The position numbers and the translations under genes were made by a program. The notes beneath the pieces are model-generated. The model did no database searches and was not told the origin of the DNA. It saw nothing but the letters and a program-made list of their open reading frames with translations. 64,000 nucleotides of DNA from Acidobacteriota bacterium. GTDB taxonomy: Bacteria; Acidobacteriota; Vicinamibacteria; Vicinamibacterales; 2-12-FULL-66-21. The DNA lies in NCBI GenBank assembly GCA_046731735.1, contig JBKPLP010000038.1, forward strand, positions 1,979 through 65,978, written 5' to 3'. Shown in pieces: positions 1 through 64,000 of this stretch. Position 1 is the first letter of the stretch. Each line of letters starts with the position of its first letter.

Positions 1-1085
1 TTTCCCGCGCTGCCCGAGAACGTCGACCGGTCTGGAACGTAACCGAGCAGGTAGTAGCCCTGCTGGTCGTCGAGGATCCGCCGGACCCCCGCGGGCAGAT
101 CGTTCGTGTCGTGGATGAACAGTCCGCCGGTCTGCTCCGCGAGGACCGCAAGGCCATCCTGCCCCTCACGAATGTCAATCTGCCGCTGGCCCGTCTGCGC
201 GCCGGAGCGATCGGATGCGCTGGGCCCGCCGGCTTCCAGTCCGGCGGCGTGGATCGTGTAGATGACGACGCCGGCGCGATTGGCGGCGTCGACGAGCATT
301 CGCAGCGTGTCGAGCACCTGCCCGTAGTGGTTGTCCGCATCCCTGAGTTTGAATCCATCGGAGAAGATGACGATGGCTTTTCTTCCGGGCAGCTCCGCGA
401 CCCCGCGCAGCACGTACCGGATGGCTCCGAGCGTTCCGACCGTGAAAAACTGGGTCTGCCACGCCTCGACCTGCGCGTCTTCGGGCGCGATCGACTCGAA
501 CGGCGACACGCGGGCGTTCATGTTCCAACGGACGCGCTCGGCGGCGGCGTAGAGCAGCCGCTTGTCGGTCGTAAACTGCTGCAGCGCGCCGATTCCCGCG
601 CCCGTCCGCAGTACGGCGACCAGGTCACCCGGCTGCACCTGCGTGTCGATGAACCGCTTCAGCGTGCCGTTCACGTTGTAGACGCTTTCGAACGACAGTC
701 CAAGATCGTCGACGACCATCGCGATCGTCCGTCGTACGTGTTCTGGAGAGGCTCGCCGTGTGCCGGCAGGTCCGGACGGGACGGCGGGAGATGACGGGGT
801 CGCGCTGCCTCCGATCTCGCTTGCAGCCGGCGACACGGGATCGGTCGACACGTATGCGAAGCTCGAGATTGCCTGCGGCTTCCCGTCCTGCAGCAACTCG
901 AAGTCGCTGGCCGTGAGGTCGCGGACATGCCGCCCTTGGCGATCCGTGACGGTCGCGTCGACGCGCACGAGGTCGACGCCGACGCGGATCACCGTCTGGC
1001 GCGTCTCGGGCTGTGGTCCTGAGGGTTGCTGCGCGGCCAGAATCGTCGTGGCCGAGACGATCGCGATCCCACACAGCCACTGCAT
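1..1085 (-). CDS. VWA-domain protein, Acidobacterial VWFA type (3' end runs off the left edge)
   Basis: Not in ORF track; my translation from ATG 1085: signal peptide MQWLCGIAIVSATTILAAQQ, then IRVGVDLVRVDATVTDRQGRHVRDLTASDFELLQDGKPQ and LAEQTGGLFIHDTND...YYLLGY. Confidence 0.85.
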   Translation of the reverse strand, partial: MQWLCGIAIVSATTILAAQQPSGPQPETRQTVIRVGVDLVRVDATVTDRQGRHVRDLTASDFELLQDGKPQAISSFAYVSTDPVSPAASEIGGSATPSSPAVPSGPAGTRRASPEHVRRTIAMVVDDLGLSFESVYNVNGTLKRFIDTQVQPGDLVAVLRTGAGIGALQQFTTDKRLLYAAAERVRWNMNARVSPFESIAPEDAQVEAWQTQFFTVGTLGAIRYVLRGVAELPGRKAIVIFSDGFKLRDADNHYGQVLDTLRMLVDAANRAGVVIYTIHAAGLEAGGPSASDRSGAQTGQRQIDIREGQDGLAVLAEQTGGLFIHDTNDLPAGVRRILDDQQGYYLLGYVPDRSTFSGSAG

Positions 1086-1169
1086 GCAACACCTCCGACC
1101 GCAGCTTAAGCCATCTTCACCCGTTCGCGTCCGCGAGCGGCAGATAAACGCCGACTATACTTATCGCGC

Positions 1170-1937
<768 letters not shown>

Positions 1938-1940
1938 CCG

Positions 1941-3641
1941 ATGCTCAGGATCCTTCGCGCGTTCGTGTGGCTGCGCTGGCGCATGCTGCTGAACTCGCTC
2001 GAGAAGACCGGCGCGCGCGACCGGCTGGAACGGTTCTCGCTCGCCATCGAGCGGCTCGGCCCGATCATGGCGGCGGTCTTCATGATTCCCTCCGTGCTCG
2101 CCCTCGCGGCAATCGCGAGCGCCGTCGGGTACGGCCTGGGCCGCGGCGATCAGCCGTCATTCCTCTTCGCCGCGATGCGCTACCTGCTGCTGTTCGTGCC
2201 GATTGCGAGTATCGTCGGACCACTGTTTCTTCCCGCAGCCGACCGCACCAATCCGGTCCGCCTGCTGCTCCTTCCGATCCCGAGGCGCACGCTCTATGCG
2301 GCGCAGGCGGCGACAGCGCTGGGTGACGTCTGGGTCGTGCTCATGCTCCCGATCGTACTGTTCCTTCCGATCGGCCTGGCCGCAGCCGGAGCGCTCGGCG
2401 CGGCGGTCATCGTGCTTGCGGCCGGCGTGATCTTTCTTGCGGTCGTCGTCGGCCTCTCGGCGCTCGCGACGAGCGTCCTGCATTTGATCGTCCGCGATCG
2501 CCGGCGTGGCGAGCTGCTCGCGCTGCTCTTCATTCTGATCATTCCCGCGGCGAGCATGCTCCCGGGACTGCTGCACGGCGGACGCCATCACCGCGGCGCT
2601 CAGCGCCAGCGTCCGGCGCCGGAGGAGATGCGCCTGCCCGGCTGGGCCACCGCGGCGGGCGAACGCGTATTCGCCGTCTACCCGAGCGAGTTGTATGTCC
2701 AGTCCGCGCGCGCAATGGCCGCGGGCGAGGTCCGAAGCGCGGCGATCCGGCTCGCAGCGCTCGCGGTTATCGCCGTCACGATGCATGCGGCCGGCATGTT
2801 CCTCTTTACGCGAATCCTCGACTCACCGGGCACGACCGGCGCGCGCCGGTCCGTCACCGCGCGCAAGGCGTGGGGGATGACGCTGCCAGGACTCACGCCG
2901 GGCGCATCCGCGGTGGCACTCGCGCAGCTGCGGCTCGCGCTCAGGACGCCGCGCGGCCGATCGATCCTGCTGACGCCGCTCGTGATCACGGGAGTGCTGG
3001 CGCTGGTAATGCGGCGTCACGGCAACCTCGATATCGGGCCGATCGGCTCGCATGGCGGTCTGGGGCTGGCGTCGTTCACGTCGTTCATCTCACTGCTGGC
3101 CACGCTCCACATTGCGGTGAATCAATTCGCAGTCGACAAAGCCGGGATGACGCTCATGCTGCTCTCGCCGTTGTCGGACCGCGAGTACCTCGCGGGCAAG
3201 GCGGTCGGCAACGCGCTCATCGGTCTGCCACCGGCGTTTATCTGCGTGATCGGTGTGGCGCTGCTCTTCCGGGACGGATCGCCGGCGCTGTGGTTGGCGG
3301 TTCCGCTTTCATTGATTGCGACCTACCTGTTGACCTCGGCCCCCTCGGCCATGCTGTCCGCGGTGTTCCCGCGGCTGGTCGATTTGAACAGCATCGGCCG
3401 ATCGAGCAACGCACACGGCCTCGCCGCGCTGCTGGGAATGCTCTCGTTCGTGGCCGCGGGCGCATCGAACCTGGCCATCGTGTTCGTTGCCAACTGGCTG
3501 GGACGGCCTGGACTGATGCCGATTCTGCTGGTCGGCTGGTGCGTGATCGCCTTCTGCATCAGCCGTCTGCTGTTTGCGATGGCGCGCCGCGTTTTCGCCG
3601 CCCGTCGCGAAAACCTGGCGCTGCTGCTGAGCGACAAGTAA
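1941..3641 (+). CDS. Multi-pass membrane protein, probable ABC-2-type permease
   Basis: 566 aa with many hydrophobic helices, starts 3 nt after the ATPase stop. Confidence 0.8.
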   Translation: MLRILRAFVWLRWRMLLNSLEKTGARDRLERFSLAIERLGPIMAAVFMIPSVLALAAIASAVGYGLGRGDQPSFLFAAMRYLLLFVPIASIVGPLFLPAADRTNPVRLLLLPIPRRTLYAAQAATALGDVWVVLMLPIVLFLPIGLAAAGALGAAVIVLAAGVIFLAVVVGLSALATSVLHLIVRDRRRGELLALLFILIIPAASMLPGLLHGGRHHRGAQRQRPAPEEMRLPGWATAAGERVFAVYPSELYVQSARAMAAGEVRSAAIRLAALAVIAVTMHAAGMFLFTRILDSPGTTGARRSVTARKAWGMTLPGLTPGASAVALAQLRLALRTPRGRSILLTPLVITGVLALVMRRHGNLDIGPIGSHGGLGLASFTSFISLLATLHIAVNQFAVDKAGMTLMLLSPLSDREYLAGKAVGNALIGLPPAFICVIGVALLFRDGSPALWLAVPLSLIATYLLTSAPSAMLSAVFPRLVDLNSIGRSSNAHGLAALLGMLSFVAAGASNLAIVFVANWLGRPGLMPILLVGWCVIAFCISRLLFAMARRVFAARRENLALLLSDK

Positions 3642-3701
3642 GCGCCGCTGTTCGCGGTCAGGCTGCAAACAGTCCACGCCAGCAATAAATGACCGTCTCA
3701 G

Positions 3702-3717
3702 CGGTACGTGCTTTGCT
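3702..3717 (+). promoter_or_regulatory. Candidate sigma54 promoter of recQ
   Basis: CGGTAC-GTGCT-TTGCT (GG-N10-GC); in-frame GTG at 3731 lies just past the predicted +1. Confidence 0.45.
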
Positions 3718-3730
3718 GAGTTTCGGTGAC

Positions 3731-5248
3731 GTGCGGAAACCGACCTCATCGCTCAAGCGCCTGATGCGTGGAACGTTCGGATTGTCGGAGTTCCGCCCGG
3801 GACAGGAAGACGTCATCCGTTCGATCGTGCAGGGTCACGACACGATCGCGGTGATGCCGACAGGCGCGGGGAAGTCGCTCTGCTATCAGCTGCCCGCCTT
3901 GCACCTGCCGGGAACCACCATCGTAATCTCGCCGCTCATTTCGCTCATGAAAGATCAGTGCGACAAGCTGACCGAGCTCGGCACGTCCGCACGCCAGATC
4001 AACTCGACCATCGCTGACGCGGACGTGAAGGCAGCGCTCGAAGACATCCGCCGCGGTGACGTCGACTTCGTGTTTGCGACGCCGGAGCGGCTGGAAGATC
4101 CGACCTTCGTCGACACGCTGCGCGGAATCAAGATCGATCTCTTCGTCGTCGACGAGGCGCACTGCGTGTCGGAGTGGGGCCACGACTTCAGGCCGGCCTT
4201 CCTGGGACTGGGAGCGGCGGTCAAGGCGCTCGGCAAGCCATCCGTGCTGGCGCTGACGGCGACGGCAACCCCTGACGTCATCGACGACGTGGTACGACAG
4301 CTGGGACTGGAGAAGCCACAGCAGTTCAACCTCGGGCTTTACCGCGAGAACCTGCACTACGCAGTCCATCACACCGCCAGCGACAGCGCGAAGCAGCAGC
4401 GGCTGATCGCGATGCTGCGAAGCTGGCAAGGCAGCGGCATCGTCTACGTGGCCACGATCAAGCAGTGCGACACCGTCGTGCGGGTGCTCGAGGCGGAAGG
4501 GCTTGCGGTCGCGCGTTATCACGGCCGCCTATCGGGCAAATCCCGCCATGAAACCCAGGATCGCTTCATGGCTGGCGATCTTCCGACCATCGTTGCCACC
4601 AATGCGTTCGGTATGGGCATCGACAAGCCGGACATCCGCTTCGTGATCCACTACGACATGCCGGGGTCTATCGAGTCCTACTATCAGGAGTCCGGCCGTG
4701 CGGGGCGCGACGGAAACCCCGCCAGCTGCGCGCTCCTCTACCGGATCGAGGATCGACGCACGCACCAGTTTTTCATGGGCGGAAAGTACCCCGGCGCAGA
4801 CGACATCCTCGCGGTGCGGGACGCGCTCGCGGAGGTTGGGGCCTCAACGGCGCCAGTCTCCGTGGCACAGATCCAGACGCAAGCGACATCGGTGGCAAAG
4901 ACGAAGGTGCGGTCGGTTCTCTCGATGATGAAAGAACTCGGCCTGGTGAAAGAGCTGCGGGGGTCAAAGTATCGGCTCGCCAGCGAAACAGCCTCCACGG
5001 CCGCGATCGAAAACGTTGCGTCGCAGTACGCGGCGCGGTTGGACGCGGACCGCGAAAAGCTGCAGCGCATCGCGCTCTACGCGCAGAGCGCGCGCTGCCG
5101 CTGGAAAGAGCTCCTCGACTACTTCGGCGAAGGAGATAGCTTTGAAAGTTGCGGTACCTGCGACAATTGCACCCATCCGCCCGAACTCGAACATGCACCG
5201 CCAGTCGATCGCGATCGTATCGACTGGCCTCTAGCGACGAGCCGCTAG
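3731..5248 (+). CDS. recQ: RecQ-family ATP-dependent DNA helicase (frame open from 3689)
   Basis: MPTGAGKSLCYQ, DEAHCVSEWGHDFRP, ATNAFGMGIDK, YYQESGRAGRDG, Zn-binding CR...CGTCDNC. Confidence 0.93.
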   Translation: MRKPTSSLKRLMRGTFGLSEFRPGQEDVIRSIVQGHDTIAVMPTGAGKSLCYQLPALHLPGTTIVISPLISLMKDQCDKLTELGTSARQINSTIADADVKAALEDIRRGDVDFVFATPERLEDPTFVDTLRGIKIDLFVVDEAHCVSEWGHDFRPAFLGLGAAVKALGKPSVLALTATATPDVIDDVVRQLGLEKPQQFNLGLYRENLHYAVHHTASDSAKQQRLIAMLRSWQGSGIVYVATIKQCDTVVRVLEAEGLAVARYHGRLSGKSRHETQDRFMAGDLPTIVATNAFGMGIDKPDIRFVIHYDMPGSIESYYQESGRAGRDGNPASCALLYRIEDRRTHQFFMGGKYPGADDILAVRDALAEVGASTAPVSVAQIQTQATSVAKTKVRSVLSMMKELGLVKELRGSKYRLASETASTAAIENVASQYAARLDADREKLQRIALYAQSARCRWKELLDYFGEGDSFESCGTCDNCTHPPELEHAPPVDRDRIDWPLATSR

Positions 5249-5284
5249 CGCGTTGCCGCTCGCCGGCTGTCGAGGAAACGCGCA

Positions 5285-5402
5285 CGTACATGGCAGCACA
5301 GGGAGTGTCAAAGACTCTCCCTGCGCCCGGTGGCAGGTCTGTGTGGCGGATGGTTGCCCCAGCGGAACACCGGAGCGGCCGGGCCGCACCGCGTGCGGCA
5401 CC
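5285..5402 (-). ncRNA. Candidate sigma54-dependent sRNA, copy 1 (ends approximate)
   Basis: Hairpins GCCGCAC/GUGCGGC, GCUCCGG-UGUUCCG-CUGGGGC and GCAGGGAGAGUC-UUU-GACACUCCCUGU; paralogous to copy 2; downstream of a consensus -24/-12 motif. Confidence 0.6.
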
Positions 5403-5411
5403 CGCTTCAAG

Positions 5412-5427
5412 AGCAATGCGAGTGCCA
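5412..5427 (-). promoter_or_regulatory. sigma54 promoter for sRNA copy 1
   Basis: Minus strand TGGCAC-TCGCA-TTGCT, full consensus. Confidence 0.7.
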
Positions 5428-5475
5428 AGTTCGATCCTCGATTGTTGACCGAGGTTGTCGGCTGCAATCTACACA

Positions 5476-5517
5476 TCGACAATCAATGAGCAATCGAAAA
5501 TCGACAATCAAAGATTC
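5476..5517. repeat. Degenerate heptamer repeat (AATCGAC-like) between the two sRNA units
   Basis: tcgacaatcaatgagcaatcgaaaatcgacaatcaaagattc. Confidence 0.5.
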
Positions 5518-5527
5518 AGCAAAGTCG

Positions 5528-5651
5528 CGTACATGGCGGGGCAGGGAGTGCCTTTCGACTCTCCCTGCAGCCAGGCAGGCAATATTGGAAGGGCGGTTGC
5601 TCCAGCGGAACACCGGAGCGGCAAGCCGGGCCGCTGAAGCCGCCCGACACC
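5528..5651 (-). ncRNA. Candidate sigma54-dependent sRNA, copy 2 (ends approximate)
   Basis: Hairpins GUCGGGC/GCCCGGC, GCUCCGG-UGUUCCG-CUGGAGC and GCAGGGAGAGUC-GAAA-GGCACUCCCUGC (GNRA loop); 27/28 nt core shared with copy 1. Confidence 0.6.
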
Positions 5652-5660
5652 ATCTGTTAG

Positions 5661-5676
5661 AGCAACCGCGATGCCA
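5661..5676 (-). promoter_or_regulatory. sigma54 promoter for sRNA copy 2
   Basis: Minus strand TGGCAT-CGCGG-TTGCT. Confidence 0.7.
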
Positions 5677-5886
5677 TCGTTCGGTGGCAAAAACCGCCTG
5701 ATTTCGCGTGTTTTGCTGCCTCGGCGGCGGCCGGTGTGTGGCTGAGGTCTCAGGAGTGGAATCGACCGCCCCATGCGGCCCGCAGAGAGTAGGTAATGGG
5801 CTACACAAAGCTAAACTGTCGGCTTTTGGTTCCCGCTGTGTCTGAATTCCGCTTGTTCAGCGAAACCTGGTCCTGCGCGGAATCCG

Positions 5887-6834
5887 CTATAACTGCGTGC
5901 GCGGTGTCGGCGCGGCGGGAATCTCGTCGGGTCTTCGGCGGCGAAGTCTCGCGTTGGCGGCGGTGACTTCGACGCCGTACAGAAAAATCACAGCGCAGAT
6001 GTAAACCCAGACGAGGAACACGACCACGGCAGCGATCGAGCCGTGCACGCTGAAACGCGACAGGTCGCGTACATACCGCGAAAACCCGGCGAGCGCCATG
6101 CGCCAGAGCAGCCCGGTCAACACCGCTCCAACCCAGACATCGCGAAACCGCACCGCAGCGTTCGGAACGAAATAGAACACCAAGCCGACGAGCACGATGA
6201 AGATGACGGTGCTCGCAGACTTGAGCGCCCAGCCCTGGAGCACGAGCAGCCCCGGCGTGCGCGCGATGACGACCGCGAACCACCGCGCCTCGGCGACGTT
6301 GATCGCGCTCACGAGCAGCAGACCGAGGAGGAGGAGCAGGCTCGCCGTCACGAGCATCGTGAACGCCATCAGCTTGTGTTTCAGGTAGCTCGGCTGCTTG
6401 TCGACGCCCCAGGCGTGATTGACGGCAGATCCGATCGCGCTGAACACCCCCATCGCCGCCCAGACCATCAGGATGCTGCCGACGACGCCGAGCTTGAACC
6501 CCGCCTGCTGCATCGCCTGCAGCTGCGTGTTGACGAAATCGAATTGGCGCGGGAAGTAGTGCAACACGAAGCTGAGGACCGACGTGCGATCCGCGTCGTC
6601 GCTGGTGACGCTCGCCAGGATCGACAAGGCGAGCAGGAAAAACGGAAATAGCGAAAGCAACGCGTAATAGGCGATCGAGGACGCGAAGGTGAGGTCGTTG
6701 CTGTTGTAGATGCCGACGATGCCGCGCCACACCGCGAGCGCGGTCAAGTGGACTTCGGCGAGGCCGCGGAGATACGCGCGGCGGAGGACGGAGGACCGTG
6801 GCGGGGGCTGTGCCTGCGTCGCTTGCCCTGTCAC
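5887..6834 (-). CDS. YihY/virulence factor BrkB family membrane protein
   Basis: ASSIAYYALLSLFP, GSIAAVVVFLVWVYICAVIFLYGVE; multi-TM. Confidence 0.9.
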   Translation of the reverse strand: MTGQATQAQPPPRSSVLRRAYLRGLAEVHLTALAVWRGIVGIYNSNDLTFASSIAYYALLSLFPFFLLALSILASVTSDDADRTSVLSFVLHYFPRQFDFVNTQLQAMQQAGFKLGVVGSILMVWAAMGVFSAIGSAVNHAWGVDKQPSYLKHKLMAFTMLVTASLLLLLGLLLVSAINVAEARWFAVVIARTPGLLVLQGWALKSASTVIFIVLVGLVFYFVPNAAVRFRDVWVGAVLTGLLWRMALAGFSRYVRDLSRFSVHGSIAAVVVFLVWVYICAVIFLYGVEVTAANARLRRRRPDEIPAAPTPRTQL

Positions 6835-6841
6835 CCGGCCA

Positions 6842-7045
6842 TCATATATTCGGCGGCGCGCTCGCCTCCCAGCCGTTCCGGATTTCTTGCGTCAGCCAGG
6901 CGGGAATCGTGCCGGTGAGAGCGGCGACGGTCAGCCGCCACGCCACCCGGCGCAGCTGCGGCGTCCTGATCACATAGTAGGCTGCGCCCACCACGGCCGC
7001 GCCGATGAGAACGTTGGCGACTTTCTCGGCGTTCGCTTGTGTCAT
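6842..7045 (-). CDS. Small hypothetical membrane protein
   Basis: 67 aa with a hydrophobic segment, co-directional within the cluster. Confidence 0.65.
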   Translation of the reverse strand: MTQANAEKVANVLIGAAVVGAAYYVIRTPQLRRVAWRLTVAALTGTIPAWLTQEIRNGWEASAPPNI

Positions 7046-7160
7046 GAATGTAGGCCGCCTCGCCCGCCGCCCGAAGGCGGATGTGCCGCGCCGACGCCGG
7101 CCGCGGCCAGGGCGGTGCGACGTTCGAAGGAACGCCGCACCCTTCCAGCTGCTCCGAACT

Positions 7161-7553
7161 CTACGTGCGATTGGTCGAGTAGCCGCCCGTGCCAGCGCCG
7201 GCGCCCGTGAACGCCCCGGTGTTGCCCGTCGAGGTATTGCCGGTCGTTCCGGTGGTCCCGACGCCGGTATTGCCGCTGGTCATCCCGCTGCTGACATTCG
7301 AGCGCGCCTTCTCGTAGGCCTCGCGGCCGCGATCGACGATCTGGCTGACCTTCTCCGTCGCCTGGTTGTAGCCGTCGGCGGCGGTCGTCTTGAGCTTGCC
7401 CGCCTGCTCGCCGAGCTGGCTGCGCAGCTCGGACCCGGTCTTCGGGGCGAAGAGCATACCGAGCCCCGCGCCAAGCACCGTTCCCGCGAGCAGCCCCATC
7501 AAAAAGGAGCCGCTGCCATCTTCCCGTTCGAAGCGATCGTATTCGTACGCCAT
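7161..7553 (-). CDS. YtxH-domain protein
   Basis: SFLMGLLAGTVLGAGLGMLFAPKTGSELRSQL; GGAGG RBS upstream. Confidence 0.9.
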   Translation of the reverse strand: MAYEYDRFEREDGSGSFLMGLLAGTVLGAGLGMLFAPKTGSELRSQLGEQAGKLKTTAADGYNQATEKVSQIVDRGREAYEKARSNVSSGMTSGNTGVGTTGTTGNTSTGNTGAFTGAGAGTGGYSTNRT

Positions 7554-7615
7554 TTAGCCTCCTACTACGTCTGTGTTCTGTCACCGGCCCAGCGCCGGCA
7601 GTTCCGCGCGAGTTC

Positions 7616-8035
7616 TTACGCGCGCCCCGCGGCCGGCGTGACCGGCTCGTGATCGTGGCCGATGATCGACGTGATCACCGCGCGAATCCCGCGCATGACC
7701 CCGACGACCTGGTTCACCTTGTCCTTCACCGAATACGTGATGTGTCCCGCCGTCTCGTCGACGCGGTGAATCGTACCGGAGATCGCATGATCGACGCGCT
7801 CGGTCTGGTGGCTCACCCGCGCCGTCACCGACTTCACGTCGAGCAGGATCGCGTCGACCTTCTCCCGCAGCGGCGCGATCTGCCGCGCCTCGAGATCGGT
7901 GACGAGCTGCATCACCCGGCGGTACATCATGAAGCCGCCGACCCCGATGCCGATGAGCAGTAATGCTTCTAGCACGCTGACCGCTGCCATGATTCCGAGC
8001 AGCAGATTCGTGGTCCCAAGGTTCTCCGCCATCAC
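7616..8035 (-). CDS. Membrane-anchored coiled-coil protein (DUF948/YtxG-like)
   Basis: N-terminal TM then amphipathic helices; next to YtxH; AGGAGG RBS. Confidence 0.7.
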   Translation of the reverse strand: MMAENLGTTNLLLGIMAAVSVLEALLLIGIGVGGFMMYRRVMQLVTDLEARQIAPLREKVDAILLDVKSVTARVSHQTERVDHAISGTIHRVDETAGHITYSVKDKVNQVVGVMRGIRAVITSIIGHDHEPVTPAAGRA

Positions 8036-8046
8036 CCCTCCTGACG

Positions 8047-8295
8047 CTATGCCGACCAGCGGCCTTGCGCACCGCCGGTGACATCATTGAGCGACCGCCA
8101 TCCCTCGCTCGCCACGCTGCGCGCCTTCTCGACGGTCCCGCGCATGCGAGTAATCTCATGCAGGAAATCATCGAGCTTTGGCTCTATCTGGTCGCGGACG
8201 CGTCGGCCGTTCTCCGTCATGTAGAGCCAGCCCCACACACCACCGGCCACAGCCCCGAGGCACGTCGCCAGGAGCACTCGCGATCGCTCGTCCAC
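8047..8295 (-). CDS. Small YtxH-like protein
   Basis: LGAVAGGVWGWLYMTENGRRVRDQI; AAGGAGG RBS. Confidence 0.7.
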   Translation of the reverse strand: MDERSRVLLATCLGAVAGGVWGWLYMTENGRRVRDQIEPKLDDFLHEITRMRGTVEKARSVASEGWRSLNDVTGGAQGRWSA

Positions 8296-8350
8296 ATTCC
8301 CCTCCTTCGTCGCACGGGCTGTTCAGACAGCCCAATCCTACGCACTACAA

Positions 8351-8365
8351 TCAAACGACATGCCA
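8351..8365 (-). promoter_or_regulatory. Candidate sigma54 promoter of the YtxH cluster
   Basis: Minus strand TGGCAT-GTCGT-TTGA (variant -12), about 55 nt upstream of the start. Confidence 0.45.
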
Positions 8366-8424
8366 CCCGAGATCGCCCGGAATTCCCACGTTCGCCGCTG
8401 ACATGGCCTTTCCGACACCCACGT

Positions 8425-9768
8425 CTACATGGCTGAAGTCGACACGAACAGCGCAAGCGCCACACCGTCCCACTGATCGCCGTCTGGACTTCCCGCCGCT
8501 TCGGCCCCCATTGGCATCACCGCGACGAAATTGGGGTCGAGTCCGAACTTCCCGACAATGTAGTCGCGAACGAGCTGAGCGCGCTTACGGCTGAGAAGGA
8601 ACTGCCGGTCGCCGGTCGCTCCGGGCGCGTAGCCTTCGACGACGAATGGACTGTTGCGCGGGTAGCGGATGAACTGCGACATTGCCGAGTCGAGACGAGC
8701 CCGGCCGTCATCGGTGAGCCGCTCCTCGCCGTTCGCATCCGTTTCGAACAGGACGGAAGACTTGACCCAGATGCGCAGGACGCGCCGTTCCTTCGTTTCG
8801 AGCCCACCCTGCCGGTATTGCTGGACGCTGACGTCGTCCAGATCGAAGTAACCGCGTTTATTGAAGAACCCGCGGAAAAAGAAATTGCGCTTGAGCGCTT
8901 CGGTGTTCTCTGCGAGATCCGCCATCGCGTCGCGGGCCGACGCCAGCGTCTGCTGGACGGTGCCGGTCAGCCCCTTCATCGGACCGTTCTCACCGCGGAA
9001 GTCGGCGACGGCCCCTTTCGCCTGATCGGCCGCTTCGCGCAGGCTGGCAACCGCCTTCTGGCCGTCGGCGGCAATACCCTTGAGGCTCTCGAACAGGGCG
9101 TCGTCGGTCATCAGCTTGCCGACGGTGCCCTTCCCCTGGCGCACGTCGGAGACGATCATGGTGATGTTGTCGCTCGCCTTGTGCGCCGCGCTCAGGATCT
9201 CCTTGGCCTCCGTGCCGAGGGAGGTGATCAGATCCTGGGCTTCCCCCACGGTATCCGTGACCGACTGCAGCGCATCGTCCACGCCCGAGCGCAAGTCGAC
9301 GATCGTGCTCGTCACGAGATCGAGTGTTTCGCTCATCCGCTGAAGCATCTCGGCGAAGTCGAAGGGCTCGCGGCTCTTGATCGTACCTTTCGAGGGAACC
9401 GTCGGTGCTTGGTCCGTACCGGATTCGACCTGAACGAACTTGTTCCCCACGAGGCCGTCCGTCTGGATCGAAGCCACCGAATCAACGCGGATCAGCGGGT
9501 GGAGATCTTCACGGATGCGAAGCTTGACGCGGAATTTCGCGGACGGGTTCGCCGGGACCTGCACGCCGGTGATCTCGCCAGCGTCCATGCCGGCAACGCG
9601 TACCTTCGCGCCGTTCTGTAGGCCGGAGATGTTGGCGAATTCGGCATACACCTCGAACGTGTCGTTGAAGAGCATGCGCCGATTGCCGATCAGGAACAAA
9701 CCGACGGCAAAGAGCAGCACGCCTGCCAGCACGAAGACGCCGACCGCGACCGGGTGCTTAGCCTGCAT
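8425..9768 (-). CDS. mlaD: MCE/MlaD-family protein with C-terminal OmpA-like domain
   Basis: N-terminal TM, GLQNGAKVRVAG...IQTDGLVGNKFVQV, long helical region, C-terminal VVEGY...LSRKRAQLVRDY. Confidence 0.85.
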   Translation of the reverse strand: MQAKHPVAVGVFVLAGVLLFAVGLFLIGNRRMLFNDTFEVYAEFANISGLQNGAKVRVAGMDAGEITGVQVPANPSAKFRVKLRIREDLHPLIRVDSVASIQTDGLVGNKFVQVESGTDQAPTVPSKGTIKSREPFDFAEMLQRMSETLDLVTSTIVDLRSGVDDALQSVTDTVGEAQDLITSLGTEAKEILSAAHKASDNITMIVSDVRQGKGTVGKLMTDDALFESLKGIAADGQKAVASLREAADQAKGAVADFRGENGPMKGLTGTVQQTLASARDAMADLAENTEALKRNFFFRGFFNKRGYFDLDDVSVQQYRQGGLETKERRVLRIWVKSSVLFETDANGEERLTDDGRARLDSAMSQFIRYPRNSPFVVEGYAPGATGDRQFLLSRKRAQLVRDYIVGKFGLDPNFVAVMPMGAEAAGSPDGDQWDGVALALFVSTSAM

Positions 9769-10507
9769 GCTGTGACGTCATGAATGCGCGCACCAGCGGG
9801 TCGCCACTGCGATCGAGCTCCGCGGCCGGGCCGCGCGCGATGATCCGCCCGTCATGCAGCATGGCGAGCTCGTCTCCGAGGCGCCGCGCGCTCGGAATGT
9901 TGTGCGTGACGACAATCAGCGTGACGCCACCGCGCTTCTTGCGATCGAGCAGCAACTCATCGATCTCGTCGGCGGTGATGGGATCGAGTCCCGCACTCGG
10001 CTCGTCGACGAGGAGAATCTCCGGATCGAGCGCCATGGCGCGCGCCAGACCCGCCCGCTTGCGCATGCCGCCCGACAAATCGGCGGGCATCTTGCCGTAT
10101 TCGCGCTCGAGGCCGACCGCCTCCAGCCGTTCCAGTACGCGCTTGCGAATCTCCTGATCTTTCATCTTCGTATGCCGCCGCATCGGAAAGGCAACGTTCT
10201 CCCCCACCGTAATAGAGTCGAACAGCGCGGAATTCTGAAACAGGAACCCGATCTTGCGCCGCACCCGCGAAAGCTCCGCACCGCTCAGCGCGCTGATCTC
10301 GTCGCCGCCGACGAACACGCGCCCGCGATCCGGCTGGATCAGGCTGATGATGTGGCGCAGCGTGACGCTCTTGCCCGTGCCGCTTCGGCCCATGATGACG
10401 AACCCGCATCCTGGTGGCACCTCGAACGACACGTCATCGAGCACGCGCCGGCTGCCGAAGGACTTCGTGACGTGCTCGAGCCGCACGGCCGTGGCTTGCT
10501 GCAGCAT
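9758..10507 (-). CDS. mlaF: MlaF/Ttg2A-type ABC ATPase
   Basis: GRSGTGKS, LFQNSALFDS, LSGGMRKRAGLARA, DEPSAGLDP. Confidence 0.92.
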   Translation of the reverse strand: MLQQATAVRLEHVTKSFGSRRVLDDVSFEVPPGCGFVIMGRSGTGKSVTLRHIISLIQPDRGRVFVGGDEISALSGAELSRVRRKIGFLFQNSALFDSITVGENVAFPMRRHTKMKDQEIRKRVLERLEAVGLEREYGKMPADLSGGMRKRAGLARAMALDPEILLVDEPSAGLDPITADEIDELLLDRKKRGGVTLIVVTHNIPSARRLGDELAMLHDGRIIARGPAAELDRSGDPLVRAFMTSQHAG

Positions 10508-11317
10508 CTACCCGCCTCCCGCCTCGGGAAAGACGAAGAAGATGATCCGGACGAGCAGCACATTCGCCAGGATGATGAGGATCGACGAGAAGACCACGGC
10601 TCTGGTCGATGCGCGTCCGACCCCCTCGGTCCCCGATCCGGTGTTGAACCCGAGGTAGGACGACGTCGTCGCGATGATGAAGCCGAAGACCATCGTCTTC
10701 AGCGTCGCGGGAACATAATCGGTGATATCGATGAGCGAGAAGGCGCGGCGGAAATAGAGACCGAGCGACATGCCGTTGGCGGTCGTTTCCGCAATGAAGC
10801 CGCCCAACATGCCCGTAAAGTTCATGATCGTGGTCAGGATCGGCAGCGCGACAACGCACGCGATCACCCGCGTCACGACCAGGTAACGAAACGAGTCGAC
10901 CGCGGAGGCTTCGAGCGCGTCAATCTGCTCGGTCACACGCATGGCGCCCAGTTCGGCGCCGATGCCCGCGCCGATGCGTCCCGACAGCAGCAGGGCCGCG
11001 GTGAGCGGACCTGTTTCGCGCACGAGCGCGATGGCGAGGCCCGCAGGAATCATCGACTCGGCTCCGAAACGCTCGAGCGACGCGCGCGTATGCATCGAGA
11101 GAACAACCCCGACGGCGACGCCCGACACGGCGATCAGCGGCGCCGAGCGAAGCCCGAGCTCGTAGACCTGGCGAATCGTTTCGCGGACTTCGAAAGGTGG
11201 GACGAATACTTCGCGGGCGGCCTTCAACGCGAAAAGAGACGCTTCTCCAACCGAGCCGAGAAGCTCAACAGCCGAATTCCCGACACGTTCGAGCATGTAG
11301 ACAGCTGAGGGCTGCAA
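10508..11317 (-). CDS. mlaE: MlaE-family ABC permease (start may be 11296)
   Basis: RETGPLTAALLLSGRIGAGIGAELGAMRVTEQIDAL, GVGRASTRAVV. Confidence 0.92.
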   Translation of the reverse strand: MQPSAVYMLERVGNSAVELLGSVGEASLFALKAAREVFVPPFEVRETIRQVYELGLRSAPLIAVSGVAVGVVLSMHTRASLERFGAESMIPAGLAIALVRETGPLTAALLLSGRIGAGIGAELGAMRVTEQIDALEASAVDSFRYLVVTRVIACVVALPILTTIMNFTGMLGGFIAETTANGMSLGLYFRRAFSLIDITDYVPATLKTMVFGFIIATTSSYLGFNTGSGTEGVGRASTRAVVFSSILIILANVLLVRIIFFVFPEAGGG

Positions 11318-11338
11318 GAATCAGGCTCAGCGACCGAG

Positions 11339-11378
11339 CACCCTGTACCCTGAGCCCTGTACCCTGAGCCCTGAGCCC
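11339..11378. repeat. Heptamer tandem repeat CCCTG(TA/AG), about 5-6 units
   Basis: ccctgtaccctgagccctgtaccctgagccctgagccct. Confidence 0.8.
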
Positions 11379-12781
11379 TATCCGACCGGCGCGGCGCGCC
11401 GTGCAGCCCCCTTGCCGCCATCCTGGATTTCGTGCTTCTTCATCTTGCTGTAGAGCGTCGGACGATAGAGACCCAGGATCTGCGCCGCTTCCTGCTTGTT
11501 CCAGTTCGTGCGCTGCAGGGTCTGCAAGATCGCCATCTTCTCGATCTCCGCCAGCGTCCGGTGCGGGGGAATCACGAATTCGGTCGTGGTGGCGGTCTCC
11601 GTGCGCAGTGATTCCGGCAGGTCGTTGACGGTGATCTCCGATCCCTTCGCGACGAGCACCCCGCGCTCGATGACATTCTCGAGCTCGCGCACGTTGCCTG
11701 GCCAGCGGTGGCGAATGAGCACATGGTAGGCCGCCGGCGCGATCGACTTGACGTTGCGCTGGTGCCGCTGACGATATTTCTCGAGGAAGTGCTCGCACAG
11801 GAGCGGGATGTCCTCGGTCCGCTCGCGCAGCGGCGGCACCCGCAGCGTGATCGTATTGATCCGGAAGTACAGGTCCTCTCGCAGCTTGCCGTCTCGAAGC
11901 GCCGCGTCGAGGTCGATGTTCGTGGCACAGATGAGCCTGAAGTCGACGCGAACAATCCGATCGCTGCCAATCGGGCGATATTCCCGTTCCTGCAGGACGC
12001 GCAGCAGCTTGGTCTGGAGGTAGGGCGGCATCTCCCCGATTTCGTCGAGGAGCAGCGAGCCCCCCTCGGACATCTCGAACAGCCCTTCCTTGTCCGACGC
12101 GGCACCCGTGAAGGCGCCTTTCTTATAGCCGAACAACTCCGACTCGATCAGATCCTTCGGGATCGCCGCGCAGTTGATCTTGATGAACGGTCCTTTGGCG
12201 CGCTTGCTGTTGTAGTGGAGCGCGTTCGCGATCAGCTCCTTGCCGGTGCCGTTTTCCCCCTGAATCAGGATGTTCGCGTCGCTCCCGGCGACGCTCTCCA
12301 CCAGCTCCAGCACTTCATGCATCTTCTTGCTCTTGCCGATGATGTTCCCGAACCGGAACTGCCCCTCGAGCTTTTGCTTCAGCAGAAGGTTTTCACCCAC
12401 CAGATCGCGGCGCTCGATGGCGCGCTCGAGCATCTGCAGGAGGGTATCCGGCTCGATCGGCTTTTCCACGAAGCTGTGGGCCCCTGCCTTCATCGCTTCA
12501 ACCGCTTTCACGACGCTCCCGTGCCCGGTGACGACGATGACCTCCGTATCCGCGTGGATCTGCTTGAATTTCCGGAGGAGTTCGAGCCCGTCCGCATCGG
12601 GCAGCATCATGTCCGTCACGACGACATCGGGCTTCCACGTCTTGAAGATGTCCTCGCCACGCGTTCCAATCATCGCAGTCCGGACCTCGTACCCCTCGTG
12701 TTCGAGGAGGATTTTGAGCCATTCGATCATCGACGGTTCATCGTCGATCGCGAGTACCCGGTTGCGCTTCTTCATCGTCAT
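11378..12781 (-). CDS. NtrC/AtoC-family sigma54-dependent response regulator (REC-AAA+-Fis HTH)
   Basis: REC domain, GENGTGKE, ESELFGYKKGAFTGA, WPGNVRELEN, NKQEAAQILGLYRPTLYSKM. Confidence 0.95.
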   Translation of the reverse strand: MTMKKRNRVLAIDDEPSMIEWLKILLEHEGYEVRTAMIGTRGEDIFKTWKPDVVVTDMMLPDADGLELLRKFKQIHADTEVIVVTGHGSVVKAVEAMKAGAHSFVEKPIEPDTLLQMLERAIERRDLVGENLLLKQKLEGQFRFGNIIGKSKKMHEVLELVESVAGSDANILIQGENGTGKELIANALHYNSKRAKGPFIKINCAAIPKDLIESELFGYKKGAFTGAASDKEGLFEMSEGGSLLLDEIGEMPPYLQTKLLRVLQEREYRPIGSDRIVRVDFRLICATNIDLDAALRDGKLREDLYFRINTITLRVPPLRERTEDIPLLCEHFLEKYRQRHQRNVKSIAPAAYHVLIRHRWPGNVRELENVIERGVLVAKGSEITVNDLPESLRTETATTTEFVIPPHRTLAEIEKMAILQTLQRTNWNKQEAAQILGLYRPTLYSKMKKHEIQDGGKGAARRAAPVG

Positions 12782-12997
12782 AGAATCTGCCCCGTCCGCT
12801 GACCCATCCGATACCCCGGCAGGTTTGCGCCGTCAACACATACACAAATTACGCGCTTCAGCGCCAAATAAGTATACACATCCACGCAGTCACGTTCGAT
12901 ATACCGACACGTGTCCGAATAGCATACAGCACTAACTATTCGACGATGAGCAGTTTACGCGGTTGAGACGCGGCGCCCGGCGGGCGGGATCGGCCCA

Positions 12998-13003
12998 TAT
13001 AAT
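12998..13003 (+). promoter_or_regulatory. -10 box of the liu operon
   Basis: TATAAT 6 nt before ATG 13010. Confidence 0.55.
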
Positions 13004-13009
13004 CACCGC

Positions 13010-13108
13010 ATGTCCGAGCCTCCGAACCCCATCCGGGACGTCGTCTCATCGCCGGCAACGTCGGGCATCGCGAGGGCGTCGTTGAAGACCGACTGCTGCG
13101 GCTGGTAG
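13010..13108 (+). CDS. Putative leaderless 32-aa u[35 protein letters not shown]
   Basis: ATG 6 nt after TATAAT; stop ends 1 nt before GTG 13110. Confidence 0.4.
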
Positions 13109-13109
13109 C

Positions 13110-14717
13110 GTGGACATTCTCGAATCGCATCTCGATCCTTCGGCCGATCTCTTCCGCTCGAATCGCGACCGCATGGCGGCGCTCGTCACCGAGTTGCGCG
13201 AGCGAACGGCAGCCGTGAAGCAGGGGGGAGGCGCGAGATACGTAGAGCGACACCGGGCTCAGGGCAAGCTGCCCGTACGGGAGCGGATCGACAGGTTGCT
13301 CGACGACGGATCATCCTTCCTCGAGTTGTCCGCGCTTGCCGCGTGGGATCTGTATCACAACGAGGCTCCCTCCGCCGGGATCGTCACCGGGGTCGGCCGC
13401 GTCTCGGGCCGGGAGGTGCTGGTCGTCGCCAACGACGCGACCGTCAAGGGCGGCACGTACTATCCCATCACGGTCAAGAAGCATCTGCGCGCGCAGGAAG
13501 TCGCCCTGCAGAACCGGCTGCCCTGCGTGTATCTCGTCGACTCGGGTGGCGCGTTTCTGCCGCTGCAGGCGGAGGTATTTCCCGACCGCGATCATTTCGG
13601 CCGCATCTTCTTCAATCAGGCGCGCATGTCGGCCGAGCGCGTCCCGCAGATCGCGGTGGTGATGGGCTCATGCACCGCCGGCGGTGCATACGTGCCGGCG
13701 ATGTCGGACGAAACGATCATCGTCAAGGGAACCGGGACCATCTTTCTCGGTGGTCCGCCACTGGTGAAGGCTGCGACGGGCGAAGAAGTTACCGCCGAGG
13801 AACTCGGTGGCGCGGACGTCCACACACGGCTCTCCGGCGTCGCCGACTATTACGCGGAAGACGACGACCACGCGCTGCACCTGGCGCGGACGGTTGTCGG
13901 CACGCTGAATACGTCCAAGCGCGTGCCCGGAGACCTTGCCGCGCCCGAAGACCCGCGGTACGACCCGGCCGAGATCTACGGCATCGTCAACACCGACACG
14001 CGCAAGCCGTACGAAGTACGGGAGATCATTGCCCGGCTCGTCGACGGCTCGCGATTCGACGAGTTCAAGGAGCGCTACGCGACGACGCTCGTGACAGGGT
14101 TCGCCCGCCTCCATGGCTTCCTCGTCGGCATTGTCGCGAACAACGGCGTCCTGTTCTCGGAATCCGCGCTGAAGGCGACGCATTTCATCGAGCTGTGCAA
14201 CCTTCGCGGCATCCCGTTGATTTTTCTTCAGAACATCACCGGCTTCATGGTCGGCCGCGAGTACGAGCGGGGCGGCATTGCAAAGGACGGCGCGAAGATG
14301 GTCCACGCCGTCGCGAATTCGGCCGTGCCGAAGTTCACCGTGATCATTGGCGGATCGTTCGGCGCCGGCAACTATGGGATGTGCGGGCGCGCGTACGAAC
14401 CGCGCTTTCTCTGGATGTGGCCGAACGCGCGGATTTCCGTGATGGGAGGGGAACAGGCGGCGGGCGTGCTCGCGACCGTGAAACGCGATCAGCTGGCGCG
14501 CGAAGGCCGGGAACTCTCCGCCGAGGAAGAGGCCGCGATCCGCGATCCCATTTTGGACAAGTACGATCGCGAAGGGTCCCCCTACTATTCCACGGCGCGC
14601 CTGTGGGACGATGGCATTCTGGATCCGGCGGAAACCCGGACGGCGCTCGCGCTCGGGCTGTCGGCGTCGTTCAATGCCCCGATCTCGGACGCGAGGTTCG
14701 GCATCTTCCGGATGTAA
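13110..14717 (+). CDS. liuB: Methylcrotonoyl-CoA carboxylase beta (carboxyltransferase) subunit
   Basis: [59 protein letters not shown]. Confidence 0.95.
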
Positions 14718-14729
14718 CGACACGCGCAC

Positions 14730-15506
14730 ATGCCGTCCATTCTGACCAGCCGCGAAGGCCCCGTTCTCCGCCTGACGTTGAACCGGCCCGACGTCCGGAA
14801 CGCGTTCGACGAGGAGCTGATCGCGGCCTTGACGTCGGCGGCCGCGGAGGCGGCGGACGATCACACGCTGCGCGCGGCGGTACTCGCCGGAAGCGGAAAG
14901 ACATTCTGTGCCGGCGCGGACATCGGCTGGATGTCGAAGGCCATTGCCTACACGCAGCGCGAGAATCTCAGCGACGCGGAAGACCTCTCGCGGATGCTCG
15001 AGCGGCTCGACACGCTGGCGCTGCCGCTGGTCGGACGCGTCCATGGTGCCGCGCTCGGCGGCGGCGTCGGGCTGGCGGCGGTCTGCGACATCGTCATCGC
15101 GGCGGAGGACGCGGTCTTCGCGTTGAGCGAGGTGAAGCTGGGCATCGTCCCCGCGGTGGTCGCCCCTTATGTGTTGCGCAAGATCGGCGTGTCCGCGGCG
15201 CGCGAGCTGTTTCTGACGGGCGCCCGGTTCAGCGCCGCGCGCGCAAAGGAGATCGGCCTCGTCCATGAGGTCGTCCCCGCGGGCGACCTCGACGCGGCGA
15301 TCGGCCGGCGCCTCGCGGAGATCCTCAGCGCGGGACCGAAGGCCGTGGCCATTGCCAAGGCGCTGATTCGAGAGATTGCGGGCGCGAACCCACGGGACGT
15401 GATCGGGCTGACCACCAACACCATCGCGTCGCAGCGCGTCTCGGAGGAAGGACAGGAAGGGCTGCGGGCGTTTCTCGAGAAGCGCAAGCCGCACTGGATC
15501 GCATGA
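14730..15506 (+). CDS. liuC: Methylglutaconyl-CoA hydratase (crotonase family)
   Basis: LNRPDVRNAF, FCAGAD, GGGVGLAAVCD, EGLRAFLEKRKP; operon context. Confidence 0.88.
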   Translation: MPSILTSREGPVLRLTLNRPDVRNAFDEELIAALTSAAAEAADDHTLRAAVLAGSGKTFCAGADIGWMSKAIAYTQRENLSDAEDLSRMLERLDTLALPLVGRVHGAALGGGVGLAAVCDIVIAAEDAVFALSEVKLGIVPAVVAPYVLRKIGVSAARELFLTGARFSAARAKEIGLVHEVVPAGDLDAAIGRRLAEILSAGPKAVAIAKALIREIAGANPRDVIGLTTNTIASQRVSEEGQEGLRAFLEKRKPHWIA

Positions 15507-17002
15507 CGCTCGGGCGCGTGCTCATCGCGAACCGTGGCGAAATCGCGATTCGAATCGCGCGGGCCTGTCGCGAGTCGGCCATCGAAAGCGTCGCGGTCTA
15601 CTCCGAGGCGGATCGGGATTCGGCGCATGTCCGGGCCGCCGACCTCGCCGTCCCGATCGGCGCTGCGGCGCCGTCACAAAGTTACCTCTCGATCCCGACG
15701 ATCATCGCCGCTGCCCGCTCGGTTGGGTGTGACGCGGTGCATCCCGGTTACGGCTTCCTGTCGGAGAACGCTGCGTTTGCCCGCGCTTGTACGGAAGCAG
15801 GACTGATCTTCGTCGGTCCGCCGGCGGAGGTCATCGAGCACATGGGGTCAAAGGTGGCGGCGCGCGAACTGATGATGCAGGCCGGCGTCCCGGTCGTGCC
15901 TGGCGTGACGCCGGCGGATCAAAGCGACCAGGGCGTCCTGACTGCGGCAGAGAAGGTTGGCTTTCCGGTCCTGGTGAAGGCGTCGGCGGGGGGCGGCGGA
16001 AAGGGCATGCGAGTTGTCCGTGACGCGGCTTCAGCGGCCGGCCTCGTCGCGGCGGCACGCCGCGAAGCCACCGCGGCATTCGCGGACGGCACCCTCTATG
16101 TCGAGCGCCTCATCGATCGTCCGCGCCACGTCGAAATGCAGGTGTTCGGAGACATCCACGGTCATGTCGTCCATCTGTTCGAACGCGAGTGCTCAATCCA
16201 GCGCCGCCACCAGAAGGTGATCGAGGAAAGCCCGTCGACCGCGCTGACGCCCGGTCTGCGCAACGCGATGGGAGAAGCAGCGGTCGCCGCCGCCCGCGCG
16301 GCACGGTACGTCAATGCGGGGACGATCGAGTTTCTCATCGAAGAGGCTGGCGACTCGGCGCGGTTCTACTTTCTCGAGATGAATACCCGGCTCCAGGTCG
16401 AGCACCCCGTGACCGAGGCGGTGACCGGGGTCGATTTGGTTCGCGCCCAGTTCGCGGTCGCATCGGGAGAGGCACTGCCATGGACCCAGTCGGACCTCAC
16501 CCAGCGCGGACACGCAATCGAATGCCGCGTGTATGCGGAGGACCCGGCGAACGGATTCCTTCCGCAGGCGGGCCCACTTCTCCTCTATCGCGAGCCGGAC
16601 GCGCCTGGTGTGCGCATCGATTCAGGCGTGGTCGAAGGCGGGAGTGTCCCGGTCAATTACGATCCACTGCTCGCGAAGGTCACGGCGCTCGCGGAATCGA
16701 GGCCGACAGCGATAGCGCGGATGGTCGCCGCGTTGCGCCGGTTTCCGATTCTGGGCATCCGGACCAACCTGCCGTTCCTCATTCGGGTCCTCGAACATCC
16801 GGACTTTGGCGCGGGACGCCTGCACACCGGGTTCATCGACGAGCACGCGGAGGCGTTTCTCACGCCGCGCGAGGCACCGCCCGAGGCCTTTGCGGCTGCG
16901 GTTCTGGGGGTGCCGCCCCTTCGGTCCACTTCTTCGGACTTTTCAGACTCGTCGCCAGCGTCGGCTGACCCCTGGACGACCATAAGAGCCTGGGGCCGTT
17001 GA
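15503..17002 (+). CDS. liuD: Biotin carboxylase subunit of methylcrotonoyl-CoA carboxylase
   Basis: IANRGEIA, HPGYGFLSEN, GGGGKGMR, ERECSIQRRHQK, EMNTRLQVEHPVTE. Confidence 0.93.
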   Translation: MTLGRVLIANRGEIAIRIARACRESAIESVAVYSEADRDSAHVRAADLAVPIGAAAPSQSYLSIPTIIAAARSVGCDAVHPGYGFLSENAAFARACTEAGLIFVGPPAEVIEHMGSKVAARELMMQAGVPVVPGVTPADQSDQGVLTAAEKVGFPVLVKASAGGGGKGMRVVRDAASAAGLVAAARREATAAFADGTLYVERLIDRPRHVEMQVFGDIHGHVVHLFERECSIQRRHQKVIEESPSTALTPGLRNAMGEAAVAAARAARYVNAGTIEFLIEEAGDSARFYFLEMNTRLQVEHPVTEAVTGVDLVRAQFAVASGEALPWTQSDLTQRGHAIECRVYAEDPANGFLPQAGPLLLYREPDAPGVRIDSGVVEGGSVPVNYDPLLAKVTALAESRPTAIARMVAALRRFPILGIRTNLPFLIRVLEHPDFGAGRLHTGFIDEHAEAFLTPREAPPEAFAAAVLGVPPLRSTSSDFSDSSPASADPWTTIRAWGR

Positions 17003-17003
17003 G

Positions 17004-17468
17004 ATGCGCACGGTAATCCTCCGCGACGATCATCGCGAGCGCCGGGTCTCGATCGACGAAAACGGCCGGGTGTGGATCGATGACGTCGCCGTTCCCGCGA
17101 GCGACCTGTCCCCCGGCGTCGTCCGCGTCGGCGACCGTCCCGGCCGCCTTGCATGGGTCGCCGCCGCAGGGGACGTGCGATGGGTGCATGTCGACGGCGA
17201 AGTGTACGAGCTCGAAGTCCTGCGTGCGGGGACACGCCGCCGAAAGGGCGCTGCCCATGCCTCGCTGTCAGCGCCAATGCCCGGTACCGTCGTCCGCGTC
17301 GAGGTCGCGCCCGGTGCGACGGTCCGTCGCGGGGATACGCTGGTCATCCTGGAAGCGATGAAGATGGAGTTGCCGATTCGCGCTACCGCCGATGGTGTGG
17401 TGAAGGCCGTCCACTGTCGACCCGGCGATCTCGTTCAGCCGGGCGTGTCGCTGGTCGACGTCGAGTGA
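17004..17468 (+). CDS. Biotin carboxyl carrier protein
   Basis: APMPG...LEAMKME biotinylation motif. Confidence 0.92.
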   Translation: MRTVILRDDHRERRVSIDENGRVWIDDVAVPASDLSPGVVRVGDRPGRLAWVAAAGDVRWVHVDGEVYELEVLRAGTRRRKGAAHASLSAPMPGTVVRVEVAPGATVRRGDTLVILEAMKMELPIRATADGVVKAVHCRPGDLVQPGVSLVDVE

Positions 17469-18360
17469 TGCAGCACCCCGAAAGCGTCACGATCGTAGAG
17501 GTCGGACCGCGCGATGGTCTCCAGAACGAGAGCTCGCCGGTGTCGACCGCGGACAAAATTGGATTCGTCGATCGCCTCTCGGCATCCGGCCTGCCGGTCA
17601 TCGAAGTATCGGCCTTCGTGAGCCCGAAGTGGGTTCCGGCGATGTCCGATGCGGCCGCCGTCTTCGCAGGGATCGCGCGACGCGACGGTACACGCTATGC
17701 CGCGCTCGTGCCGAACCTTGCCGGTCTCGAGCGCGCGCAAGCGGCCGGCGTGCGCGAGGTCGGCATCTTTGCCGCCGCATCAGAGACGTTCAGCCGCCGG
17801 AATATCAACCAAACCATCGACGCATCCCTGGAAACCTATCGCGCCGTCTGCGCACGCGCACAGGAACTGGACATCGCGGTCCGCGGCTATGTCTCGGCCG
17901 CGTTCGGCTGCCCGTTCGAGGGAGAGGTGCCGCCGGCGCGGGTGGCCGACGTCGCGGATGCGCTGATCCACATGGGCGCCTTCGAGGTTGCCATCAGCGA
18001 CACGATCGGCATCGCACACCCCGGCCAGATTCCGCGGGTGCTCGGCGCCGTCACCGCGCGTGTGCCGCTTGCCCTGGTGGCGCTTCACTTTCACGACACG
18101 CGAGGGACCGCGCTTGCGAACGTCCTCGCCGCCCTCGACGCGGGCGTCACCACGTTCGATGCGTCCGGCGGCGGGCTCGGCGGCTGCCCGTACGCGCCAG
18201 GGGCGACGGGGAACCTCGCCACCGAGGACCTCGTGTTCATGCTCGACGGCCTGGGGATTCGGACGGGTGTCGACCTCGAGAAGGTCGTGGCAGCCTCGGC
18301 ATTCATCGAGCCCAAAGTCGGCCATCCGCTTCCCTCGCGCTATTACAGAGCGGTTACAGG

Positions 18361-18379
<19 letters not shown>
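17468..18379 (+). CDS. liuE: Hydroxymethylglutaryl-CoA lyase
   Basis: EVGPRDGLQNE, HFHDTRG, GGLGGCPYAPGATGNLATED; ATG overlaps the upstream TGA. Confidence 0.95.
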
Positions 18380-19507
<1,128 letters not shown>

Positions 19508-19690
19508 ATTCAGATCGGCATGAACGATTGCATCCGCCTCATCCGTCCGGTTCCGCGAGGTTTTCGACGGGCGGCGCCCCCTAGTTTTCGCAGTGCGCCG
19601 GTGTGTAACCAACGCCACACTCCCTCCCGGCAACGCTCCAGTTGCGGTGCCAAATGTCTGAATTGCAAAGGATTCGCCCCAAATACCGTC

Positions 19691-19706
19691 GGGCACCGCG
19701 ATTGCT
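19691..19706 (+). promoter_or_regulatory. Candidate sigma54 promoter of the L,D-transpeptidase gene
   Basis: GGGCAC-CGCGA-TTGCT, 14 nt before ATG 19721. Confidence 0.6.
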
Positions 19707-19720
19707 GTGGTAGCGGCGGG

Positions 19721-21481
19721 ATGTGGACCATTATGCGACGACTGACTCCGTGGGTTCTCTGCCTCGCGCTCGCTGCCGGGTGTGGCGGGATCAAAGCGAA
19801 CAGCGGCAAAGATACCGTGGGGACCTCCGGCCGCCGAGGCGCGATCGAAACGAACGTTCAGCAGATCGTGCGGGGCGGCAATCCACCCGACTACGTGACG
19901 CGCGATCCTGAAGGGGCGCGCCTCTGGAAACAGACGCGCGCATTCTACGAGAAGCGCAACTTCGAGCCGGCCTGGATCGACGAGGGGTCACCGCGCGGCC
20001 AGATGGACGCGCTCATCCGCGCAATTCATGCGGCTGACGATGAAGGTCTCGATCCCGAACTCTACAGTGCCAGCATGCTGGACGCGCAACTCCGGGAAGC
20101 GTCGAAAGGGTTTCTGACGAAAAAAGGGTTCAAGCCGGAAGAGGCCACGAAGATGGAAGTGTGGCTTACCTGGCTGTACATGAAGTACGCATCCGACCTG
20201 GCGGATGGCATCTCCGATCTCGCGCACTCGGACCCGAAGTGGCAAATCAAGCCGGAGGCGTTCGATGCGCTGGCGCATCTCGAGGGCGCACTTCGCGACA
20301 ACCGCATCGAGCAATCGCTCCAGGACCTGGTCCCGGCCAACCCAGAGTACGCGGCGCTGAAGAAGGCGCTCAAGGATTATCGCCAGATTGCGGCAAAGGG
20401 CGGATGGCCGCAGGTCCCGGGCCGGCCGACGGTGAAGATGAAACCAGGGCAGAGCAGCCCGATGGTGCCAGCCCTCGCTGCGCGGCTTGCCGCGACCGGC
20501 GACTATTCCGGCGCCGTTGCTCCCGCCGGCCAACCGGCGACGTTGAGTCCGGACCTTCACGAGGCCGTGAGGCGGTTCCAGCGGCGGCATGGGCTGGAGG
20601 ATGACGGAATCGTCGGCGCCCCGACGCTCGCCGAATTGAATGTGCCGGTCGATGCGCGGATTCATCAAATCGAACGCAATCTGGAGCGCTGGCGCTGGCT
20701 GCCGCACGATCTCGGTGAGCGCTACCTGCTCGTGAACATCCCGGAGATGCGCCTCGACGTCTGGGATCACGGTCAGGTGCCGCTTTCGATGAAAGTCGTG
20801 GTCGGCAAGCCTGACACGCAGACGCCGATCTTCAACGACGAGATGACGCACATCATCTTTTCGCCCTACTGGAACGTGCCACCGGATATCGCAGAGAAGG
20901 AAACGATGCCGTCGGTGATGCGCGATCCGGCGTTTCTCAGCCGGATGAACATGGAGGTCGTGGACGCGAACGGCAACTCCGTCGATCCCTCGTCGGTCGA
21001 CCTGTCGACGCCCGGCAACTACCGCTTTCGGCAGCGGCCAGGGACATCGAACGCGCTGGGACTCGTGAAGTTCATGTTCCCGAATCAGTTCGACGTGTAC
21101 CTGCACGACACGCCGGCCGACTCCCTGTTCGCGCGTGCCAGCCGCTCGTTCAGTCACGGGTGCGTGCGGGTCGAACAACCCGAGGAGCTAGCCCAATACG
21201 TCCTCCGGGATCAGCCCGAGTGGACGCGGGAGAAAATCGACGAAGCCATGCACGCCGGACAGGAGCAGACCGTCAAGCTCAAGGCGCCGATCCCCGTGTA
21301 TCTGGGTTACTGGACGGCTCGGGTGACACCGGACGGAGTCGTCCAGTTCAGGAAGGACGTCTACGGGATCGACGCGCGGCTGACGACGAGGCTGACCGAA
21401 CGTCTGCAGCGCATGCGGCAGAGCGCGGAGGCCGCCGCCACGACGGTACCGGCGCCGGCACCGCATGACCGGAAGAAATAG
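19721..21481 (+). CDS. YcbB/LdtD-like L,D-transpeptidase, probable lipoprotein (start 19721 or 19733)
   Basis: Lipobox LAAGC, PG-binding AVRRFQRRHGLEDDGIVG, YLHDTP...FSHGCVRV. Confidence 0.92.
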   Translation: MWTIMRRLTPWVLCLALAAGCGGIKANSGKDTVGTSGRRGAIETNVQQIVRGGNPPDYVTRDPEGARLWKQTRAFYEKRNFEPAWIDEGSPRGQMDALIRAIHAADDEGLDPELYSASMLDAQLREASKGFLTKKGFKPEEATKMEVWLTWLYMKYASDLADGISDLAHSDPKWQIKPEAFDALAHLEGALRDNRIEQSLQDLVPANPEYAALKKALKDYRQIAAKGGWPQVPGRPTVKMKPGQSSPMVPALAARLAATGDYSGAVAPAGQPATLSPDLHEAVRRFQRRHGLEDDGIVGAPTLAELNVPVDARIHQIERNLERWRWLPHDLGERYLLVNIPEMRLDVWDHGQVPLSMKVVVGKPDTQTPIFNDEMTHIIFSPYWNVPPDIAEKETMPSVMRDPAFLSRMNMEVVDANGNSVDPSSVDLSTPGNYRFRQRPGTSNALGLVKFMFPNQFDVYLHDTPADSLFARASRSFSHGCVRVEQPEELAQYVLRDQPEWTREKIDEAMHAGQEQTVKLKAPIPVYLGYWTARVTPDGVVQFRKDVYGIDARLTTRLTERLQRMRQSAEAAATTVPAPAPHDRKK

Positions 21482-21484
21482 CGG

Positions 21485-21859
21485 TCAGGCCGGCCGATCG
21501 TCGGGATGGCAGAACTGCGTCACGCAGCCGAGAAGCTCTTCGAGGTCGACCGGTTTCGAGAGATACGCATCGGCGTCGATTCGCTCGATTCGGTCGCGGC
21601 CGGCGGCCGACACCACGATGACGGGGATCTTCGCCAGATTCTCGTTCTTCACCTGCGCCTGACGGAATTGCCAGCCGTCCATGACCGGCATCATCAAATC
21701 GAGCAGGATCACGCAAGCGCGTGAGCCCCCGCCGAGCCGCTCGAGCGCCAGCTTGCCGTTCTCGGCGCTTTCGACTGTAAACCCTTCCAGTTCGAGGAAA
21801 CGCGCCAGCATCTCGCGCGTATCGAGATCGTCTTCCACGATGAAGACCGTTGGGCTCAC
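21485..21859 (-). CDS. Single-domain response regulator
   Basis: IVEDD...LLDLMMPVMDG...VSA...KP; GTG overlaps the upstream stop. Confidence 0.9.
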   Translation of the reverse strand: MSPTVFIVEDDLDTREMLARFLELEGFTVESAENGKLALERLGGGSRACVILLDLMMPVMDGWQFRQAQVKNENLAKIPVIVVSAAGRDRIERIDADAYLSKPVDLEELLGCVTQFCHPDDRPA

Positions 21860-22278
21860 GATCTCTCGCTCCGGCTGGCCGCCTCGCGAACCAGTTGGGT
21901 CGCAATATCGGCGAGCGCGTCGGGCATGCACGGCTTCTGCACAATCCGATCGCATCCCGCTGCGCGCGCCCGCTGCTCGTGCGCGGAACCGCCATATCCG
22001 CTGAGACAGACGATTGGAACCGCCCGAAGCGCCTCATCACTGCGGACTTCGGCCACGAGTTCCAATCCGTTCATGCCGGGGAGCGACAGGTCGGTGACCA
22101 CGATGTCGACACGCCGTTCGCGCAGAACTGCCAGTCCCTGTTCGGCATCGGCTGCCGCCACGACGTCGAACGATGTTTTGAGGAACTCGGCGTACATCTG
22201 CCGGCTGTCTTCGTGGTCTTCGACGAGCAGGAGGACGGAGGTCGGCTGCGGATCTGGCTTCGCGATTGCCGCGGGCAT
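21856..22278 (-). CDS. Single-domain response regulator
   Basis: LVEDH...VTDLSLPGMNG...LSG...KP. Confidence 0.9.
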   Translation of the reverse strand: MPAAIAKPDPQPTSVLLLVEDHEDSRQMYAEFLKTSFDVVAAADAEQGLAVLRERRVDIVVTDLSLPGMNGLELVAEVRSDEALRAVPIVCLSGYGGSAHEQRARAAGCDRIVQKPCMPDALADIATQLVREAASRSERS

Positions 22279-22700
22279 CACCGCCGCCTCGCGCGGCCGC
22301 GTCCGACTGCCGCCGCCTGTCTCTTGAGATACTTCGAGATTTCCTCGACAAGATCCGGCGGCAGGCACGGCTTCGCGATGAAGCCGTCACATCCGGCCAT
22401 TCTGGCCCGCTCGCCTTCCGTCGCGAGCGCGTGCGCACTCAGCGCGACGACCAGAATGTTTTTCGTCGCAGGATCGGATTTCAGGAGGCGGGTCGCTTCC
22501 CAGCCGTCGATGCCCGGAAGCGAGAGATCCATCAGCACGAGATCGGGGCGCAGCCGGCGCGCCTTCTCGATCGCTTCACGCCCATCGCGGGCCGTCTCCA
22601 CGCGGAACGCCGCGAACTCCAGATAGTCGCGATACATCTCGCGCGCGTCGTCAAAATCCTCGACGATGAGAATCAACGGCGCGAGCGAGGGCACGGACAT
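22278..22700 (-). CDS. Single-domain response regulator (DivK-like)
   Basis: IVEDF...LMDLSLPGIDGWEATRLLK...LSAHA...GCDGFIAKP. Confidence 0.9.
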   Translation of the reverse strand: MSVPSLAPLILIVEDFDDAREMYRDYLEFAAFRVETARDGREAIEKARRLRPDLVLMDLSLPGIDGWEATRLLKSDPATKNILVVALSAHALATEGERARMAGCDGFIAKPCLPPDLVEEISKYLKRQAAAVGRGRARRR

Positions 22701-22750
22701 GCGATAAAACTCTCTCCTGAGCGGACAGCGGGGATGGACAGTGAAGGTTG

Positions 22751-23152
22751 CTACATCGGACGCGAGCGTTCGCGAATCAGGCTGCGGATTGCGGTTTCCA
22801 GATCGCCAGGAGAACAGGGCTTGGGGAGCACCGCTTCGATACCAGCACGCCGTGCGCGGTCCGGGTCGGCGGCAAACGCCGCGTAACCAGTCACCGCGAG
22901 CACCGGGATATCACGCGTGCGCGGATCCTGCTTCAGGCGGCGGGTCAACTCGAACCCGTCGATTCCTGGAATATTCAAGTCTGTGACGACCACGTCTGGC
23001 AGACTATCGACCGCTCGCTCGAGCGCCTGTAGTCCGTTGTGCGCCTGCGACACACGAAAACCTGCGCCCGTCAGCCAATCGGCGTACATACGGCGACCGT
23101 CCTGGTCGTCCTCCACGAGCAGCACGGTCGGGCCGCTATCACCTGAGGGCAT
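22751..23152 (-). CDS. Single-domain response regulator
   Basis: LVEDD...VTDLNIPGIDG...VTG...KP. Confidence 0.9.
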   Translation of the reverse strand: MPSGDSGPTVLLVEDDQDGRRMYADWLTGAGFRVSQAHNGLQALERAVDSLPDVVVTDLNIPGIDGFELTRRLKQDPRTRDIPVLAVTGYAAFAADPDRARRAGIEAVLPKPCSPGDLETAIRSLIRERSRPM

Positions 23153-23245
23153 TCAGGTCCTCTGCCCTTAAGTATAGCTGGCACCGCGAGGCGAATCAGG
23201 ACCGAGTCGAAATCTGCCTGACTGCGCCCACGTATTCGGATGAGC

Positions 23246-23626
23246 TTACGCCGGTATCTTCAGCACCTGTCCCGGTTTGATCAGGTCCGGGTTCTTGAGC
23301 TGGTCGCGATTCGCTTCGTAGATCTTCATGTAAGCGTTCGCGTCTCCGAAATACTCCTTTGCAATCTTGCTGAGCGTATCGCCTGACTTCACCGTGTAAG
23401 TTTTGGCAGACGCCGCCGCTGCGCCGCCTCCCGTGACATTGATGTCGGCGACGACCTCGTTGCGCCACTCCGGAATGGTCTTGATCGCGGTCCAGATCTC
23501 GTTCTTTTCCTGCTCCGACTTCACCGAACCCACGAAATGCAGCTTCCCGTCCTTCTCCTGGGCGCTGCCGTCGAATTTGCCCTTTGCCGTCGAAATGGCA
23601 TAGGCGTACTTTTCTCGCAATCCCAT
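23246..23626 (-). CDS. LysM-domain protein (Kbp/YgaU-like, BON-like N-terminus)
   Basis: YTVKSGDTLSKIAKEYFGDANAYMKIYEANRDQLKNPDLIKPGQVLKIP; GGAGG RBS. Confidence 0.92.
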   Translation of the reverse strand: MGLREKYAYAISTAKGKFDGSAQEKDGKLHFVGSVKSEQEKNEIWTAIKTIPEWRNEVVADINVTGGGAAAASAKTYTVKSGDTLSKIAKEYFGDANAYMKIYEANRDQLKNPDLIKPGQVLKIPA

Positions 23627-23652
23627 CTGTGGCCTCCGTTGCGCGTGGGAGG

Positions 23653-23668
23653 TGCAACGGCCGTTCCG
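23653..23668 (-). promoter_or_regulatory. Candidate sigma54 promoter of the LysM gene
   Basis: Minus strand CGGAAC-GGCCG-TTGCA. Confidence 0.5.
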
Positions 23669-23765
23669 TGACTGCGGTCATTTCCGCGCGGGATTGGCGA
23701 GTCGGTACTCGTGCGTCGTGCCGTCCGAAGCGGTCGAGGTGCGGACGCGCGGGTGCGGCCGCGCG

Positions 23766-26051
23766 TCATTTCGCGCCGCGGATTCGCAGCTCGGCGACCG
23801 ACCAGTAGAACACGTCCTCCGTTCCCGTCTGCGTGAACCGGACGTAGCGGGCCGGACGCGATTGGAAATCGAACGGCAGCATGTAATGGAGCGGGTCCTC
23901 GAGCGCGGCCGACATCGCCATCGGCGCGACGTTGCCGCTCCACGCCTGCGACCAGCGCTGATTGTCGAGTGAGGTCTCGATGGTCAGCTGACGCGGAAAA
24001 TCCATCACGTAGCCGCCAATGAACATCTCGACCCCTTCCACGGTATCGGCAGTTCCTAGATCCGCGGTCATCGAATCACCTGCCCGCTGCTCTCGGCCCG
24101 CGTGCCAGCGCGTCACCATGTCGCCGTCGGTCATATTGCTCAGCAACGCTTCGTTCTCTTTCGCCACGAATGAGGCGATCGCCAGAACCTCTCCGCCAAG
24201 CTTCGGCAGCGGCGGCGCATGCGGGCCCCGCTCTATTCTGAACGTCGAGTATCGATCGTCACGGTAGACGAGTTCAGCGCGAGGATAGCTGCCGACGAAC
24301 TGTCTCCAGCCGGCGCCCTGGTCCTGGTCGTGATCGATGACAACTTCGACCGGCCCGAACGAGGACAGCCGCGTCAGGACGTCGGGATCGTGATGGCGCA
24401 GCATGTATTGCAGCGCCCAATAGTGCGGCGCGAAGTAGCCGCTATAGCCATTGAACACGGGGCGACGATGTTCGGTCGCGCGATACAACACGATCGCGTC
24501 GTGCTGCGGGTTGGCCGGCAGCTCCAGACGCGCAACCGCGCGCGTGTGGATGGGACGCCACGCCGGCGGCTTCTCCATCACGATGGGGCGCGGCCATCCG
24601 TCGATCAGGATGCCCAGACATGCGATCGCGGGCAGGGCGCGTGAGGCCCGCGGCCATCTCGCGGTCAGTTGCCGGATGGCGAGCGCCGCCGCAATCGACA
24701 AGCACAGCACCGCCAGCATCCAGAAGCGCGCCGGAACCCGGATCCCATCGACACCCGGCAACAGCATCAGCCATGCGTACGGCGCCTTGTAAATCACCTT
24801 CCGGTCGAGCAGCGTCGGCGCCGGGCCGAGAGAGAACAACCACATCACAACCGCGGCCAGCGCGTAGAACGTCAGCGCGGATCGCCGCCGCCAGGCGGTG
24901 CGCACGGAGGGATGCAGCACGCCGGCCGCAAGCAGAAACAGCAGGCCGATGGAGAGCGGTTTGTGCGGTGTGGCGACGGACAGCAGCCGCAACCCGCCAA
25001 TCTCGAGCTTCCACGGACCGAAATACGCCGGCGATGCCGCGATTGCAAAGAACACGATCGAAATACCGATGAAGACACGCGCAATGCGAAGACGGCCGGT
25101 CCGCTCACGCGCCGCTCCCTGCCAACCGATGACCAGACCGGCAATGATGAGGATCACCACGGTCAGCCCCGGGAAAATGTCGGCCTCGGGATGGCGGACG
25201 ACATTCAGCCAGCCCCAGACGTACAGATTGCCCGGAGCCTTGAGGACGCTCGCGGCGTCCGCGCTGAACGATACGATCTCGTCGATCTCCCTCCGGAATC
25301 CGTACGCCCGCTGGAATTTCCAGTAGCCGTACATGACCGGCGCCAGAAGCGCCGCCGAAATCAGCCAGACGAAGCCAAGCCGGAGCAGCGCGCGCCAGCT
25401 CTCCCGGCCCGACACGAACCACGGCAGCCACAACCCGATCAACACCGACAGGTAGAACAGGTAATAGCCGCAGGCGAGCGCCTGCATCACCCACGCGGCG
25501 CCGAAGAGCACGAGCCACTGCGTTCTGCGATCCGCGAAATACCGGTGCAGCGCCGCGAGCGCAACGGGCATCCAGTACGCCGACAAGACCTGGACGTGGG
25601 CGAACTGCGCCATCCGATAGGGCGCAAAGGCGAAGGCAAGCCCCGCCAGGAACGCGCAGTCGTGACGACGGGAGATGGTGAAGGCGAGGAAGTAGGCGGA
25701 CAGCGCGGAAAGCGGAAACGTGAGAAAGAACGCGATGTTGTAGGCGAGCAGCGGGCTGCCGGTAAGGAGAATGACCGGAGTCGTGAGAATGGTGAGCCCG
25801 AGCAGGTGCTCGGAAAACGCCAGGGTACCGTCGACGGGATAGAACTGCGCACCGTTCCACCATGCCCGCGTCAGCGGCAGGACCCGGGCGTCCCACGAAA
25901 GAATCCAGGTGTTCAGCAGCGGATCGCCCAGATCGTTGGGCACCAGGCGGGCTGGATGAATGAGGAGCGGCCACGTCAGCGCGACGGTCAGGACGAAGTA
26001 CACGGCCGCCGCGACAACCACAGGACTGAACAGCCGGCGCATCAGGTTCAC
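23766..26051 (-). CDS. Multi-pass membrane protein (GT-C/YfhO-like glycosyltransferase) with C-terminal discoidin (F5/8 C) domain
   Basis: DLGDPLLNTWIL, AFAFAPYR, RVPARF, NGYSGY; C-terminal DGDMVTRW...ARYVRFTQTG...WSVAEL. Confidence 0.75.
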   Translation of the reverse strand: MNLMRRLFSPVVVAAAVYFVLTVALTWPLLIHPARLVPNDLGDPLLNTWILSWDARVLPLTRAWWNGAQFYPVDGTLAFSEHLLGLTILTTPVILLTGSPLLAYNIAFFLTFPLSALSAYFLAFTISRRHDCAFLAGLAFAFAPYRMAQFAHVQVLSAYWMPVALAALHRYFADRRTQWLVLFGAAWVMQALACGYYLFYLSVLIGLWLPWFVSGRESWRALLRLGFVWLISAALLAPVMYGYWKFQRAYGFRREIDEIVSFSADAASVLKAPGNLYVWGWLNVVRHPEADIFPGLTVVILIIAGLVIGWQGAARERTGRLRIARVFIGISIVFFAIAASPAYFGPWKLEIGGLRLLSVATPHKPLSIGLLFLLAAGVLHPSVRTAWRRRSALTFYALAAVVMWLFSLGPAPTLLDRKVIYKAPYAWLMLLPGVDGIRVPARFWMLAVLCLSIAAALAIRQLTARWPRASRALPAIACLGILIDGWPRPIVMEKPPAWRPIHTRAVARLELPANPQHDAIVLYRATEHRRPVFNGYSGYFAPHYWALQYMLRHHDPDVLTRLSSFGPVEVVIDHDQDQGAGWRQFVGSYPRAELVYRDDRYSTFRIERGPHAPPLPKLGGEVLAIASFVAKENEALLSNMTDGDMVTRWHAGREQRAGDSMTADLGTADTVEGVEMFIGGYVMDFPRQLTIETSLDNQRWSQAWSGNVAPMAMSAALEDPLHYMLPFDFQSRPARYVRFTQTGTEDVFYWSVAELRIRGAK

Positions 26052-26097
26052 GAAGTATACAAACGTTTGCCTATAATCCGGGCTGGAGGATGGACGC

Positions 26098-27543
26098 GTG
26101 AGATTGTCTGAAGCCTCGCTCGCGCTGGTGGCTCTGATCGTGCAGACACCGCCGGCTGCCGATTCGTCTGCGTTGCAGCAGATCCGCCGCGAAGGGCTGG
26201 AGCGCTCGCAGGTGGTGCGCGCCTTCGATCAGTTCGTGACGGTCGCCGGCCCGCGCCTGACCGGCTCGCCAGCACACAAGGCCGCCGCCGACTGGGCTCG
26301 CGAGACGCTCGCCTCGTGGGGACTCTCGAACGCGCACCTCGAGCCGTGGCCGTTCGGCCGGGGATGGGTGCTCGATCAGCAAGTGATCGAGATGATCGAG
26401 CCGCGGTACATGCCGCTGATCGGATATGCGGAGGCCTGGTCGGCCTCCACGCCGAAGGTGCTGGAGGCCAAACCGTTATTGATCACGGGCAGTACTCCCG
26501 CTGAGATCTCCGCGATGGCCGGCTCGCTTCGCGGTGCCATTGTGCTGACGCAGCCGATCCAAACGGAATTCGTCCGCGCCGACCGGCCGCAGCCGTCCAC
26601 GAGCGACACGCCCGTCCGCATCGGCGCGCCGCCGATGCCGCGCCGCGGCGTCAGCGCTGCCGACGCGCGCGCACTGAACCAGGCGCTGCATGACGCCGGC
26701 GCGGCGGTGCTGCTGCGGCCGAGCGCCGGCGAACACGGCACGGTGTTCGTGCTCGGCACCGATCGTGGAGAAAAGGCCATGCCGTCGATGGTGCTGGCGG
26801 CCGAGCACTACAACTTGATCGCCCGCATGGTTGAACGCGGGATGAATGTGAAGCTCCGCGTCGGCATCACGGCGCGGTACCTGACCACCGATGCGAACAG
26901 CTACAACGTCGTCGCGGAACTGCCCGGAGCCGACCCGGTCCTCCGGGATGAGATCGTCCTGCTCGGCGGACATCTGGACTCGTGGCACACCGCGACCGGC
27001 GCGAGCGACAATGCGGACGGCGCCGCGGCGGTCATGGAGGCGCTTCGTATCCTGAAGGCGACGGGGCTCCAGCCTCGACGGACGATCCGGGTTGCATTAT
27101 GGAGCGGCGAAGAGGAGGGGATGCTCGGGTCGAAAGCTTACGTGGCGCAGCATCTCGCAGGCGACGCTCATCAGCCGGACCGGGAGCGGCTGGCGGTCTA
27201 CTTCAACATCGACCCCGGCACGGGCCCGATCTACGGTTGGTATTCCGAAGACAGCCCTGCGGCGAAGGCATTGTTCGACGCGTGGCTGGCTCCCCTGCGG
27301 GACCTCGACGGACGGAAGAACGTGATCGCCGGCATCACCAACACGGATCATCTGAGCTTCAAAGCCGTCGGTGTTCCAGCGTTCACACCGATTCAGGACT
27401 ACACCACGTATGACGTGCGCACGCACCACACGAACGTCGATACCTACGAGCGGGTGCGGGAAGAAGATCTGAAGCAGAACGCGGTATCGCTCGCGTGGTT
27501 CGCGTACTGCGCGGCGATGATGAACGAGCGGTTCCCACGATGA
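26098..27543 (+). CDS. M28-family metallopeptidase (carboxypeptidase Q-like)
   Basis: GPRLTGSP, GGHLDSW, GASDNADG, WSGEEEGMLGS, TDHLSF, HHTNVD. Confidence 0.92.
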   Translation: MRLSEASLALVALIVQTPPAADSSALQQIRREGLERSQVVRAFDQFVTVAGPRLTGSPAHKAAADWARETLASWGLSNAHLEPWPFGRGWVLDQQVIEMIEPRYMPLIGYAEAWSASTPKVLEAKPLLITGSTPAEISAMAGSLRGAIVLTQPIQTEFVRADRPQPSTSDTPVRIGAPPMPRRGVSAADARALNQALHDAGAAVLLRPSAGEHGTVFVLGTDRGEKAMPSMVLAAEHYNLIARMVERGMNVKLRVGITARYLTTDANSYNVVAELPGADPVLRDEIVLLGGHLDSWHTATGASDNADGAAAVMEALRILKATGLQPRRTIRVALWSGEEEGMLGSKAYVAQHLAGDAHQPDRERLAVYFNIDPGTGPIYGWYSEDSPAAKALFDAWLAPLRDLDGRKNVIAGITNTDHLSFKAVGVPAFTPIQDYTTYDVRTHHTNVDTYERVREEDLKQNAVSLAWFAYCAAMMNERFPR

Positions 27544-27588
27544 CGCGCCGACCTGAGACGCCGGCCCTGGTGACGTGAAGGAAAAGTA

Positions 27589-27897
27589 ATGTCCACACCC
27601 CCTGACTCGCCGAAGAGCGCACTCGACATCGTGCTGGAGCGGCTGCGGCAAAAAGACGCGGCGGCCGGGACCGAACAGAAGGCGCTGACAGACGCGCAGC
27701 GAAGCGCCATCGCGGAGGTGCGGAGCATCTACGACGCGCAGGTGGCGGAGCGCAAGATTATGCACCGGTCGTCGGTCGATAGCGTGTTCGATCCCGCTGT
27801 AATCGAGGAGCGGGAACTGGAGCTGCGCCGCGATCTCGAACGGTTCGAGCGCGAGCGCGACGAGAAGATCACCAGAATTCGCGACGGTCGAGCTTAG
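27589..27897 (+). CDS. Hypothetical charged helical protein
   Basis: 102 aa, AAGGA RBS, fills the gap between flanking genes. Confidence 0.75.
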   Translation: MSTPPDSPKSALDIVLERLRQKDAAAGTEQKALTDAQRSAIAEVRSIYDAQVAERKIMHRSSVDSVFDPAVIEERELELRRDLERFERERDEKITRIRDGRA

Positions 27898-27900
27898 CGC

Positions 27901-27925
27901 GGCGGGGCATAAAGCCCCGCCCTAC
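27901..27925 (-). repeat. GTAG-type REP-like palindrome / hairpin
   Basis: Minus strand GTAG-GGCGGGGC-TTTAT-GCCCCGCC. Confidence 0.55.
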
Positions 27926-27976
27926 GGCCAACTGCCGGCCAACGCCAGCCCGAGGTCGGCCGTCTAAGCCTCCGAT

Positions 27977-30436
27977 ATGCATGCGCCCCTCCGACTCGAT
28001 GATCTTGCGCGGGACGTTCGCTTTGCGGTACGTCTGCTGCGACGCTCACCCGGGTTCACCATCACGGCCGGCCTTACCCTCGCGCTTGCGATTGCCATCA
28101 ACACCGCCGTCTTCAGCGTCGTCGATGCCGTCCTCCTCAAACCGCTTCCCTATCCGCAGCCGTCGAAGCTCGCGCTGGTCACGACCACCCGACGGGCGGC
28201 GGGTGCGGTTGAGACCGATCATGGGCAGACGGGCGCGACATGGCTTGCCATGCACGACCGCGCGGCGACGGTCGACGCCGCGGTGTACTCGACATGGCCG
28301 ACCGGCGTGAACCTCTCCGGCTCGGGTAAGGCGTCCTACGTTCAGCAGCAGCGAGTCGGCGCCGGTTTCTTCAAGGTTCTCGGCGTCGCACCAATGATCG
28401 GCCGCGAGTTCACCCCGGACGAAGACAGGCCGGGGGGTCCGCCGGCGGCGATCCTCAGTCACGCCCTCTGGCGCGCGATGTTCAACAGCGATCCCGCGGT
28501 GATCAACCGCGCGGTCATGCTCCGCGGCGAGGCAGCGACGATCGTGGGTGTGATGCCTCCACAATTCCGCACCGGCGCCGAAGCGGATGTGTGGACGCCG
28601 ATCCGTGCTTCGACGACGGGTGAAGGCGAAGGGGAGAACTATCACATCCTCGTGCGTCTACGCCCGGGAGTCGAGTGGGGGCAAGCCGACGCCGAGATTC
28701 GGCAAATCGGCACCGCCGTCGCACGGGCGCGCCAGCTGCCCGCCGGCGCATCGATGACCTTCTGGCTCGATCCGCTGCAGCGGGGGGTGACCGCGGATCT
28801 ACGCAGCCCGCTGCTCCTCCTGTCCGCCGCCGTCGGCATCGCGCTGCTCATCGCGTGCGTGAACCTCGCCGGACTGCTTCTCGCTCGCGCGGCGACGCGC
28901 TCGCGCGAGATTGCGACGCGGATGGCGCTGGGGAGCGGTCGCGGCGCGATGATTCGACAGCTGGTCATCGAGAGTCTCGTCCTGGCCGCGATTGGTTGGA
29001 TTGCCGGTGTCGGACTCGGCGCCGCGACGCTGGAGAGCCTGAAGGCGCTGGCAGCCGATGCCTTCGATATCTGGCAACCGGTCGCGCTCGACGCACGCGC
29101 GGTCCTCGCGGCCGCTGTGCTCGCCTTCGCCGCCAGCGTGTTATTCGGTCTCGCGCCAGCGTTCCACGCAACGCGCATGAACGTGCACGGCGCGCTCGTC
29201 GAGGGTGGAACGCGGAGCGTCGCCGGAGGCGGACGTTCGTGGATGCGCCGGCTGCTGATCGTCGCGCAGGTTTCGCTCGGCGTCGTGCTGCTGGTCGGCG
29301 CGGGTCTGCTCATGCGCACATTCGTCCACCTGCGCCAGCTCGATCCCGGATTCGATCCCTCCGGCGTCATCACCGCGAGCGTGTCATTGCAGGACGCGCG
29401 CTACCGCACCGCGGACCAGGTGACACGGCTCGTCGACCAGACGCTGGCGCGGGTGACGCAGGCGCCCGGCGTCAAGAGCGCGGCCGTCTCCCTGGGACTG
29501 CCGTACGAGCGGCTGCTCAACCTCGGGTTCCGTCATCTCGACGGTCCAGAGGCAGCATCTCCGCAAGGACGGATGACCAGCGCGACCTATGCTGCGGGGG
29601 ACTTGTTCGGCACGCTGCGGATTCCGCTGTACGCCGGGCGGACATTCGACGCGCGCGACCGGATGGGCTCAGCCGGTGTTGCGATCGTCAACGACACGTT
29701 CGCGCGCCAGTACCTCGGCGGCGCGCGCAACGCGATCGGGAGGCGCATCGCCTTCGCCGGCCGCGAGCGGGAGATCGTCGGCGTGGTCGGCGACGTCCAG
29801 GTCCGGCCCGGGTGGGGCGACAACGGCCCTATCGCGGCGATGCCGCTGGCCTACATACCGCTCGCCCAGGCGAATGACGGGTTCCTGCGGCTCGTTCACG
29901 GCTGGTTTTCTCCGGCGTTCATCATTCGCACCGAAGCCACGGCGGATGCCGTGGCAACCCTCCGCCGTGCGATCGATGCGACCGATCCGCTGCTTCCCTT
30001 CGCGCGGGTCCGCGACATCCGCCAGGTCCAGGATGCCTCTCTCGCGCAGCAGCGCTTTCTGACGGTGATTCTCGCCGGCCTGGGGCTGGCGGCGGTGCTG
30101 CTGGCCGCGGTCGGCATCCACGGCTTGATCGCGACGACCGTGTTCGAGCGCAGCCGCGAGATGGGCATTCGCGTCGCGCTCGGCGCCACGATGTCGCAGG
30201 CGATGCGAACGCTCGCGCTGCCTGGCATCGTTCTCGCCCTGACAGGTACGGCTATCGGCATCGGCGCCTCACTGGCGTTCGTTCGTCTCCTCCAGCACTA
30301 CGTCTGGGGCGTGTCGACGACCGATCCCGTGACCTTCGTCACCGTCATCGCGACGCTGCTAGCGGTTGCGACGACTGCCAGTGTCGTTCCCGCACTGAAG
30401 ATCCTCCGGATGGACCCGGCGACGATACTTCGCTGA
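27977..30436 (+). CDS. ADOP-family duplicated MacB/FtsX-like ABC permease
   Basis: DVRFAVRLLRRSPGF, LLIACVNLAGLLLARA, REIATRMALG, REMGIRVALGA. Confidence 0.92.
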   Translation: MHAPLRLDDLARDVRFAVRLLRRSPGFTITAGLTLALAIAINTAVFSVVDAVLLKPLPYPQPSKLALVTTTRRAAGAVETDHGQTGATWLAMHDRAATVDAAVYSTWPTGVNLSGSGKASYVQQQRVGAGFFKVLGVAPMIGREFTPDEDRPGGPPAAILSHALWRAMFNSDPAVINRAVMLRGEAATIVGVMPPQFRTGAEADVWTPIRASTTGEGEGENYHILVRLRPGVEWGQADAEIRQIGTAVARARQLPAGASMTFWLDPLQRGVTADLRSPLLLLSAAVGIALLIACVNLAGLLLARAATRSREIATRMALGSGRGAMIRQLVIESLVLAAIGWIAGVGLGAATLESLKALAADAFDIWQPVALDARAVLAAAVLAFAASVLFGLAPAFHATRMNVHGALVEGGTRSVAGGGRSWMRRLLIVAQVSLGVVLLVGAGLLMRTFVHLRQLDPGFDPSGVITASVSLQDARYRTADQVTRLVDQTLARVTQAPGVKSAAVSLGLPYERLLNLGFRHLDGPEAASPQGRMTSATYAAGDLFGTLRIPLYAGRTFDARDRMGSAGVAIVNDTFARQYLGGARNAIGRRIAFAGREREIVGVVGDVQVRPGWGDNGPIAAMPLAYIPLAQANDGFLRLVHGWFSPAFIIRTEATADAVATLRRAIDATDPLLPFARVRDIRQVQDASLAQQRFLTVILAGLGLAAVLLAAVGIHGLIATTVFERSREMGIRVALGATMSQAMRTLALPGIVLALTGTAIGIGASLAFVRLLQHYVWGVSTTDPVTFVTVIATLLAVATTASVVPALKILRMDPATILR

Positions 30437-30541
30437 TCCGGGATGCGGGATCCGGGATCCGGGATCCGGGATCCGGGATCCGGGATCCGCTAGGATCCGG
30501 AATCGGTCGATCGGATCCCGGATCCCGAATCCGGATCCCGC
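30435..30541. repeat. Inverted heptamer array (GATCCGG)~8 ... (GGATCCC)~4
   Basis: Read directly; dense in GATC sites. Confidence 0.85.
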
Positions 30542-30568
30542 ACTGCGCCGTGGTAGTCTCCCTACCGC

Positions 30569-31894
30569 ATGCCAGAACAGCCACGTCACATTCCGACGCG
30601 AGCGGTCGTCAGCTGGGTGCTGTACGACCTCGCCAACACCATCTTCTCGATGGGCGTCGTCTCCGCATATTTCTCCGTGTGGGTGCGCGACGAGGTTGGC
30701 GCGCAGCGGGCGGATTCAGTCTACGGCGTCATCACCGCCATCTCGATGGCGATCATCTTCTTCAGCTCGCCGCTGCTCGGCGCGATGACCGACCGCGCGC
30801 GCCGGCGCATGCCGTTTCTCGTTGTCAGCACCATCGTCTGCGTATTCTTCACCGCCCTGCTGGCGCGTTTCGGCTTTTTTATCACCGCGCTGTTCTTCGT
30901 GATCGCGAACGTCGCCTATCAGGCGGGACTGCAGTTCTATGACGCCATGCTGCCCGAGGTGAGCCACGAGGGAAATCGCGGCAAAATCAGCGGCATCGGC
31001 GTCGGCGTCGGCTATCTCGGCTCGTACATCGCGATCGGCCTGGGGATGGACTTCGCCTTCGGCTCGGAGGACAAGCCGTTCCTGTTCCTGATGATCGCGA
31101 TCTGTTTCCTGCTCTTCGCGCTGCCGTGCTTCATCTTCGTCAAGGAGCGCGGCAACCCCCACCCGCGCGAGGTCTTCAGCCTGAAGATGCTGCGCGAATC
31201 GACCGGAGAAACGATCCGCACGATCCGCTCGGGGCGCGAGTATCCCGGGCTGGTGCGCTTTCTCGTCGGCCGCATCTTCTACACCGATCCCATCAACACG
31301 GTGATCGCCATCATGATGCTCTATACGATCAACGTGGCAGAGCACACCGGGCTGACGCACGATCAGGGAGAGGAGACCGGCAAGATGATCATGATGACCG
31401 CAATCACTTTTGCGGTCATCGGCGGGTTCGTCTGGGGATGGCTCGTTGATCGCTGGGGGCCCAAGCGGACGCTGAACTACGTGCTGTATCTCTGGGTCGG
31501 GGTCTTCCTGCTCGCCGCCGCGATCGGCATCCTGGGACTGCCGCTCGGCACGCTGTACGTCGTCGCCTGCGCGGCCGGCGTCGCACTCGGCGGTGTCTGG
31601 GCGGCAGACCGGCCCTACATGCTGCGCCTGACGCCTCCCAATCGGATCGGCGAGTTCTACGGCCTTTATGGCATGGTCGGCCGGTTTTCCGCGATTACCG
31701 GCCCGCTGATCTGGGCCATCGTCACGCGCCTGACGATCACCATGATGGGGATGTCGCCGCAGGTCGGCCAGGGAATCGGCGTGCTGGTGCTGCTGCTGCT
31801 GATTGTGATCAGTTACGTGATCCTGCAGCCCGTGAGCGACGCGCCGCGCGACTGGACGAAAGCGGCGGCGGTCCCTTCGGCGGCCGTGCGGTGA
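30569..31894 (+). CDS. MFS transporter (UMF1/Atg22-like)
   Basis: SWVLYDLANTIF, FYDAMLPEVS, GEFYGLYGMVGRFSAITGP; about 12 TM. Confidence 0.9.
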   Translation: MPEQPRHIPTRAVVSWVLYDLANTIFSMGVVSAYFSVWVRDEVGAQRADSVYGVITAISMAIIFFSSPLLGAMTDRARRRMPFLVVSTIVCVFFTALLARFGFFITALFFVIANVAYQAGLQFYDAMLPEVSHEGNRGKISGIGVGVGYLGSYIAIGLGMDFAFGSEDKPFLFLMIAICFLLFALPCFIFVKERGNPHPREVFSLKMLRESTGETIRTIRSGREYPGLVRFLVGRIFYTDPINTVIAIMMLYTINVAEHTGLTHDQGEETGKMIMMTAITFAVIGGFVWGWLVDRWGPKRTLNYVLYLWVGVFLLAAAIGILGLPLGTLYVVACAAGVALGGVWAADRPYMLRLTPPNRIGEFYGLYGMVGRFSAITGPLIWAIVTRLTITMMGMSPQVGQGIGVLVLLLLIVISYVILQPVSDAPRDWTKAAAVPSAAVR

Positions 31895-31907
31895 ATCGCG
31901 CCCTAAC

Positions 31908-33191
31908 CTAGTCGCGCCGGTAAATCGTCCCGCCCTTGATCACGAGGTGAACCTGGCGCAGCGCGGAAATATTGCGGGTGGGATCACCGCTGACCGCGAT
32001 GAGATCGGCGAGCAGGCCTTCCTTGACGGCGCCGACCCGCGTCTCCATGTGGAGCACGCGCGCGGCGACCGAGGTCGCGCTCTTCAGCGCGGCTCCCGGA
32101 GACATGCCGTAATCGACCATCATCTCGATCTCGCGGGCGTTGTCGCCGTGAGTGAACACGCCGACATCGCTGCCGCTGAGGATGGTGACGCCGGCGTCGA
32201 GCGCTGCCTTGAAGCTGGCCCGCTTCCGCGTGATGCTCGCGGGCTCCGGGTCCTGTCCCTTCTTCCAGCCCGCGTATTGCGAGGTGGCGTCACCGGCGGC
32301 GAGCGTCGGACACAGCGCGACGTTCTTCGCCGCCATCAGCTTGAAGATCTCAGGCGTGCCGCCATCGCCGTGCTCGATCGTCTCGACGCCGGCAAGGGTC
32401 GAGCGCCTCATGCCTTCCGGCGTCGACGAGTGCGCGACGACCGGACGTCCGCTGCTCCGCGCTGTTTCCACGATGGCCGACAGCTCCTGCTGCGAGAAGG
32501 TGGGCGCCGCTTCGCCACGCGCCCCCCACCTGTAGTCGGCGTACACTTTTATCCAGTCGGCCCCGTGCCCGATCTGATCGCGGACCACGCGGACCAGGGC
32601 ATCGCCGTCGGCTTCCTCCGCGCCCTGCGGGACGCGCCACTCGAGGGAGAACCCCTTTGGCCCGTAGCTGCCGGTCGCGACAATCGCGCGGGTGGAAACG
32701 AGCATCCGCGGGCCGGGAACAATCCCCTGATCGACCGCCTGCTTCAACTCTGCATCGGCATATCCCGCTCCTTCGGTTCCGAGATCGCGGATTGTCGTAA
32801 ACCCAGCGAGCAGCGTCGCGCGCAGATGATTGACCGCCCGCGCGGTCCGCAGGCCGAGCGACTCGTGCAGCACCTGGTCGTTCCACGATGTCTCGTTATA
32901 GGGATGCAGCAGGACGTGCGAATGGCCTTCGATGAGCCCGGGCAGCAACGTCGTGCCTGGAAGATCGATCACCGTGGCACCGGCCGCGGCGATGGAGGCG
33001 GATGGTCCGGCAGCCTGGATACGTTCCCCCTGCACCCGTACGGCCCAGCCCTCGTGCAGCGTGTCGCCGTCGAACACGCGCGCAGGCCGGATCACGATCG
33101 CGGACGCAGTCTCAGGCTGCGGCGCTGCGCCTTGCGCGCAGACCGCGAGCTCCAGAAGCAGCACGCCGGCCGCGACCGCCGGCCGCCTCAT
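31908..33191 (-). CDS. Amidohydrolase-family protein (Xaa-Pro dipeptidase-like)
   Basis: [38 protein letters not shown]. Confidence 0.9.
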
Positions 33192-33974
33192 TTACTTGGG
33201 CGTCCCGGTCGGCGCCGGCACTTCCTTGTACTCGGCAGGAATCTCGAACAGCGCGGCATCGGCTGACTCCTCGCTAATCTGCGTCACCAACGTCTTCATC
33301 TCGTAGCCCATCATCAGCATCGTCTGCCGCAGGATGAGCCCGCCTTGGGCGAGCTTGTCGAGGCCCATCGCCGTCATCACCCCGCCGGCGCCGCGAACGA
33401 TCATCTCCGTGTATTTCGCGTACGCATTCGTCGTGCAGCTGTCGCCGCTCATGGTCAGCGCGGTCGGAAAATCGGGAGGCAGGCTGGCCCGCGCCTGCTC
33501 GGGAATCGGCAAGGCCATCTTCCAGTCGAATGCCACGACATCGCATTTCAGGCCCGCGACTGTCTCGGTCTGCCCCGTCTTCTTTACGGCCACTTCCGGC
33601 GTCATTCCCGAGGCCTTCATCTGCTCAGCCGTTCGGTCTGAGGTGGTCTTCCAGTAGGTCTTGTTCGCCGGATCGAGCACATAGACCATGCCGTCCGGCT
33701 TCACGATATTGACGGCCCCGGCTGCCTGGCCCATCGCTGCCTGCGTGTACTCGAGACGCGTCCCTTTCTCGCCGATGACATAGATGATCTCCGTCCCGCC
33801 ATTCGGCAACATCTGCTTCATCATCTGCTCGCCCATCATCGCCATCATGGGGTTCGCAGGCGCGGTTGCGGTATCCGATTTCTTCATTTCCATCCGCATC
33901 GTGTATTTCAATTCCGCGCGCAACGGCGCAGATGCCACAGCGACCAGGACCAACGCGATTAACGCTTTTCTCAT
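33192..33974 (-). CDS. Secreted protein, DUF4412-like
   Basis: Signal peptide, TGQTETVAGLKC, LFEIPAEYKEV; AGGAGG RBS. Confidence 0.8.
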   Translation of the reverse strand: MRKALIALVLVAVASAPLRAELKYTMRMEMKKSDTATAPANPMMAMMGEQMMKQMLPNGGTEIIYVIGEKGTRLEYTQAAMGQAAGAVNIVKPDGMVYVLDPANKTYWKTTSDRTAEQMKASGMTPEVAVKKTGQTETVAGLKCDVVAFDWKMALPIPEQARASLPPDFPTALTMSGDSCTTNAYAKYTEMIVRGAGGVMTAMGLDKLAQGGLILRQTMLMMGYEMKTLVTQISEESADAALFEIPAEYKEVPAPTGTPK

Positions 33975-34001
33975 TCGAACCTCCTGCGGGGGTACTACGA
34001 C

Positions 34002-34135
<134 letters not shown>

Positions 34136-34145
34136 CCGCATACCG

Positions 34146-37100
34146 TCATCGCAGCGAATCGAGCTCCGCTCGAATCGCGTCGAGCTCTTTCCTCAGCACG
34201 CCGTAGCGCTCGACGGCGTCGCGGCCAATCTTCTGATCGGCTCCGGTCGTCATTCCCGCCAGATACGTGATGTGCGCCTGCAGGCCTGGCTTGCCGTAGC
34301 GCACCGGCTCGCTCGAGAGCTTCGCCACGATGGCATCGAGAGCGCTGATCTTCTTCGCGTCGCCGCCGCCGCGCAGGCTCGCCTGCATTTCACGAGCCCG
34401 GGCGACCGTCTGACTGACATCGGCGACGAGCTGTCGCACCCGCACGTTGTGCTCGTACTGTTCCTTCAAATCGGCAACCGTCACGCCGTCCAGGGCAACG
34501 TTCGGATCGAGCGTGACAGTGAACGGCTGCGTCAGGGTCACAGTACCCGTCTTCAGCCGGACCTGGTAAGACCCCGGCGGCATCGACAGGCCAGCCTGGT
34601 TGCGGACGTCCCAGACGAACCGGTTCATGCCTTCTGTCTTCGCGACACGCGGCGTGAATCCCCCGCGCCCGCGGCCGGATCCCGATGGAGCCAGGTCCGG
34701 GTCGTCTGCTTCTGCGCTGCCGCCACGCCCGCCGCGGCCGCCACGCCCGCCGCCCGCTGGTGCATCGCTGCTATATGTGTTCACGACGGCGCCTGTGCCG
34801 GCATCCAGGATCTCGATCGTGACCGGTGCCGACGCCGGCCCCGGGAGGTAGTAGTCGACATTGGGGCCCAGGATCGCCGGCGCCACGCGGGTTCGGTAGC
34901 CGGCGCGGGGTTTGAACAGTTGGACGCCTGTCGTCGTCTGGGGGGTGAGCTGCTGCAGCGTCGTGATGTTGTCCAGGATCCACAGCGCGCGTCCCTGTGT
35001 CGACACCACGAGATCCTGGTGGTGAACTTTGATGTCGGTGATCGGTACGCTCGGCAGATTCAACTGGAAGGGCTGCCACCGGGCGCCGTTGTCGAACGAA
35101 ATGAACATTCCGAACTCTGTGCCGGCGTACAACAGCCCTTCCCGATCGGGATCTTCGCGGACGACGCGAGTGGGCGTATCGACGGGGATGCCATTCGTCC
35201 CATCGGTCAGCCGCTTCCAGGTCGTACCGTAGTCGTCCGTCTTGTAGATGTAAGGCCGGTAGTCGCCGAGCAGGTAACGATACGCCGCATAATACGCGGA
35301 TCCCTTCCGATGCGGTGAGGCCTCGATGTACTGGACACGGCCACCCGGTTCCATGTCTCGAGGCGTCACGTTCTTCCACGTCTTTCCATCGTCGCGCGTG
35401 ACATAGAACGGCCCGTCGTTCGCACCAGTCCAGATGACCCCCTTCTCGAGCGGCGACTCGCTGATTGCGTAGAGCGTGCTGTAGAACTCCTCCCCCGTCA
35501 CGTCGCGGGTGATCGGCTCGCCGCTGGCACCCTGGCAACAGTCCGGGTGCGCGGTCAAATCCGGCGAGATCTTTTCCCACGTCACCCCTCTGTCGCGCGT
35601 GCGGTGCAGATATTGCGAGCCGTAGTACAGGATCTCGGGGTCGTGCGGCGAGACCGCCATCGGCGAGACACGCTGCATCCGATAGACCAGGTCGCTCGCG
35701 GGATTGCCATACAGCGACTGTGCGCCAATCCAGTAGTTCTTCTCCTGCCCCGTCTTCAGGTTCATCACACTGTACTGGCCCTTGCAGGAGCCGTAGACGA
35801 TGTCGGGGTTCCGCGGGTGCGGGATGATCGGCCCGGTCTCGCACCCCGGGCCGCCGCGCCAGTCTTCGCGCGCGAACGGGTCCGCCTGACTGCTGATGAT
35901 GATCGTCGAATCGTCCTGCTGTGCGGCGTACAGCCTGTAGGGAAACTGATTGTCGAGCCAGACGCCGTAGAACTCTCCGGTGACCTGGTTCATCTGCGAC
36001 GACCAGGTGCGGCCGCCGTCGAACGACACGTTCGCCCCGCCGTCGTTCGACTGGATCATCGTATTGCCGTCCTTCGGATTGATCCAGATGTCGTGATTGT
36101 CTCCGTGCGGCGTCCGCATGATGGTAAACGTGCGGCCGCCGTCACTGGACTTGAAAAAGCTCTCCGCGCCCGCGTACACGACGTCGGCATTCGTCGGGTC
36201 GGCCCCGAGCGTCGTGTAATAGAACGGCCGCTGAATCAGCGAAGGCTGCGTATTCAGGAGCGCCCATGTCTGCCCCGCGTCGTCCGAACGGTAGAACCCG
36301 CCGCCCGGCTTCGCCTCGATCAGCGCGTAGATCCGATCGGGTTTCGCGTTCGTGACGGCGAGATTCGCCTTGCCGATCAACTCCGACGGCAATCCCGTCG
36401 CGATTTTCGCGAACGTGCCGCCGCCATCAGTGCTCTTGTAAAAACCGCCGTCGCGCGATCCGCTGATGATCGTCCAGGGCTTGCGCTCGAGCCGCGACAT
36501 CCAGGCATAGACGACGCGCGGATTACCCGGTTGCAGCTCCACGTCCATAGCGCCGACACCATCGTTGACGAAGAGGACCTTGCGCCAGCTCCGGCCGCCG
36601 TCCTCCGTTTTGAAGATGCCGCGTTCGGTGTTTCGTTTGAACGCGTCGCCATATGCCGCGACCCATGCGATGTCCGGATTCGTCGGATGAATGCGGACCG
36701 CGCCGATCTGCCCCGCGTCACGTAACCCGGCGAACTGCCACGAGGCGCCTCCGTCAGCCGATTTGTACACGCCGCGACCCGTGGACACGTTGCTGCGAAC
36801 ACCGTCGGAGCCGGTGCCAACGTAGATGACGTGCGGGTCGGAATCCGACACCGCTATCGAGCCCATCGACCCAAGCGGAATCTGTCCGTCCGCAATCGGC
36901 GTCCATGTGGCTCCGCCGTCCGTCGTCCGGAACAAGCCGCCGCTCGCAACGCCCATATAAAAGGTACGGGGCTGGGACGGCACGCCCGTGACGGTCGTGA
37001 CCCTCCCGCCGCGGCTCGGGCCAACGAGCCGGTATTTCATTCCCTTGAACAGTACGGGATCGACTCCGCCGTCACGCGCGGGCTGCGCGCGGAGAGACGC

Positions 37101-37154
37101 AAATGCGGCTGCGACAAGGAAGGCCAGACAGATGTGTCCAAGGCGGCGCGTCAT
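34146..37154 (-). CDS. BNR/VPS10 (sortilin-like) beta-propeller glycosyl hydrolase-like protein
   Basis: Signal peptide, GPSRGGRV, many Asp-box repeats (S/T)xDGGxTW. Confidence 0.88.
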   Translation of the reverse strand: MTRRLGHICLAFLVAAAFASLRAQPARDGGVDPVLFKGMKYRLVGPSRGGRVTTVTGVPSQPRTFYMGVASGGLFRTTDGGATWTPIADGQIPLGSMGSIAVSDSDPHVIYVGTGSDGVRSNVSTGRGVYKSADGGASWQFAGLRDAGQIGAVRIHPTNPDIAWVAAYGDAFKRNTERGIFKTEDGGRSWRKVLFVNDGVGAMDVELQPGNPRVVYAWMSRLERKPWTIISGSRDGGFYKSTDGGGTFAKIATGLPSELIGKANLAVTNAKPDRIYALIEAKPGGGFYRSDDAGQTWALLNTQPSLIQRPFYYTTLGADPTNADVVYAGAESFFKSSDGGRTFTIMRTPHGDNHDIWINPKDGNTMIQSNDGGANVSFDGGRTWSSQMNQVTGEFYGVWLDNQFPYRLYAAQQDDSTIIISSQADPFAREDWRGGPGCETGPIIPHPRNPDIVYGSCKGQYSVMNLKTGQEKNYWIGAQSLYGNPASDLVYRMQRVSPMAVSPHDPEILYYGSQYLHRTRDRGVTWEKISPDLTAHPDCCQGASGEPITRDVTGEEFYSTLYAISESPLEKGVIWTGANDGPFYVTRDDGKTWKNVTPRDMEPGGRVQYIEASPHRKGSAYYAAYRYLLGDYRPYIYKTDDYGTTWKRLTDGTNGIPVDTPTRVVREDPDREGLLYAGTEFGMFISFDNGARWQPFQLNLPSVPITDIKVHHQDLVVSTQGRALWILDNITTLQQLTPQTTTGVQLFKPRAGYRTRVAPAILGPNVDYYLPGPASAPVTIEILDAGTGAVVNTYSSDAPAGGGRGGRGGRGGSAEADDPDLAPSGSGRGRGGFTPRVAKTEGMNRFVWDVRNQAGLSMPPGSYQVRLKTGTVTLTQPFTVTLDPNVALDGVTVADLKEQYEHNVRVRQLVADVSQTVARAREMQASLRGGGDAKKISALDAIVAKLSSEPVRYGKPGLQAHITYLAGMTTGADQKIGRDAVERYGVLRKELDAIRAELDSLR

Positions 37155-37176
37155 GGCAGAAGCATAACCGTACGAA

Positions 37177-37341
37177 GAATTGCCAGAATTGCCGCAATTG
37201 CCACAATTGCGAGAATCGCCTGATCGTAAAAGTCAGGGAACGAAATTCTGGCAATTCTGGCAATTCCGCAATTGCGGCGATTCCGTTCGATTCCGTTCGA
37301 TTCCGGCGATTCCGGCGATTCCGGCGATTCCGGCGATTCCG
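37177..37341. repeat. Inverted 9-mer arrays (GAATTGCCA-type x5 ... AATTCTGGC/GATTCCGGC-type x~10)
   Basis: Arms are approximate reverse complements around a ~20-nt spacer. Confidence 0.8.
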
Positions 37342-37350
37342 TCGATGCGC

Positions 37351-37917
37351 CTAGACGCGCGGGTGCATTCCGAAGTGCCAGCGGAGCTTCGACAGCGGAT
37401 CGCGGCGGCAGCGCTCCGCGGCGATCGTCACCGCATCGAGCACGGCTTCGCGTGTGAGCGGTTTTCGCAGCAGGCCTACCACGCCGAGATCGAGCGCGCG
37501 CCGGAGGTGTTCGGCGTCCGACAGGCCGGTCATGAGAATCATCTGGGGGGGCAGGTGATTGCGAAGCGCTTCGCAGACGGCGAAGCCGTCGGGTGGCGGC
37601 ATGATCAAGTCGAGCAGAACGATGTCCGGGTAGTACACCGAGGCGGCGTCAAGCGCCTCGCGGCCTGACGAGGCGGTGACGACTGCATACCCCTCCTCCT
37701 CGAGCCACAACGCAACGAGCCGCGTCAGCTCGTTCGAGTCGTCGACGACCAAAACGCGGACCGTTCCAAGCCGGCTGCGCTTTCCTTCACTGCCTGAAAG
37801 CGACGCCAGTGTGGTCGCCCAGACGCGGTTACATTTTGGACACTCGTAATAGGCACGAGCATCCTCATGCCCCGCGGGCACCGCTTCGCATCCGCACCGC
37901 GGACACCGTATGTCCAT
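37351..37917 (-). CDS. Response regulator receiver with N-terminal zinc ribbon
   Basis: CPRCG...YECPKCNRVW, then VLVVDD...LLDLIMPPPDG...KP. Confidence 0.85.
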   Translation of the reverse strand: MDIRCPRCGCEAVPAGHEDARAYYECPKCNRVWATTLASLSGSEGKRSRLGTVRVLVVDDSNELTRLVALWLEEEGYAVVTASSGREALDAASVYYPDIVLLDLIMPPPDGFAVCEALRNHLPPQMILMTGLSDAEHLRRALDLGVVGLLRKPLTREAVLDAVTIAAERCRRDPLSKLRWHFGMHPRV

Positions 37918-37996
37918 AAACGCGACGGCCCCCTGGCCGTGGTTGCATGACACTGCTACACACTCGTGGCCGTGGAGGCTGGGGTACGGGCATTTT

Positions 37997-38012
37997 AGCA
38001 AAGGCCAAGCCA
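37997..38012 (-). promoter_or_regulatory. Candidate sigma54 promoter
   Basis: Minus strand TGGCTT-GGCCT-TTGCT. Confidence 0.5.
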
Positions 38013-38037
38013 AAACGGGGGGCAAACGACGCGGCAA

Positions 38038-38211
38038 TCACCCCTTCATCTTCGCAACCACAAACATCAGCCCGATGGCGACGATAGCAACGAGGATGAT
38101 CCCGGTCCAGAACCCCGCCTTGAAGATGCCGCCGGCGAGGCTGCACCCGGAGACGGCGAAGGCGAGGAGCAGGACGAGGAGCACATGGGGCACAACCCGG
38201 GTCGTCAGCAT
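38038..38211 (-). CDS. Small membrane lipoprotein-like protein
   Basis: AAGGAGG RBS; lipobox-like VSGC, then GGIFKAGFWTGII and a TM helix. Confidence 0.75.
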   Translation of the reverse strand: MLTTRVVPHVLLVLLLAFAVSGCSLAGGIFKAGFWTGIILVAIVAIGLMFVVAKMKG

Positions 38212-38251
38212 GGAATCCTCCTTCAATGGTCGATGCTACGATTCGCTATTC

Positions 38252-38833
38252 ATGACTCGGGCCGGACGCAGCAGCGCCACCTATGCCCTCGCCTGCATCG
38301 GGATAGTCGCGATCGCGGCGCTGGTGCTGCTCGGCATGGGGCGCGTGCCGATCTGTAAATGCGGTTACGTAAAGCTCTGGCACGGTGTCGTGCAGAGTTC
38401 AGAGAATTCCCAGCACCTGACCGACTGGTACACATTCACGCACGTCATCCACGGATTCGCGTTCTACGCGCTCTTGTGGCTGGCGGCACGGCGCTGGCCT
38501 GCAGGAGTCCGTCTTGTGGCGGCCGTCCTGATCGAGTCGTCGTGGGAGATCCTCGAGAACACCGACTTCATCATCAATCGGTACCGCGAGGCGACGATCT
38601 CCCTCGACTACTACGGTGACAGCGTCGTCAATTCGGTGATGGACATCGCGGCCATGGTGGCGGGCTTCGCGCTCGCAGCCCGGATGCCCGTGTGGGCGAC
38701 ACTCGTGCTCGCGATTGTCATCGAGGTGTCACTCGCCTATTGGATCAGGGACAACCTCGCGCTGAACATCCTGATGCTGATCTATCCGTTCGAGGTGGTA
38801 CGGCGGTGGCAGTCCGGAACGTCATCGCCGTGA
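38252..38833 (+). CDS. DUF2585/UPF0314-family membrane protein
   Basis: MGRVPICKCGYVKLWHG, SQHLTDWYTFTHVIHG, YYGDSVVNS, IRDNLALN. Confidence 0.9.
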   Translation: MTRAGRSSATYALACIGIVAIAALVLLGMGRVPICKCGYVKLWHGVVQSSENSQHLTDWYTFTHVIHGFAFYALLWLAARRWPAGVRLVAAVLIESSWEILENTDFIINRYREATISLDYYGDSVVNSVMDIAAMVAGFALAARMPVWATLVLAIVIEVSLAYWIRDNLALNILMLIYPFEVVRRWQSGTSSP

Positions 38834-39205
38834 CGCGCGATCGACGCCCCAGATGCCCGCCCCTCGCGACGCGATGTAGAGAAAGACAAAACAGTAGAGA
38901 ACGGCTGGCTCGCCGCCGTTCTGGAGCGGCACCCCACCGCGGGGGAAGTGCGCCATGAAATACGCGGCTGCCATCTCACCGCTCGCGATGAACGCCGCGG
39001 TGCCAGTCAGAAATCCGATCGCCACCAATAGACCGCCAAGGAGTTCGATCACCGCCGCGAGCCCCATCTGCGAAGCCAGCGGCATCTGCGGACCGCCGAA
39101 CAGCCCAAACAGCTTCTGCGCGCCGTGGCAGGCAAACAGCAGCCCGACGACGATGCGCATCAGTGCATACAACTGCGGCGAGAACCGGCCCAGCACACGT
39201 TCCAT
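38822..39205 (-). CDS. DoxX-family membrane protein
   Basis: LMRIVVGLLFACHGAQKLFG, AFIASGEMAAAYFMAH, NGGE. Confidence 0.92.
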   Translation of the reverse strand: MERVLGRFSPQLYALMRIVVGLLFACHGAQKLFGLFGGPQMPLASQMGLAAVIELLGGLLVAIGFLTGTAAFIASGEMAAAYFMAHFPRGGVPLQNGGEPAVLYCFVFLYIASRGAGIWGVDRASRR

Positions 39206-39229
39206 TCTGCCCTCCGGGGCGAGCATAAA

Positions 39230-40174
39230 TCACCGGCGGCGCCGCAGCCGAGTCAGCAGGTCACGAAAGTCCGACGGGGGCGGTGCCTCCAGATCGAGTC
39301 GAGGTCCGTCCGGATGACTCAGCGCGAGGCGGTACGCATGCAGTGCCTGCCTGTGGAACTGGATCGGCCGAAGTGACGGGGGGCCGTACGTATAGCGCCC
39401 CTCGCCGACGAGCGTATGCCCGCGAAGACGTGCCTGCAGCCGAATCTGGTTGCGGCGCCCGGTGCGCAACCGCACTTCGATGAGCGAGGCCGCGGAGAAG
39501 GGCTCCAGAACGCGATAATCGCTGATCGCCTCGACGCCGCGGGGATCGTCGGGGCCCGTCGCCTTCTGAATGAGCGCCTTCTCGTCCCAGGCGAGCATGT
39601 CGCGCCAGACACCCTCGCGCGGCTGGGGGACGCCGTACACGACAGCGAGGTAGACGCGCTCTGCCGTCCGGCGCCTGAACTGATCCTTCAGCATCCGCGC
39701 CGCTTCGAGGTTCTTCGCGAACACGACGAGACCCGAGGTGTCTTGATCGATCCGGTGTATCGGCAGTGGACGGCGCCGACCGGTCGATCGCAGGTGTTCT
39801 TCTACGGCGTCGAGGACCGAGGGTACACCGGCGTTCCGCTCGAGCGGCACCGACAGCAGACCGGCGGGTTTATTCACGACGATAAGCGAGTCGTCTTCGT
39901 GCACGATGTCGAGGCTGCTACGGCTGATGCCGGCGCGCACCGGGCGTGCCGCGGTGCCGGGGCGATCGATCCACACGCGGATCACGTCTCCCGCTGCGAC
40001 GAGCCGCGCGGCATCCGCGATCGACACTTCTGCCCCATTGAGAAAGACTTTGCGCCGCTCCAGAGCAGACGCGGCGCGCGAGCGCGAGCCGAGCCGCGAC
40101 GACGCGGCAAGGAACTTGTCCAGGCGAACGCCAGCCTCGGCATCCGCGACCACCCAGTCGTTGTTCGGCGGCAT
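39230..40174 (-). CDS. RluA/RluD-family pseudouridine synthase
   Basis: S4-like RLDKFLA, VNKPAG, HRIDQDTSG, TGRRNQIR, QALHA. Confidence 0.93.
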   Translation of the reverse strand: MPPNNDWVVADAEAGVRLDKFLAASSRLGSRSRAASALERRKVFLNGAEVSIADAARLVAAGDVIRVWIDRPGTAARPVRAGISRSSLDIVHEDDSLIVVNKPAGLLSVPLERNAGVPSVLDAVEEHLRSTGRRRPLPIHRIDQDTSGLVVFAKNLEAARMLKDQFRRRTAERVYLAVVYGVPQPREGVWRDMLAWDEKALIQKATGPDDPRGVEAISDYRVLEPFSAASLIEVRLRTGRRNQIRLQARLRGHTLVGEGRYTYGPPSLRPIQFHRQALHAYRLALSHPDGPRLDLEAPPPSDFRDLLTRLRRRR

Positions 40175-40195
40175 GGATGGGATAATCTACCGCGT

Positions 40196-40558
40196 GTGCG
40201 GCAGGAACCCAGTAATCAGCACACGGCGTTGACCGTGGAACGCCGCGACCCTGCCGACGTGCGCATCCGCCAGGTCGTGGTTTCTCTCGACGGCGCGCCG
40301 TTCGCGACGCTCCTCTTCGGCGACACCGCTACCCGGGCCATTTCTCCTGGGCCGCACCGTCTCCGCGTCCACAACACGCTCGTCTGGAAGACCATCCAGT
40401 TCGACGCGCGGTCCGGCGAGCACGTCCGTTTCCGTACCGTCAATCGTGCAGGACCGGTGAGCATGGCGCTCGTCGCCCTCTTCGGCGCGGGACCTCTCTA
40501 CATCACCGTCGACCGCGTCGCAGATGGCTCCGTTGACTCAACAACAAGGACAGCGTGA
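40196..40558 (+). CDS. Hypothetical protein (beta-rich)
   Basis: 3' part of ORF 39416-40558; stop abuts the ROK start. Confidence 0.6.
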   Translation: MRQEPSNQHTALTVERRDPADVRIRQVVVSLDGAPFATLLFGDTATRAISPGPHRLRVHNTLVWKTIQFDARSGEHVRFRTVNRAGPVSMALVALFGAGPLYITVDRVADGSVDSTTRTA

Positions 40559-41599
40559 ATGGCAGCGCGTGATGTGTTCATCGGCACGGACGGCGGGGCA
40601 ACGACATCGAAGGTTGCCGGCGTCTGGAGCAACGAATCGGCGGTTTCGACGAAGCTCCTGCAGCGCCCGACGAATTCAGAGGCGGGACCCGACGTCATGG
40701 TCGCAGGGTGGGCGGATGCGATTACGGACTACCTCCACGTCAACGGTCTCGCGTGGGATGACGTGCGCGGCGTCGGGCTCGCCATTCCCGGACCGTACGA
40801 GCGCTACGGCGTCTGGGGAAAATCGCCAAATCTACCGGCACACTTCATCGGATTCGACGTTCACGCCGGCTACGCGCACGCGCTCGCCCAGCGGGCCGGC
40901 CGGCCGATTGCCCTGGTCGTCGGGAACGACGGCAACATGGGGGGCGTCGCCGAGGCGCAGCGCGCGCGGGGGGCGCACGACGCCACCGTGATGATGCTGG
41001 CGCCGGGATCCGGTCTCGGCTGCGCATTCATCGATCGCAACGGCCTGCCGCTCGACGGCGATACGATCTCGGGCATGGAGGCGGCCCACATGCCCGCCCC
41101 GCTTCACCTTCTGGATGCGCCCCCTTACCCGTGCGGGTGCGGCCGAACCTGGGGCTGCGTCGAAATGTACACGACGCTCGCGGGGCTACCGCACGTGTTG
41201 TCCCAACGGCTCGAACGGGCTCAGCATCACGAGCTCGCGCGATCGACCGCGCCGATGAAGCAGCGCGCCTTCTCGCTGCGCGGACTGGCACAAACCGGCG
41301 ACCCGCTGGCGCTCGACATCTTCGATTTCCAGGCGCGCGCGCTCGGGCTGCACGTCGCGACCCTGTCCATGGCGCTCGACGCACGATTCGTCGTCATCGG
41401 CGGAGGTCTGATGGACCCCGAGTCGACGACCGACGCATTCCGCGCGCGCTACCTTCGCATCGTCGCCGAGACCGCGTCGCCCTACCTGTGGCCGGCACAG
41501 CGGTCAACGCTGACGATCGTACCGGCTTCTCTTGGCGATCTGTCGCAGGCAATCGGCGCGGCGCTGGTGGCGTTGTACCGGTTTGGACAGGACAAATGA
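40559..41599 (+). CDS. ROK-family sugar kinase-like protein
   Basis: IGTDGGAT, VGLAIPGP, GNDGN, GSGLG, CGCG...GCVE. Confidence 0.88.
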   Translation: MAARDVFIGTDGGATTSKVAGVWSNESAVSTKLLQRPTNSEAGPDVMVAGWADAITDYLHVNGLAWDDVRGVGLAIPGPYERYGVWGKSPNLPAHFIGFDVHAGYAHALAQRAGRPIALVVGNDGNMGGVAEAQRARGAHDATVMMLAPGSGLGCAFIDRNGLPLDGDTISGMEAAHMPAPLHLLDAPPYPCGCGRTWGCVEMYTTLAGLPHVLSQRLERAQHHELARSTAPMKQRAFSLRGLAQTGDPLALDIFDFQARALGLHVATLSMALDARFVVIGGGLMDPESTTDAFRARYLRIVAETASPYLWPAQRSTLTIVPASLGDLSQAIGAALVALYRFGQDK

Positions 41600-41612
41600 T
41601 GAATGATGAATT

Positions 41613-42248
41613 ATGTCCATTCGCATCGTTGTGGTCGACGATCATCCGATAGTGCTCCACGGGCTCCGGCAGCTGTTGGAGCGGCAGGAGGACTTCACGG
41701 TCGTCGCGGCCTGCAGTGACGGCCGCTCGGCGATCGGCGCGGTCGAGCGACACGACCCGGACGTGCTCATCCTCGATCTGCGGATGCCGAACCTGAGCGG
41801 GCTCGAGGTCCTTCGCGCCCTGCAGGGGAGACACGAGCGCTGCCGCCGTGTGCTGCTGACGGCAGCGATTCGTGACGAAGAAGTGACGGAGGCAGTGAAG
41901 CTCGGCGTGATGGGACTCGTGCTGAAGGAGTCCTCGCCCGAGGTGCTGCTCGAGTGCGTTCGGGCCGTCCACGAGGGAAAACAGTGCATCGATCGTGACA
42001 CCCTGGCGCGCGCACTGCAGTCGGTCATCGCCAGGGACTCCGCCGAGAAGTCACCGGACACGTTGACGCCGCGCGAGGTAGAGATCGTACGGATGGTCTC
42101 GCAGGGGTTGCGCAACAAGGCAATTGCCGAGCGGCTGTCGATCTCGGAAGGAACGGTGAAGGTGCACCTGCACAACATCTACGAAAAGATGGGAGTCGAC
42201 GGGCGGCTCGAGCTGGTGTTGTGCGCGCAGCAAAAGGGGCTGATCTAG
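41613..42248 (+). CDS. NarL/FixJ-family response regulator (LuxR HTH)
   Basis: VVDDHPIV, LDLRMP, LTPREVEIV...NKAIAERLSISEGTVKVH. Confidence 0.95.
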   Translation: MSIRIVVVDDHPIVLHGLRQLLERQEDFTVVAACSDGRSAIGAVERHDPDVLILDLRMPNLSGLEVLRALQGRHERCRRVLLTAAIRDEEVTEAVKLGVMGLVLKESSPEVLLECVRAVHEGKQCIDRDTLARALQSVIARDSAEKSPDTLTPREVEIVRMVSQGLRNKAIAERLSISEGTVKVHLHNIYEKMGVDGRLELVLCAQQKGLI

Positions 42249-43774
42249 ACCGGCAGGGTCACCTCCACTCGCGATCCGGTCGCCATCGATTCGATCACCA
42301 GCGACCCGCCGGCGGACACGACGCGTTCTCTCAGGCTCACCGGCCCCGCATTCGCGGCTTGCAGCTCCTCGTCGGTCCTCCGCCCGCGGAACGGGAAGCC
42401 GCGCCCGTCGTTCGTTACGACGATGCGGAGCGTGCTGCGATCCGCGAGTTCGATGTCGACCGAAACGCGCGACGGTTGCGCATGTTTCAAGGCGTTCACC
42501 ACCGCTTCCCGGACGAGCAGGCGCAACGTCTGCTCGGCGGCTGGTGGCACGCGCAGATCCTGGGGGGTGGCGCGCACGACGATCGGAGTGCTCCAATCGA
42601 GCTCGAGCCGCGCTCGGATGTCCTGCAATGCGTCGGCCACCGCGCCGGTAGCGCCGACGTGACGCGAGAGCGGCTTCAAATCTTCGATGAAGAGCCGTAG
42701 CTCGCGCTGCTCGATCGCGATGGCGCGCTCGACCGCCAGCAGGTTGTCGCGTGCGCCGGGCGGCGCGCCGGCAGCGTCCGCCAGCCCCTGCAGGCGAAGC
42801 CGGATCCCGGTCAGCGACTGCAGCACGCCGTCGTGGAGGTCCCGCGCCACGCGGATGCGCTCTTCGCGGATCGCCACCTGCTGGAGCTGATCGTGCAGGT
42901 GCAGCCGCTCGAGGGAGTTCCCCACTTCGTGCGCGACGACGTTGACCAGTGGCACCAGTTCCGCGCCGGCGCCGTCGAGGCCGGCGCAGAACATCCGTCC
43001 ATGCACATGTTCCCCTTCGAACGGCGCGGAAGCCAGACCGACGCCCTGCACCCGCTCGAGGATGAGCGGCGCCGCCAGACTGCCGCGCCAGGCGGTCAGA
43101 TCGCCGGCGCCGCTGACAATCGCGTTCATCGAAGCGGTCACCGGATCATTCGATACGAATGTCGCATTCCGCAACTCCCGCGGCACCGGCTCGTTCAATT
43201 CCGTCGGTGGCATCCTGAGGATCTTCCCCTGCGTCGTCTGCGACGACTCGACGTAGACCCACGGCTCGTCCTCGGCTTCCCAGATGGCGACGACCCGTTC
43301 GCACTGGACGACCGTCGCCGCGTGTGCGAGCAGCTTCGACGCGGCGCCGGCGATGCTGACGTCGACGAAGATCGGCCACCCGCTCACCTTCTGGAGCGTC
43401 GTCAGCGCCCCGCGCAATTCGTTGAGCGCCTGCCGCTGCGCGTCTTCCGCACGCTTGCGCGCTGAACTGATCGAGGCCGTGACGAGGCCGACGATCGCGA
43501 ATGCGGCCAGGCGGACGATGTCGTCGGCGCCGACATCGAAAGACCAATACGGTCGAACGAAGAAATACGCGAGCGCTGCGGTCGAGAGTACCGTTGCGAG
43601 GAGAGCCGGGCCGTAGCCGCCGTAGATCGCGGTAAAGAGTACCGCCGGAAAGAAAAGAATCGATACGCTCGTGCCCATGACGCCCTTGATGGCGATAGTG
43701 CCGCCGGTTGCGAGCGCGACTGCGGCAACGGCGCCGGCGTACTCGAGCGCGGTTCGTCGAGGGTCCTTGGCCAT
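42245..43774 (-). CDS. Sensor histidine kinase (DUF4118-like TM region + HisKA_3)
   Basis: EERIRVARDLHDGVLQSL, EAVVNALKHA, DGRGF. Confidence 0.92.
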   Translation of the reverse strand: MAKDPRRTALEYAGAVAAVALATGGTIAIKGVMGTSVSILFFPAVLFTAIYGGYGPALLATVLSTAALAYFFVRPYWSFDVGADDIVRLAAFAIVGLVTASISSARKRAEDAQRQALNELRGALTTLQKVSGWPIFVDVSIAGAASKLLAHAATVVQCERVVAIWEAEDEPWVYVESSQTTQGKILRMPPTELNEPVPRELRNATFVSNDPVTASMNAIVSGAGDLTAWRGSLAAPLILERVQGVGLASAPFEGEHVHGRMFCAGLDGAGAELVPLVNVVAHEVGNSLERLHLHDQLQQVAIREERIRVARDLHDGVLQSLTGIRLRLQGLADAAGAPPGARDNLLAVERAIAIEQRELRLFIEDLKPLSRHVGATGAVADALQDIRARLELDWSTPIVVRATPQDLRVPPAAEQTLRLLVREAVVNALKHAQPSRVSVDIELADRSTLRIVVTNDGRGFPFRGRRTDEELQAANAGPVSLRERVVSAGGSLVIESMATGSRVEVTLPV

Positions 43775-43797
43775 GCGATGCGTGGGACGATCGCTGG

Positions 43798-45138
43798 TCA
43801 GTTGGACTTCTTCTTGGACGTCTTCCCCCCGAAAATCGCCAGGTCCACCGCATTGGCCATGGCTTCATAGCCGGCATTGTTCGGATGCAGATGGTCCCCA
43901 GGATCGAATTCAGCCTTGAATTTCTTCGGATCGGCGGCGTCGCGGGTGGCCGCCTCGAAATCGACAACGGCGTCGAAAGCACCGGACGTGCGGATCCACT
44001 GGTTCACCGCCGATCTCATGACCTCGCCCTCGTCGCGCGCGTAGCCTGCTCCCCCGTAAGGAGTCAGGGTGCATCCGATCACCTTGATGTCCTGCGCGTG
44101 CGCCCGCGCGATCATTTCCTTGAGCACCCAGATGAGGTCATCGCTGGTCACCGGCGTGTTGGCCGCGGGGTTGGCCAGGCTCCCGATGTCGTTGATCCCC
44201 TCGAGTATCATCAGCCACCTGACCGACGGATGGCTGAGCACATCACGGTCGAAACGCGCGAGCGCGCTGACTCCAGCGAGGCCGGTCGCATCGGTCAGCA
44301 GGCGGTTGCCGCCGATTCCCTCGTTCACCACCGCGACGTTCGCCGTCGCTTTGTTCGCCGCCAGCCGTGCCGCGAGCAGCGCCGGCCAGGAATGGTTGGT
44401 GTCGGGTGTCGAGCGTGCGCCGTCCGTGATCGAATCGCCGAACGCGACAATGGCGGCCGCCTCCGGCCGCGCAATCACCTCGACGCTCGACAACCAGTAG
44501 TACTGCTGCGTCGTCCCGGTCAGCGGGAACTCGGAGGCGCCGCTGAAGTCCCCTTCGCTCGACACGTACGTCGGCCGCAATCCCGTCGAGTGCGTCGTCG
44601 GAGTGCCGGTGTCGCGCGGGAAGAACAAGCTGACGGCGAGATCGGTCAGCGCGGGCACGTCGAGGTCGACCGGATCGCTGACGACGACAACCCCTGGCAT
44701 CAGCGTGAAGGACTGCCTGCCGCCGAACGTCAGCGGGCGATCTGACCCCGAGAGTATGCCCGCCTCGGTGCCACGGCGTGCGACGTGCGCCGAGCCCACT
44801 AGTACGGGCAGCATCGCGAATGCGTTCGACAACTTCACACGGACCCGGCGTCCGCCGATGGTCGTCCGGAGAATCATCCGCACCGTCTGATTGTTCAGCG
44901 CCGTGACGCGGAACGGCGGGTTCGCCTGAGCCGGCGCAGTTGATGGAGCTTGCGTCGTCGTGATCGCGACCGGCTGTGCCGGTGGCGCAGGTGGCGGCAT
45001 TCTGATCAACTGTTGCGCGGTTCCCCACGTCGGCACCCAGTGCTCGGCGGTCTCCTTGCCCTCTGCTGCGCCGAGCGCAGCCGCAGCGACGCCACTCTGA
45101 GCGATCACGATCAACAGCGCGATGACAACTCGCCTCAT
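43798..45138 (-). CDS. SGNH/GDSL-family hydrolase
   Basis: AFGDSITDG, GIGGNR, EGINDI, DHLHPN. Confidence 0.92.
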   Translation of the reverse strand: MRRVVIALLIVIAQSGVAAAALGAAEGKETAEHWVPTWGTAQQLIRMPPPAPPAQPVAITTTQAPSTAPAQANPPFRVTALNNQTVRMILRTTIGGRRVRVKLSNAFAMLPVLVGSAHVARRGTEAGILSGSDRPLTFGGRQSFTLMPGVVVVSDPVDLDVPALTDLAVSLFFPRDTGTPTTHSTGLRPTYVSSEGDFSGASEFPLTGTTQQYYWLSSVEVIARPEAAAIVAFGDSITDGARSTPDTNHSWPALLAARLAANKATANVAVVNEGIGGNRLLTDATGLAGVSALARFDRDVLSHPSVRWLMILEGINDIGSLANPAANTPVTSDDLIWVLKEMIARAHAQDIKVIGCTLTPYGGAGYARDEGEVMRSAVNQWIRTSGAFDAVVDFEAATRDAADPKKFKAEFDPGDHLHPNNAGYEAMANAVDLAIFGGKTSKKKSN

Positions 45139-47699
45139 CGGATGCTTCTCCCTGATGATTGAATCTCAATGTAATCAAGCGCGGCAGTTTCACCACCGTC
45201 CGGCGTTCCTTCGATCGTGATCGTGTCGCCGCTGCGCAAGGCGACGGCGCGAAAGACGCGCCGCGACGAAGAGGAGCCGTCGAGACGGCGAGTTGGCACC
45301 CGATCCGTCGCCGTCCATTCGCCGACGAGGCGATCGCCGATGCGCACGCGGAAGCGAGCGGCGCCGGTATTGACGTCGAAGTACTGGACGACGATATCGC
45401 GAGCGCCTGTCGCTCCGGTGTATTTGAATTCAGCCGTACAAGAAGCGGGTCCCGCCGCAGCCGGCTGCCCCGGTATCGGCGACGGCGGAAGGCACTCGAC
45501 CGCGCCCGTTCCCGAGGCAGTTTCCCAGGGGGTGACCGCCTTCACCACATACGCGCTCAGTTTCGCGTCTTCGGCTTCGATGCGGCCCGGGTAATTATCT
45601 ACACGCCCCTTCGCGTCCGCGATCCGCGACGCGCGATGGAACCAGCGCGTCACGCCGTCGCGCCACACGATCGCCTGTCCCGTCTGGTAATCCAACTGCT
45701 CCCGTATTTCCTCGAACCGTTGATCGTCCACGCTTCCCTTCAGCGTGGCCCATTCGCGAAGGTACCCGGCGACGGCAGCCGCGCCCTCGTAATGCGAATC
45801 GTAGATGCGCTGAATGACGGTCTCGCCGGAGTGCAGCCGATGCGTGTAGGGAACGTGGTGCAGGAAGAGCAGCAATTCGTCTGGACATCGCACGACGGAC
45901 TCGTACACCGCCTGCACCGGCGGCGCGTACTGGCCGGTGAACCCGGTGCCGGTCGCGACCGTACGATCCATTCCCACGCCCTTGTCGTCTGCGCGGTGCC
46001 ACTGTCCCCAGCCGTTCCGCTCGGACGCCTCCACCGCCACACCGTAATGGTTGCCGACGATGTCGGTGAGCGTCTGCAAGCCGAGCGGCCCGGTGTAGTT
46101 CTCGTAAGTGCGCCACGAGTCGAGTTGGATGCGAGTCACCGTTCCGAGCACTCGTGGATCGCTGCCGAACGTCAGCCGCGTCCACTCTTCGGCGATCTGC
46201 CGGGACGACAAGCCGGGATCCCAGGCGAGCCGCCCGAAGCCGTAGAGATTTGCCTGTGAGAGATGGTTGTTGAACCAGTTCGGCGCAAGACCCACGTTCG
46301 AGACACCCACGAAGCCGCCAGTCGGCCGGTGGAAGGTGCGGCCCGCGACGATCGATTTCACCGGAGACGGTCCACTTGCGTCGACGTGCAGATCGAAGTC
46401 GAGCACGTCCTTCCACATCGGTACGAGGAAGACGGCATGCCGCCCCTGTCCCATGTACTCCTGAGTGATCTGGAGCTCTATCGCCTGATTGGTGCGTTCG
46501 AGCGCGCCGAAGAGCGGCGATGCCGGCTCGCGGACCTGGAAATCGATAGGACCGTGTTTGATCTGTACGATCGCGTTGTCGTCGAACCGTCCATCGAGCG
46601 GGTGAAAGTTGTCGTACGCCGCCCGCGCGCGGTCGTTCTTCGGGTTGTTCCAGTCCATGTGATGGTCGTACACGAAGCCGCGATAGAAGATTACCCCGCC
46701 GTGCGGCGCGAGCGCGCGCGCGACGACGTTTGCCGCGTCCGCGTGCGTCCGCCCGTAGGCGGACGGTCCGACCCGTCCCTCGGAATCGGCCTTCAACACG
46801 AAGCCGGCGAAGTCGGGAATGGCCTTGTAGATGTCGTCTGCGCGTGCCTTCCACCAGGCAATCACGGAGGGATCGAGCGGATCGTAGGTCGGCAGCTTGC
46901 CGAGCGATTGCGGGCTCCCGAAGTCGATCGCCAGCGCCAGCCGCACGCCCCACGGCCGAAGCACGTCGGCGACGCGCACGATCTCCGGCAACAGCTCGGA
47001 CGACAGTACCAGCGGATTCGCGTTGACGTTGTTGATCGAGATGCCGTTCACGCCGAGCGACGCCAGCAGGCGGCCGTATTCATTGACGCGCGCCAGGTCC
47101 TGCCGGATGTGACCGCCGTCCCAGAAAATCGAGCGGCCGCCGTAACCGCGCTCGATGCTGCCGTCGATGTTGTTCCACTCGTTGACCCAGCGGAGTGGTC
47201 CGTATGGTGCCTGGGTCTCGTCGAGCGCTCCGGCCGACTCGCTCGTCGCGAGCCTCCGCAGCCATGCGAACGCGCCGTACAACGTGCCGCGATCGCTTTG
47301 GCCCGCGATCGCAATAATCCTGGCGCCGTTGATCGTCACAGCCTTCAGCGTGAATCCATCGGCGCCGATACTGGCGGACAGGTTGAGCTGCGGTACCGCC
47401 GCGCGGACGCCGTCGATCGTGCCAACGACGATCGCGCCGTCAGGCGGAAGCTCGTGCGCCAGCGCGAGATCGCGGCCGAGCATCCCGCGCACGCCGAGGG
47501 CGATCTCCTCGCGCGCCTTCCGGATCGGCGCAGAGTCGCCCAGGACCATGAGCGACTTGGGAAGCTCGGCTTGATAGCGACGCGCGATCCGCGCATCGAG
47601 GCTGGCATACCGAAGCCAGGCCGCCTGCCCCGTCTCCGCGGCGGCGAGGCTCGGCAGCAGCACGAGCGCGAGGGTCGAACCCAGCGAGCGAAATCTCAT
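45135..47699 (-). CDS. aguA: Alpha-glucuronidase (GH67)
   Basis: WNNIDGSIERGYGG, KADSEG, KHGPIDFQVREP, ELQITQEYMGQ. Confidence 0.93.
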   Translation of the reverse strand: MRFRSLGSTLALVLLPSLAAAETGQAAWLRYASLDARIARRYQAELPKSLMVLGDSAPIRKAREEIALGVRGMLGRDLALAHELPPDGAIVVGTIDGVRAAVPQLNLSASIGADGFTLKAVTINGARIIAIAGQSDRGTLYGAFAWLRRLATSESAGALDETQAPYGPLRWVNEWNNIDGSIERGYGGRSIFWDGGHIRQDLARVNEYGRLLASLGVNGISINNVNANPLVLSSELLPEIVRVADVLRPWGVRLALAIDFGSPQSLGKLPTYDPLDPSVIAWWKARADDIYKAIPDFAGFVLKADSEGRVGPSAYGRTHADAANVVARALAPHGGVIFYRGFVYDHHMDWNNPKNDRARAAYDNFHPLDGRFDDNAIVQIKHGPIDFQVREPASPLFGALERTNQAIELQITQEYMGQGRHAVFLVPMWKDVLDFDLHVDASGPSPVKSIVAGRTFHRPTGGFVGVSNVGLAPNWFNNHLSQANLYGFGRLAWDPGLSSRQIAEEWTRLTFGSDPRVLGTVTRIQLDSWRTYENYTGPLGLQTLTDIVGNHYGVAVEASERNGWGQWHRADDKGVGMDRTVATGTGFTGQYAPPVQAVYESVVRCPDELLLFLHHVPYTHRLHSGETVIQRIYDSHYEGAAAVAGYLREWATLKGSVDDQRFEEIREQLDYQTGQAIVWRDGVTRWFHRASRIADAKGRVDNYPGRIEAEDAKLSAYVVKAVTPWETASGTGAVECLPPSPIPGQPAAAGPASCTAEFKYTGATGARDIVVQYFDVNTGAARFRVRIGDRLVGEWTATDRVPTRRLDGSSSSRRVFRAVALRSGDTITIEGTPDGGETAALDYIEIQSSGRSIR

Positions 47700-48208
47700 T
47701 TCTTCTTCATCAGAGGCGGAAGGTCCCGCTCGAGCGCCTCCAATTGTGCATTGAAAGCCGTCCATCGGGCCTGCTCTTCGGCGAGCAGCTGGCCGAGCGA
47801 CGTCTGTCGCTGCTTCAGCTCGGAATCGCCGGTCTGCAGCTTTTCGAGCTGCGCCTTGAAGGCGGCCGCGAAGGGCTGTTCTTCAGGCTTCGCAGGTTCT
47901 TTGGACAGCTCCTTCAGCATCATCTCGGTGAAAGGGTTGCGAGCGGCCTCGAGCCCGCGAATCTGCTCGTCGGTCTGCGCCAGGTCGCGCGCGAGGCCGG
48001 CAATCCGTTGCTCCTGTACCTGCAGTCTGGCAACGAGCAGCTGCGCACGGACGCTCGCCTCCTGCATTTTCAACATGTCAGCGCGCAGCGCGCGCAGTTC
48101 CGCCACGACGTCGTCCATCGTGGCAGGCTTCGAGGACGCCGCCACCTGCGCCGACGCCACCGAGCCCGATCCCAACAGCAACGCCGCTACGAATAGACAG
48201 TTCTTCAT
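47696..48208 (-). CDS. Secreted coiled-coil hypothetical protein
   Basis: Signal peptide MKNCLFVAALLLG...AQ; GGAGG RBS; overlaps neighbours by 4 nt. Confidence 0.75.
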   Translation of the reverse strand: MKNCLFVAALLLGSGSVASAQVAASSKPATMDDVVAELRALRADMLKMQEASVRAQLLVARLQVQEQRIAGLARDLAQTDEQIRGLEAARNPFTEMMLKELSKEPAKPEEQPFAAAFKAQLEKLQTGDSELKQRQTSLGQLLAEEQARWTAFNAQLEALERDLPPLMKKK

Positions 48209-48798
48209 GCAACCTCCGGTTTCAACACCACACGGGTTTTCGAAAGCAGCTCGAACGCGCGCTGGTGACGTTCGGTGAACAGCGCGAACATCGCGTCGAC
48301 CCAGAACACCTGGAAGAACGCGGGCAGCTGCCGGACGATCGACTGCCCGAAGCTGATCCGGCCGCCGGACTCGCGCACGACACGCAGCCCGAACAGGTGC
48401 TTGCCGACGGTTTCGCCGAACCGATATTCGGCCAGAATTGGATAACCTGGCAGCGCGACGACCAGGCCAAGGACACAGATGATCAGCAAGGCGGCCTTGT
48501 CCACCGTCATCGCGAGCCAGACAAGAGGGGCAATCACGGCGAAGGTCAGCACGAAGTCGATCAGCTTCGCCCACACGCGCGTCCAGAAGGGCGCGGGCAC
48601 GAGCGGCACGGCGGACAGATACGACTCGGCCAGCACGATCGGATCGCCGAGCTGCCGCAGCGCGACATCGATGGTGTCCCCATGCTCCATCCGTTCCGCG
48701 ACATGGCTCCGGATCTCCATTTCGACCTGCGAGCGGATCTCCGAGCCCGGCGGGAGCCGGTCGAGCGCCCGGACGATGTAATCATCTATGGGATTCAT
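48205..48798 (-). CDS. RDD-family protein with N-terminal HAAS-like domain
   Basis: IDDYI...EIRSHV...ALRQLGDP; RVWAKLID, GETVGKHLFGLRVV. Confidence 0.88.
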   Translation of the reverse strand: MNPIDDYIVRALDRLPPGSEIRSQVEMEIRSHVAERMEHGDTIDVALRQLGDPIVLAESYLSAVPLVPAPFWTRVWAKLIDFVLTFAVIAPLVWLAMTVDKAALLIICVLGLVVALPGYPILAEYRFGETVGKHLFGLRVVRESGGRISFGQSIVRQLPAFFQVFWVDAMFALFTERHQRAFELLSKTRVVLKPEVA

Positions 48799-49160
48799 GT
48801 AGCCTCCGGTGACCGACGAAGCAGCCGCCCCATCGCCCCTGCAAACGCGTTCCACTCCTGGGTCAATCGCGCGAGCTCTGCGTGGCCGGTTTTGGTGAGG
48901 CGGTAGTACTTGCGCGGAACGCCGCGGTCGGGAGTTTCCCAACGCACGGCAACGAAGCCGGCTCGCTCCAGACGGTAGAGCACCGGGTACAACGTGCCGT
49001 CGGTGACTTCCAGCGCGCCGTTGGTGTGCTCGGCGAGGGAGGTAACGATCTGATAGCCGTAGGTCTCGCCGAACGAGAGCAGGTGCAGGACGATGAGCTC
49101 GAGCGATCCGCGCCGGAGCTCGCGGGCGATGCCTTTGCGGTCGTCCTCGCGTCCAGTCAC
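48795..49160 (-). CDS. PadR-family transcriptional regulator
   Basis: YGYQIV, GTLYPVLYRLE, RKYYRLT. Confidence 0.95.
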   Translation of the reverse strand: MTGREDDRKGIARELRRGSLELIVLHLLSFGETYGYQIVTSLAEHTNGALEVTDGTLYPVLYRLERAGFVAVRWETPDRGVPRKYYRLTKTGHAELARLTQEWNAFAGAMGRLLRRSPEAT

Positions 49161-49166
49161 CAGACC

Positions 49167-49207
49167 ATTATACGACCATATATCTTGCTATGCAAGGTAT
49201 ATGGTCG
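49167..49207 (-). promoter_or_regulatory. sigma70 promoter overlapped by a 16-bp inverted repeat (probable PadR operator)
   Basis: TTGCAT-N17-TATAAT on minus strand; CGACCATATATCTTGC-TAT-GCAAGGTATATGGTCG (15/16 match). Confidence 0.75.
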
Positions 49208-49237
49208 CGCGGGTGCTACGGTCGAGGTTAGGTGCGC

Positions 49238-50170
49238 TCAGGCGGACGGTGCGCTGAACGGCTTCTCCCCCGCCAGGAACCTGTCCACGCGGGCGGAGAC
49301 GTCCTTCAGATACGCGGCATCACCGCCGTTCAACTCGGTCGTCACGAATCCGCTGTATTTGACCTCGTCGAGCGCGCGGCGCACTTCCTGCCAGTCGATG
49401 TCTCCTTCGCCGATGTTCTTCCACGTGAACCGGCCGTTGCGCCGATCGAAATTGAAGTCCTTCAGGTGCATCTTGGCGATGCGCGGGCCGAGCGTGCGAA
49501 TCCAGTCCTGCGGGAACGCGTAGAGCACGATGTTACCGACGTCGAAGTAGGCGCGCACCAGCGGAGACTCGAATTCGTCGACGTAGCGCGCGAACTCCAG
49601 CGGGCTGAGCAGGAATTTGTTCCACACCTCCTCGACCGCAATCACGACCTTCGTCTCCTTCGCGATGGGCAGGAGCTGTTCCCTGATCACCCGCTGCGAG
49701 CGCGTGTAGGCGTCCTTATAGGAGGTGTTCGCGTCGACGACCGCCGGCACCAGGAGGACGGTTTCCGCGCCCCAGAGCGCCGCGTTACGGAGTGATGTCT
49801 CCATGCCTTTGACGCTGCCGCTCACCACCTGCGGATCGCTGCTCGACAGCGGGAGACGCCAGTGATCCATGTTCATGACCGAATGAATCTTCAAACCGGT
49901 CTTCCGCGACGCGTCGCGAATCTCCGCCGCCTCCTCGGGCTTGGCGATGGTCTGCATCTCGATGCCTTCGAAGCCGATGTCGCGCGCGAGCGCAAAGCGA
50001 TCGGCGTAGGACAGCTCCTTCGGCAACATCGAGATCAGAATGGATTTGTGGATCTTGGTGGAGAACTGCGGCGCAGCGGCGGGCGCCGACTGACCCGCAA
50101 CGGTGCGCGTGAGCGGGGTCACCGCCGCGGTCGCGGCGAGGGTTTTCAGGAACGTGCGGCGATCGAGCAT
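49238..50170 (-). CDS. Tat-exported sugar phosphate isomerase/epimerase-family (xylose isomerase-like TIM barrel) protein
   Basis: DRRTFLK signal; EEVWNKFLLSP, YFDVGN, HLKDF. Confidence 0.9.
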   Translation of the reverse strand: MLDRRTFLKTLAATAAVTPLTRTVAGQSAPAAAPQFSTKIHKSILISMLPKELSYADRFALARDIGFEGIEMQTIAKPEEAAEIRDASRKTGLKIHSVMNMDHWRLPLSSSDPQVVSGSVKGMETSLRNAALWGAETVLLVPAVVDANTSYKDAYTRSQRVIREQLLPIAKETKVVIAVEEVWNKFLLSPLEFARYVDEFESPLVRAYFDVGNIVLYAFPQDWIRTLGPRIAKMHLKDFNFDRRNGRFTWKNIGEGDIDWQEVRRALDEVKYSGFVTTELNGGDAAYLKDVSARVDRFLAGEKPFSAPSA

Positions 50171-50206
50171 GGATCCCTCCAGCCGGGGATTATATGTGCT
50201 AGGAGG

Positions 50207-50416
50207 CTTCGCTGTCCGTTGGCGGCTTCGCTGACGGTTCGGGGTTCTTCGCTGATCGTTCGGGTTTCTTCGCTGACCGTTCGGGGTTCATCGCTGATCG
50301 TTCGCGGCTTCGCTGGCCGTTCCGGTTCTTCGCTGACCGTTGGGTTCTTCGCTGCTCGTTCGCGGCTTCGCTGGCCGTTCGATTTCTTCGGCCGATCGTT
50401 GGCGGCTTCGCGGTTC
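50207..50416. repeat. About 10 degenerate 19-21 bp direct repeats, core CTTCGCTGNNCGTT
   Basis: Read directly. Confidence 0.85.
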
Positions 50417-50453
50417 ATTCCAACCCTTCGCGGGGCCGGTCCCAACGGAGCAC

Positions 50454-50562
50454 CAGTTCGCCAAACGGACAGCGTCAGTTCCCAACGATCAGCGCCAGTT
50501 CCAACGGCCACCGTCAGTTCCCAACGATCAGCGCCAGTTCCCAACGGCCACCGTCACTTCCC
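50454..50562. repeat. Five 19-22 bp repeats CAGTTCCCAACG(ATCAGCG/GCCACCG); core inverted relative to the 50207 array
   Basis: AACGATCAGCG is the reverse complement of CGCTGATCGTT. Confidence 0.85.
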
Positions 50563-50582
50563 GGAGTATGCTCTTGCTGTTT

Positions 50583-51656
50583 ATGACCCTGACCCGCCGA
50601 GATTTCGTTCGAACGTTCGCGGCCGCGCCGGCGGTGCGCGGCTTGAGCATTCCCGCAATTGCCCAACGCGAGTCGGCCGGGTCGCTGACGGATGTGCCCG
50701 GCATCAGCGTCGGCCACTACACGGACACACGTCGGCCGACCGGATGCAGCGCGATCCTCTTCGACAGCGCGGCGGCCGCCGGGGTGGATTACGCCAGCTC
50801 GGCGCCCGGTGAGTCGCAAGGCGTGCTGCTGCAGCCGGTCAGCCCGGTCGAACGCATCCACGCGCTGTTTCTCACCGGCGGCGGCGTCCTCTCGCTGCCG
50901 TCCACTGCCGGCGTGATCCGCTACTTCGAAGAGCGCAATCTCGGGTTCGACTGGGGCACGCCCGGCCTTCGCATCCCCATCGTCGTCGGCGCGGTCATCG
51001 ACGACCTCGCCGTCGGCGATCCGAAGATCCGCCCTGATCCCGAGGCCGCTTACAAGGCATGCCTCGCGGCGAACAAGGGGCCCGTCGCGGAAGGCAACGT
51101 CGGCGTCGGCGCCGGCGCCACGGTTGGCAAAATGCACCGCGGACGAGGACTCGGCGGCATGAAAGGCGGGCTCGGCACGGCGAGCCTGAAGCTCGGCGAC
51201 GTCGTGATCGCGGCGCTCGCGGTCGTCAATGCCGCGGGGGATGTCCTCGACTGGCGATCCGGCCGCATCGTCGCGGGCGCGCGACGTCCGGACGGAACCT
51301 TCGCCGACAGCGTGGAGGTGATGCGCGGCATCGTCAGCGGCGCTCGCGGCGGACTGGTCGAGGACCCCGCGCTGCGCAGCACGACGCTGGCCGTGGTCGC
51401 GACGAACGTCACGCTGCAGAAGACCGCGCTGACCAAAGTCGCGAACATGGCGAACTGCGGCGCGGCGCGTGCCATCCGGCCGTATCACACGACGGGCGAC
51501 GGCGATTCGCTGTTCGCGATATCGACGGGGCAGCTCAATCGGCCGGACGTGCAGCTGACCGCGATCGGCGCGCTCGCGGCCGACCTCGTGGCCGAGGCCA
51601 TCGTGCGCGGCGTGCGCGCTGCCAGGAGCGTCGAAGGATGGCCGGCGGCCCAGTAA
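50583..51656 (+). CDS. P1/S58 (DmpA-like) peptidase with Tat signal
   Basis: TRRDFV; LTDVPGISVGH, EGNVGVGAGAT, MKGGLGTAS, STTLAVVATN, HTTGDGD. Confidence 0.9.
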   Translation: MTLTRRDFVRTFAAAPAVRGLSIPAIAQRESAGSLTDVPGISVGHYTDTRRPTGCSAILFDSAAAAGVDYASSAPGESQGVLLQPVSPVERIHALFLTGGGVLSLPSTAGVIRYFEERNLGFDWGTPGLRIPIVVGAVIDDLAVGDPKIRPDPEAAYKACLAANKGPVAEGNVGVGAGATVGKMHRGRGLGGMKGGLGTASLKLGDVVIAALAVVNAAGDVLDWRSGRIVAGARRPDGTFADSVEVMRGIVSGARGGLVEDPALRSTTLAVVATNVTLQKTALTKVANMANCGAARAIRPYHTTGDGDSLFAISTGQLNRPDVQLTAIGALAADLVAEAIVRGVRAARSVEGWPAAQ

Positions 51657-52837
51657 CGATCCTGTGCATCGCCACCTATCGCAAGGGTGACGAGTTCCTG
51701 ATCGAATGCCACCGGCAGGGCTGCCGGGTGCTGCTCGTCACCGATCACAAGCTCAAAGAGTCGGACTGGCCGCGCGATGCGGTGGACGAGTTCTTCTACG
51801 TGCGCCGCGACATGCCGGAGGAGGACATCCGGAAGGGCGCGGCGTTTCTCGCCCGACGCGAACGCCTGGATCGGATCGTCGCGCTCGATGACTTCGACGT
51901 CGAAAGCGCCGCGATGCTGCGCGAGTACCTGCACGTCCCCGGTATGGGTGAAACCACTGCCCGCGCGTTCCGCGACAAGCTCGCGATGCGCTCGCGCGCC
52001 AGGGCCGCCGGGATTCGCTGTCCGGATTTCGTCCACGTGCTGAACGATGCGGCGATCAACGCGTGGGCAGCGAGCGTGCCTCCCCCCTGGGTCTTGAAGC
52101 CACGATCCCAGGCCGCCGCGATCGGCATCAGGAAGATCCGGACCCGCGACGAACTGTGGGACACCATTCAGACGCTCGGGGATGCGCGACCCGAGTACGT
52201 CCTCGAGCAGTTCGTGGCCGGTGATGTGTTTCACGTGGACTCGCTGATGTTCAATCGGCGGATCGTATTCGCGGCCGCGAGCCGGTACGGCATGCCGCCG
52301 ATGGCGGTCGCGCACGAGGGAGGCATCTTCGTGACGCGCACGCTGGCCGCCGACGATCCCGACGCCGTCGCGCTCCAGCAGGTGAATGCGACCGTGCTCG
52401 ACGAGTTCGGGCTGCGCCGCGGTTGCTCGCATACCGAGTTCATCCGCGCCGCGAATGGCGAGATCTACTTCCTCGAAACCTCCGCCCGCGTCGGTGGGGC
52501 ATTCATTGTCGACGTCGTCGAGGCGGCGACTGGAGTGAACCTGTGGCGCGAGTGGGCGAGGATCGAGATTGCCGGTGAACAGGGCGACTACACGCCACCG
52601 CTGCCCCGCGAGCGGTCGGCCGGAATCATCCTGTCGCTTGCGCGACAAGAGCAGCCGGACACGAGCGGCTACACCGATCCCGAGATCGTGAAACGGATCA
52701 GAAAGTCACATCACGCCGGCTTGATCGTCGCGTCGCCAGACGCGCGGCGGACGCAGCAGCTGCTCGACTCCTACGTACCGCGCTTCTACGAGGACTTCCA
52801 TGCCAGCGCGCCACCGCCAGAGCGAGCGACCGATTAG
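51638..52837 (+). CDS. ATP-grasp domain protein
   Basis: FRDKLAMR, WVLKPR, LEQFVAG, HTEFI, FLETSARVGG. Confidence 0.9.
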   Translation: MAGGPVTILCIATYRKGDEFLIECHRQGCRVLLVTDHKLKESDWPRDAVDEFFYVRRDMPEEDIRKGAAFLARRERLDRIVALDDFDVESAAMLREYLHVPGMGETTARAFRDKLAMRSRARAAGIRCPDFVHVLNDAAINAWAASVPPPWVLKPRSQAAAIGIRKIRTRDELWDTIQTLGDARPEYVLEQFVAGDVFHVDSLMFNRRIVFAAASRYGMPPMAVAHEGGIFVTRTLAADDPDAVALQQVNATVLDEFGLRRGCSHTEFIRAANGEIYFLETSARVGGAFIVDVVEAATGVNLWREWARIEIAGEQGDYTPPLPRERSAGIILSLARQEQPDTSGYTDPEIVKRIRKSHHAGLIVASPDARRTQQLLDSYVPRFYEDFHASAPPPERATD

Positions 52838-53469
52838 ATCGACAGTAAGCCTTGAACGACCCGCAGCTCGTCGCCGTTGATCGTATGTCCCATCCGCGGA
52901 TAGATCCGTTCGTCGACGGCGGCTCCCAGGCGCCGGAATACCTCCGCCGACTCGTGCACCCTCTCCAGGGGGATATGCGGATCGATGTCGCTGCACCCGA
53001 GGAACACCGGGGTGCCATCCATCGTCCCGGTGTAGTCCCTCGCAGTCCCAGGCGGGCCGATGAGGCCACCGCTGAGCCCGATCACCGCGCGATACCGGCG
53101 CGCGTGACGTGCGGCGAATTCGAGCGATAGACACGCGCCCTGCGAAAACCCCAGGAGGCCGACGCGCTCGTAAGGCACACCGCTCGCGGCGATGTCGTCG
53201 AGGAGCGTGGCAATGAGGTGCAGGGCCGACGAGAGGAACGGTTCGTTGCGGGCAATGGGCGAGAGAAACGAGTAGGGATACCAGCTCGCGCCGGCCGCTT
53301 GCGGGGCAAAGAACGCGACGTCTCCAGCCGCGACTTCGCCGGCAAGGCCAAGTATGTCCTCCGCGGAGGCGCCACGTCCGTGGATTGCGATCACGGCGAG
53401 CCTCGCCTGCCCGAGGGGCGGACCGACTCGAAGGACCGGCTGCCCGGCGTGCGGGTCCGCATCCGTCAT
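52834..53469 (-). CDS. Phospholipase/carboxylesterase (alpha/beta hydrolase)
   Basis: HGRGA, GFSQG, DPHIP, MGH. Confidence 0.92.
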   Translation of the reverse strand: MTDADPHAGQPVLRVGPPLGQARLAVIAIHGRGASAEDILGLAGEVAAGDVAFFAPQAAGASWYPYSFLSPIARNEPFLSSALHLIATLLDDIAASGVPYERVGLLGFSQGACLSLEFAARHARRYRAVIGLSGGLIGPPGTARDYTGTMDGTPVFLGCSDIDPHIPLERVHESAEVFRRLGAAVDERIYPRMGHTINGDELRVVQGLLSI

Positions 53470-53719
53470 CGATGAACTCTACGGCCTGTGCGCGGTCTCT
53501 TTGTCGCGCAGACCCCTGAAAGGAGCAACGTCGCGGCGTCGGCCTCACCAAGCTCGTCAGCCGCCGCGCCGACCCTCAGCCCCGCCGTATGTGTCTCCAT
53601 TTCGGTCAGGTGCTGTCCTATTCGGCGGCGCGAGGCCGATCCGCTCGCGTGGTCCACGGGCCTGCGCATTGTCGCACCCGCCGTATTTCACGAGGCATGC
53701 CGGCCGACGCAACCCGTTC

Positions 53720-53734
53720 CGGCACCGGATGTGC
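53720..53734 (+). promoter_or_regulatory. Weak candidate sigma54 promoter
   Basis: CGGCAC-CGGAT-GTGC upstream of 53804. Confidence 0.35.
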
Positions 53735-53803
53735 GTACAAACGTGCCATCGACGGTGAGGGTGGCACACGCGGGTGCCCGTACATCGCGACATCACGGTG
53801 ACA

Positions 53804-53992
53804 ATGGAGAACAAGTTCGGCCAGGCACCGCAATTGACCCACGAGGAGCAGATTGCCCGCCTGCAGCAACTCTGCTCGGATCTTCAGAAGGCGCTAGACG
53901 TGTCCGAGGAACAGCGTCTGATCCTGCGCGACATGTCGCGGACCGCGGCCGAACTCGCGGAATCCCTCGAAGCTTCGAAGCCGCAGGACTGA
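53804..53992 (+). CDS. Small coiled-coil hypothetical protein
   Basis: 62 aa, heptad-like, typical codon usage. Confidence 0.6.
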   Translation: MENKFGQAPQLTHEEQIARLQQLCSDLQKALDVSEEQRLILRDMSRTAAELAESLEASKPQD

Positions 53993-54055
53993 TGAGCTTC
54001 GAGATTGGTTACCTCAGCCGCGCGAGTATCCTGGAAATGCTAGGGTGATGGAGAG

Positions 54056-54652
54056 ATGAACGATTCCACATTTCGGCAAGCTCACTCGGCGCTCCATCAC
54101 GCGGTGCAGTTCTACGGCAGCGATGAGAGCCTCTGCGCGACGGTCGCCGGTTTTCTGGCGGAAGGGCTCATCGCGCAGCAGCCCGCGGTTGTCATCGCCA
54201 CGGACGCACACAGCGGGCTGATTCTCCATCAACTGTCCGAACGACTGATTGACTGCCAGAAGGCGGTGAAGGAAGGAGACCTCGTCGTCCTGGATGCCGA
54301 TGCGATCCTCGACCTCTTCATGGTCGACGGCAGGCCGAACGAGCAACTGTTCGAGGTAAACCTGAGCCGCGTCATCGATCAGCTGCTCAACGGCCGCGGT
54401 GGACCCGCCCGCGCGTACGGTGAGATGGTCGACCTGCTGTGGAAGAACGGTCAGGCCGACGCGGCCATCGCGCTCGAGATCCTCTGGAACAAGCTGGCGC
54501 TGAAATACAACTTCGCGCTCCTGTGCGGATACTCGATCGGCAGCTTCTACAAGCAGACGAAGCAGTTCGAGGACGTCTGCGCGCAGCATTCGTACGTCGT
54601 GCCGGAAAACACCAACGTCGTGCCGTTTCAGCGCCGGGTCAAGTCTGCCTAG
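54056..54652 (+). CDS. Stand-alone MEDS-domain protein
   Basis: HAVQFY, FLAEGL, RAYGEMVDLLW, LEILWNKL, LLCGY, CAQHS. Confidence 0.88.
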   Translation: MNDSTFRQAHSALHHAVQFYGSDESLCATVAGFLAEGLIAQQPAVVIATDAHSGLILHQLSERLIDCQKAVKEGDLVVLDADAILDLFMVDGRPNEQLFEVNLSRVIDQLLNGRGGPARAYGEMVDLLWKNGQADAAIALEILWNKLALKYNFALLCGYSIGSFYKQTKQFEDVCAQHSYVVPENTNVVPFQRRVKSA

Positions 54653-54655
54653 CCT

Positions 54656-55912
54656 TCAGCGCGGCGGTGGCTGAAACACCTTCTGGGCGAATTCCGCAAA
54701 GTTCTTCCGCCAGAGTGGCCAGACGTGTCCTACCTCCGGCGCTTCTTCCTCGGTGAACTGCACGTTCTTCTGCTTCAGCCAGTCCTTGAACTGCCGGTTG
54801 ACCGCAAGCAGCGAGTCAGCGGTCCCGACGGTAATCCACAACATTCGAATCTGCGAATTCGACTTCGAGCTGACCGAGGGGAACGTCTTGTCGAAGACGG
54901 CCGCATCGACCGGCGGGATGGCGCCGCGTCCGCGGCTACCCGCGGCGTCGGCGGGATTCATGGCCCCTGGCCACATCACGAACGCGCCGCTGAACGAGGC
55001 AATCCACGCGAACTTGTCGAGATTGTTGAGCGCGGTGAACAGCGTTTCGGCGCCGCCCATTGAAAGGCCGGCAATCGCCCGCTCTTCCCGGCTGCGGCTG
55101 ACGTTGTACCCGCGATCGACCGCCGGCATCACCTCCGTGAGAAGAATCTTCGTATAGCCGGTGATGTTCTCGGCCGTCATGGCTCCCGTCGGCCCGTTGT
55201 TCACGCCGTAGCCGAGCGGCGTCACCACCACTGCCGGCACGGCCTTTCCCTGCGCGATCAGGTTGTCCATGATCAGGTTCGCGCCGCCGAAATTCATCCA
55301 ACGCTCCGCGTCGTCTCCCAATCCGTGCAGCAGGAAAATCACCGGATACGGGCGCGATCGGCGCGGCTCGTAGCCGGGCGGCGTGTACACGAAGAAGTCG
55401 CGATCGTCGTTCGCGACCGCCGAATGAAACGTGTGACGCGCGATGGCGCCGTGCGCTACGCCGGCCACCGGCAGCCACGGCTGGGTTCCCGCGACGACGA
55501 ACATGGACTGCGCGCTCCCGAATGACGTCTGCAGCTGGCGGTTCGCCGGGTCGTTCACCGTCGTCCCGTCGACCACGAACGAGTACGCGTAGTAGTCCGG
55601 GGTCAACGCGTCGCTCGTCGCGCTCCAGATCCCCTGATCGTCCTTCCGCATCGGCAGGCGGATGCTGCCGATCGCGACGGCGACTTCCTTCGCATTAGGC
55701 GCCCGCAGCCGGAACGTCACACGCCCATCGGGTGCGATCTCCGGGGACTTCACCGGCGTGCCGCGGCCGCCGCCGCGTGGTCCCGCCGAAGGCGGCGCCG
55801 TCGTCGCCGCGGGCGGCGAAGGCGGAGCCGTACTCGGCTGCTGCGCGTCGAGGAAGGGAGCGCTCGCGACGACGAGGACGAGAATCGAGAACCGCGGTAA
55901 CCGGCGAATCAT
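54656..55912 (-). CDS. Secreted esterase (CBM48-like + CE1/Fes-type)
   Basis: VTFRLRAPNA, YTPPGY, LLHGLG, AGLSMGG, GHVW. Confidence 0.9.
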   Translation of the reverse strand: MIRRLPRFSILVLVVASAPFLDAQQPSTAPPSPPAATTAPPSAGPRGGGRGTPVKSPEIAPDGRVTFRLRAPNAKEVAVAIGSIRLPMRKDDQGIWSATSDALTPDYYAYSFVVDGTTVNDPANRQLQTSFGSAQSMFVVAGTQPWLPVAGVAHGAIARHTFHSAVANDDRDFFVYTPPGYEPRRSRPYPVIFLLHGLGDDAERWMNFGGANLIMDNLIAQGKAVPAVVVTPLGYGVNNGPTGAMTAENITGYTKILLTEVMPAVDRGYNVSRSREERAIAGLSMGGAETLFTALNNLDKFAWIASFSGAFVMWPGAMNPADAAGSRGRGAIPPVDAAVFDKTFPSVSSKSNSQIRMLWITVGTADSLLAVNRQFKDWLKQKNVQFTEEEAPEVGHVWPLWRKNFAEFAQKVFQPPPR

Positions 55913-55955
55913 GCACAGCTCCTTGAACGCTGAACGCTATAATCGTTCGCGCCTC

Positions 55956-56981
55956 TCAGTGTTTGAACTCCAGAAGTTTGCGAAAGCGGGTGGACGCCAG
56001 CGCGGCCGTCGAACCATGCGTTCGCTCCACGATCAGGCCGCCGGCATCTCGATGCGACTCGATTAAGGCGAGACCGCGCTGGACACCAAGCACGCTCGCC
56101 GCCGTATCCAGTCCGTCGGCCTCGAGGCCATCCGGTGCGACGACGGTGACGGTAATGTCGCTGACCAGACCCATGTGCGACGCCGGATCGACGACGTGAG
56201 AGTACCGCCGGCCGTTGACGTCGAGGTGCTGTTCACTGCTTCCGGACGTCGAGACCGACCGGTTCGTCAATTCCACCGTCGCCGGCACGCCGATGGCGTT
56301 CTCGTCTTCCGAGTGGATCTGGATCCGCCAGCCCGATTGTCCGGGCGGCGCGTTGCTGAACGCGAGGTCGCCGCTCACCGCCACGAGCGCGCTTCGAATG
56401 CCGCGCTTCGCAATCGCCGCGAGCGCTTCGCTCGCCGCGTAGCCCTTGCCGATAGCGCCGACGTCGAGCGCCATTCCAGCGACATCCACCATGACGGTGC
56501 GCGCGCGGGCGTCGAGGTGGAGCTTTTTGAACCCGCTGCGCGCGCCAGCGCCGGCCAGCGCCTCGTCGTCCGGCCCACGACCCGTCTTCCTGGCCTCTCG
56601 CCACAATCGGACGACCGGGCCTTCTGTGACATCGAAGGCGCCACCGGTTTCTTCCGCCAATCGTTGCGAGACCTGGAGCACGCGGAAGAGATCGTCGCTG
56701 ACGCGTAGAGGCCGGCCGACCGCACGGCCGGTGATCTGACTGAGCTCGCTGTCGGGTTTGTAGTCGGACAGGGTGTCGTCGAGCTCACGGATTCGATTGA
56801 ATCCGCTGCGAAATGCCTCGCGCGCCTCATCCACGGTCGCGCAGTAGACCGTGATTCGCACGAGCGTGCCCATGTGAGGTTCGACCGCCTCGAACCGCTG
56901 CAGTTTGGAATGCGATGCCGCTGACGCCTGGATCGCGAGCACGAGCGTCACGATCGCCGCGAGCCGTAAGCCGTGCACCAT
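55956..56981 (-). CDS. apbE: FAD:protein FMN transferase
   Basis: HMGT, GAFDVT, LDVGAIGKGYA, STSG, YSHVVDP, ADGLDTA. Confidence 0.93.
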   Translation of the reverse strand: MVHGLRLAAIVTLVLAIQASAASHSKLQRFEAVEPHMGTLVRITVYCATVDEAREAFRSGFNRIRELDDTLSDYKPDSELSQITGRAVGRPLRVSDDLFRVLQVSQRLAEETGGAFDVTEGPVVRLWREARKTGRGPDDEALAGAGARSGFKKLHLDARARTVMVDVAGMALDVGAIGKGYAASEALAAIAKRGIRSALVAVSGDLAFSNAPPGQSGWRIQIHSEDENAIGVPATVELTNRSVSTSGSSEQHLDVNGRRYSHVVDPASHMGLVSDITVTVVAPDGLEADGLDTAASVLGVQRGLALIESHRDAGGLIVERTHGSTAALASTRFRKLLEFKH

Positions 56982-56984
56982 AGG

Positions 56985-57054
56985 GCTTGAGCCTTGAGTC
57001 TTGAGCCTTGAGTCGTGAGCCTGGAGCCTGGAGCCTGAAGCCTTGAGCCTTGAG
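56985..57054. repeat. Heptamer tandem repeat CCTTGAG-like, about 10 units
   Basis: gcttgagccttgagtcttgagccttgagtcgtgagcctggagcctggagcctgaagccttgagccttgag. Confidence 0.85.
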
Positions 57055-57060
57055 GCGCGC

Positions 57061-58164
57061 TCAGTACGGATCCACCGCCACACCGCTGTTCCACGCGCGG
57101 TACATCTCCTCGACGCTCGGCAGCTTCGCCGGATGCACGAGGCGGAAGCCAAGCCACTGTGCGTTGGTCATGTACCAGATACTTTTCGGGAGCTGCGGAT
57201 CGAGCCTTTTCCAGGACAGATCCGACGCGACTCGCGCCGAGCAGGTTACGCGCGCCTCGTCGTCATTCCAGGAGCCGCCACGCACGGCGTGGGGGTACGG
57301 TTGCGTCGCGCGCACCCACGGATTGACTGCTGGTGCCGCGCTGTACGGCGCGTACTGATCCAGCGTCCACTCCATGACGTTGCCCAGCATGTCGTAGAGG
57401 CCCCACGCGTTCGGTTTCTTCGTGCCGACTTTGTGATATGTGCCGCTCGTGAAGGGGGGGGCTGGCGAATTCTTCGCGTACCACGCGTACTCGTCGAGTT
57501 GCGCAGGTGCGATCAAGGTTTTGCTTCCGCCGCGGCAGGCATATTCCCATTCCGCCTCCGTCGGCAGCCGATAGTATTCGCCGGTCTTCGCGCTGAGCCA
57601 CTGCGCGAACTTGTTGGCCGCGTGCTGGGTCATGCTGATCGCGGGGAACCCGTTGTTCCCGCGGCCGAAGCTCATTTCCAGGAAGGGGGCGGTCGGCCGG
57701 CTCAATGCATCCACCATCGCGTCGGCGTGTTCGGTTTCCTTTGCCTGATCCGCGAACATGAACATCAGGTACAGGTCCCACGTGACCTCATGCGCCTGCA
57801 TCCAGAACGCATCGAGCTTGACGTTGTGCGCGGGCTTTTCATCGGGCTTCGCGTCGGCCGCCGAGGAACCCATGGAGAACTCGCCGGCGGGCACCGGCGC
57901 CATGGTGTAGGTCACGACTGTATTCGGGACGGTGATGGTGTACGAGCCGGATCGCGGAGTTTTCTTGGACTGCTCTTCGATTCGTGCACGGATCTTCTCG
58001 ACCACCCCCATCTCTTTGGGATCCAATGCAGCCGGTTGCGCTGCAACGGCTTGGGGATGCGTGGGGCCGGCGTCCCCTGGCCCGAGCCGCATCGACGGCA
58101 GGCCGGCCCTCTCCGTCGCCGCAATCGCTGCGACGACGGAGATCAAAGCGAACAGACCTTTCAT
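57061..58164 (-). CDS. SUMF1/FGE-sulfatase-domain protein, probably exported
   Basis: FSMGS, RLPTEAEWEYACRGG, PNAWGLYDMLGNVMEW, RGGSW, GFRLV. Confidence 0.92.
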   Translation of the reverse strand: MKGLFALISVVAAIAATERAGLPSMRLGPGDAGPTHPQAVAAQPAALDPKEMGVVEKIRARIEEQSKKTPRSGSYTITVPNTVVTYTMAPVPAGEFSMGSSAADAKPDEKPAHNVKLDAFWMQAHEVTWDLYLMFMFADQAKETEHADAMVDALSRPTAPFLEMSFGRGNNGFPAISMTQHAANKFAQWLSAKTGEYYRLPTEAEWEYACRGGSKTLIAPAQLDEYAWYAKNSPAPPFTSGTYHKVGTKKPNAWGLYDMLGNVMEWTLDQYAPYSAAPAVNPWVRATQPYPHAVRGGSWNDDEARVTCSARVASDLSWKRLDPQLPKSIWYMTNAQWLGFRLVHPAKLPSVEEMYRAWNSGVAVDPY

Positions 58165-58187
58165 AGCTGGTAGCTGGTGGCTGACAG

Positions 58188-59489
58188 CTAGAACGCCTGA
58201 GTCTTCCCCGGGATTGCCAGGCCCGGCACTTCGTGCTTGCCGTTCCAGACGACGGGGTCGGGAACGAGTCGGACCTGGGAGTTGAGCGCCTGCTCCCACG
58301 TGATCTGCTGTCCGGAGTACGCCGCGTGCCGCCCCATGATCGCGAGCAGCGTGCTGGTCGCCAGATTCAGGTCGTCGTTCTTCGGCTTGCCGGCTCGAAT
58401 CGCGGCGAAGAGCACGTCATGTTCGCGCTGATACATGTCGTATTCCTCGCCCTGCCACTGCCATTTGATATTGCCGTCCGGTGTCTCGATGCGCGGAGGA
58501 CCACCGCCGAGCATCAGCGTTCCCTCGGTCCCCATCACGTAATCGAAGGTGCCGTTGTAGCAGCCGGTGGCCTGCCGGTTCGCCAGGAACACGCGATAGC
58601 CGTTCGGGAACAGATAGTTCACCTCGAAGTGATCGTAGATGTTGCCGCCGTTGGCCGGGACCGCCCGCCCTCCGACCGCGACCGCGCTCATCGGCGGCTT
58701 GTCGTCCATGATCCACATGATTTTGTCGGCGTTGTGCACCGCCTGTTCGACGAGGCTGTCACCGCACGTCCACGTGAAGTTGTACCAGTTGCGGATCTGC
58801 CACTCGATGTCGCTCATGCCTGCTGGACGCGCGCTCTCGAGCGGAATCGGCTTCACCGGATTGGTGTAATAGGTGGAATAGTGCGAGACCAGCCGGCCGA
58901 GGGCGCCGCGTTTCACCTGGCTGACCGCCTCGGTGATCATGTTGTTGTAGCGCCAGCAGAACCCCGCAACGAGCGAGAGGTTCTTCTGCTGCGCCAGCTT
59001 CTGCGCCTCGATCACCTGCCGCACGCCGGGGGAATCGGTCGCGCAGGGCTTCTCGCAGAAGACGTGCTTGTTCGCGTTGATCGCCGCCGTGAGGTGCTGC
59101 GGCCGGAAGCCGGGCGGCGTCGCGAGAATCACGACGTCGACGCTGCTGATCACCTTGTCGTAGGCATCGAGCCCTGCGAACGCCCCCTCGATCTGCACGC
59201 GGGTGCCGTACTTCTGGCTGTTCTTCAGCCGCGTCACCGCCGATTCGGCGATCTGCTCGTCGATGTCGGCGACGGCCGTCAGCACGTTGTTGGGATCCGC
59301 GGTGAGCGCCTGGCCGGCGGCGCCGCCGCCGCGTCCGCCGCAACCGACGAGCCCGAGCTTCAATGAGTTCGTGACCGACTGCGCCGAGATGATCGCCGGA
59401 AACCCGGCCGCGAGTACGCCGGCGGCGGTGCCCGTTTTTTTCAGGAAGTCGCGGCGTTCGATTTTGATGGGTTCTTTTTTGGTCGCCAT
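58188..59489 (-). CDS. Tat-exported Gfo/Idh/MocA-family oxidoreductase
   Basis: ERRDFLK, GLVGCGGRG, ATPPGFRP, HVFCEKP, EQAVHNAD. Confidence 0.93.
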   Translation of the reverse strand: MATKKEPIKIERRDFLKKTGTAAGVLAAGFPAIISAQSVTNSLKLGLVGCGGRGGGAAGQALTADPNNVLTAVADIDEQIAESAVTRLKNSQKYGTRVQIEGAFAGLDAYDKVISSVDVVILATPPGFRPQHLTAAINANKHVFCEKPCATDSPGVRQVIEAQKLAQQKNLSLVAGFCWRYNNMITEAVSQVKRGALGRLVSHYSTYYTNPVKPIPLESARPAGMSDIEWQIRNWYNFTWTCGDSLVEQAVHNADKIMWIMDDKPPMSAVAVGGRAVPANGGNIYDHFEVNYLFPNGYRVFLANRQATGCYNGTFDYVMGTEGTLMLGGGPPRIETPDGNIKWQWQGEEYDMYQREHDVLFAAIRAGKPKNDDLNLATSTLLAIMGRHAAYSGQQITWEQALNSQVRLVPDPVVWNGKHEVPGLAIPGKTQAF

Positions 59490-59505
59490 AGGCGCATCAT
59501 AGCCC

Positions 59506-60147
59506 ATGACCGCAGCCGCCCGATTGACACTTTTCGCGCTCGTTTCGCTCGTCGCCGCCGCTATTGATGGGCCTGCCGCGCGCGCGCAGACGACCGAGAG
59601 CTGGCAGCCGCTCTTCGACGGAAAAACGCTCACCAACTGGGAGCCGACCAAGTTCGGCGGCGAAGGCGCGGTGAAGGTCGAGAACGGCCAGATTACGCTG
59701 GACACCGGCCGTTCGTTGACCGGGATCACATGGGCCGGCCGCGAGCTGCCGAAAACCAACTACGAAATCGCGATGCAGGCCATGCGTGTGGATGGCCGTG
59801 ACTTCTTCGCCGGTATCACCTTCCCGGTCGCCGATTCCTTCTGTTCGCTCATTCTCGGCGGCTGGGGCGGCTCCGTCGTCGGGCTCTCGAGCATCAATTT
59901 CATGGATGCGTCGGAGAACGAGACGTCGCAGTCGATCGAATTCGAGAATGGCCGCTGGTACAACGTCCGGATTCGTGTCACACCCCAAAAAATCCAGGCA
60001 TGGCTCGACGATCGTCAGATCATCGACCAGGATCTGAAGGACAACAGGATCAGCGTACGGATGGAGGTCGAGCCATCGAAGCCGCTTGGTGTGGCGACGT
60101 GGAAGACGAAAGGGGCGCTGCGCGACATCCGGCTCCGCCGTCTCTGA
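59506..60147 (+). CDS. DUF1080 (3-keto-disaccharide hydrolase-like) protein
   Basis: Signal peptide, WQPLFDGKTLTNW, WYNVRIRV, LRDIRLRRL. Confidence 0.88.
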   Translation: MTAAARLTLFALVSLVAAAIDGPAARAQTTESWQPLFDGKTLTNWEPTKFGGEGAVKVENGQITLDTGRSLTGITWAGRELPKTNYEIAMQAMRVDGRDFFAGITFPVADSFCSLILGGWGGSVVGLSSINFMDASENETSQSIEFENGRWYNVRIRVTPQKIQAWLDDRQIIDQDLKDNRISVRMEVEPSKPLGVATWKTKGALRDIRLRRL

Positions 60148-60148
60148 C

Positions 60149-61819
60149 GTGCGCACCTCGTTCGCCGACCACGCCGCCCGGCTCACGCACTTCGTGAGCC
60201 GCGCCCAGCACATCATCGAACAGATCGAAGCGCGCCTGCTGAACGTCCAGGGAAAGGATCTGTCTCGCAGCCCCGACCGGCGCCGGATCGAGGAGATCCT
60301 CGACACATGTTTCGGCGAGTCGCGCGCGCTCGGCCGCGTGGCCGCGGCGGGCGTCGACGATGGCCTCGAGCCGGTGCAGCTGGAAAAGCGCTCTCACGAG
60401 TTGGATCCCATCGAACTCGTCGCACGTGCGTACGATTACTGGACGAGGTCGCGATGGCCCGGCAGAAACGGCCGCGTGACGTACGCCGCTGCCCTGTATT
60501 CCGTTTGCATGATTCGGCAGCTCGAACACCTCAGCCGGCGGCTGTGGGACGACGGCGCCGATCGCGCACCTGCATACCTCCGCGATCTCCAGCGCCTCCT
60601 CGCTGCCTTGAACGGCAGCGCGCCGTCCGGGGTATTCGTCCGCGATGCGCGGTGGCTGATTCAAACGGCGCTGGGACCGCTGACGCGCGATCCTCGTCCG
60701 TATTTCAGGACCGCGGCGCACGTGTCCGGCTCGTTCGCAGACGCGGACCGCGCCGAAATCCACAAAGCGGGCGCAACTCTCGCGGGTGGGCACCTGCGTT
60801 CGCAGCTGCTCTACCGGGCGTGGGAAGCCGAGCAGAGCGCCGGTGATGCGGACATTCTCCTCGTAACGCGCAACTCGAATTCCATGGATGTCGCGCTGCT
60901 CGTCCAGGATCTCGTTCCGTTGCTCGAGGCCTACGACTCCGCAACGGCAGATGAGCACCGCCTGGATCTCGCCGACGCGATCGTTCAAGGCATCTCGGCG
61001 GATCCGGAACTGCTGCTGGTACACCCGGAGCTGCTTATGCCCTACACCACGATCGAAGAGGTGGTCGTCGAGCGTGAGGATGACGACCGGGCACGATACA
61101 CCTCGCTCGGCGAGCGCCATCGCTCGCTTGTCGAGAGGTACCGCCAGCTGATCGCGCGCGCCGGCCCGCGGTTGCGCGACGACTCGGGGTCATTCGATCC
61201 CGCGACGTTGACCTACTCGCCGTTGGGCATCGCCTACGGCTTCTGCGCCGACCTCCTGGCCAACATGGCCATCGCGACGCTCACGTCGCCACGCTTGCCA
61301 GCTCTCCCGCTCGAAGACATGTTCGACAGCCGGAGAGACCTCGAGACGAAGCTGGCGCTCGCAGCTGAATGGCGGCAGCTGCCGAGGAAGAACGGCGAGC
61401 TGGAACACTTCGCGCACTCGATCGACTGGGCGAGGCAGATCTTCAAGCAGACGATGGACGCGCTGGGCGCGGGCAAGCGAGACGTTCCGCGTGGACGGTT
61501 ATTCGTGGTTCCGGAATTCCGATCCGACGTTCAGGCACCCGCGGGAACTCTCGCGGCGCAGGAGCATTGCATCACCTCGAGTCTCCCGCACGCCCTCACG
61601 ACCGGGGCGACCGCGTTTCCGAAAACCCAGATCCTGCTGGATCGACGCGAAGGGCGATATCTCGCCAGCGCCGAGGCGGAGGGACGCTGGTTTTGCGTGT
61701 CGAAGTCCGTTCTCACCGCGTGCACGACCCGCGGGCGCGATGCCGTGATCACCGGCGTGCCCGCCGCCGTGGTCGACCGGCTGCGGCTGACCTGCACCGA
61801 AATCGTCGAAGTGCTGTAG
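60149..61819 (+). CDS. Hypothetical protein, about 556 aa (start uncertain)
   Basis: Long ORF with typical codon bias; GTG 1 nt after the DUF1080 stop; no motif recognised. Confidence 0.75.
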   Translation: MRTSFADHAARLTHFVSRAQHIIEQIEARLLNVQGKDLSRSPDRRRIEEILDTCFGESRALGRVAAAGVDDGLEPVQLEKRSHELDPIELVARAYDYWTRSRWPGRNGRVTYAAALYSVCMIRQLEHLSRRLWDDGADRAPAYLRDLQRLLAALNGSAPSGVFVRDARWLIQTALGPLTRDPRPYFRTAAHVSGSFADADRAEIHKAGATLAGGHLRSQLLYRAWEAEQSAGDADILLVTRNSNSMDVALLVQDLVPLLEAYDSATADEHRLDLADAIVQGISADPELLLVHPELLMPYTTIEEVVVEREDDDRARYTSLGERHRSLVERYRQLIARAGPRLRDDSGSFDPATLTYSPLGIAYGFCADLLANMAIATLTSPRLPALPLEDMFDSRRDLETKLALAAEWRQLPRKNGELEHFAHSIDWARQIFKQTMDALGAGKRDVPRGRLFVVPEFRSDVQAPAGTLAAQEHCITSSLPHALTTGATAFPKTQILLDRREGRYLASAEAEGRWFCVSKSVLTACTTRGRDAVITGVPAAVVDRLRLTCTEIVEVL

Positions 61820-61840
61820 TCGCTTCGCGGTTCGCGTTAT

Positions 61841-62728
61841 CTATCCCTGCGCCTTGTAAGCGGCCGCGAATCGATCGGCGAATGCCTCGAACGGGGTCGG
61901 CATCGTCGTATCCGGCCTGCGCCCTTGCAACGAGCGCACGCGCCCCTCGCTGAGCGCGTGGGACATTTCCACGAATGACGCCGCCACGCCGTTCGAGATT
62001 CCCGCCTGAGTGAGCGCGCCGACGACCTCGGCATCCTGAAACTGAATGTACGGAAGATCGGGCATGCCGATTTTCTGGCCAATCATGGCGGTGGCCTCTT
62101 TCATCGTGTAGTCGCGCGGCCCGAGCAGCTCGCGAACGGTGGTGCCGGTGAATCTGCCGTTTGCCAGTTCGTCGGCCGCCGCGGCTCCGATGTCGCCAGT
62201 ATCGGTCATCGGAATCGGCACTAGGGGCGCGATGCCGCCGCCGTTGATACGCTGATGCTTGATCAGGCCGAGATTGCTAAAGAAGTTATCGTAGAAGTAG
62301 CCGGGCCGCAGGATTCGCAAATCGACCCCGAGCGTTTTCAGCCGCTCCTCCACGTCGTGCAGACCCGCGATTGGCCCGGTGCCGCTCGCCAACTCCGCGC
62401 CAACGCTGCTGAGAAATACGATTCGCCGGACGCCGGACTGTCGGGCGGCCTTTTCAATCGTCTCTCCGAACCGGTTGTAATACGCCCGGGGATCGGGCTG
62501 CCCGTAATCGGGCGGCACCATCGCATAAACCGCGTCGGCACCGCTGAGCGCCGACGTGAGCACCGCGGCGTCCGAAGCGTCACCGGTGATCGGCTCGGCG
62601 CCGCGATCAACGAACCGCTTCAACCGCTCGGCGGATCGACCGATGACGCGCACTTTCCTGCCGGCGCCAAGCAGCCGCTCGACGACAGCTCTTCCGGTAC
62701 TTCCCGTCGCACCCATCACCGCGATCAT
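61841..62728 (-). CDS. NmrA-like NAD(P)-binding (atypical SDR) protein
   Basis: GATGSTG, LSSVGA, LRPGYF, DIGAAAA. Confidence 0.92.
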   Translation of the reverse strand: MIAVMGATGSTGRAVVERLLGAGRKVRVIGRSAERLKRFVDRGAEPITGDASDAAVLTSALSGADAVYAMVPPDYGQPDPRAYYNRFGETIEKAARQSGVRRIVFLSSVGAELASGTGPIAGLHDVEERLKTLGVDLRILRPGYFYDNFFSNLGLIKHQRINGGGIAPLVPIPMTDTGDIGAAAADELANGRFTGTTVRELLGPRDYTMKEATAMIGQKIGMPDLPYIQFQDAEVVGALTQAGISNGVAASFVEMSHALSEGRVRSLQGRRPDTTMPTPFEAFADRFAAAYKAQG

Positions 62729-62779
62729 GTTGGTGATCCCCTTTCGACGTATCAGGCGAACAGCGTTAGGACGCGAAAG

Positions 62780-63223
62780 CTACCGGCTAGGATCCACCTC
62801 ATCGAGCCACCCCCGGCGAAGCTCGCTGTCGGGAACGCTGGAGAGATACGGCTTGATGTCGAGGATGGGGGTGCCGTCGAGCATGTCGACACCGCGCACG
62901 AACAGCTTCGCGCCTTCGCGGCCGAGCAGCGTGACGACGGTGAGCGCGATCGGATTTGGCCGCTGGGGTGAACGGGTGGCGAACACGCCGTGCGGCTTGT
63001 GGTCGCTGGGCGGACAGGCAATCAACGATGGGGCGCCGGCGCGGTCGAACACCCAGAGCACGTACAGATGAGAGAACCCTTCGACGTCGGCGAGCCCCTG
63101 CTCGTATTCGGGCAGGATGTCGAGCACCCCTTCCGCGTGGTGCTCCGCCCCGAGGCCCTTGGGGATCTGTGAGGTGTCGGTGTAACGCGATCGCACGAAA
63201 CCGATCGGTTTCATGGAGAACAC
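62780..63223 (-). CDS. trmO: tRNA (t6A37)-N6-methyltransferase TrmO/TsaA (start 63223 or 63214)
   Basis: PIGFVRS, GFSHLYVLW, GVFATRSPQRPNPI, DGTPILDIKPY. Confidence 0.92.
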   Translation of the reverse strand: MFSMKPIGFVRSRYTDTSQIPKGLGAEHHAEGVLDILPEYEQGLADVEGFSHLYVLWVFDRAGAPSLIACPPSDHKPHGVFATRSPQRPNPIALTVVTLLGREGAKLFVRGVDMLDGTPILDIKPYLSSVPDSELRRGWLDEVDPSR

Positions 63224-63228
63224 GCGGC

Positions 63229-64000
63229 TCAGTTCAGCTTCTTGACCCACATATTCCTCACCGACACCTTCGTCGTTGCCTCGATCTCGATCCCGAAGAG
63301 TCCAGGCTGGTTGTTCGATGACTGCGGGTCGTCGTCGATCATCACGGCCATCAATTGGCCGTTGACGACGTGCATGAAGGTGCCGCCGCGCGCGATCACG
63401 ATGTACTGGTTCCAGCCGTTCTGATTCACGACCGCGCCCAGAGCGTCGCGATCGGCGATTGTGCCCATCAACGTCTTGCTTCGGGCGCCGAAGCCTTCCA
63501 CCACTTGTCCGCGCCACGCGAGAATCCGCATCGGCGTGTTCTCGGAGTAGAACTGGCCGGTGTAGATACGGCTCGGCCAGAAGTCAGCCTGCGGCCCGGT
63601 CATCATCCAGTTCAGATTGACCGGCCCCACGTTGGCGATCACCGCAGGAGAAATGGGCGCCAGCCATGGCAGTCCTGTCTGGCTCCGGTATTGGATGCCG
63701 CTGCCGCCCGTACCCTCGACCTTGATCTCGAACTTGAGCGTGAAGTCCTTCGCCACGAGATCGCGATAGACGATGTAGCTGTTGCCGCTCGGGTTTTGCG
63801 CGGTTGACTCGCCGACGATCGCGCCGTTCTCGACCCGCCAGAACTTCGGGTTGCCGTCCCACCCCTTCAGGCTGACGCCGTCGAACAGCGAGACGTACCC
63901 GTCGTGGTCGTTGAAGTCGAGCGGGGTTGGCTCGGTGAACGCCATGCCCCGCCCGCGGCCGGCGGGCGTTTGCTGTGGCGACTGAGCGGCGGAGGCCGCC
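63229..64000 (-). CDS. DUF1080 protein (5' end beyond the right edge)
   Basis: LFDGVSLKGWDG, DFTLKFEIK, GSGIQYRS, WNQYIVIARG; frame open to the window edge. Confidence 0.88.
   Translation of the reverse strand, partial: AASAAQSPQQTPAGRGRGMAFTEPTPLDFNDHDGYVSLFDGVSLKGWDGNPKFWRVENGAIVGESTAQNPSGNSYIVYRDLVAKDFTLKFEIKVEGTGGSGIQYRSQTGLPWLAPISPAVIANVGPVNLNWMMTGPQADFWPSRIYTGQFYSENTPMRILAWRGQVVEGFGARSKTLMGTIADRDALGAVVNQNGWNQYIVIARGGTFMHVVNGQLMAVMIDDDPQSSNNQPGLFGIEIEATTKVSVRNMWVKKLN

Follow-up and report, generated by a model that had tools for sequence, protein, structure and literature searches.

Stand-alone sRNAs that depend on sigma54 and a bEBP and that occur as paralogs are represented by Qrr1-5 of Vibrio and CrcZ/CrcY of Pseudomonas. 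Two further systems resemble in design the sRNA described in this work, which is a member of neither. Pxr of Myxococcus (RF01812) is an sRNA of about 110 nt with three stem-loops and a predicted sigma54 promoter (PMC5684412, PMC5568312, PMC11928866). GlmY and GlmZ of Enterobacteriaceae are a homologous sRNA pair under the control of sigma54 and the two-component bEBP GlrR (QseF), whose sites, TGTC-N10-GACA, have the same TGT-N12-ACA spacing as the enhancer reported below (PMC3045617). From Acidobacteria, the Acido-1 and Acido-Lenti-1 motifs (RF01686, RF01687) are available as candidate ncRNAs (PMC2864571). No regulatory RNA of Vicinamibacterales was found described in the literature searched, and no title or abstract opening, mostly outside subscription journals and screen supplements, described the present RNA; a term search of one preprint (bioRxiv 10.64898/2026.09.15.751765) gave no occurrence.

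The likeness to Pxr also covers an SL3 that varies apart from a conserved 8-bp core, an NtrC-like regulator encoded nearby, tandem paralogs each with its own promoter, and processed forms. There are differences as well: the Pxr SL3, as read from published primers, is a different GC stem followed by a U-tract, whereas only 7 of 68 family rows have a U-tract here; SL1 is conserved and essential in Pxr but variable or absent here; pxrR is adjacent to Pxr, while the candidate regulator lies 2-10 kb away; and myxobacteria are without Hfq, which is encoded in the present genome. Searched with the Pxr covariance model, neither the genome nor the locus yielded a match at E<=10. GlmY/GlmZ share a link to cell-wall metabolism, and a RapZ-like gene is encoded here; the differences are that their Rfam models did not match, that the bEBP scores 394 bits against a GlrR cut-off of 763, and that the sRNA pair is not conserved. 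The Qrr and CrcZ models did not match either, most members of the present family lack a U-tract terminator, the long AAN repeats known from CrcZ are absent, and the bEBP remains below the LuxO cut-off (361 vs 800 bits). Neither Acido-1 nor Acido-Lenti-1 matched the locus (E<=10) or any of 12 homolog loci (E<=5).

Two related units between recQ and yihY

The genome analyzed (GCA_046731735.1, a 3.63-Mb assembly, 84% complete) belongs to the family 2-12-FULL-66-21 of Vicinamibacterales, referred to as the host family, of which 112 genomes were surveyed. All positions refer to the window, i.e. the whole 64,000-nt stretch of contig JBKPLP010000038.1 that was studied. The gap between the stops of recQ (plus strand, 5248) and yihY (minus strand, 5887) is 638 nt long and contains two minus-strand units of 149 nt (5528-5676, copy A) and 143 nt (5285-5427, copy B), in agreement with the first-pass annotation, which had placed two units of ~145 bp in a gap of ~640 bp. 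The minus-strand -24/-12 motifs, a core with 27 of 28 bases identical (5352-5379 in B, 5595-5622 in A), the 3' hairpin, the GAAA loop and the common GCCATGTACG tail were all found as it had described them. Both units open with TGGCAY-N5-TTGCT. The similarity of the two copies is beyond chance (blastn E about 2e-10), their predicted RNAs are 66% identical, and blastn revealed no third copy in the 3.63-Mb genome, the total being two. The features are collected in Table 1.

Table 1. Positions of the sRNA units, their control elements and associated genes in the window
Feature	Position	Strand	Remarks
Palindromic enhancer, likely bEBP site	5789..5808	.	consensus GTG(T/G)GTA-N6-TAC(A/C)CAC; centre 122 nt upstream of promoter A
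sigma54 -24/-12 promoter, copy A	5661..5676	-	predicted +1 = G5650
sRNA copy A	5533..5650	-	predicted 118 nt; 5' end inferred from promoter spacing
SL1, variable 5' hairpin	5625..5648	-	missing from some homologs
SL2, 8-bp stem, 5-nt loop (R-Y-U-C-H)	5599..5619	-	
Unpaired C/A-rich linker	5573..5598	-	ends in conserved CCYRCC box 5574-5579
SL3, near-invariant CAGGGAG/CUCCCUG core and 3-bp outer helix	5535..5572	-	
AUGUAC motif	5529..5534	-	tailed RNA stops after AU (5533)
sigma54 promoter, copy B	5412..5427	-	predicted +1 = G5401; without full enhancer (score 2.6)
sRNA copy B	5290..5401	-	predicted 112 nt; diverged duplicate of A
NtrC-type sigma54 activator, candidate enhancer-binding protein	11378..12781	-	inferred
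Enhancer, second copy	19601..19620	.	upstream of L,D-transpeptidase gene
sigma54-type promoter (19691) and LdtD/YcbB-like L,D-transpeptidase gene	19691..21481	+	ORF from about 19733

The minus-strand orientation, originally deduced from G-U wobbles, was borne out family-wide by 256 G-U against 7 A-C cells in an alignment fitted to the model. Folding gave z values of -3.2 for the minus and -0.6 for the plus strand of copy A, and copy B showed no strand preference (-1.8 vs -2.0). The units appear to be free of a coding frame, as had been proposed, since anchor distances across the family fall in all three frames; a small ORF starting from a conserved ATG was rejected because reading frames are not preserved among homologs. 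Rfam 15 gave no match to either unit at E<=10 and none to 12 homolog loci at E<=5, so this check turned up no known family. ARAGORN reported nothing over the window, tests for tRNA, tmRNA and 6S RNA (model match; long hairpin or cloverleaf) were negative at the sRNA units, 6S RNA had no match anywhere in the genome, and neither a sigma70 promoter nor an intrinsic terminator was found in 5200-5950. Between the units (5475-5514) the sequence ATCGACAATCAA is present twice, and unrelated contigs in four runs match it too; one of its copies resembles an IHF site.

Transcript of copy A

Four soil RNA-seq runs of one study (X1-X4, as contigs) were compared with positions 4800-6200. X1, X2 and X3 each contained one piece covering exactly 5533-5639 of copy A at a depth of 4-6, identical to it at 107/107 positions in X1 and X2 and with one change and one gap in X3. 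Copy A RNA was not seen in X4, nor copy B RNA in any of the four runs, an absence which, like that on the flanks, proves nothing alone. Beyond 5533 the three pieces continue into three unlike sequences, T-rich on the plus strand and absent from the DNA; the 90 tail letters shown comprise, by manual count, 56 A, 20 G, 8 C and 6 U (about 62% A, 22% G). Three different continuations from a single base cannot come from the DNA, so the pieces represent minus-strand RNA whose 3' end follows GCCAU. A discrete non-coding minus-strand transcript of copy A was seen in three of the four runs. The minus-strand transcripts foreseen for both units were thus observed, with tails, for copy A and not for copy B in X1-X4, and GUACG, previously counted as part of the RNA, does not belong to the tailed RNA, in which the tails begin after 5533.

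In X2 adapter sequence adjoins 5639 directly, which marks this position as the end of a fragment; it lies 11 nt downstream of the predicted +1. Such an end fits processing as well as ordinary cDNA shortening, a 5' loss of 11 nt being typical of cDNA second-strand synthesis. The RNA evidence consists of three low-depth contigs from one study, possibly one molecule each, and the tailed molecules may be decay intermediates. PNPase is encoded in the genome and is listed as a producer of heteropolymeric tails in Table 1 of PMC6181284. Runs X5 and X6 of another study, with the library type unrecorded, behave like DNA: a contig of X6 spans 5639, a second extends 11 matching bases beyond 5533 with no tail, and one covers copy B. 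One X6 contig (record 12) joins a copy-B-like 3' end (5285-5329) to yihY-end sequence (5893-5920) on the opposite strand and is, judging from this junction, a relative with a convergent arrangement.

Structure and conservation of the RNA

In the MAFFT alignment 93.1% of the cells were paired, compared with 90.1 after shuffling, and double changes numbered 25 vs 8.2. Double changes fell on 8 pairs, against 5.4 after shuffling, which is not significant (42/500). In the model-fitted alignment of 79 rows, which is lenient because of the fitting, 23 of 28 pairs had double changes. Two homologs with an SL1 longer by 30-60 nt (L002:1384-1593 and L013:1413-1596) were left out of alignment A2 and included in A3; they show that SL1 accommodates large insertions. 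SL1 starts 12-13 nt past the C of the -12 element in 67/68 rows. The loop word UGUUCCG of SL2, described earlier as invariant and as a possible seed, is present in only 37/68 family rows (GUUCC in 54) and changes outside the family, a result that does not favour an invariant seed; as its first and last bases pair, a 5-nt loop remains. The linker, 28 +/- 2 nt long with 47% C and 11% G, is unpaired in the predicted fold of copy A and carries the CCYRCC box in 62/68 rows. The CAGGGAG/CUCCCUG core of SL3 is intact in 66/68 rows and is followed by GUAC in 53/68 and by a U-tract in 7/68; the median predicted length is 119 nt. Within the host family the paired stem sequences are nearly invariant.

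Two alternative pairings were rejected: a helix CCUGCC:GCAGG, broken by a frequent A variant (CCUACC in 16/78 rows), and pairing of the linker with the -11..-1 promoter region, which equalled that with permuted partners (z -0.06, 42 rows). Of the eight windows tested for linker pairing a single one, +1..+5, was conspicuous (z -2.8, without correction and with kin that are not independent); no weight is placed on it here.

In a held-out test, 68 metagenome loci picked by a 25-nt core alone gave 63 distinct matches. The -24/-12 promoter was present in all 62 copies with enough flank, with a short promoter-core spacing in 8 of them. The strict SL3 pattern was found in 54/58 copies, the remaining four having the stem with a variant outer helix; among the 54, the CCYRCC box was present in 52 and the GUAC tail in 36. 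The expectation that homologs keep the stems and the promoter was therefore upheld by the covarying stems and by the strict promoter in 65/68 family rows and 62/62 held-out copies.

Distribution and copy number

A 22-nt core pattern (<=2 mismatches) was found in 59/112 host-family genomes, the reversed control giving 0, and exact core matches in public records came from Acidobacteriota / Vicinamibacterales, one of them (L032) identical to the family locus L012. The covariance model, built from 42 copies and applied to genomes many of which had supplied training rows, matched 101/112 host-family genomes at E<=0.01. Only matches at E<1e-15 were counted as members because the weaker ones fell on pilA promoters or on members of a second paralog type, and two loci matching a 21-mer only, without SL3 (L033, L040), were excluded. 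Members defined in this way occur in 96/112 host-family genomes and 53/55 high-quality ones (manual count), usually as one copy. The tallies of the sRNA (96/112), the regulator (94/112) and the ldtD orthologs include the unpublished-marked genomes G021, G044, G074 and G077, which were left out of the synteny count, alignments and trees. In the order sample, a broader model (E<=0.001) matched 11/11 host-family genomes and 16/140 others; the copies in families f12, f13, f15 and f16 show compensatory changes and still have the promoter, SL2, the box and SL3, and three of these loci adjoin yihY. In the class sample 8/151 genomes matched, the sole match outside the order being weak and partial, and viral contigs gave 0 matches. 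The lack of an Rfam match, the presence in 96/112 host-family genomes and the conserved stems and promoter agree with the original proposal of an undescribed sRNA family.

Two strong copies were present in 11/96 genomes, 7 head-to-tail, 2 convergent and 2 unlinked. The tandem pair is thus not a trait of the family, as the first reading had implied, but a local duplication, with adjacent copies in just 9/96 genomes. In a low-resolution tree, copy A groups with its genus orthologs on a short branch, copy B has a long, unresolved branch, and the second copies of three other genomes (G049, G062, G085) are placed near their own genus, which suggests repeated duplication. Copy A is the conserved ortholog and copy B a local, faster-evolving duplicate.

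At 70 loci the two nearest ORFs on each side encoded YihY (36 times), an ECF sigma factor (30), DUF6249 (26), a FAD/Rieske oxidoreductase (18) and RecQ (13). The neighbours occur in mixed orientations, which points to a stand-alone sRNA gene bordering a cluster of the stress type.

Promoter, enhancer and likely co-regulated genes

The strict motif TGGCA[CT]-N5-TTGC[AT] occurs 8 times in the genome, two of the occurrences being the promoters of A and B, and rpoN is present. A motif search in 57 upstream regions revealed a palindrome (width 18) with an EM log-likelihood of 207, compared with 29-36 on three shuffles. Measured upstream from the promoter, its sites concentrate near 59, 91 and 122 nt, at intervals of about three helical turns. 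In the held-out set it was found at 37/49 first-or-only copies, 3/8 downstream copies and 3/44 control regions. The palindrome at 5789-5808 is likely to be a bEBP site. Copy B may use the enhancer of A or be weakly expressed.

Among 67 promoter-like sites in the genome the enhancer accompanies three: copy A (a training row), the ldtD-like gene at 19691 and a gene on contig C146. The ldtD orthologs have it at 23/28 loci (30 loci, of which 2 were too short), mostly 78-81 nt upstream, and coding controls at 3/28. Co-regulation of the sRNA and the L,D-transpeptidase is likely in view of this shared element. The third enhancer-bearing promoter (G000:C146:11480-12310, L162) precedes a gene whose 224-aa product is Lys-rich at its N-terminus, probably includes a membrane segment and was assigned to no Pfam family. 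The region 21488-23626, which adjoins ldtD, holds on the opposite strand a LysM gene and four genes for stand-alone receiver domains; taken with ytxH and yihY, these genes point to a stress cluster. LdtD of E. coli is reportedly induced by envelope stress. The envelope-stress reading comes from one co-regulated gene and from the neighbours.

Candidate activator

The NtrC-type regulator reached no equivalog cut-off among the 25 best NCBIfam models. It was found in 94/112 host-family genomes with 80-98% identity, mostly above 90. Among 85 genomes with both genes, it lies within 10.5 kb of the sRNA in 70, far away in 1 and on another contig in 14. In other families it neighbours yihY at 20/20 loci, 19 of which are without the sRNA in the 13-20 kb fetched, so the linkage of regulator and sRNA follows an older yihY cluster. 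The families f12, f13 and f16 carry the RNA and have no regulator match at E<=1e-150, and the 8 diverged copies outside the host family have enhancer scores below 5. The genome encodes about 18 activator-like proteins (19 motif matches, at least one of them false). Within the host family the regulator is a plausible and the best activator candidate, the link being circumstantial.

Several observations concern the regulator itself. The identity of 90-98% across most family genera is unusually high, no kinase gene adjoins it, and TACAC half-sites are found upstream. Single in-frame stops interrupt three matches, TGA in G114:C10 and G132:C7 (both family f4) and TAG in G119:C22.

Second paralog type and pilin leaders

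A second paralog type was found at unlinked loci (L163:1481-1599, L164-L167, L171, L172, L092:1501-1629, L141). It comprises a sigma54 promoter, a hairpin with a GCUCU/ACUCU loop, a C/A-rich linker and a 3' stem of the form GACGGG..CCCG, in most cases with the AUGUAC tail of the first type; it has no type-I enhancer and no Rfam match. A search of the genome with its profile placed copies A and B at the top (E 0.014 and 1), a result to which the promoter contributed in part. Type IV pilin genes (L168-L170, L174-L177, about 1470-1625; G000:C204, about 1850-1961, minus strand) also have a sigma54 promoter, followed by a conserved structured leader opening with GCGUCGGCCGCUGG. On visual inspection this leader could adopt either of two folds that exclude each other; it has no Rfam match.

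Mode of action

That the locus encodes a real sRNA is almost certain. In the preferred model a response regulator would bind the palindromic enhancer and enable the sigma54 polymerase to transcribe the sRNA from G5650; the activator would be the bEBP of Table 1, acting in a cell-envelope or stress response. The 3' end would result from processing or trimming between AU and GUAC, not from a U-tract terminator, and SL3 would form a 3' shield at which PNPase stalls and then adds tails. The unpaired C-rich linker would be the putative site of pairing with G-rich leaders, leading to mRNA repression. We give about an even chance to this reading as a whole, i.e. a minus-strand sRNA, likely driven by sigma54 and the enhancer, that most likely represses mRNAs through its linker. 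Pairing with mRNA is preferred because it is the usual job of such RNAs, because Hfq is encoded in the genome and because the CCYRCC variants pair with one G-rich word: CCUGCC, CCUACC, CCCGCC and CCCACC could all pair with GGUGGG through wobble. Against it, the Hfq-binding 3' U-tract is rare, and conservation of the linker concerns its composition and the repetition of YRCC words more than any one seed; Y/R changes, which account for the box variants, are also the commonest mutations. In a scan of 2983 start regions the best linker duplexes did not exceed those of 4 shuffled linkers per copy, and ldtD leaders showed no preference for the cognate linker (z -1.0, 23 pairs; low power). The ldtD and rpoN genes were rejected as targets: they came 54th and 67th among the 2983 regions, with copy A alone and via variable linker positions, and their duplexes dropped to -6.5 and -8.5 kcal/mol once accessibility was included.

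A sigma54-driven RNA could instead be a protein decoy, like GlmY, CrcZ or CsrB, in which the RCC words and the SL2 loop titrate an RNA-binding protein. This is possible but rather doubtful, and it is kept in consideration because no target rose above the controls, the YRCC words are repeated and a second paralog type exists. Although kin are not independent, YRCC words number 214 vs 103 +/- 8 after shuffling in 78 linkers, and 101 vs 58 +/- 6 with the box left out; RCC stands just 5' of SL2 in 62/78 rows. The near-invariance of the paired stems, the RapZ-like gene in the rpoN operon and the second paralog type, which combines the same architecture and a similar loop with a C/A-rich linker of other sequence, point the same way. 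In the CsrB/RsmZ test, on the contrary, GGA loops were absent and CsrA was not found in the 84% complete genome; the missing AAN run and GlmY/GlmZ match, the mostly single copy and the lack of an identified partner also speak against a decoy. A more elaborate form of it, in which the RNA would be the arm of a sigma54 envelope-stress circuit, a multivalent decoy for a protein reading RCC words and the RYUCH pentaloop, a Csr-like switch with new chemistry, cut between AU and GUAC and with a second mobile paralog feeding the same protein, is unlikely. Still less probable is a sigma54 sRNA acting otherwise, as an sRNA sponge or a fragment from inside SL1 (like Pxr-S), or answering to another activator. 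All three RNA pieces begin at 5639 and SL1 is dispensable in some homologs, but the same 11-nt loss is usual in cDNA synthesis; many other activators are encoded, and f12, f13 and f16 have the RNA without a close bEBP match or enhancer, but in the host family the bEBP lies within 10.5 kb of the sRNA in 70/71 same-contig cases. The least credible reading, already largely refuted, takes the sRNA for a dispersed repeat/MITE or for a cis element that serves a neighbour as leader or 3' UTR. The sRNA often lies at the 3' end of yihY and duplicates arise repeatedly; on the other hand, its own promoter accompanies all 62 held-out copies, it stands in either orientation to its neighbours, its RNA is discrete and tailed, viral contigs lack it, and two copies in 3.63 Mb, mostly one per genome, do not fit the REP/MITE that had been named as an alternative.

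Significance

Vicinamibacterales are common soil bacteria known mostly from metagenome bins. The sRNA family, apparently undescribed and of a known kind, is near-universal in the host family and arrives with a promoter, an enhancer, a cell-wall gene, a candidate activator and in-situ RNA. What is new here is the enhancer that the promoters of the sRNA and the L,D-transpeptidase share. As the promoter, enhancer, co-regulated gene, candidate activator and mapped 3' end are known, each step of the preferred model is directly testable. The design of Pxr and GlmY, with sigma54, a response regulator, three hairpins, a protected 3' stem and repeated duplication, is now represented in a third phylum, in a case without detectable sequence homology to either, and the sRNA provides a marker for one signalling state in soil metatranscriptomes.
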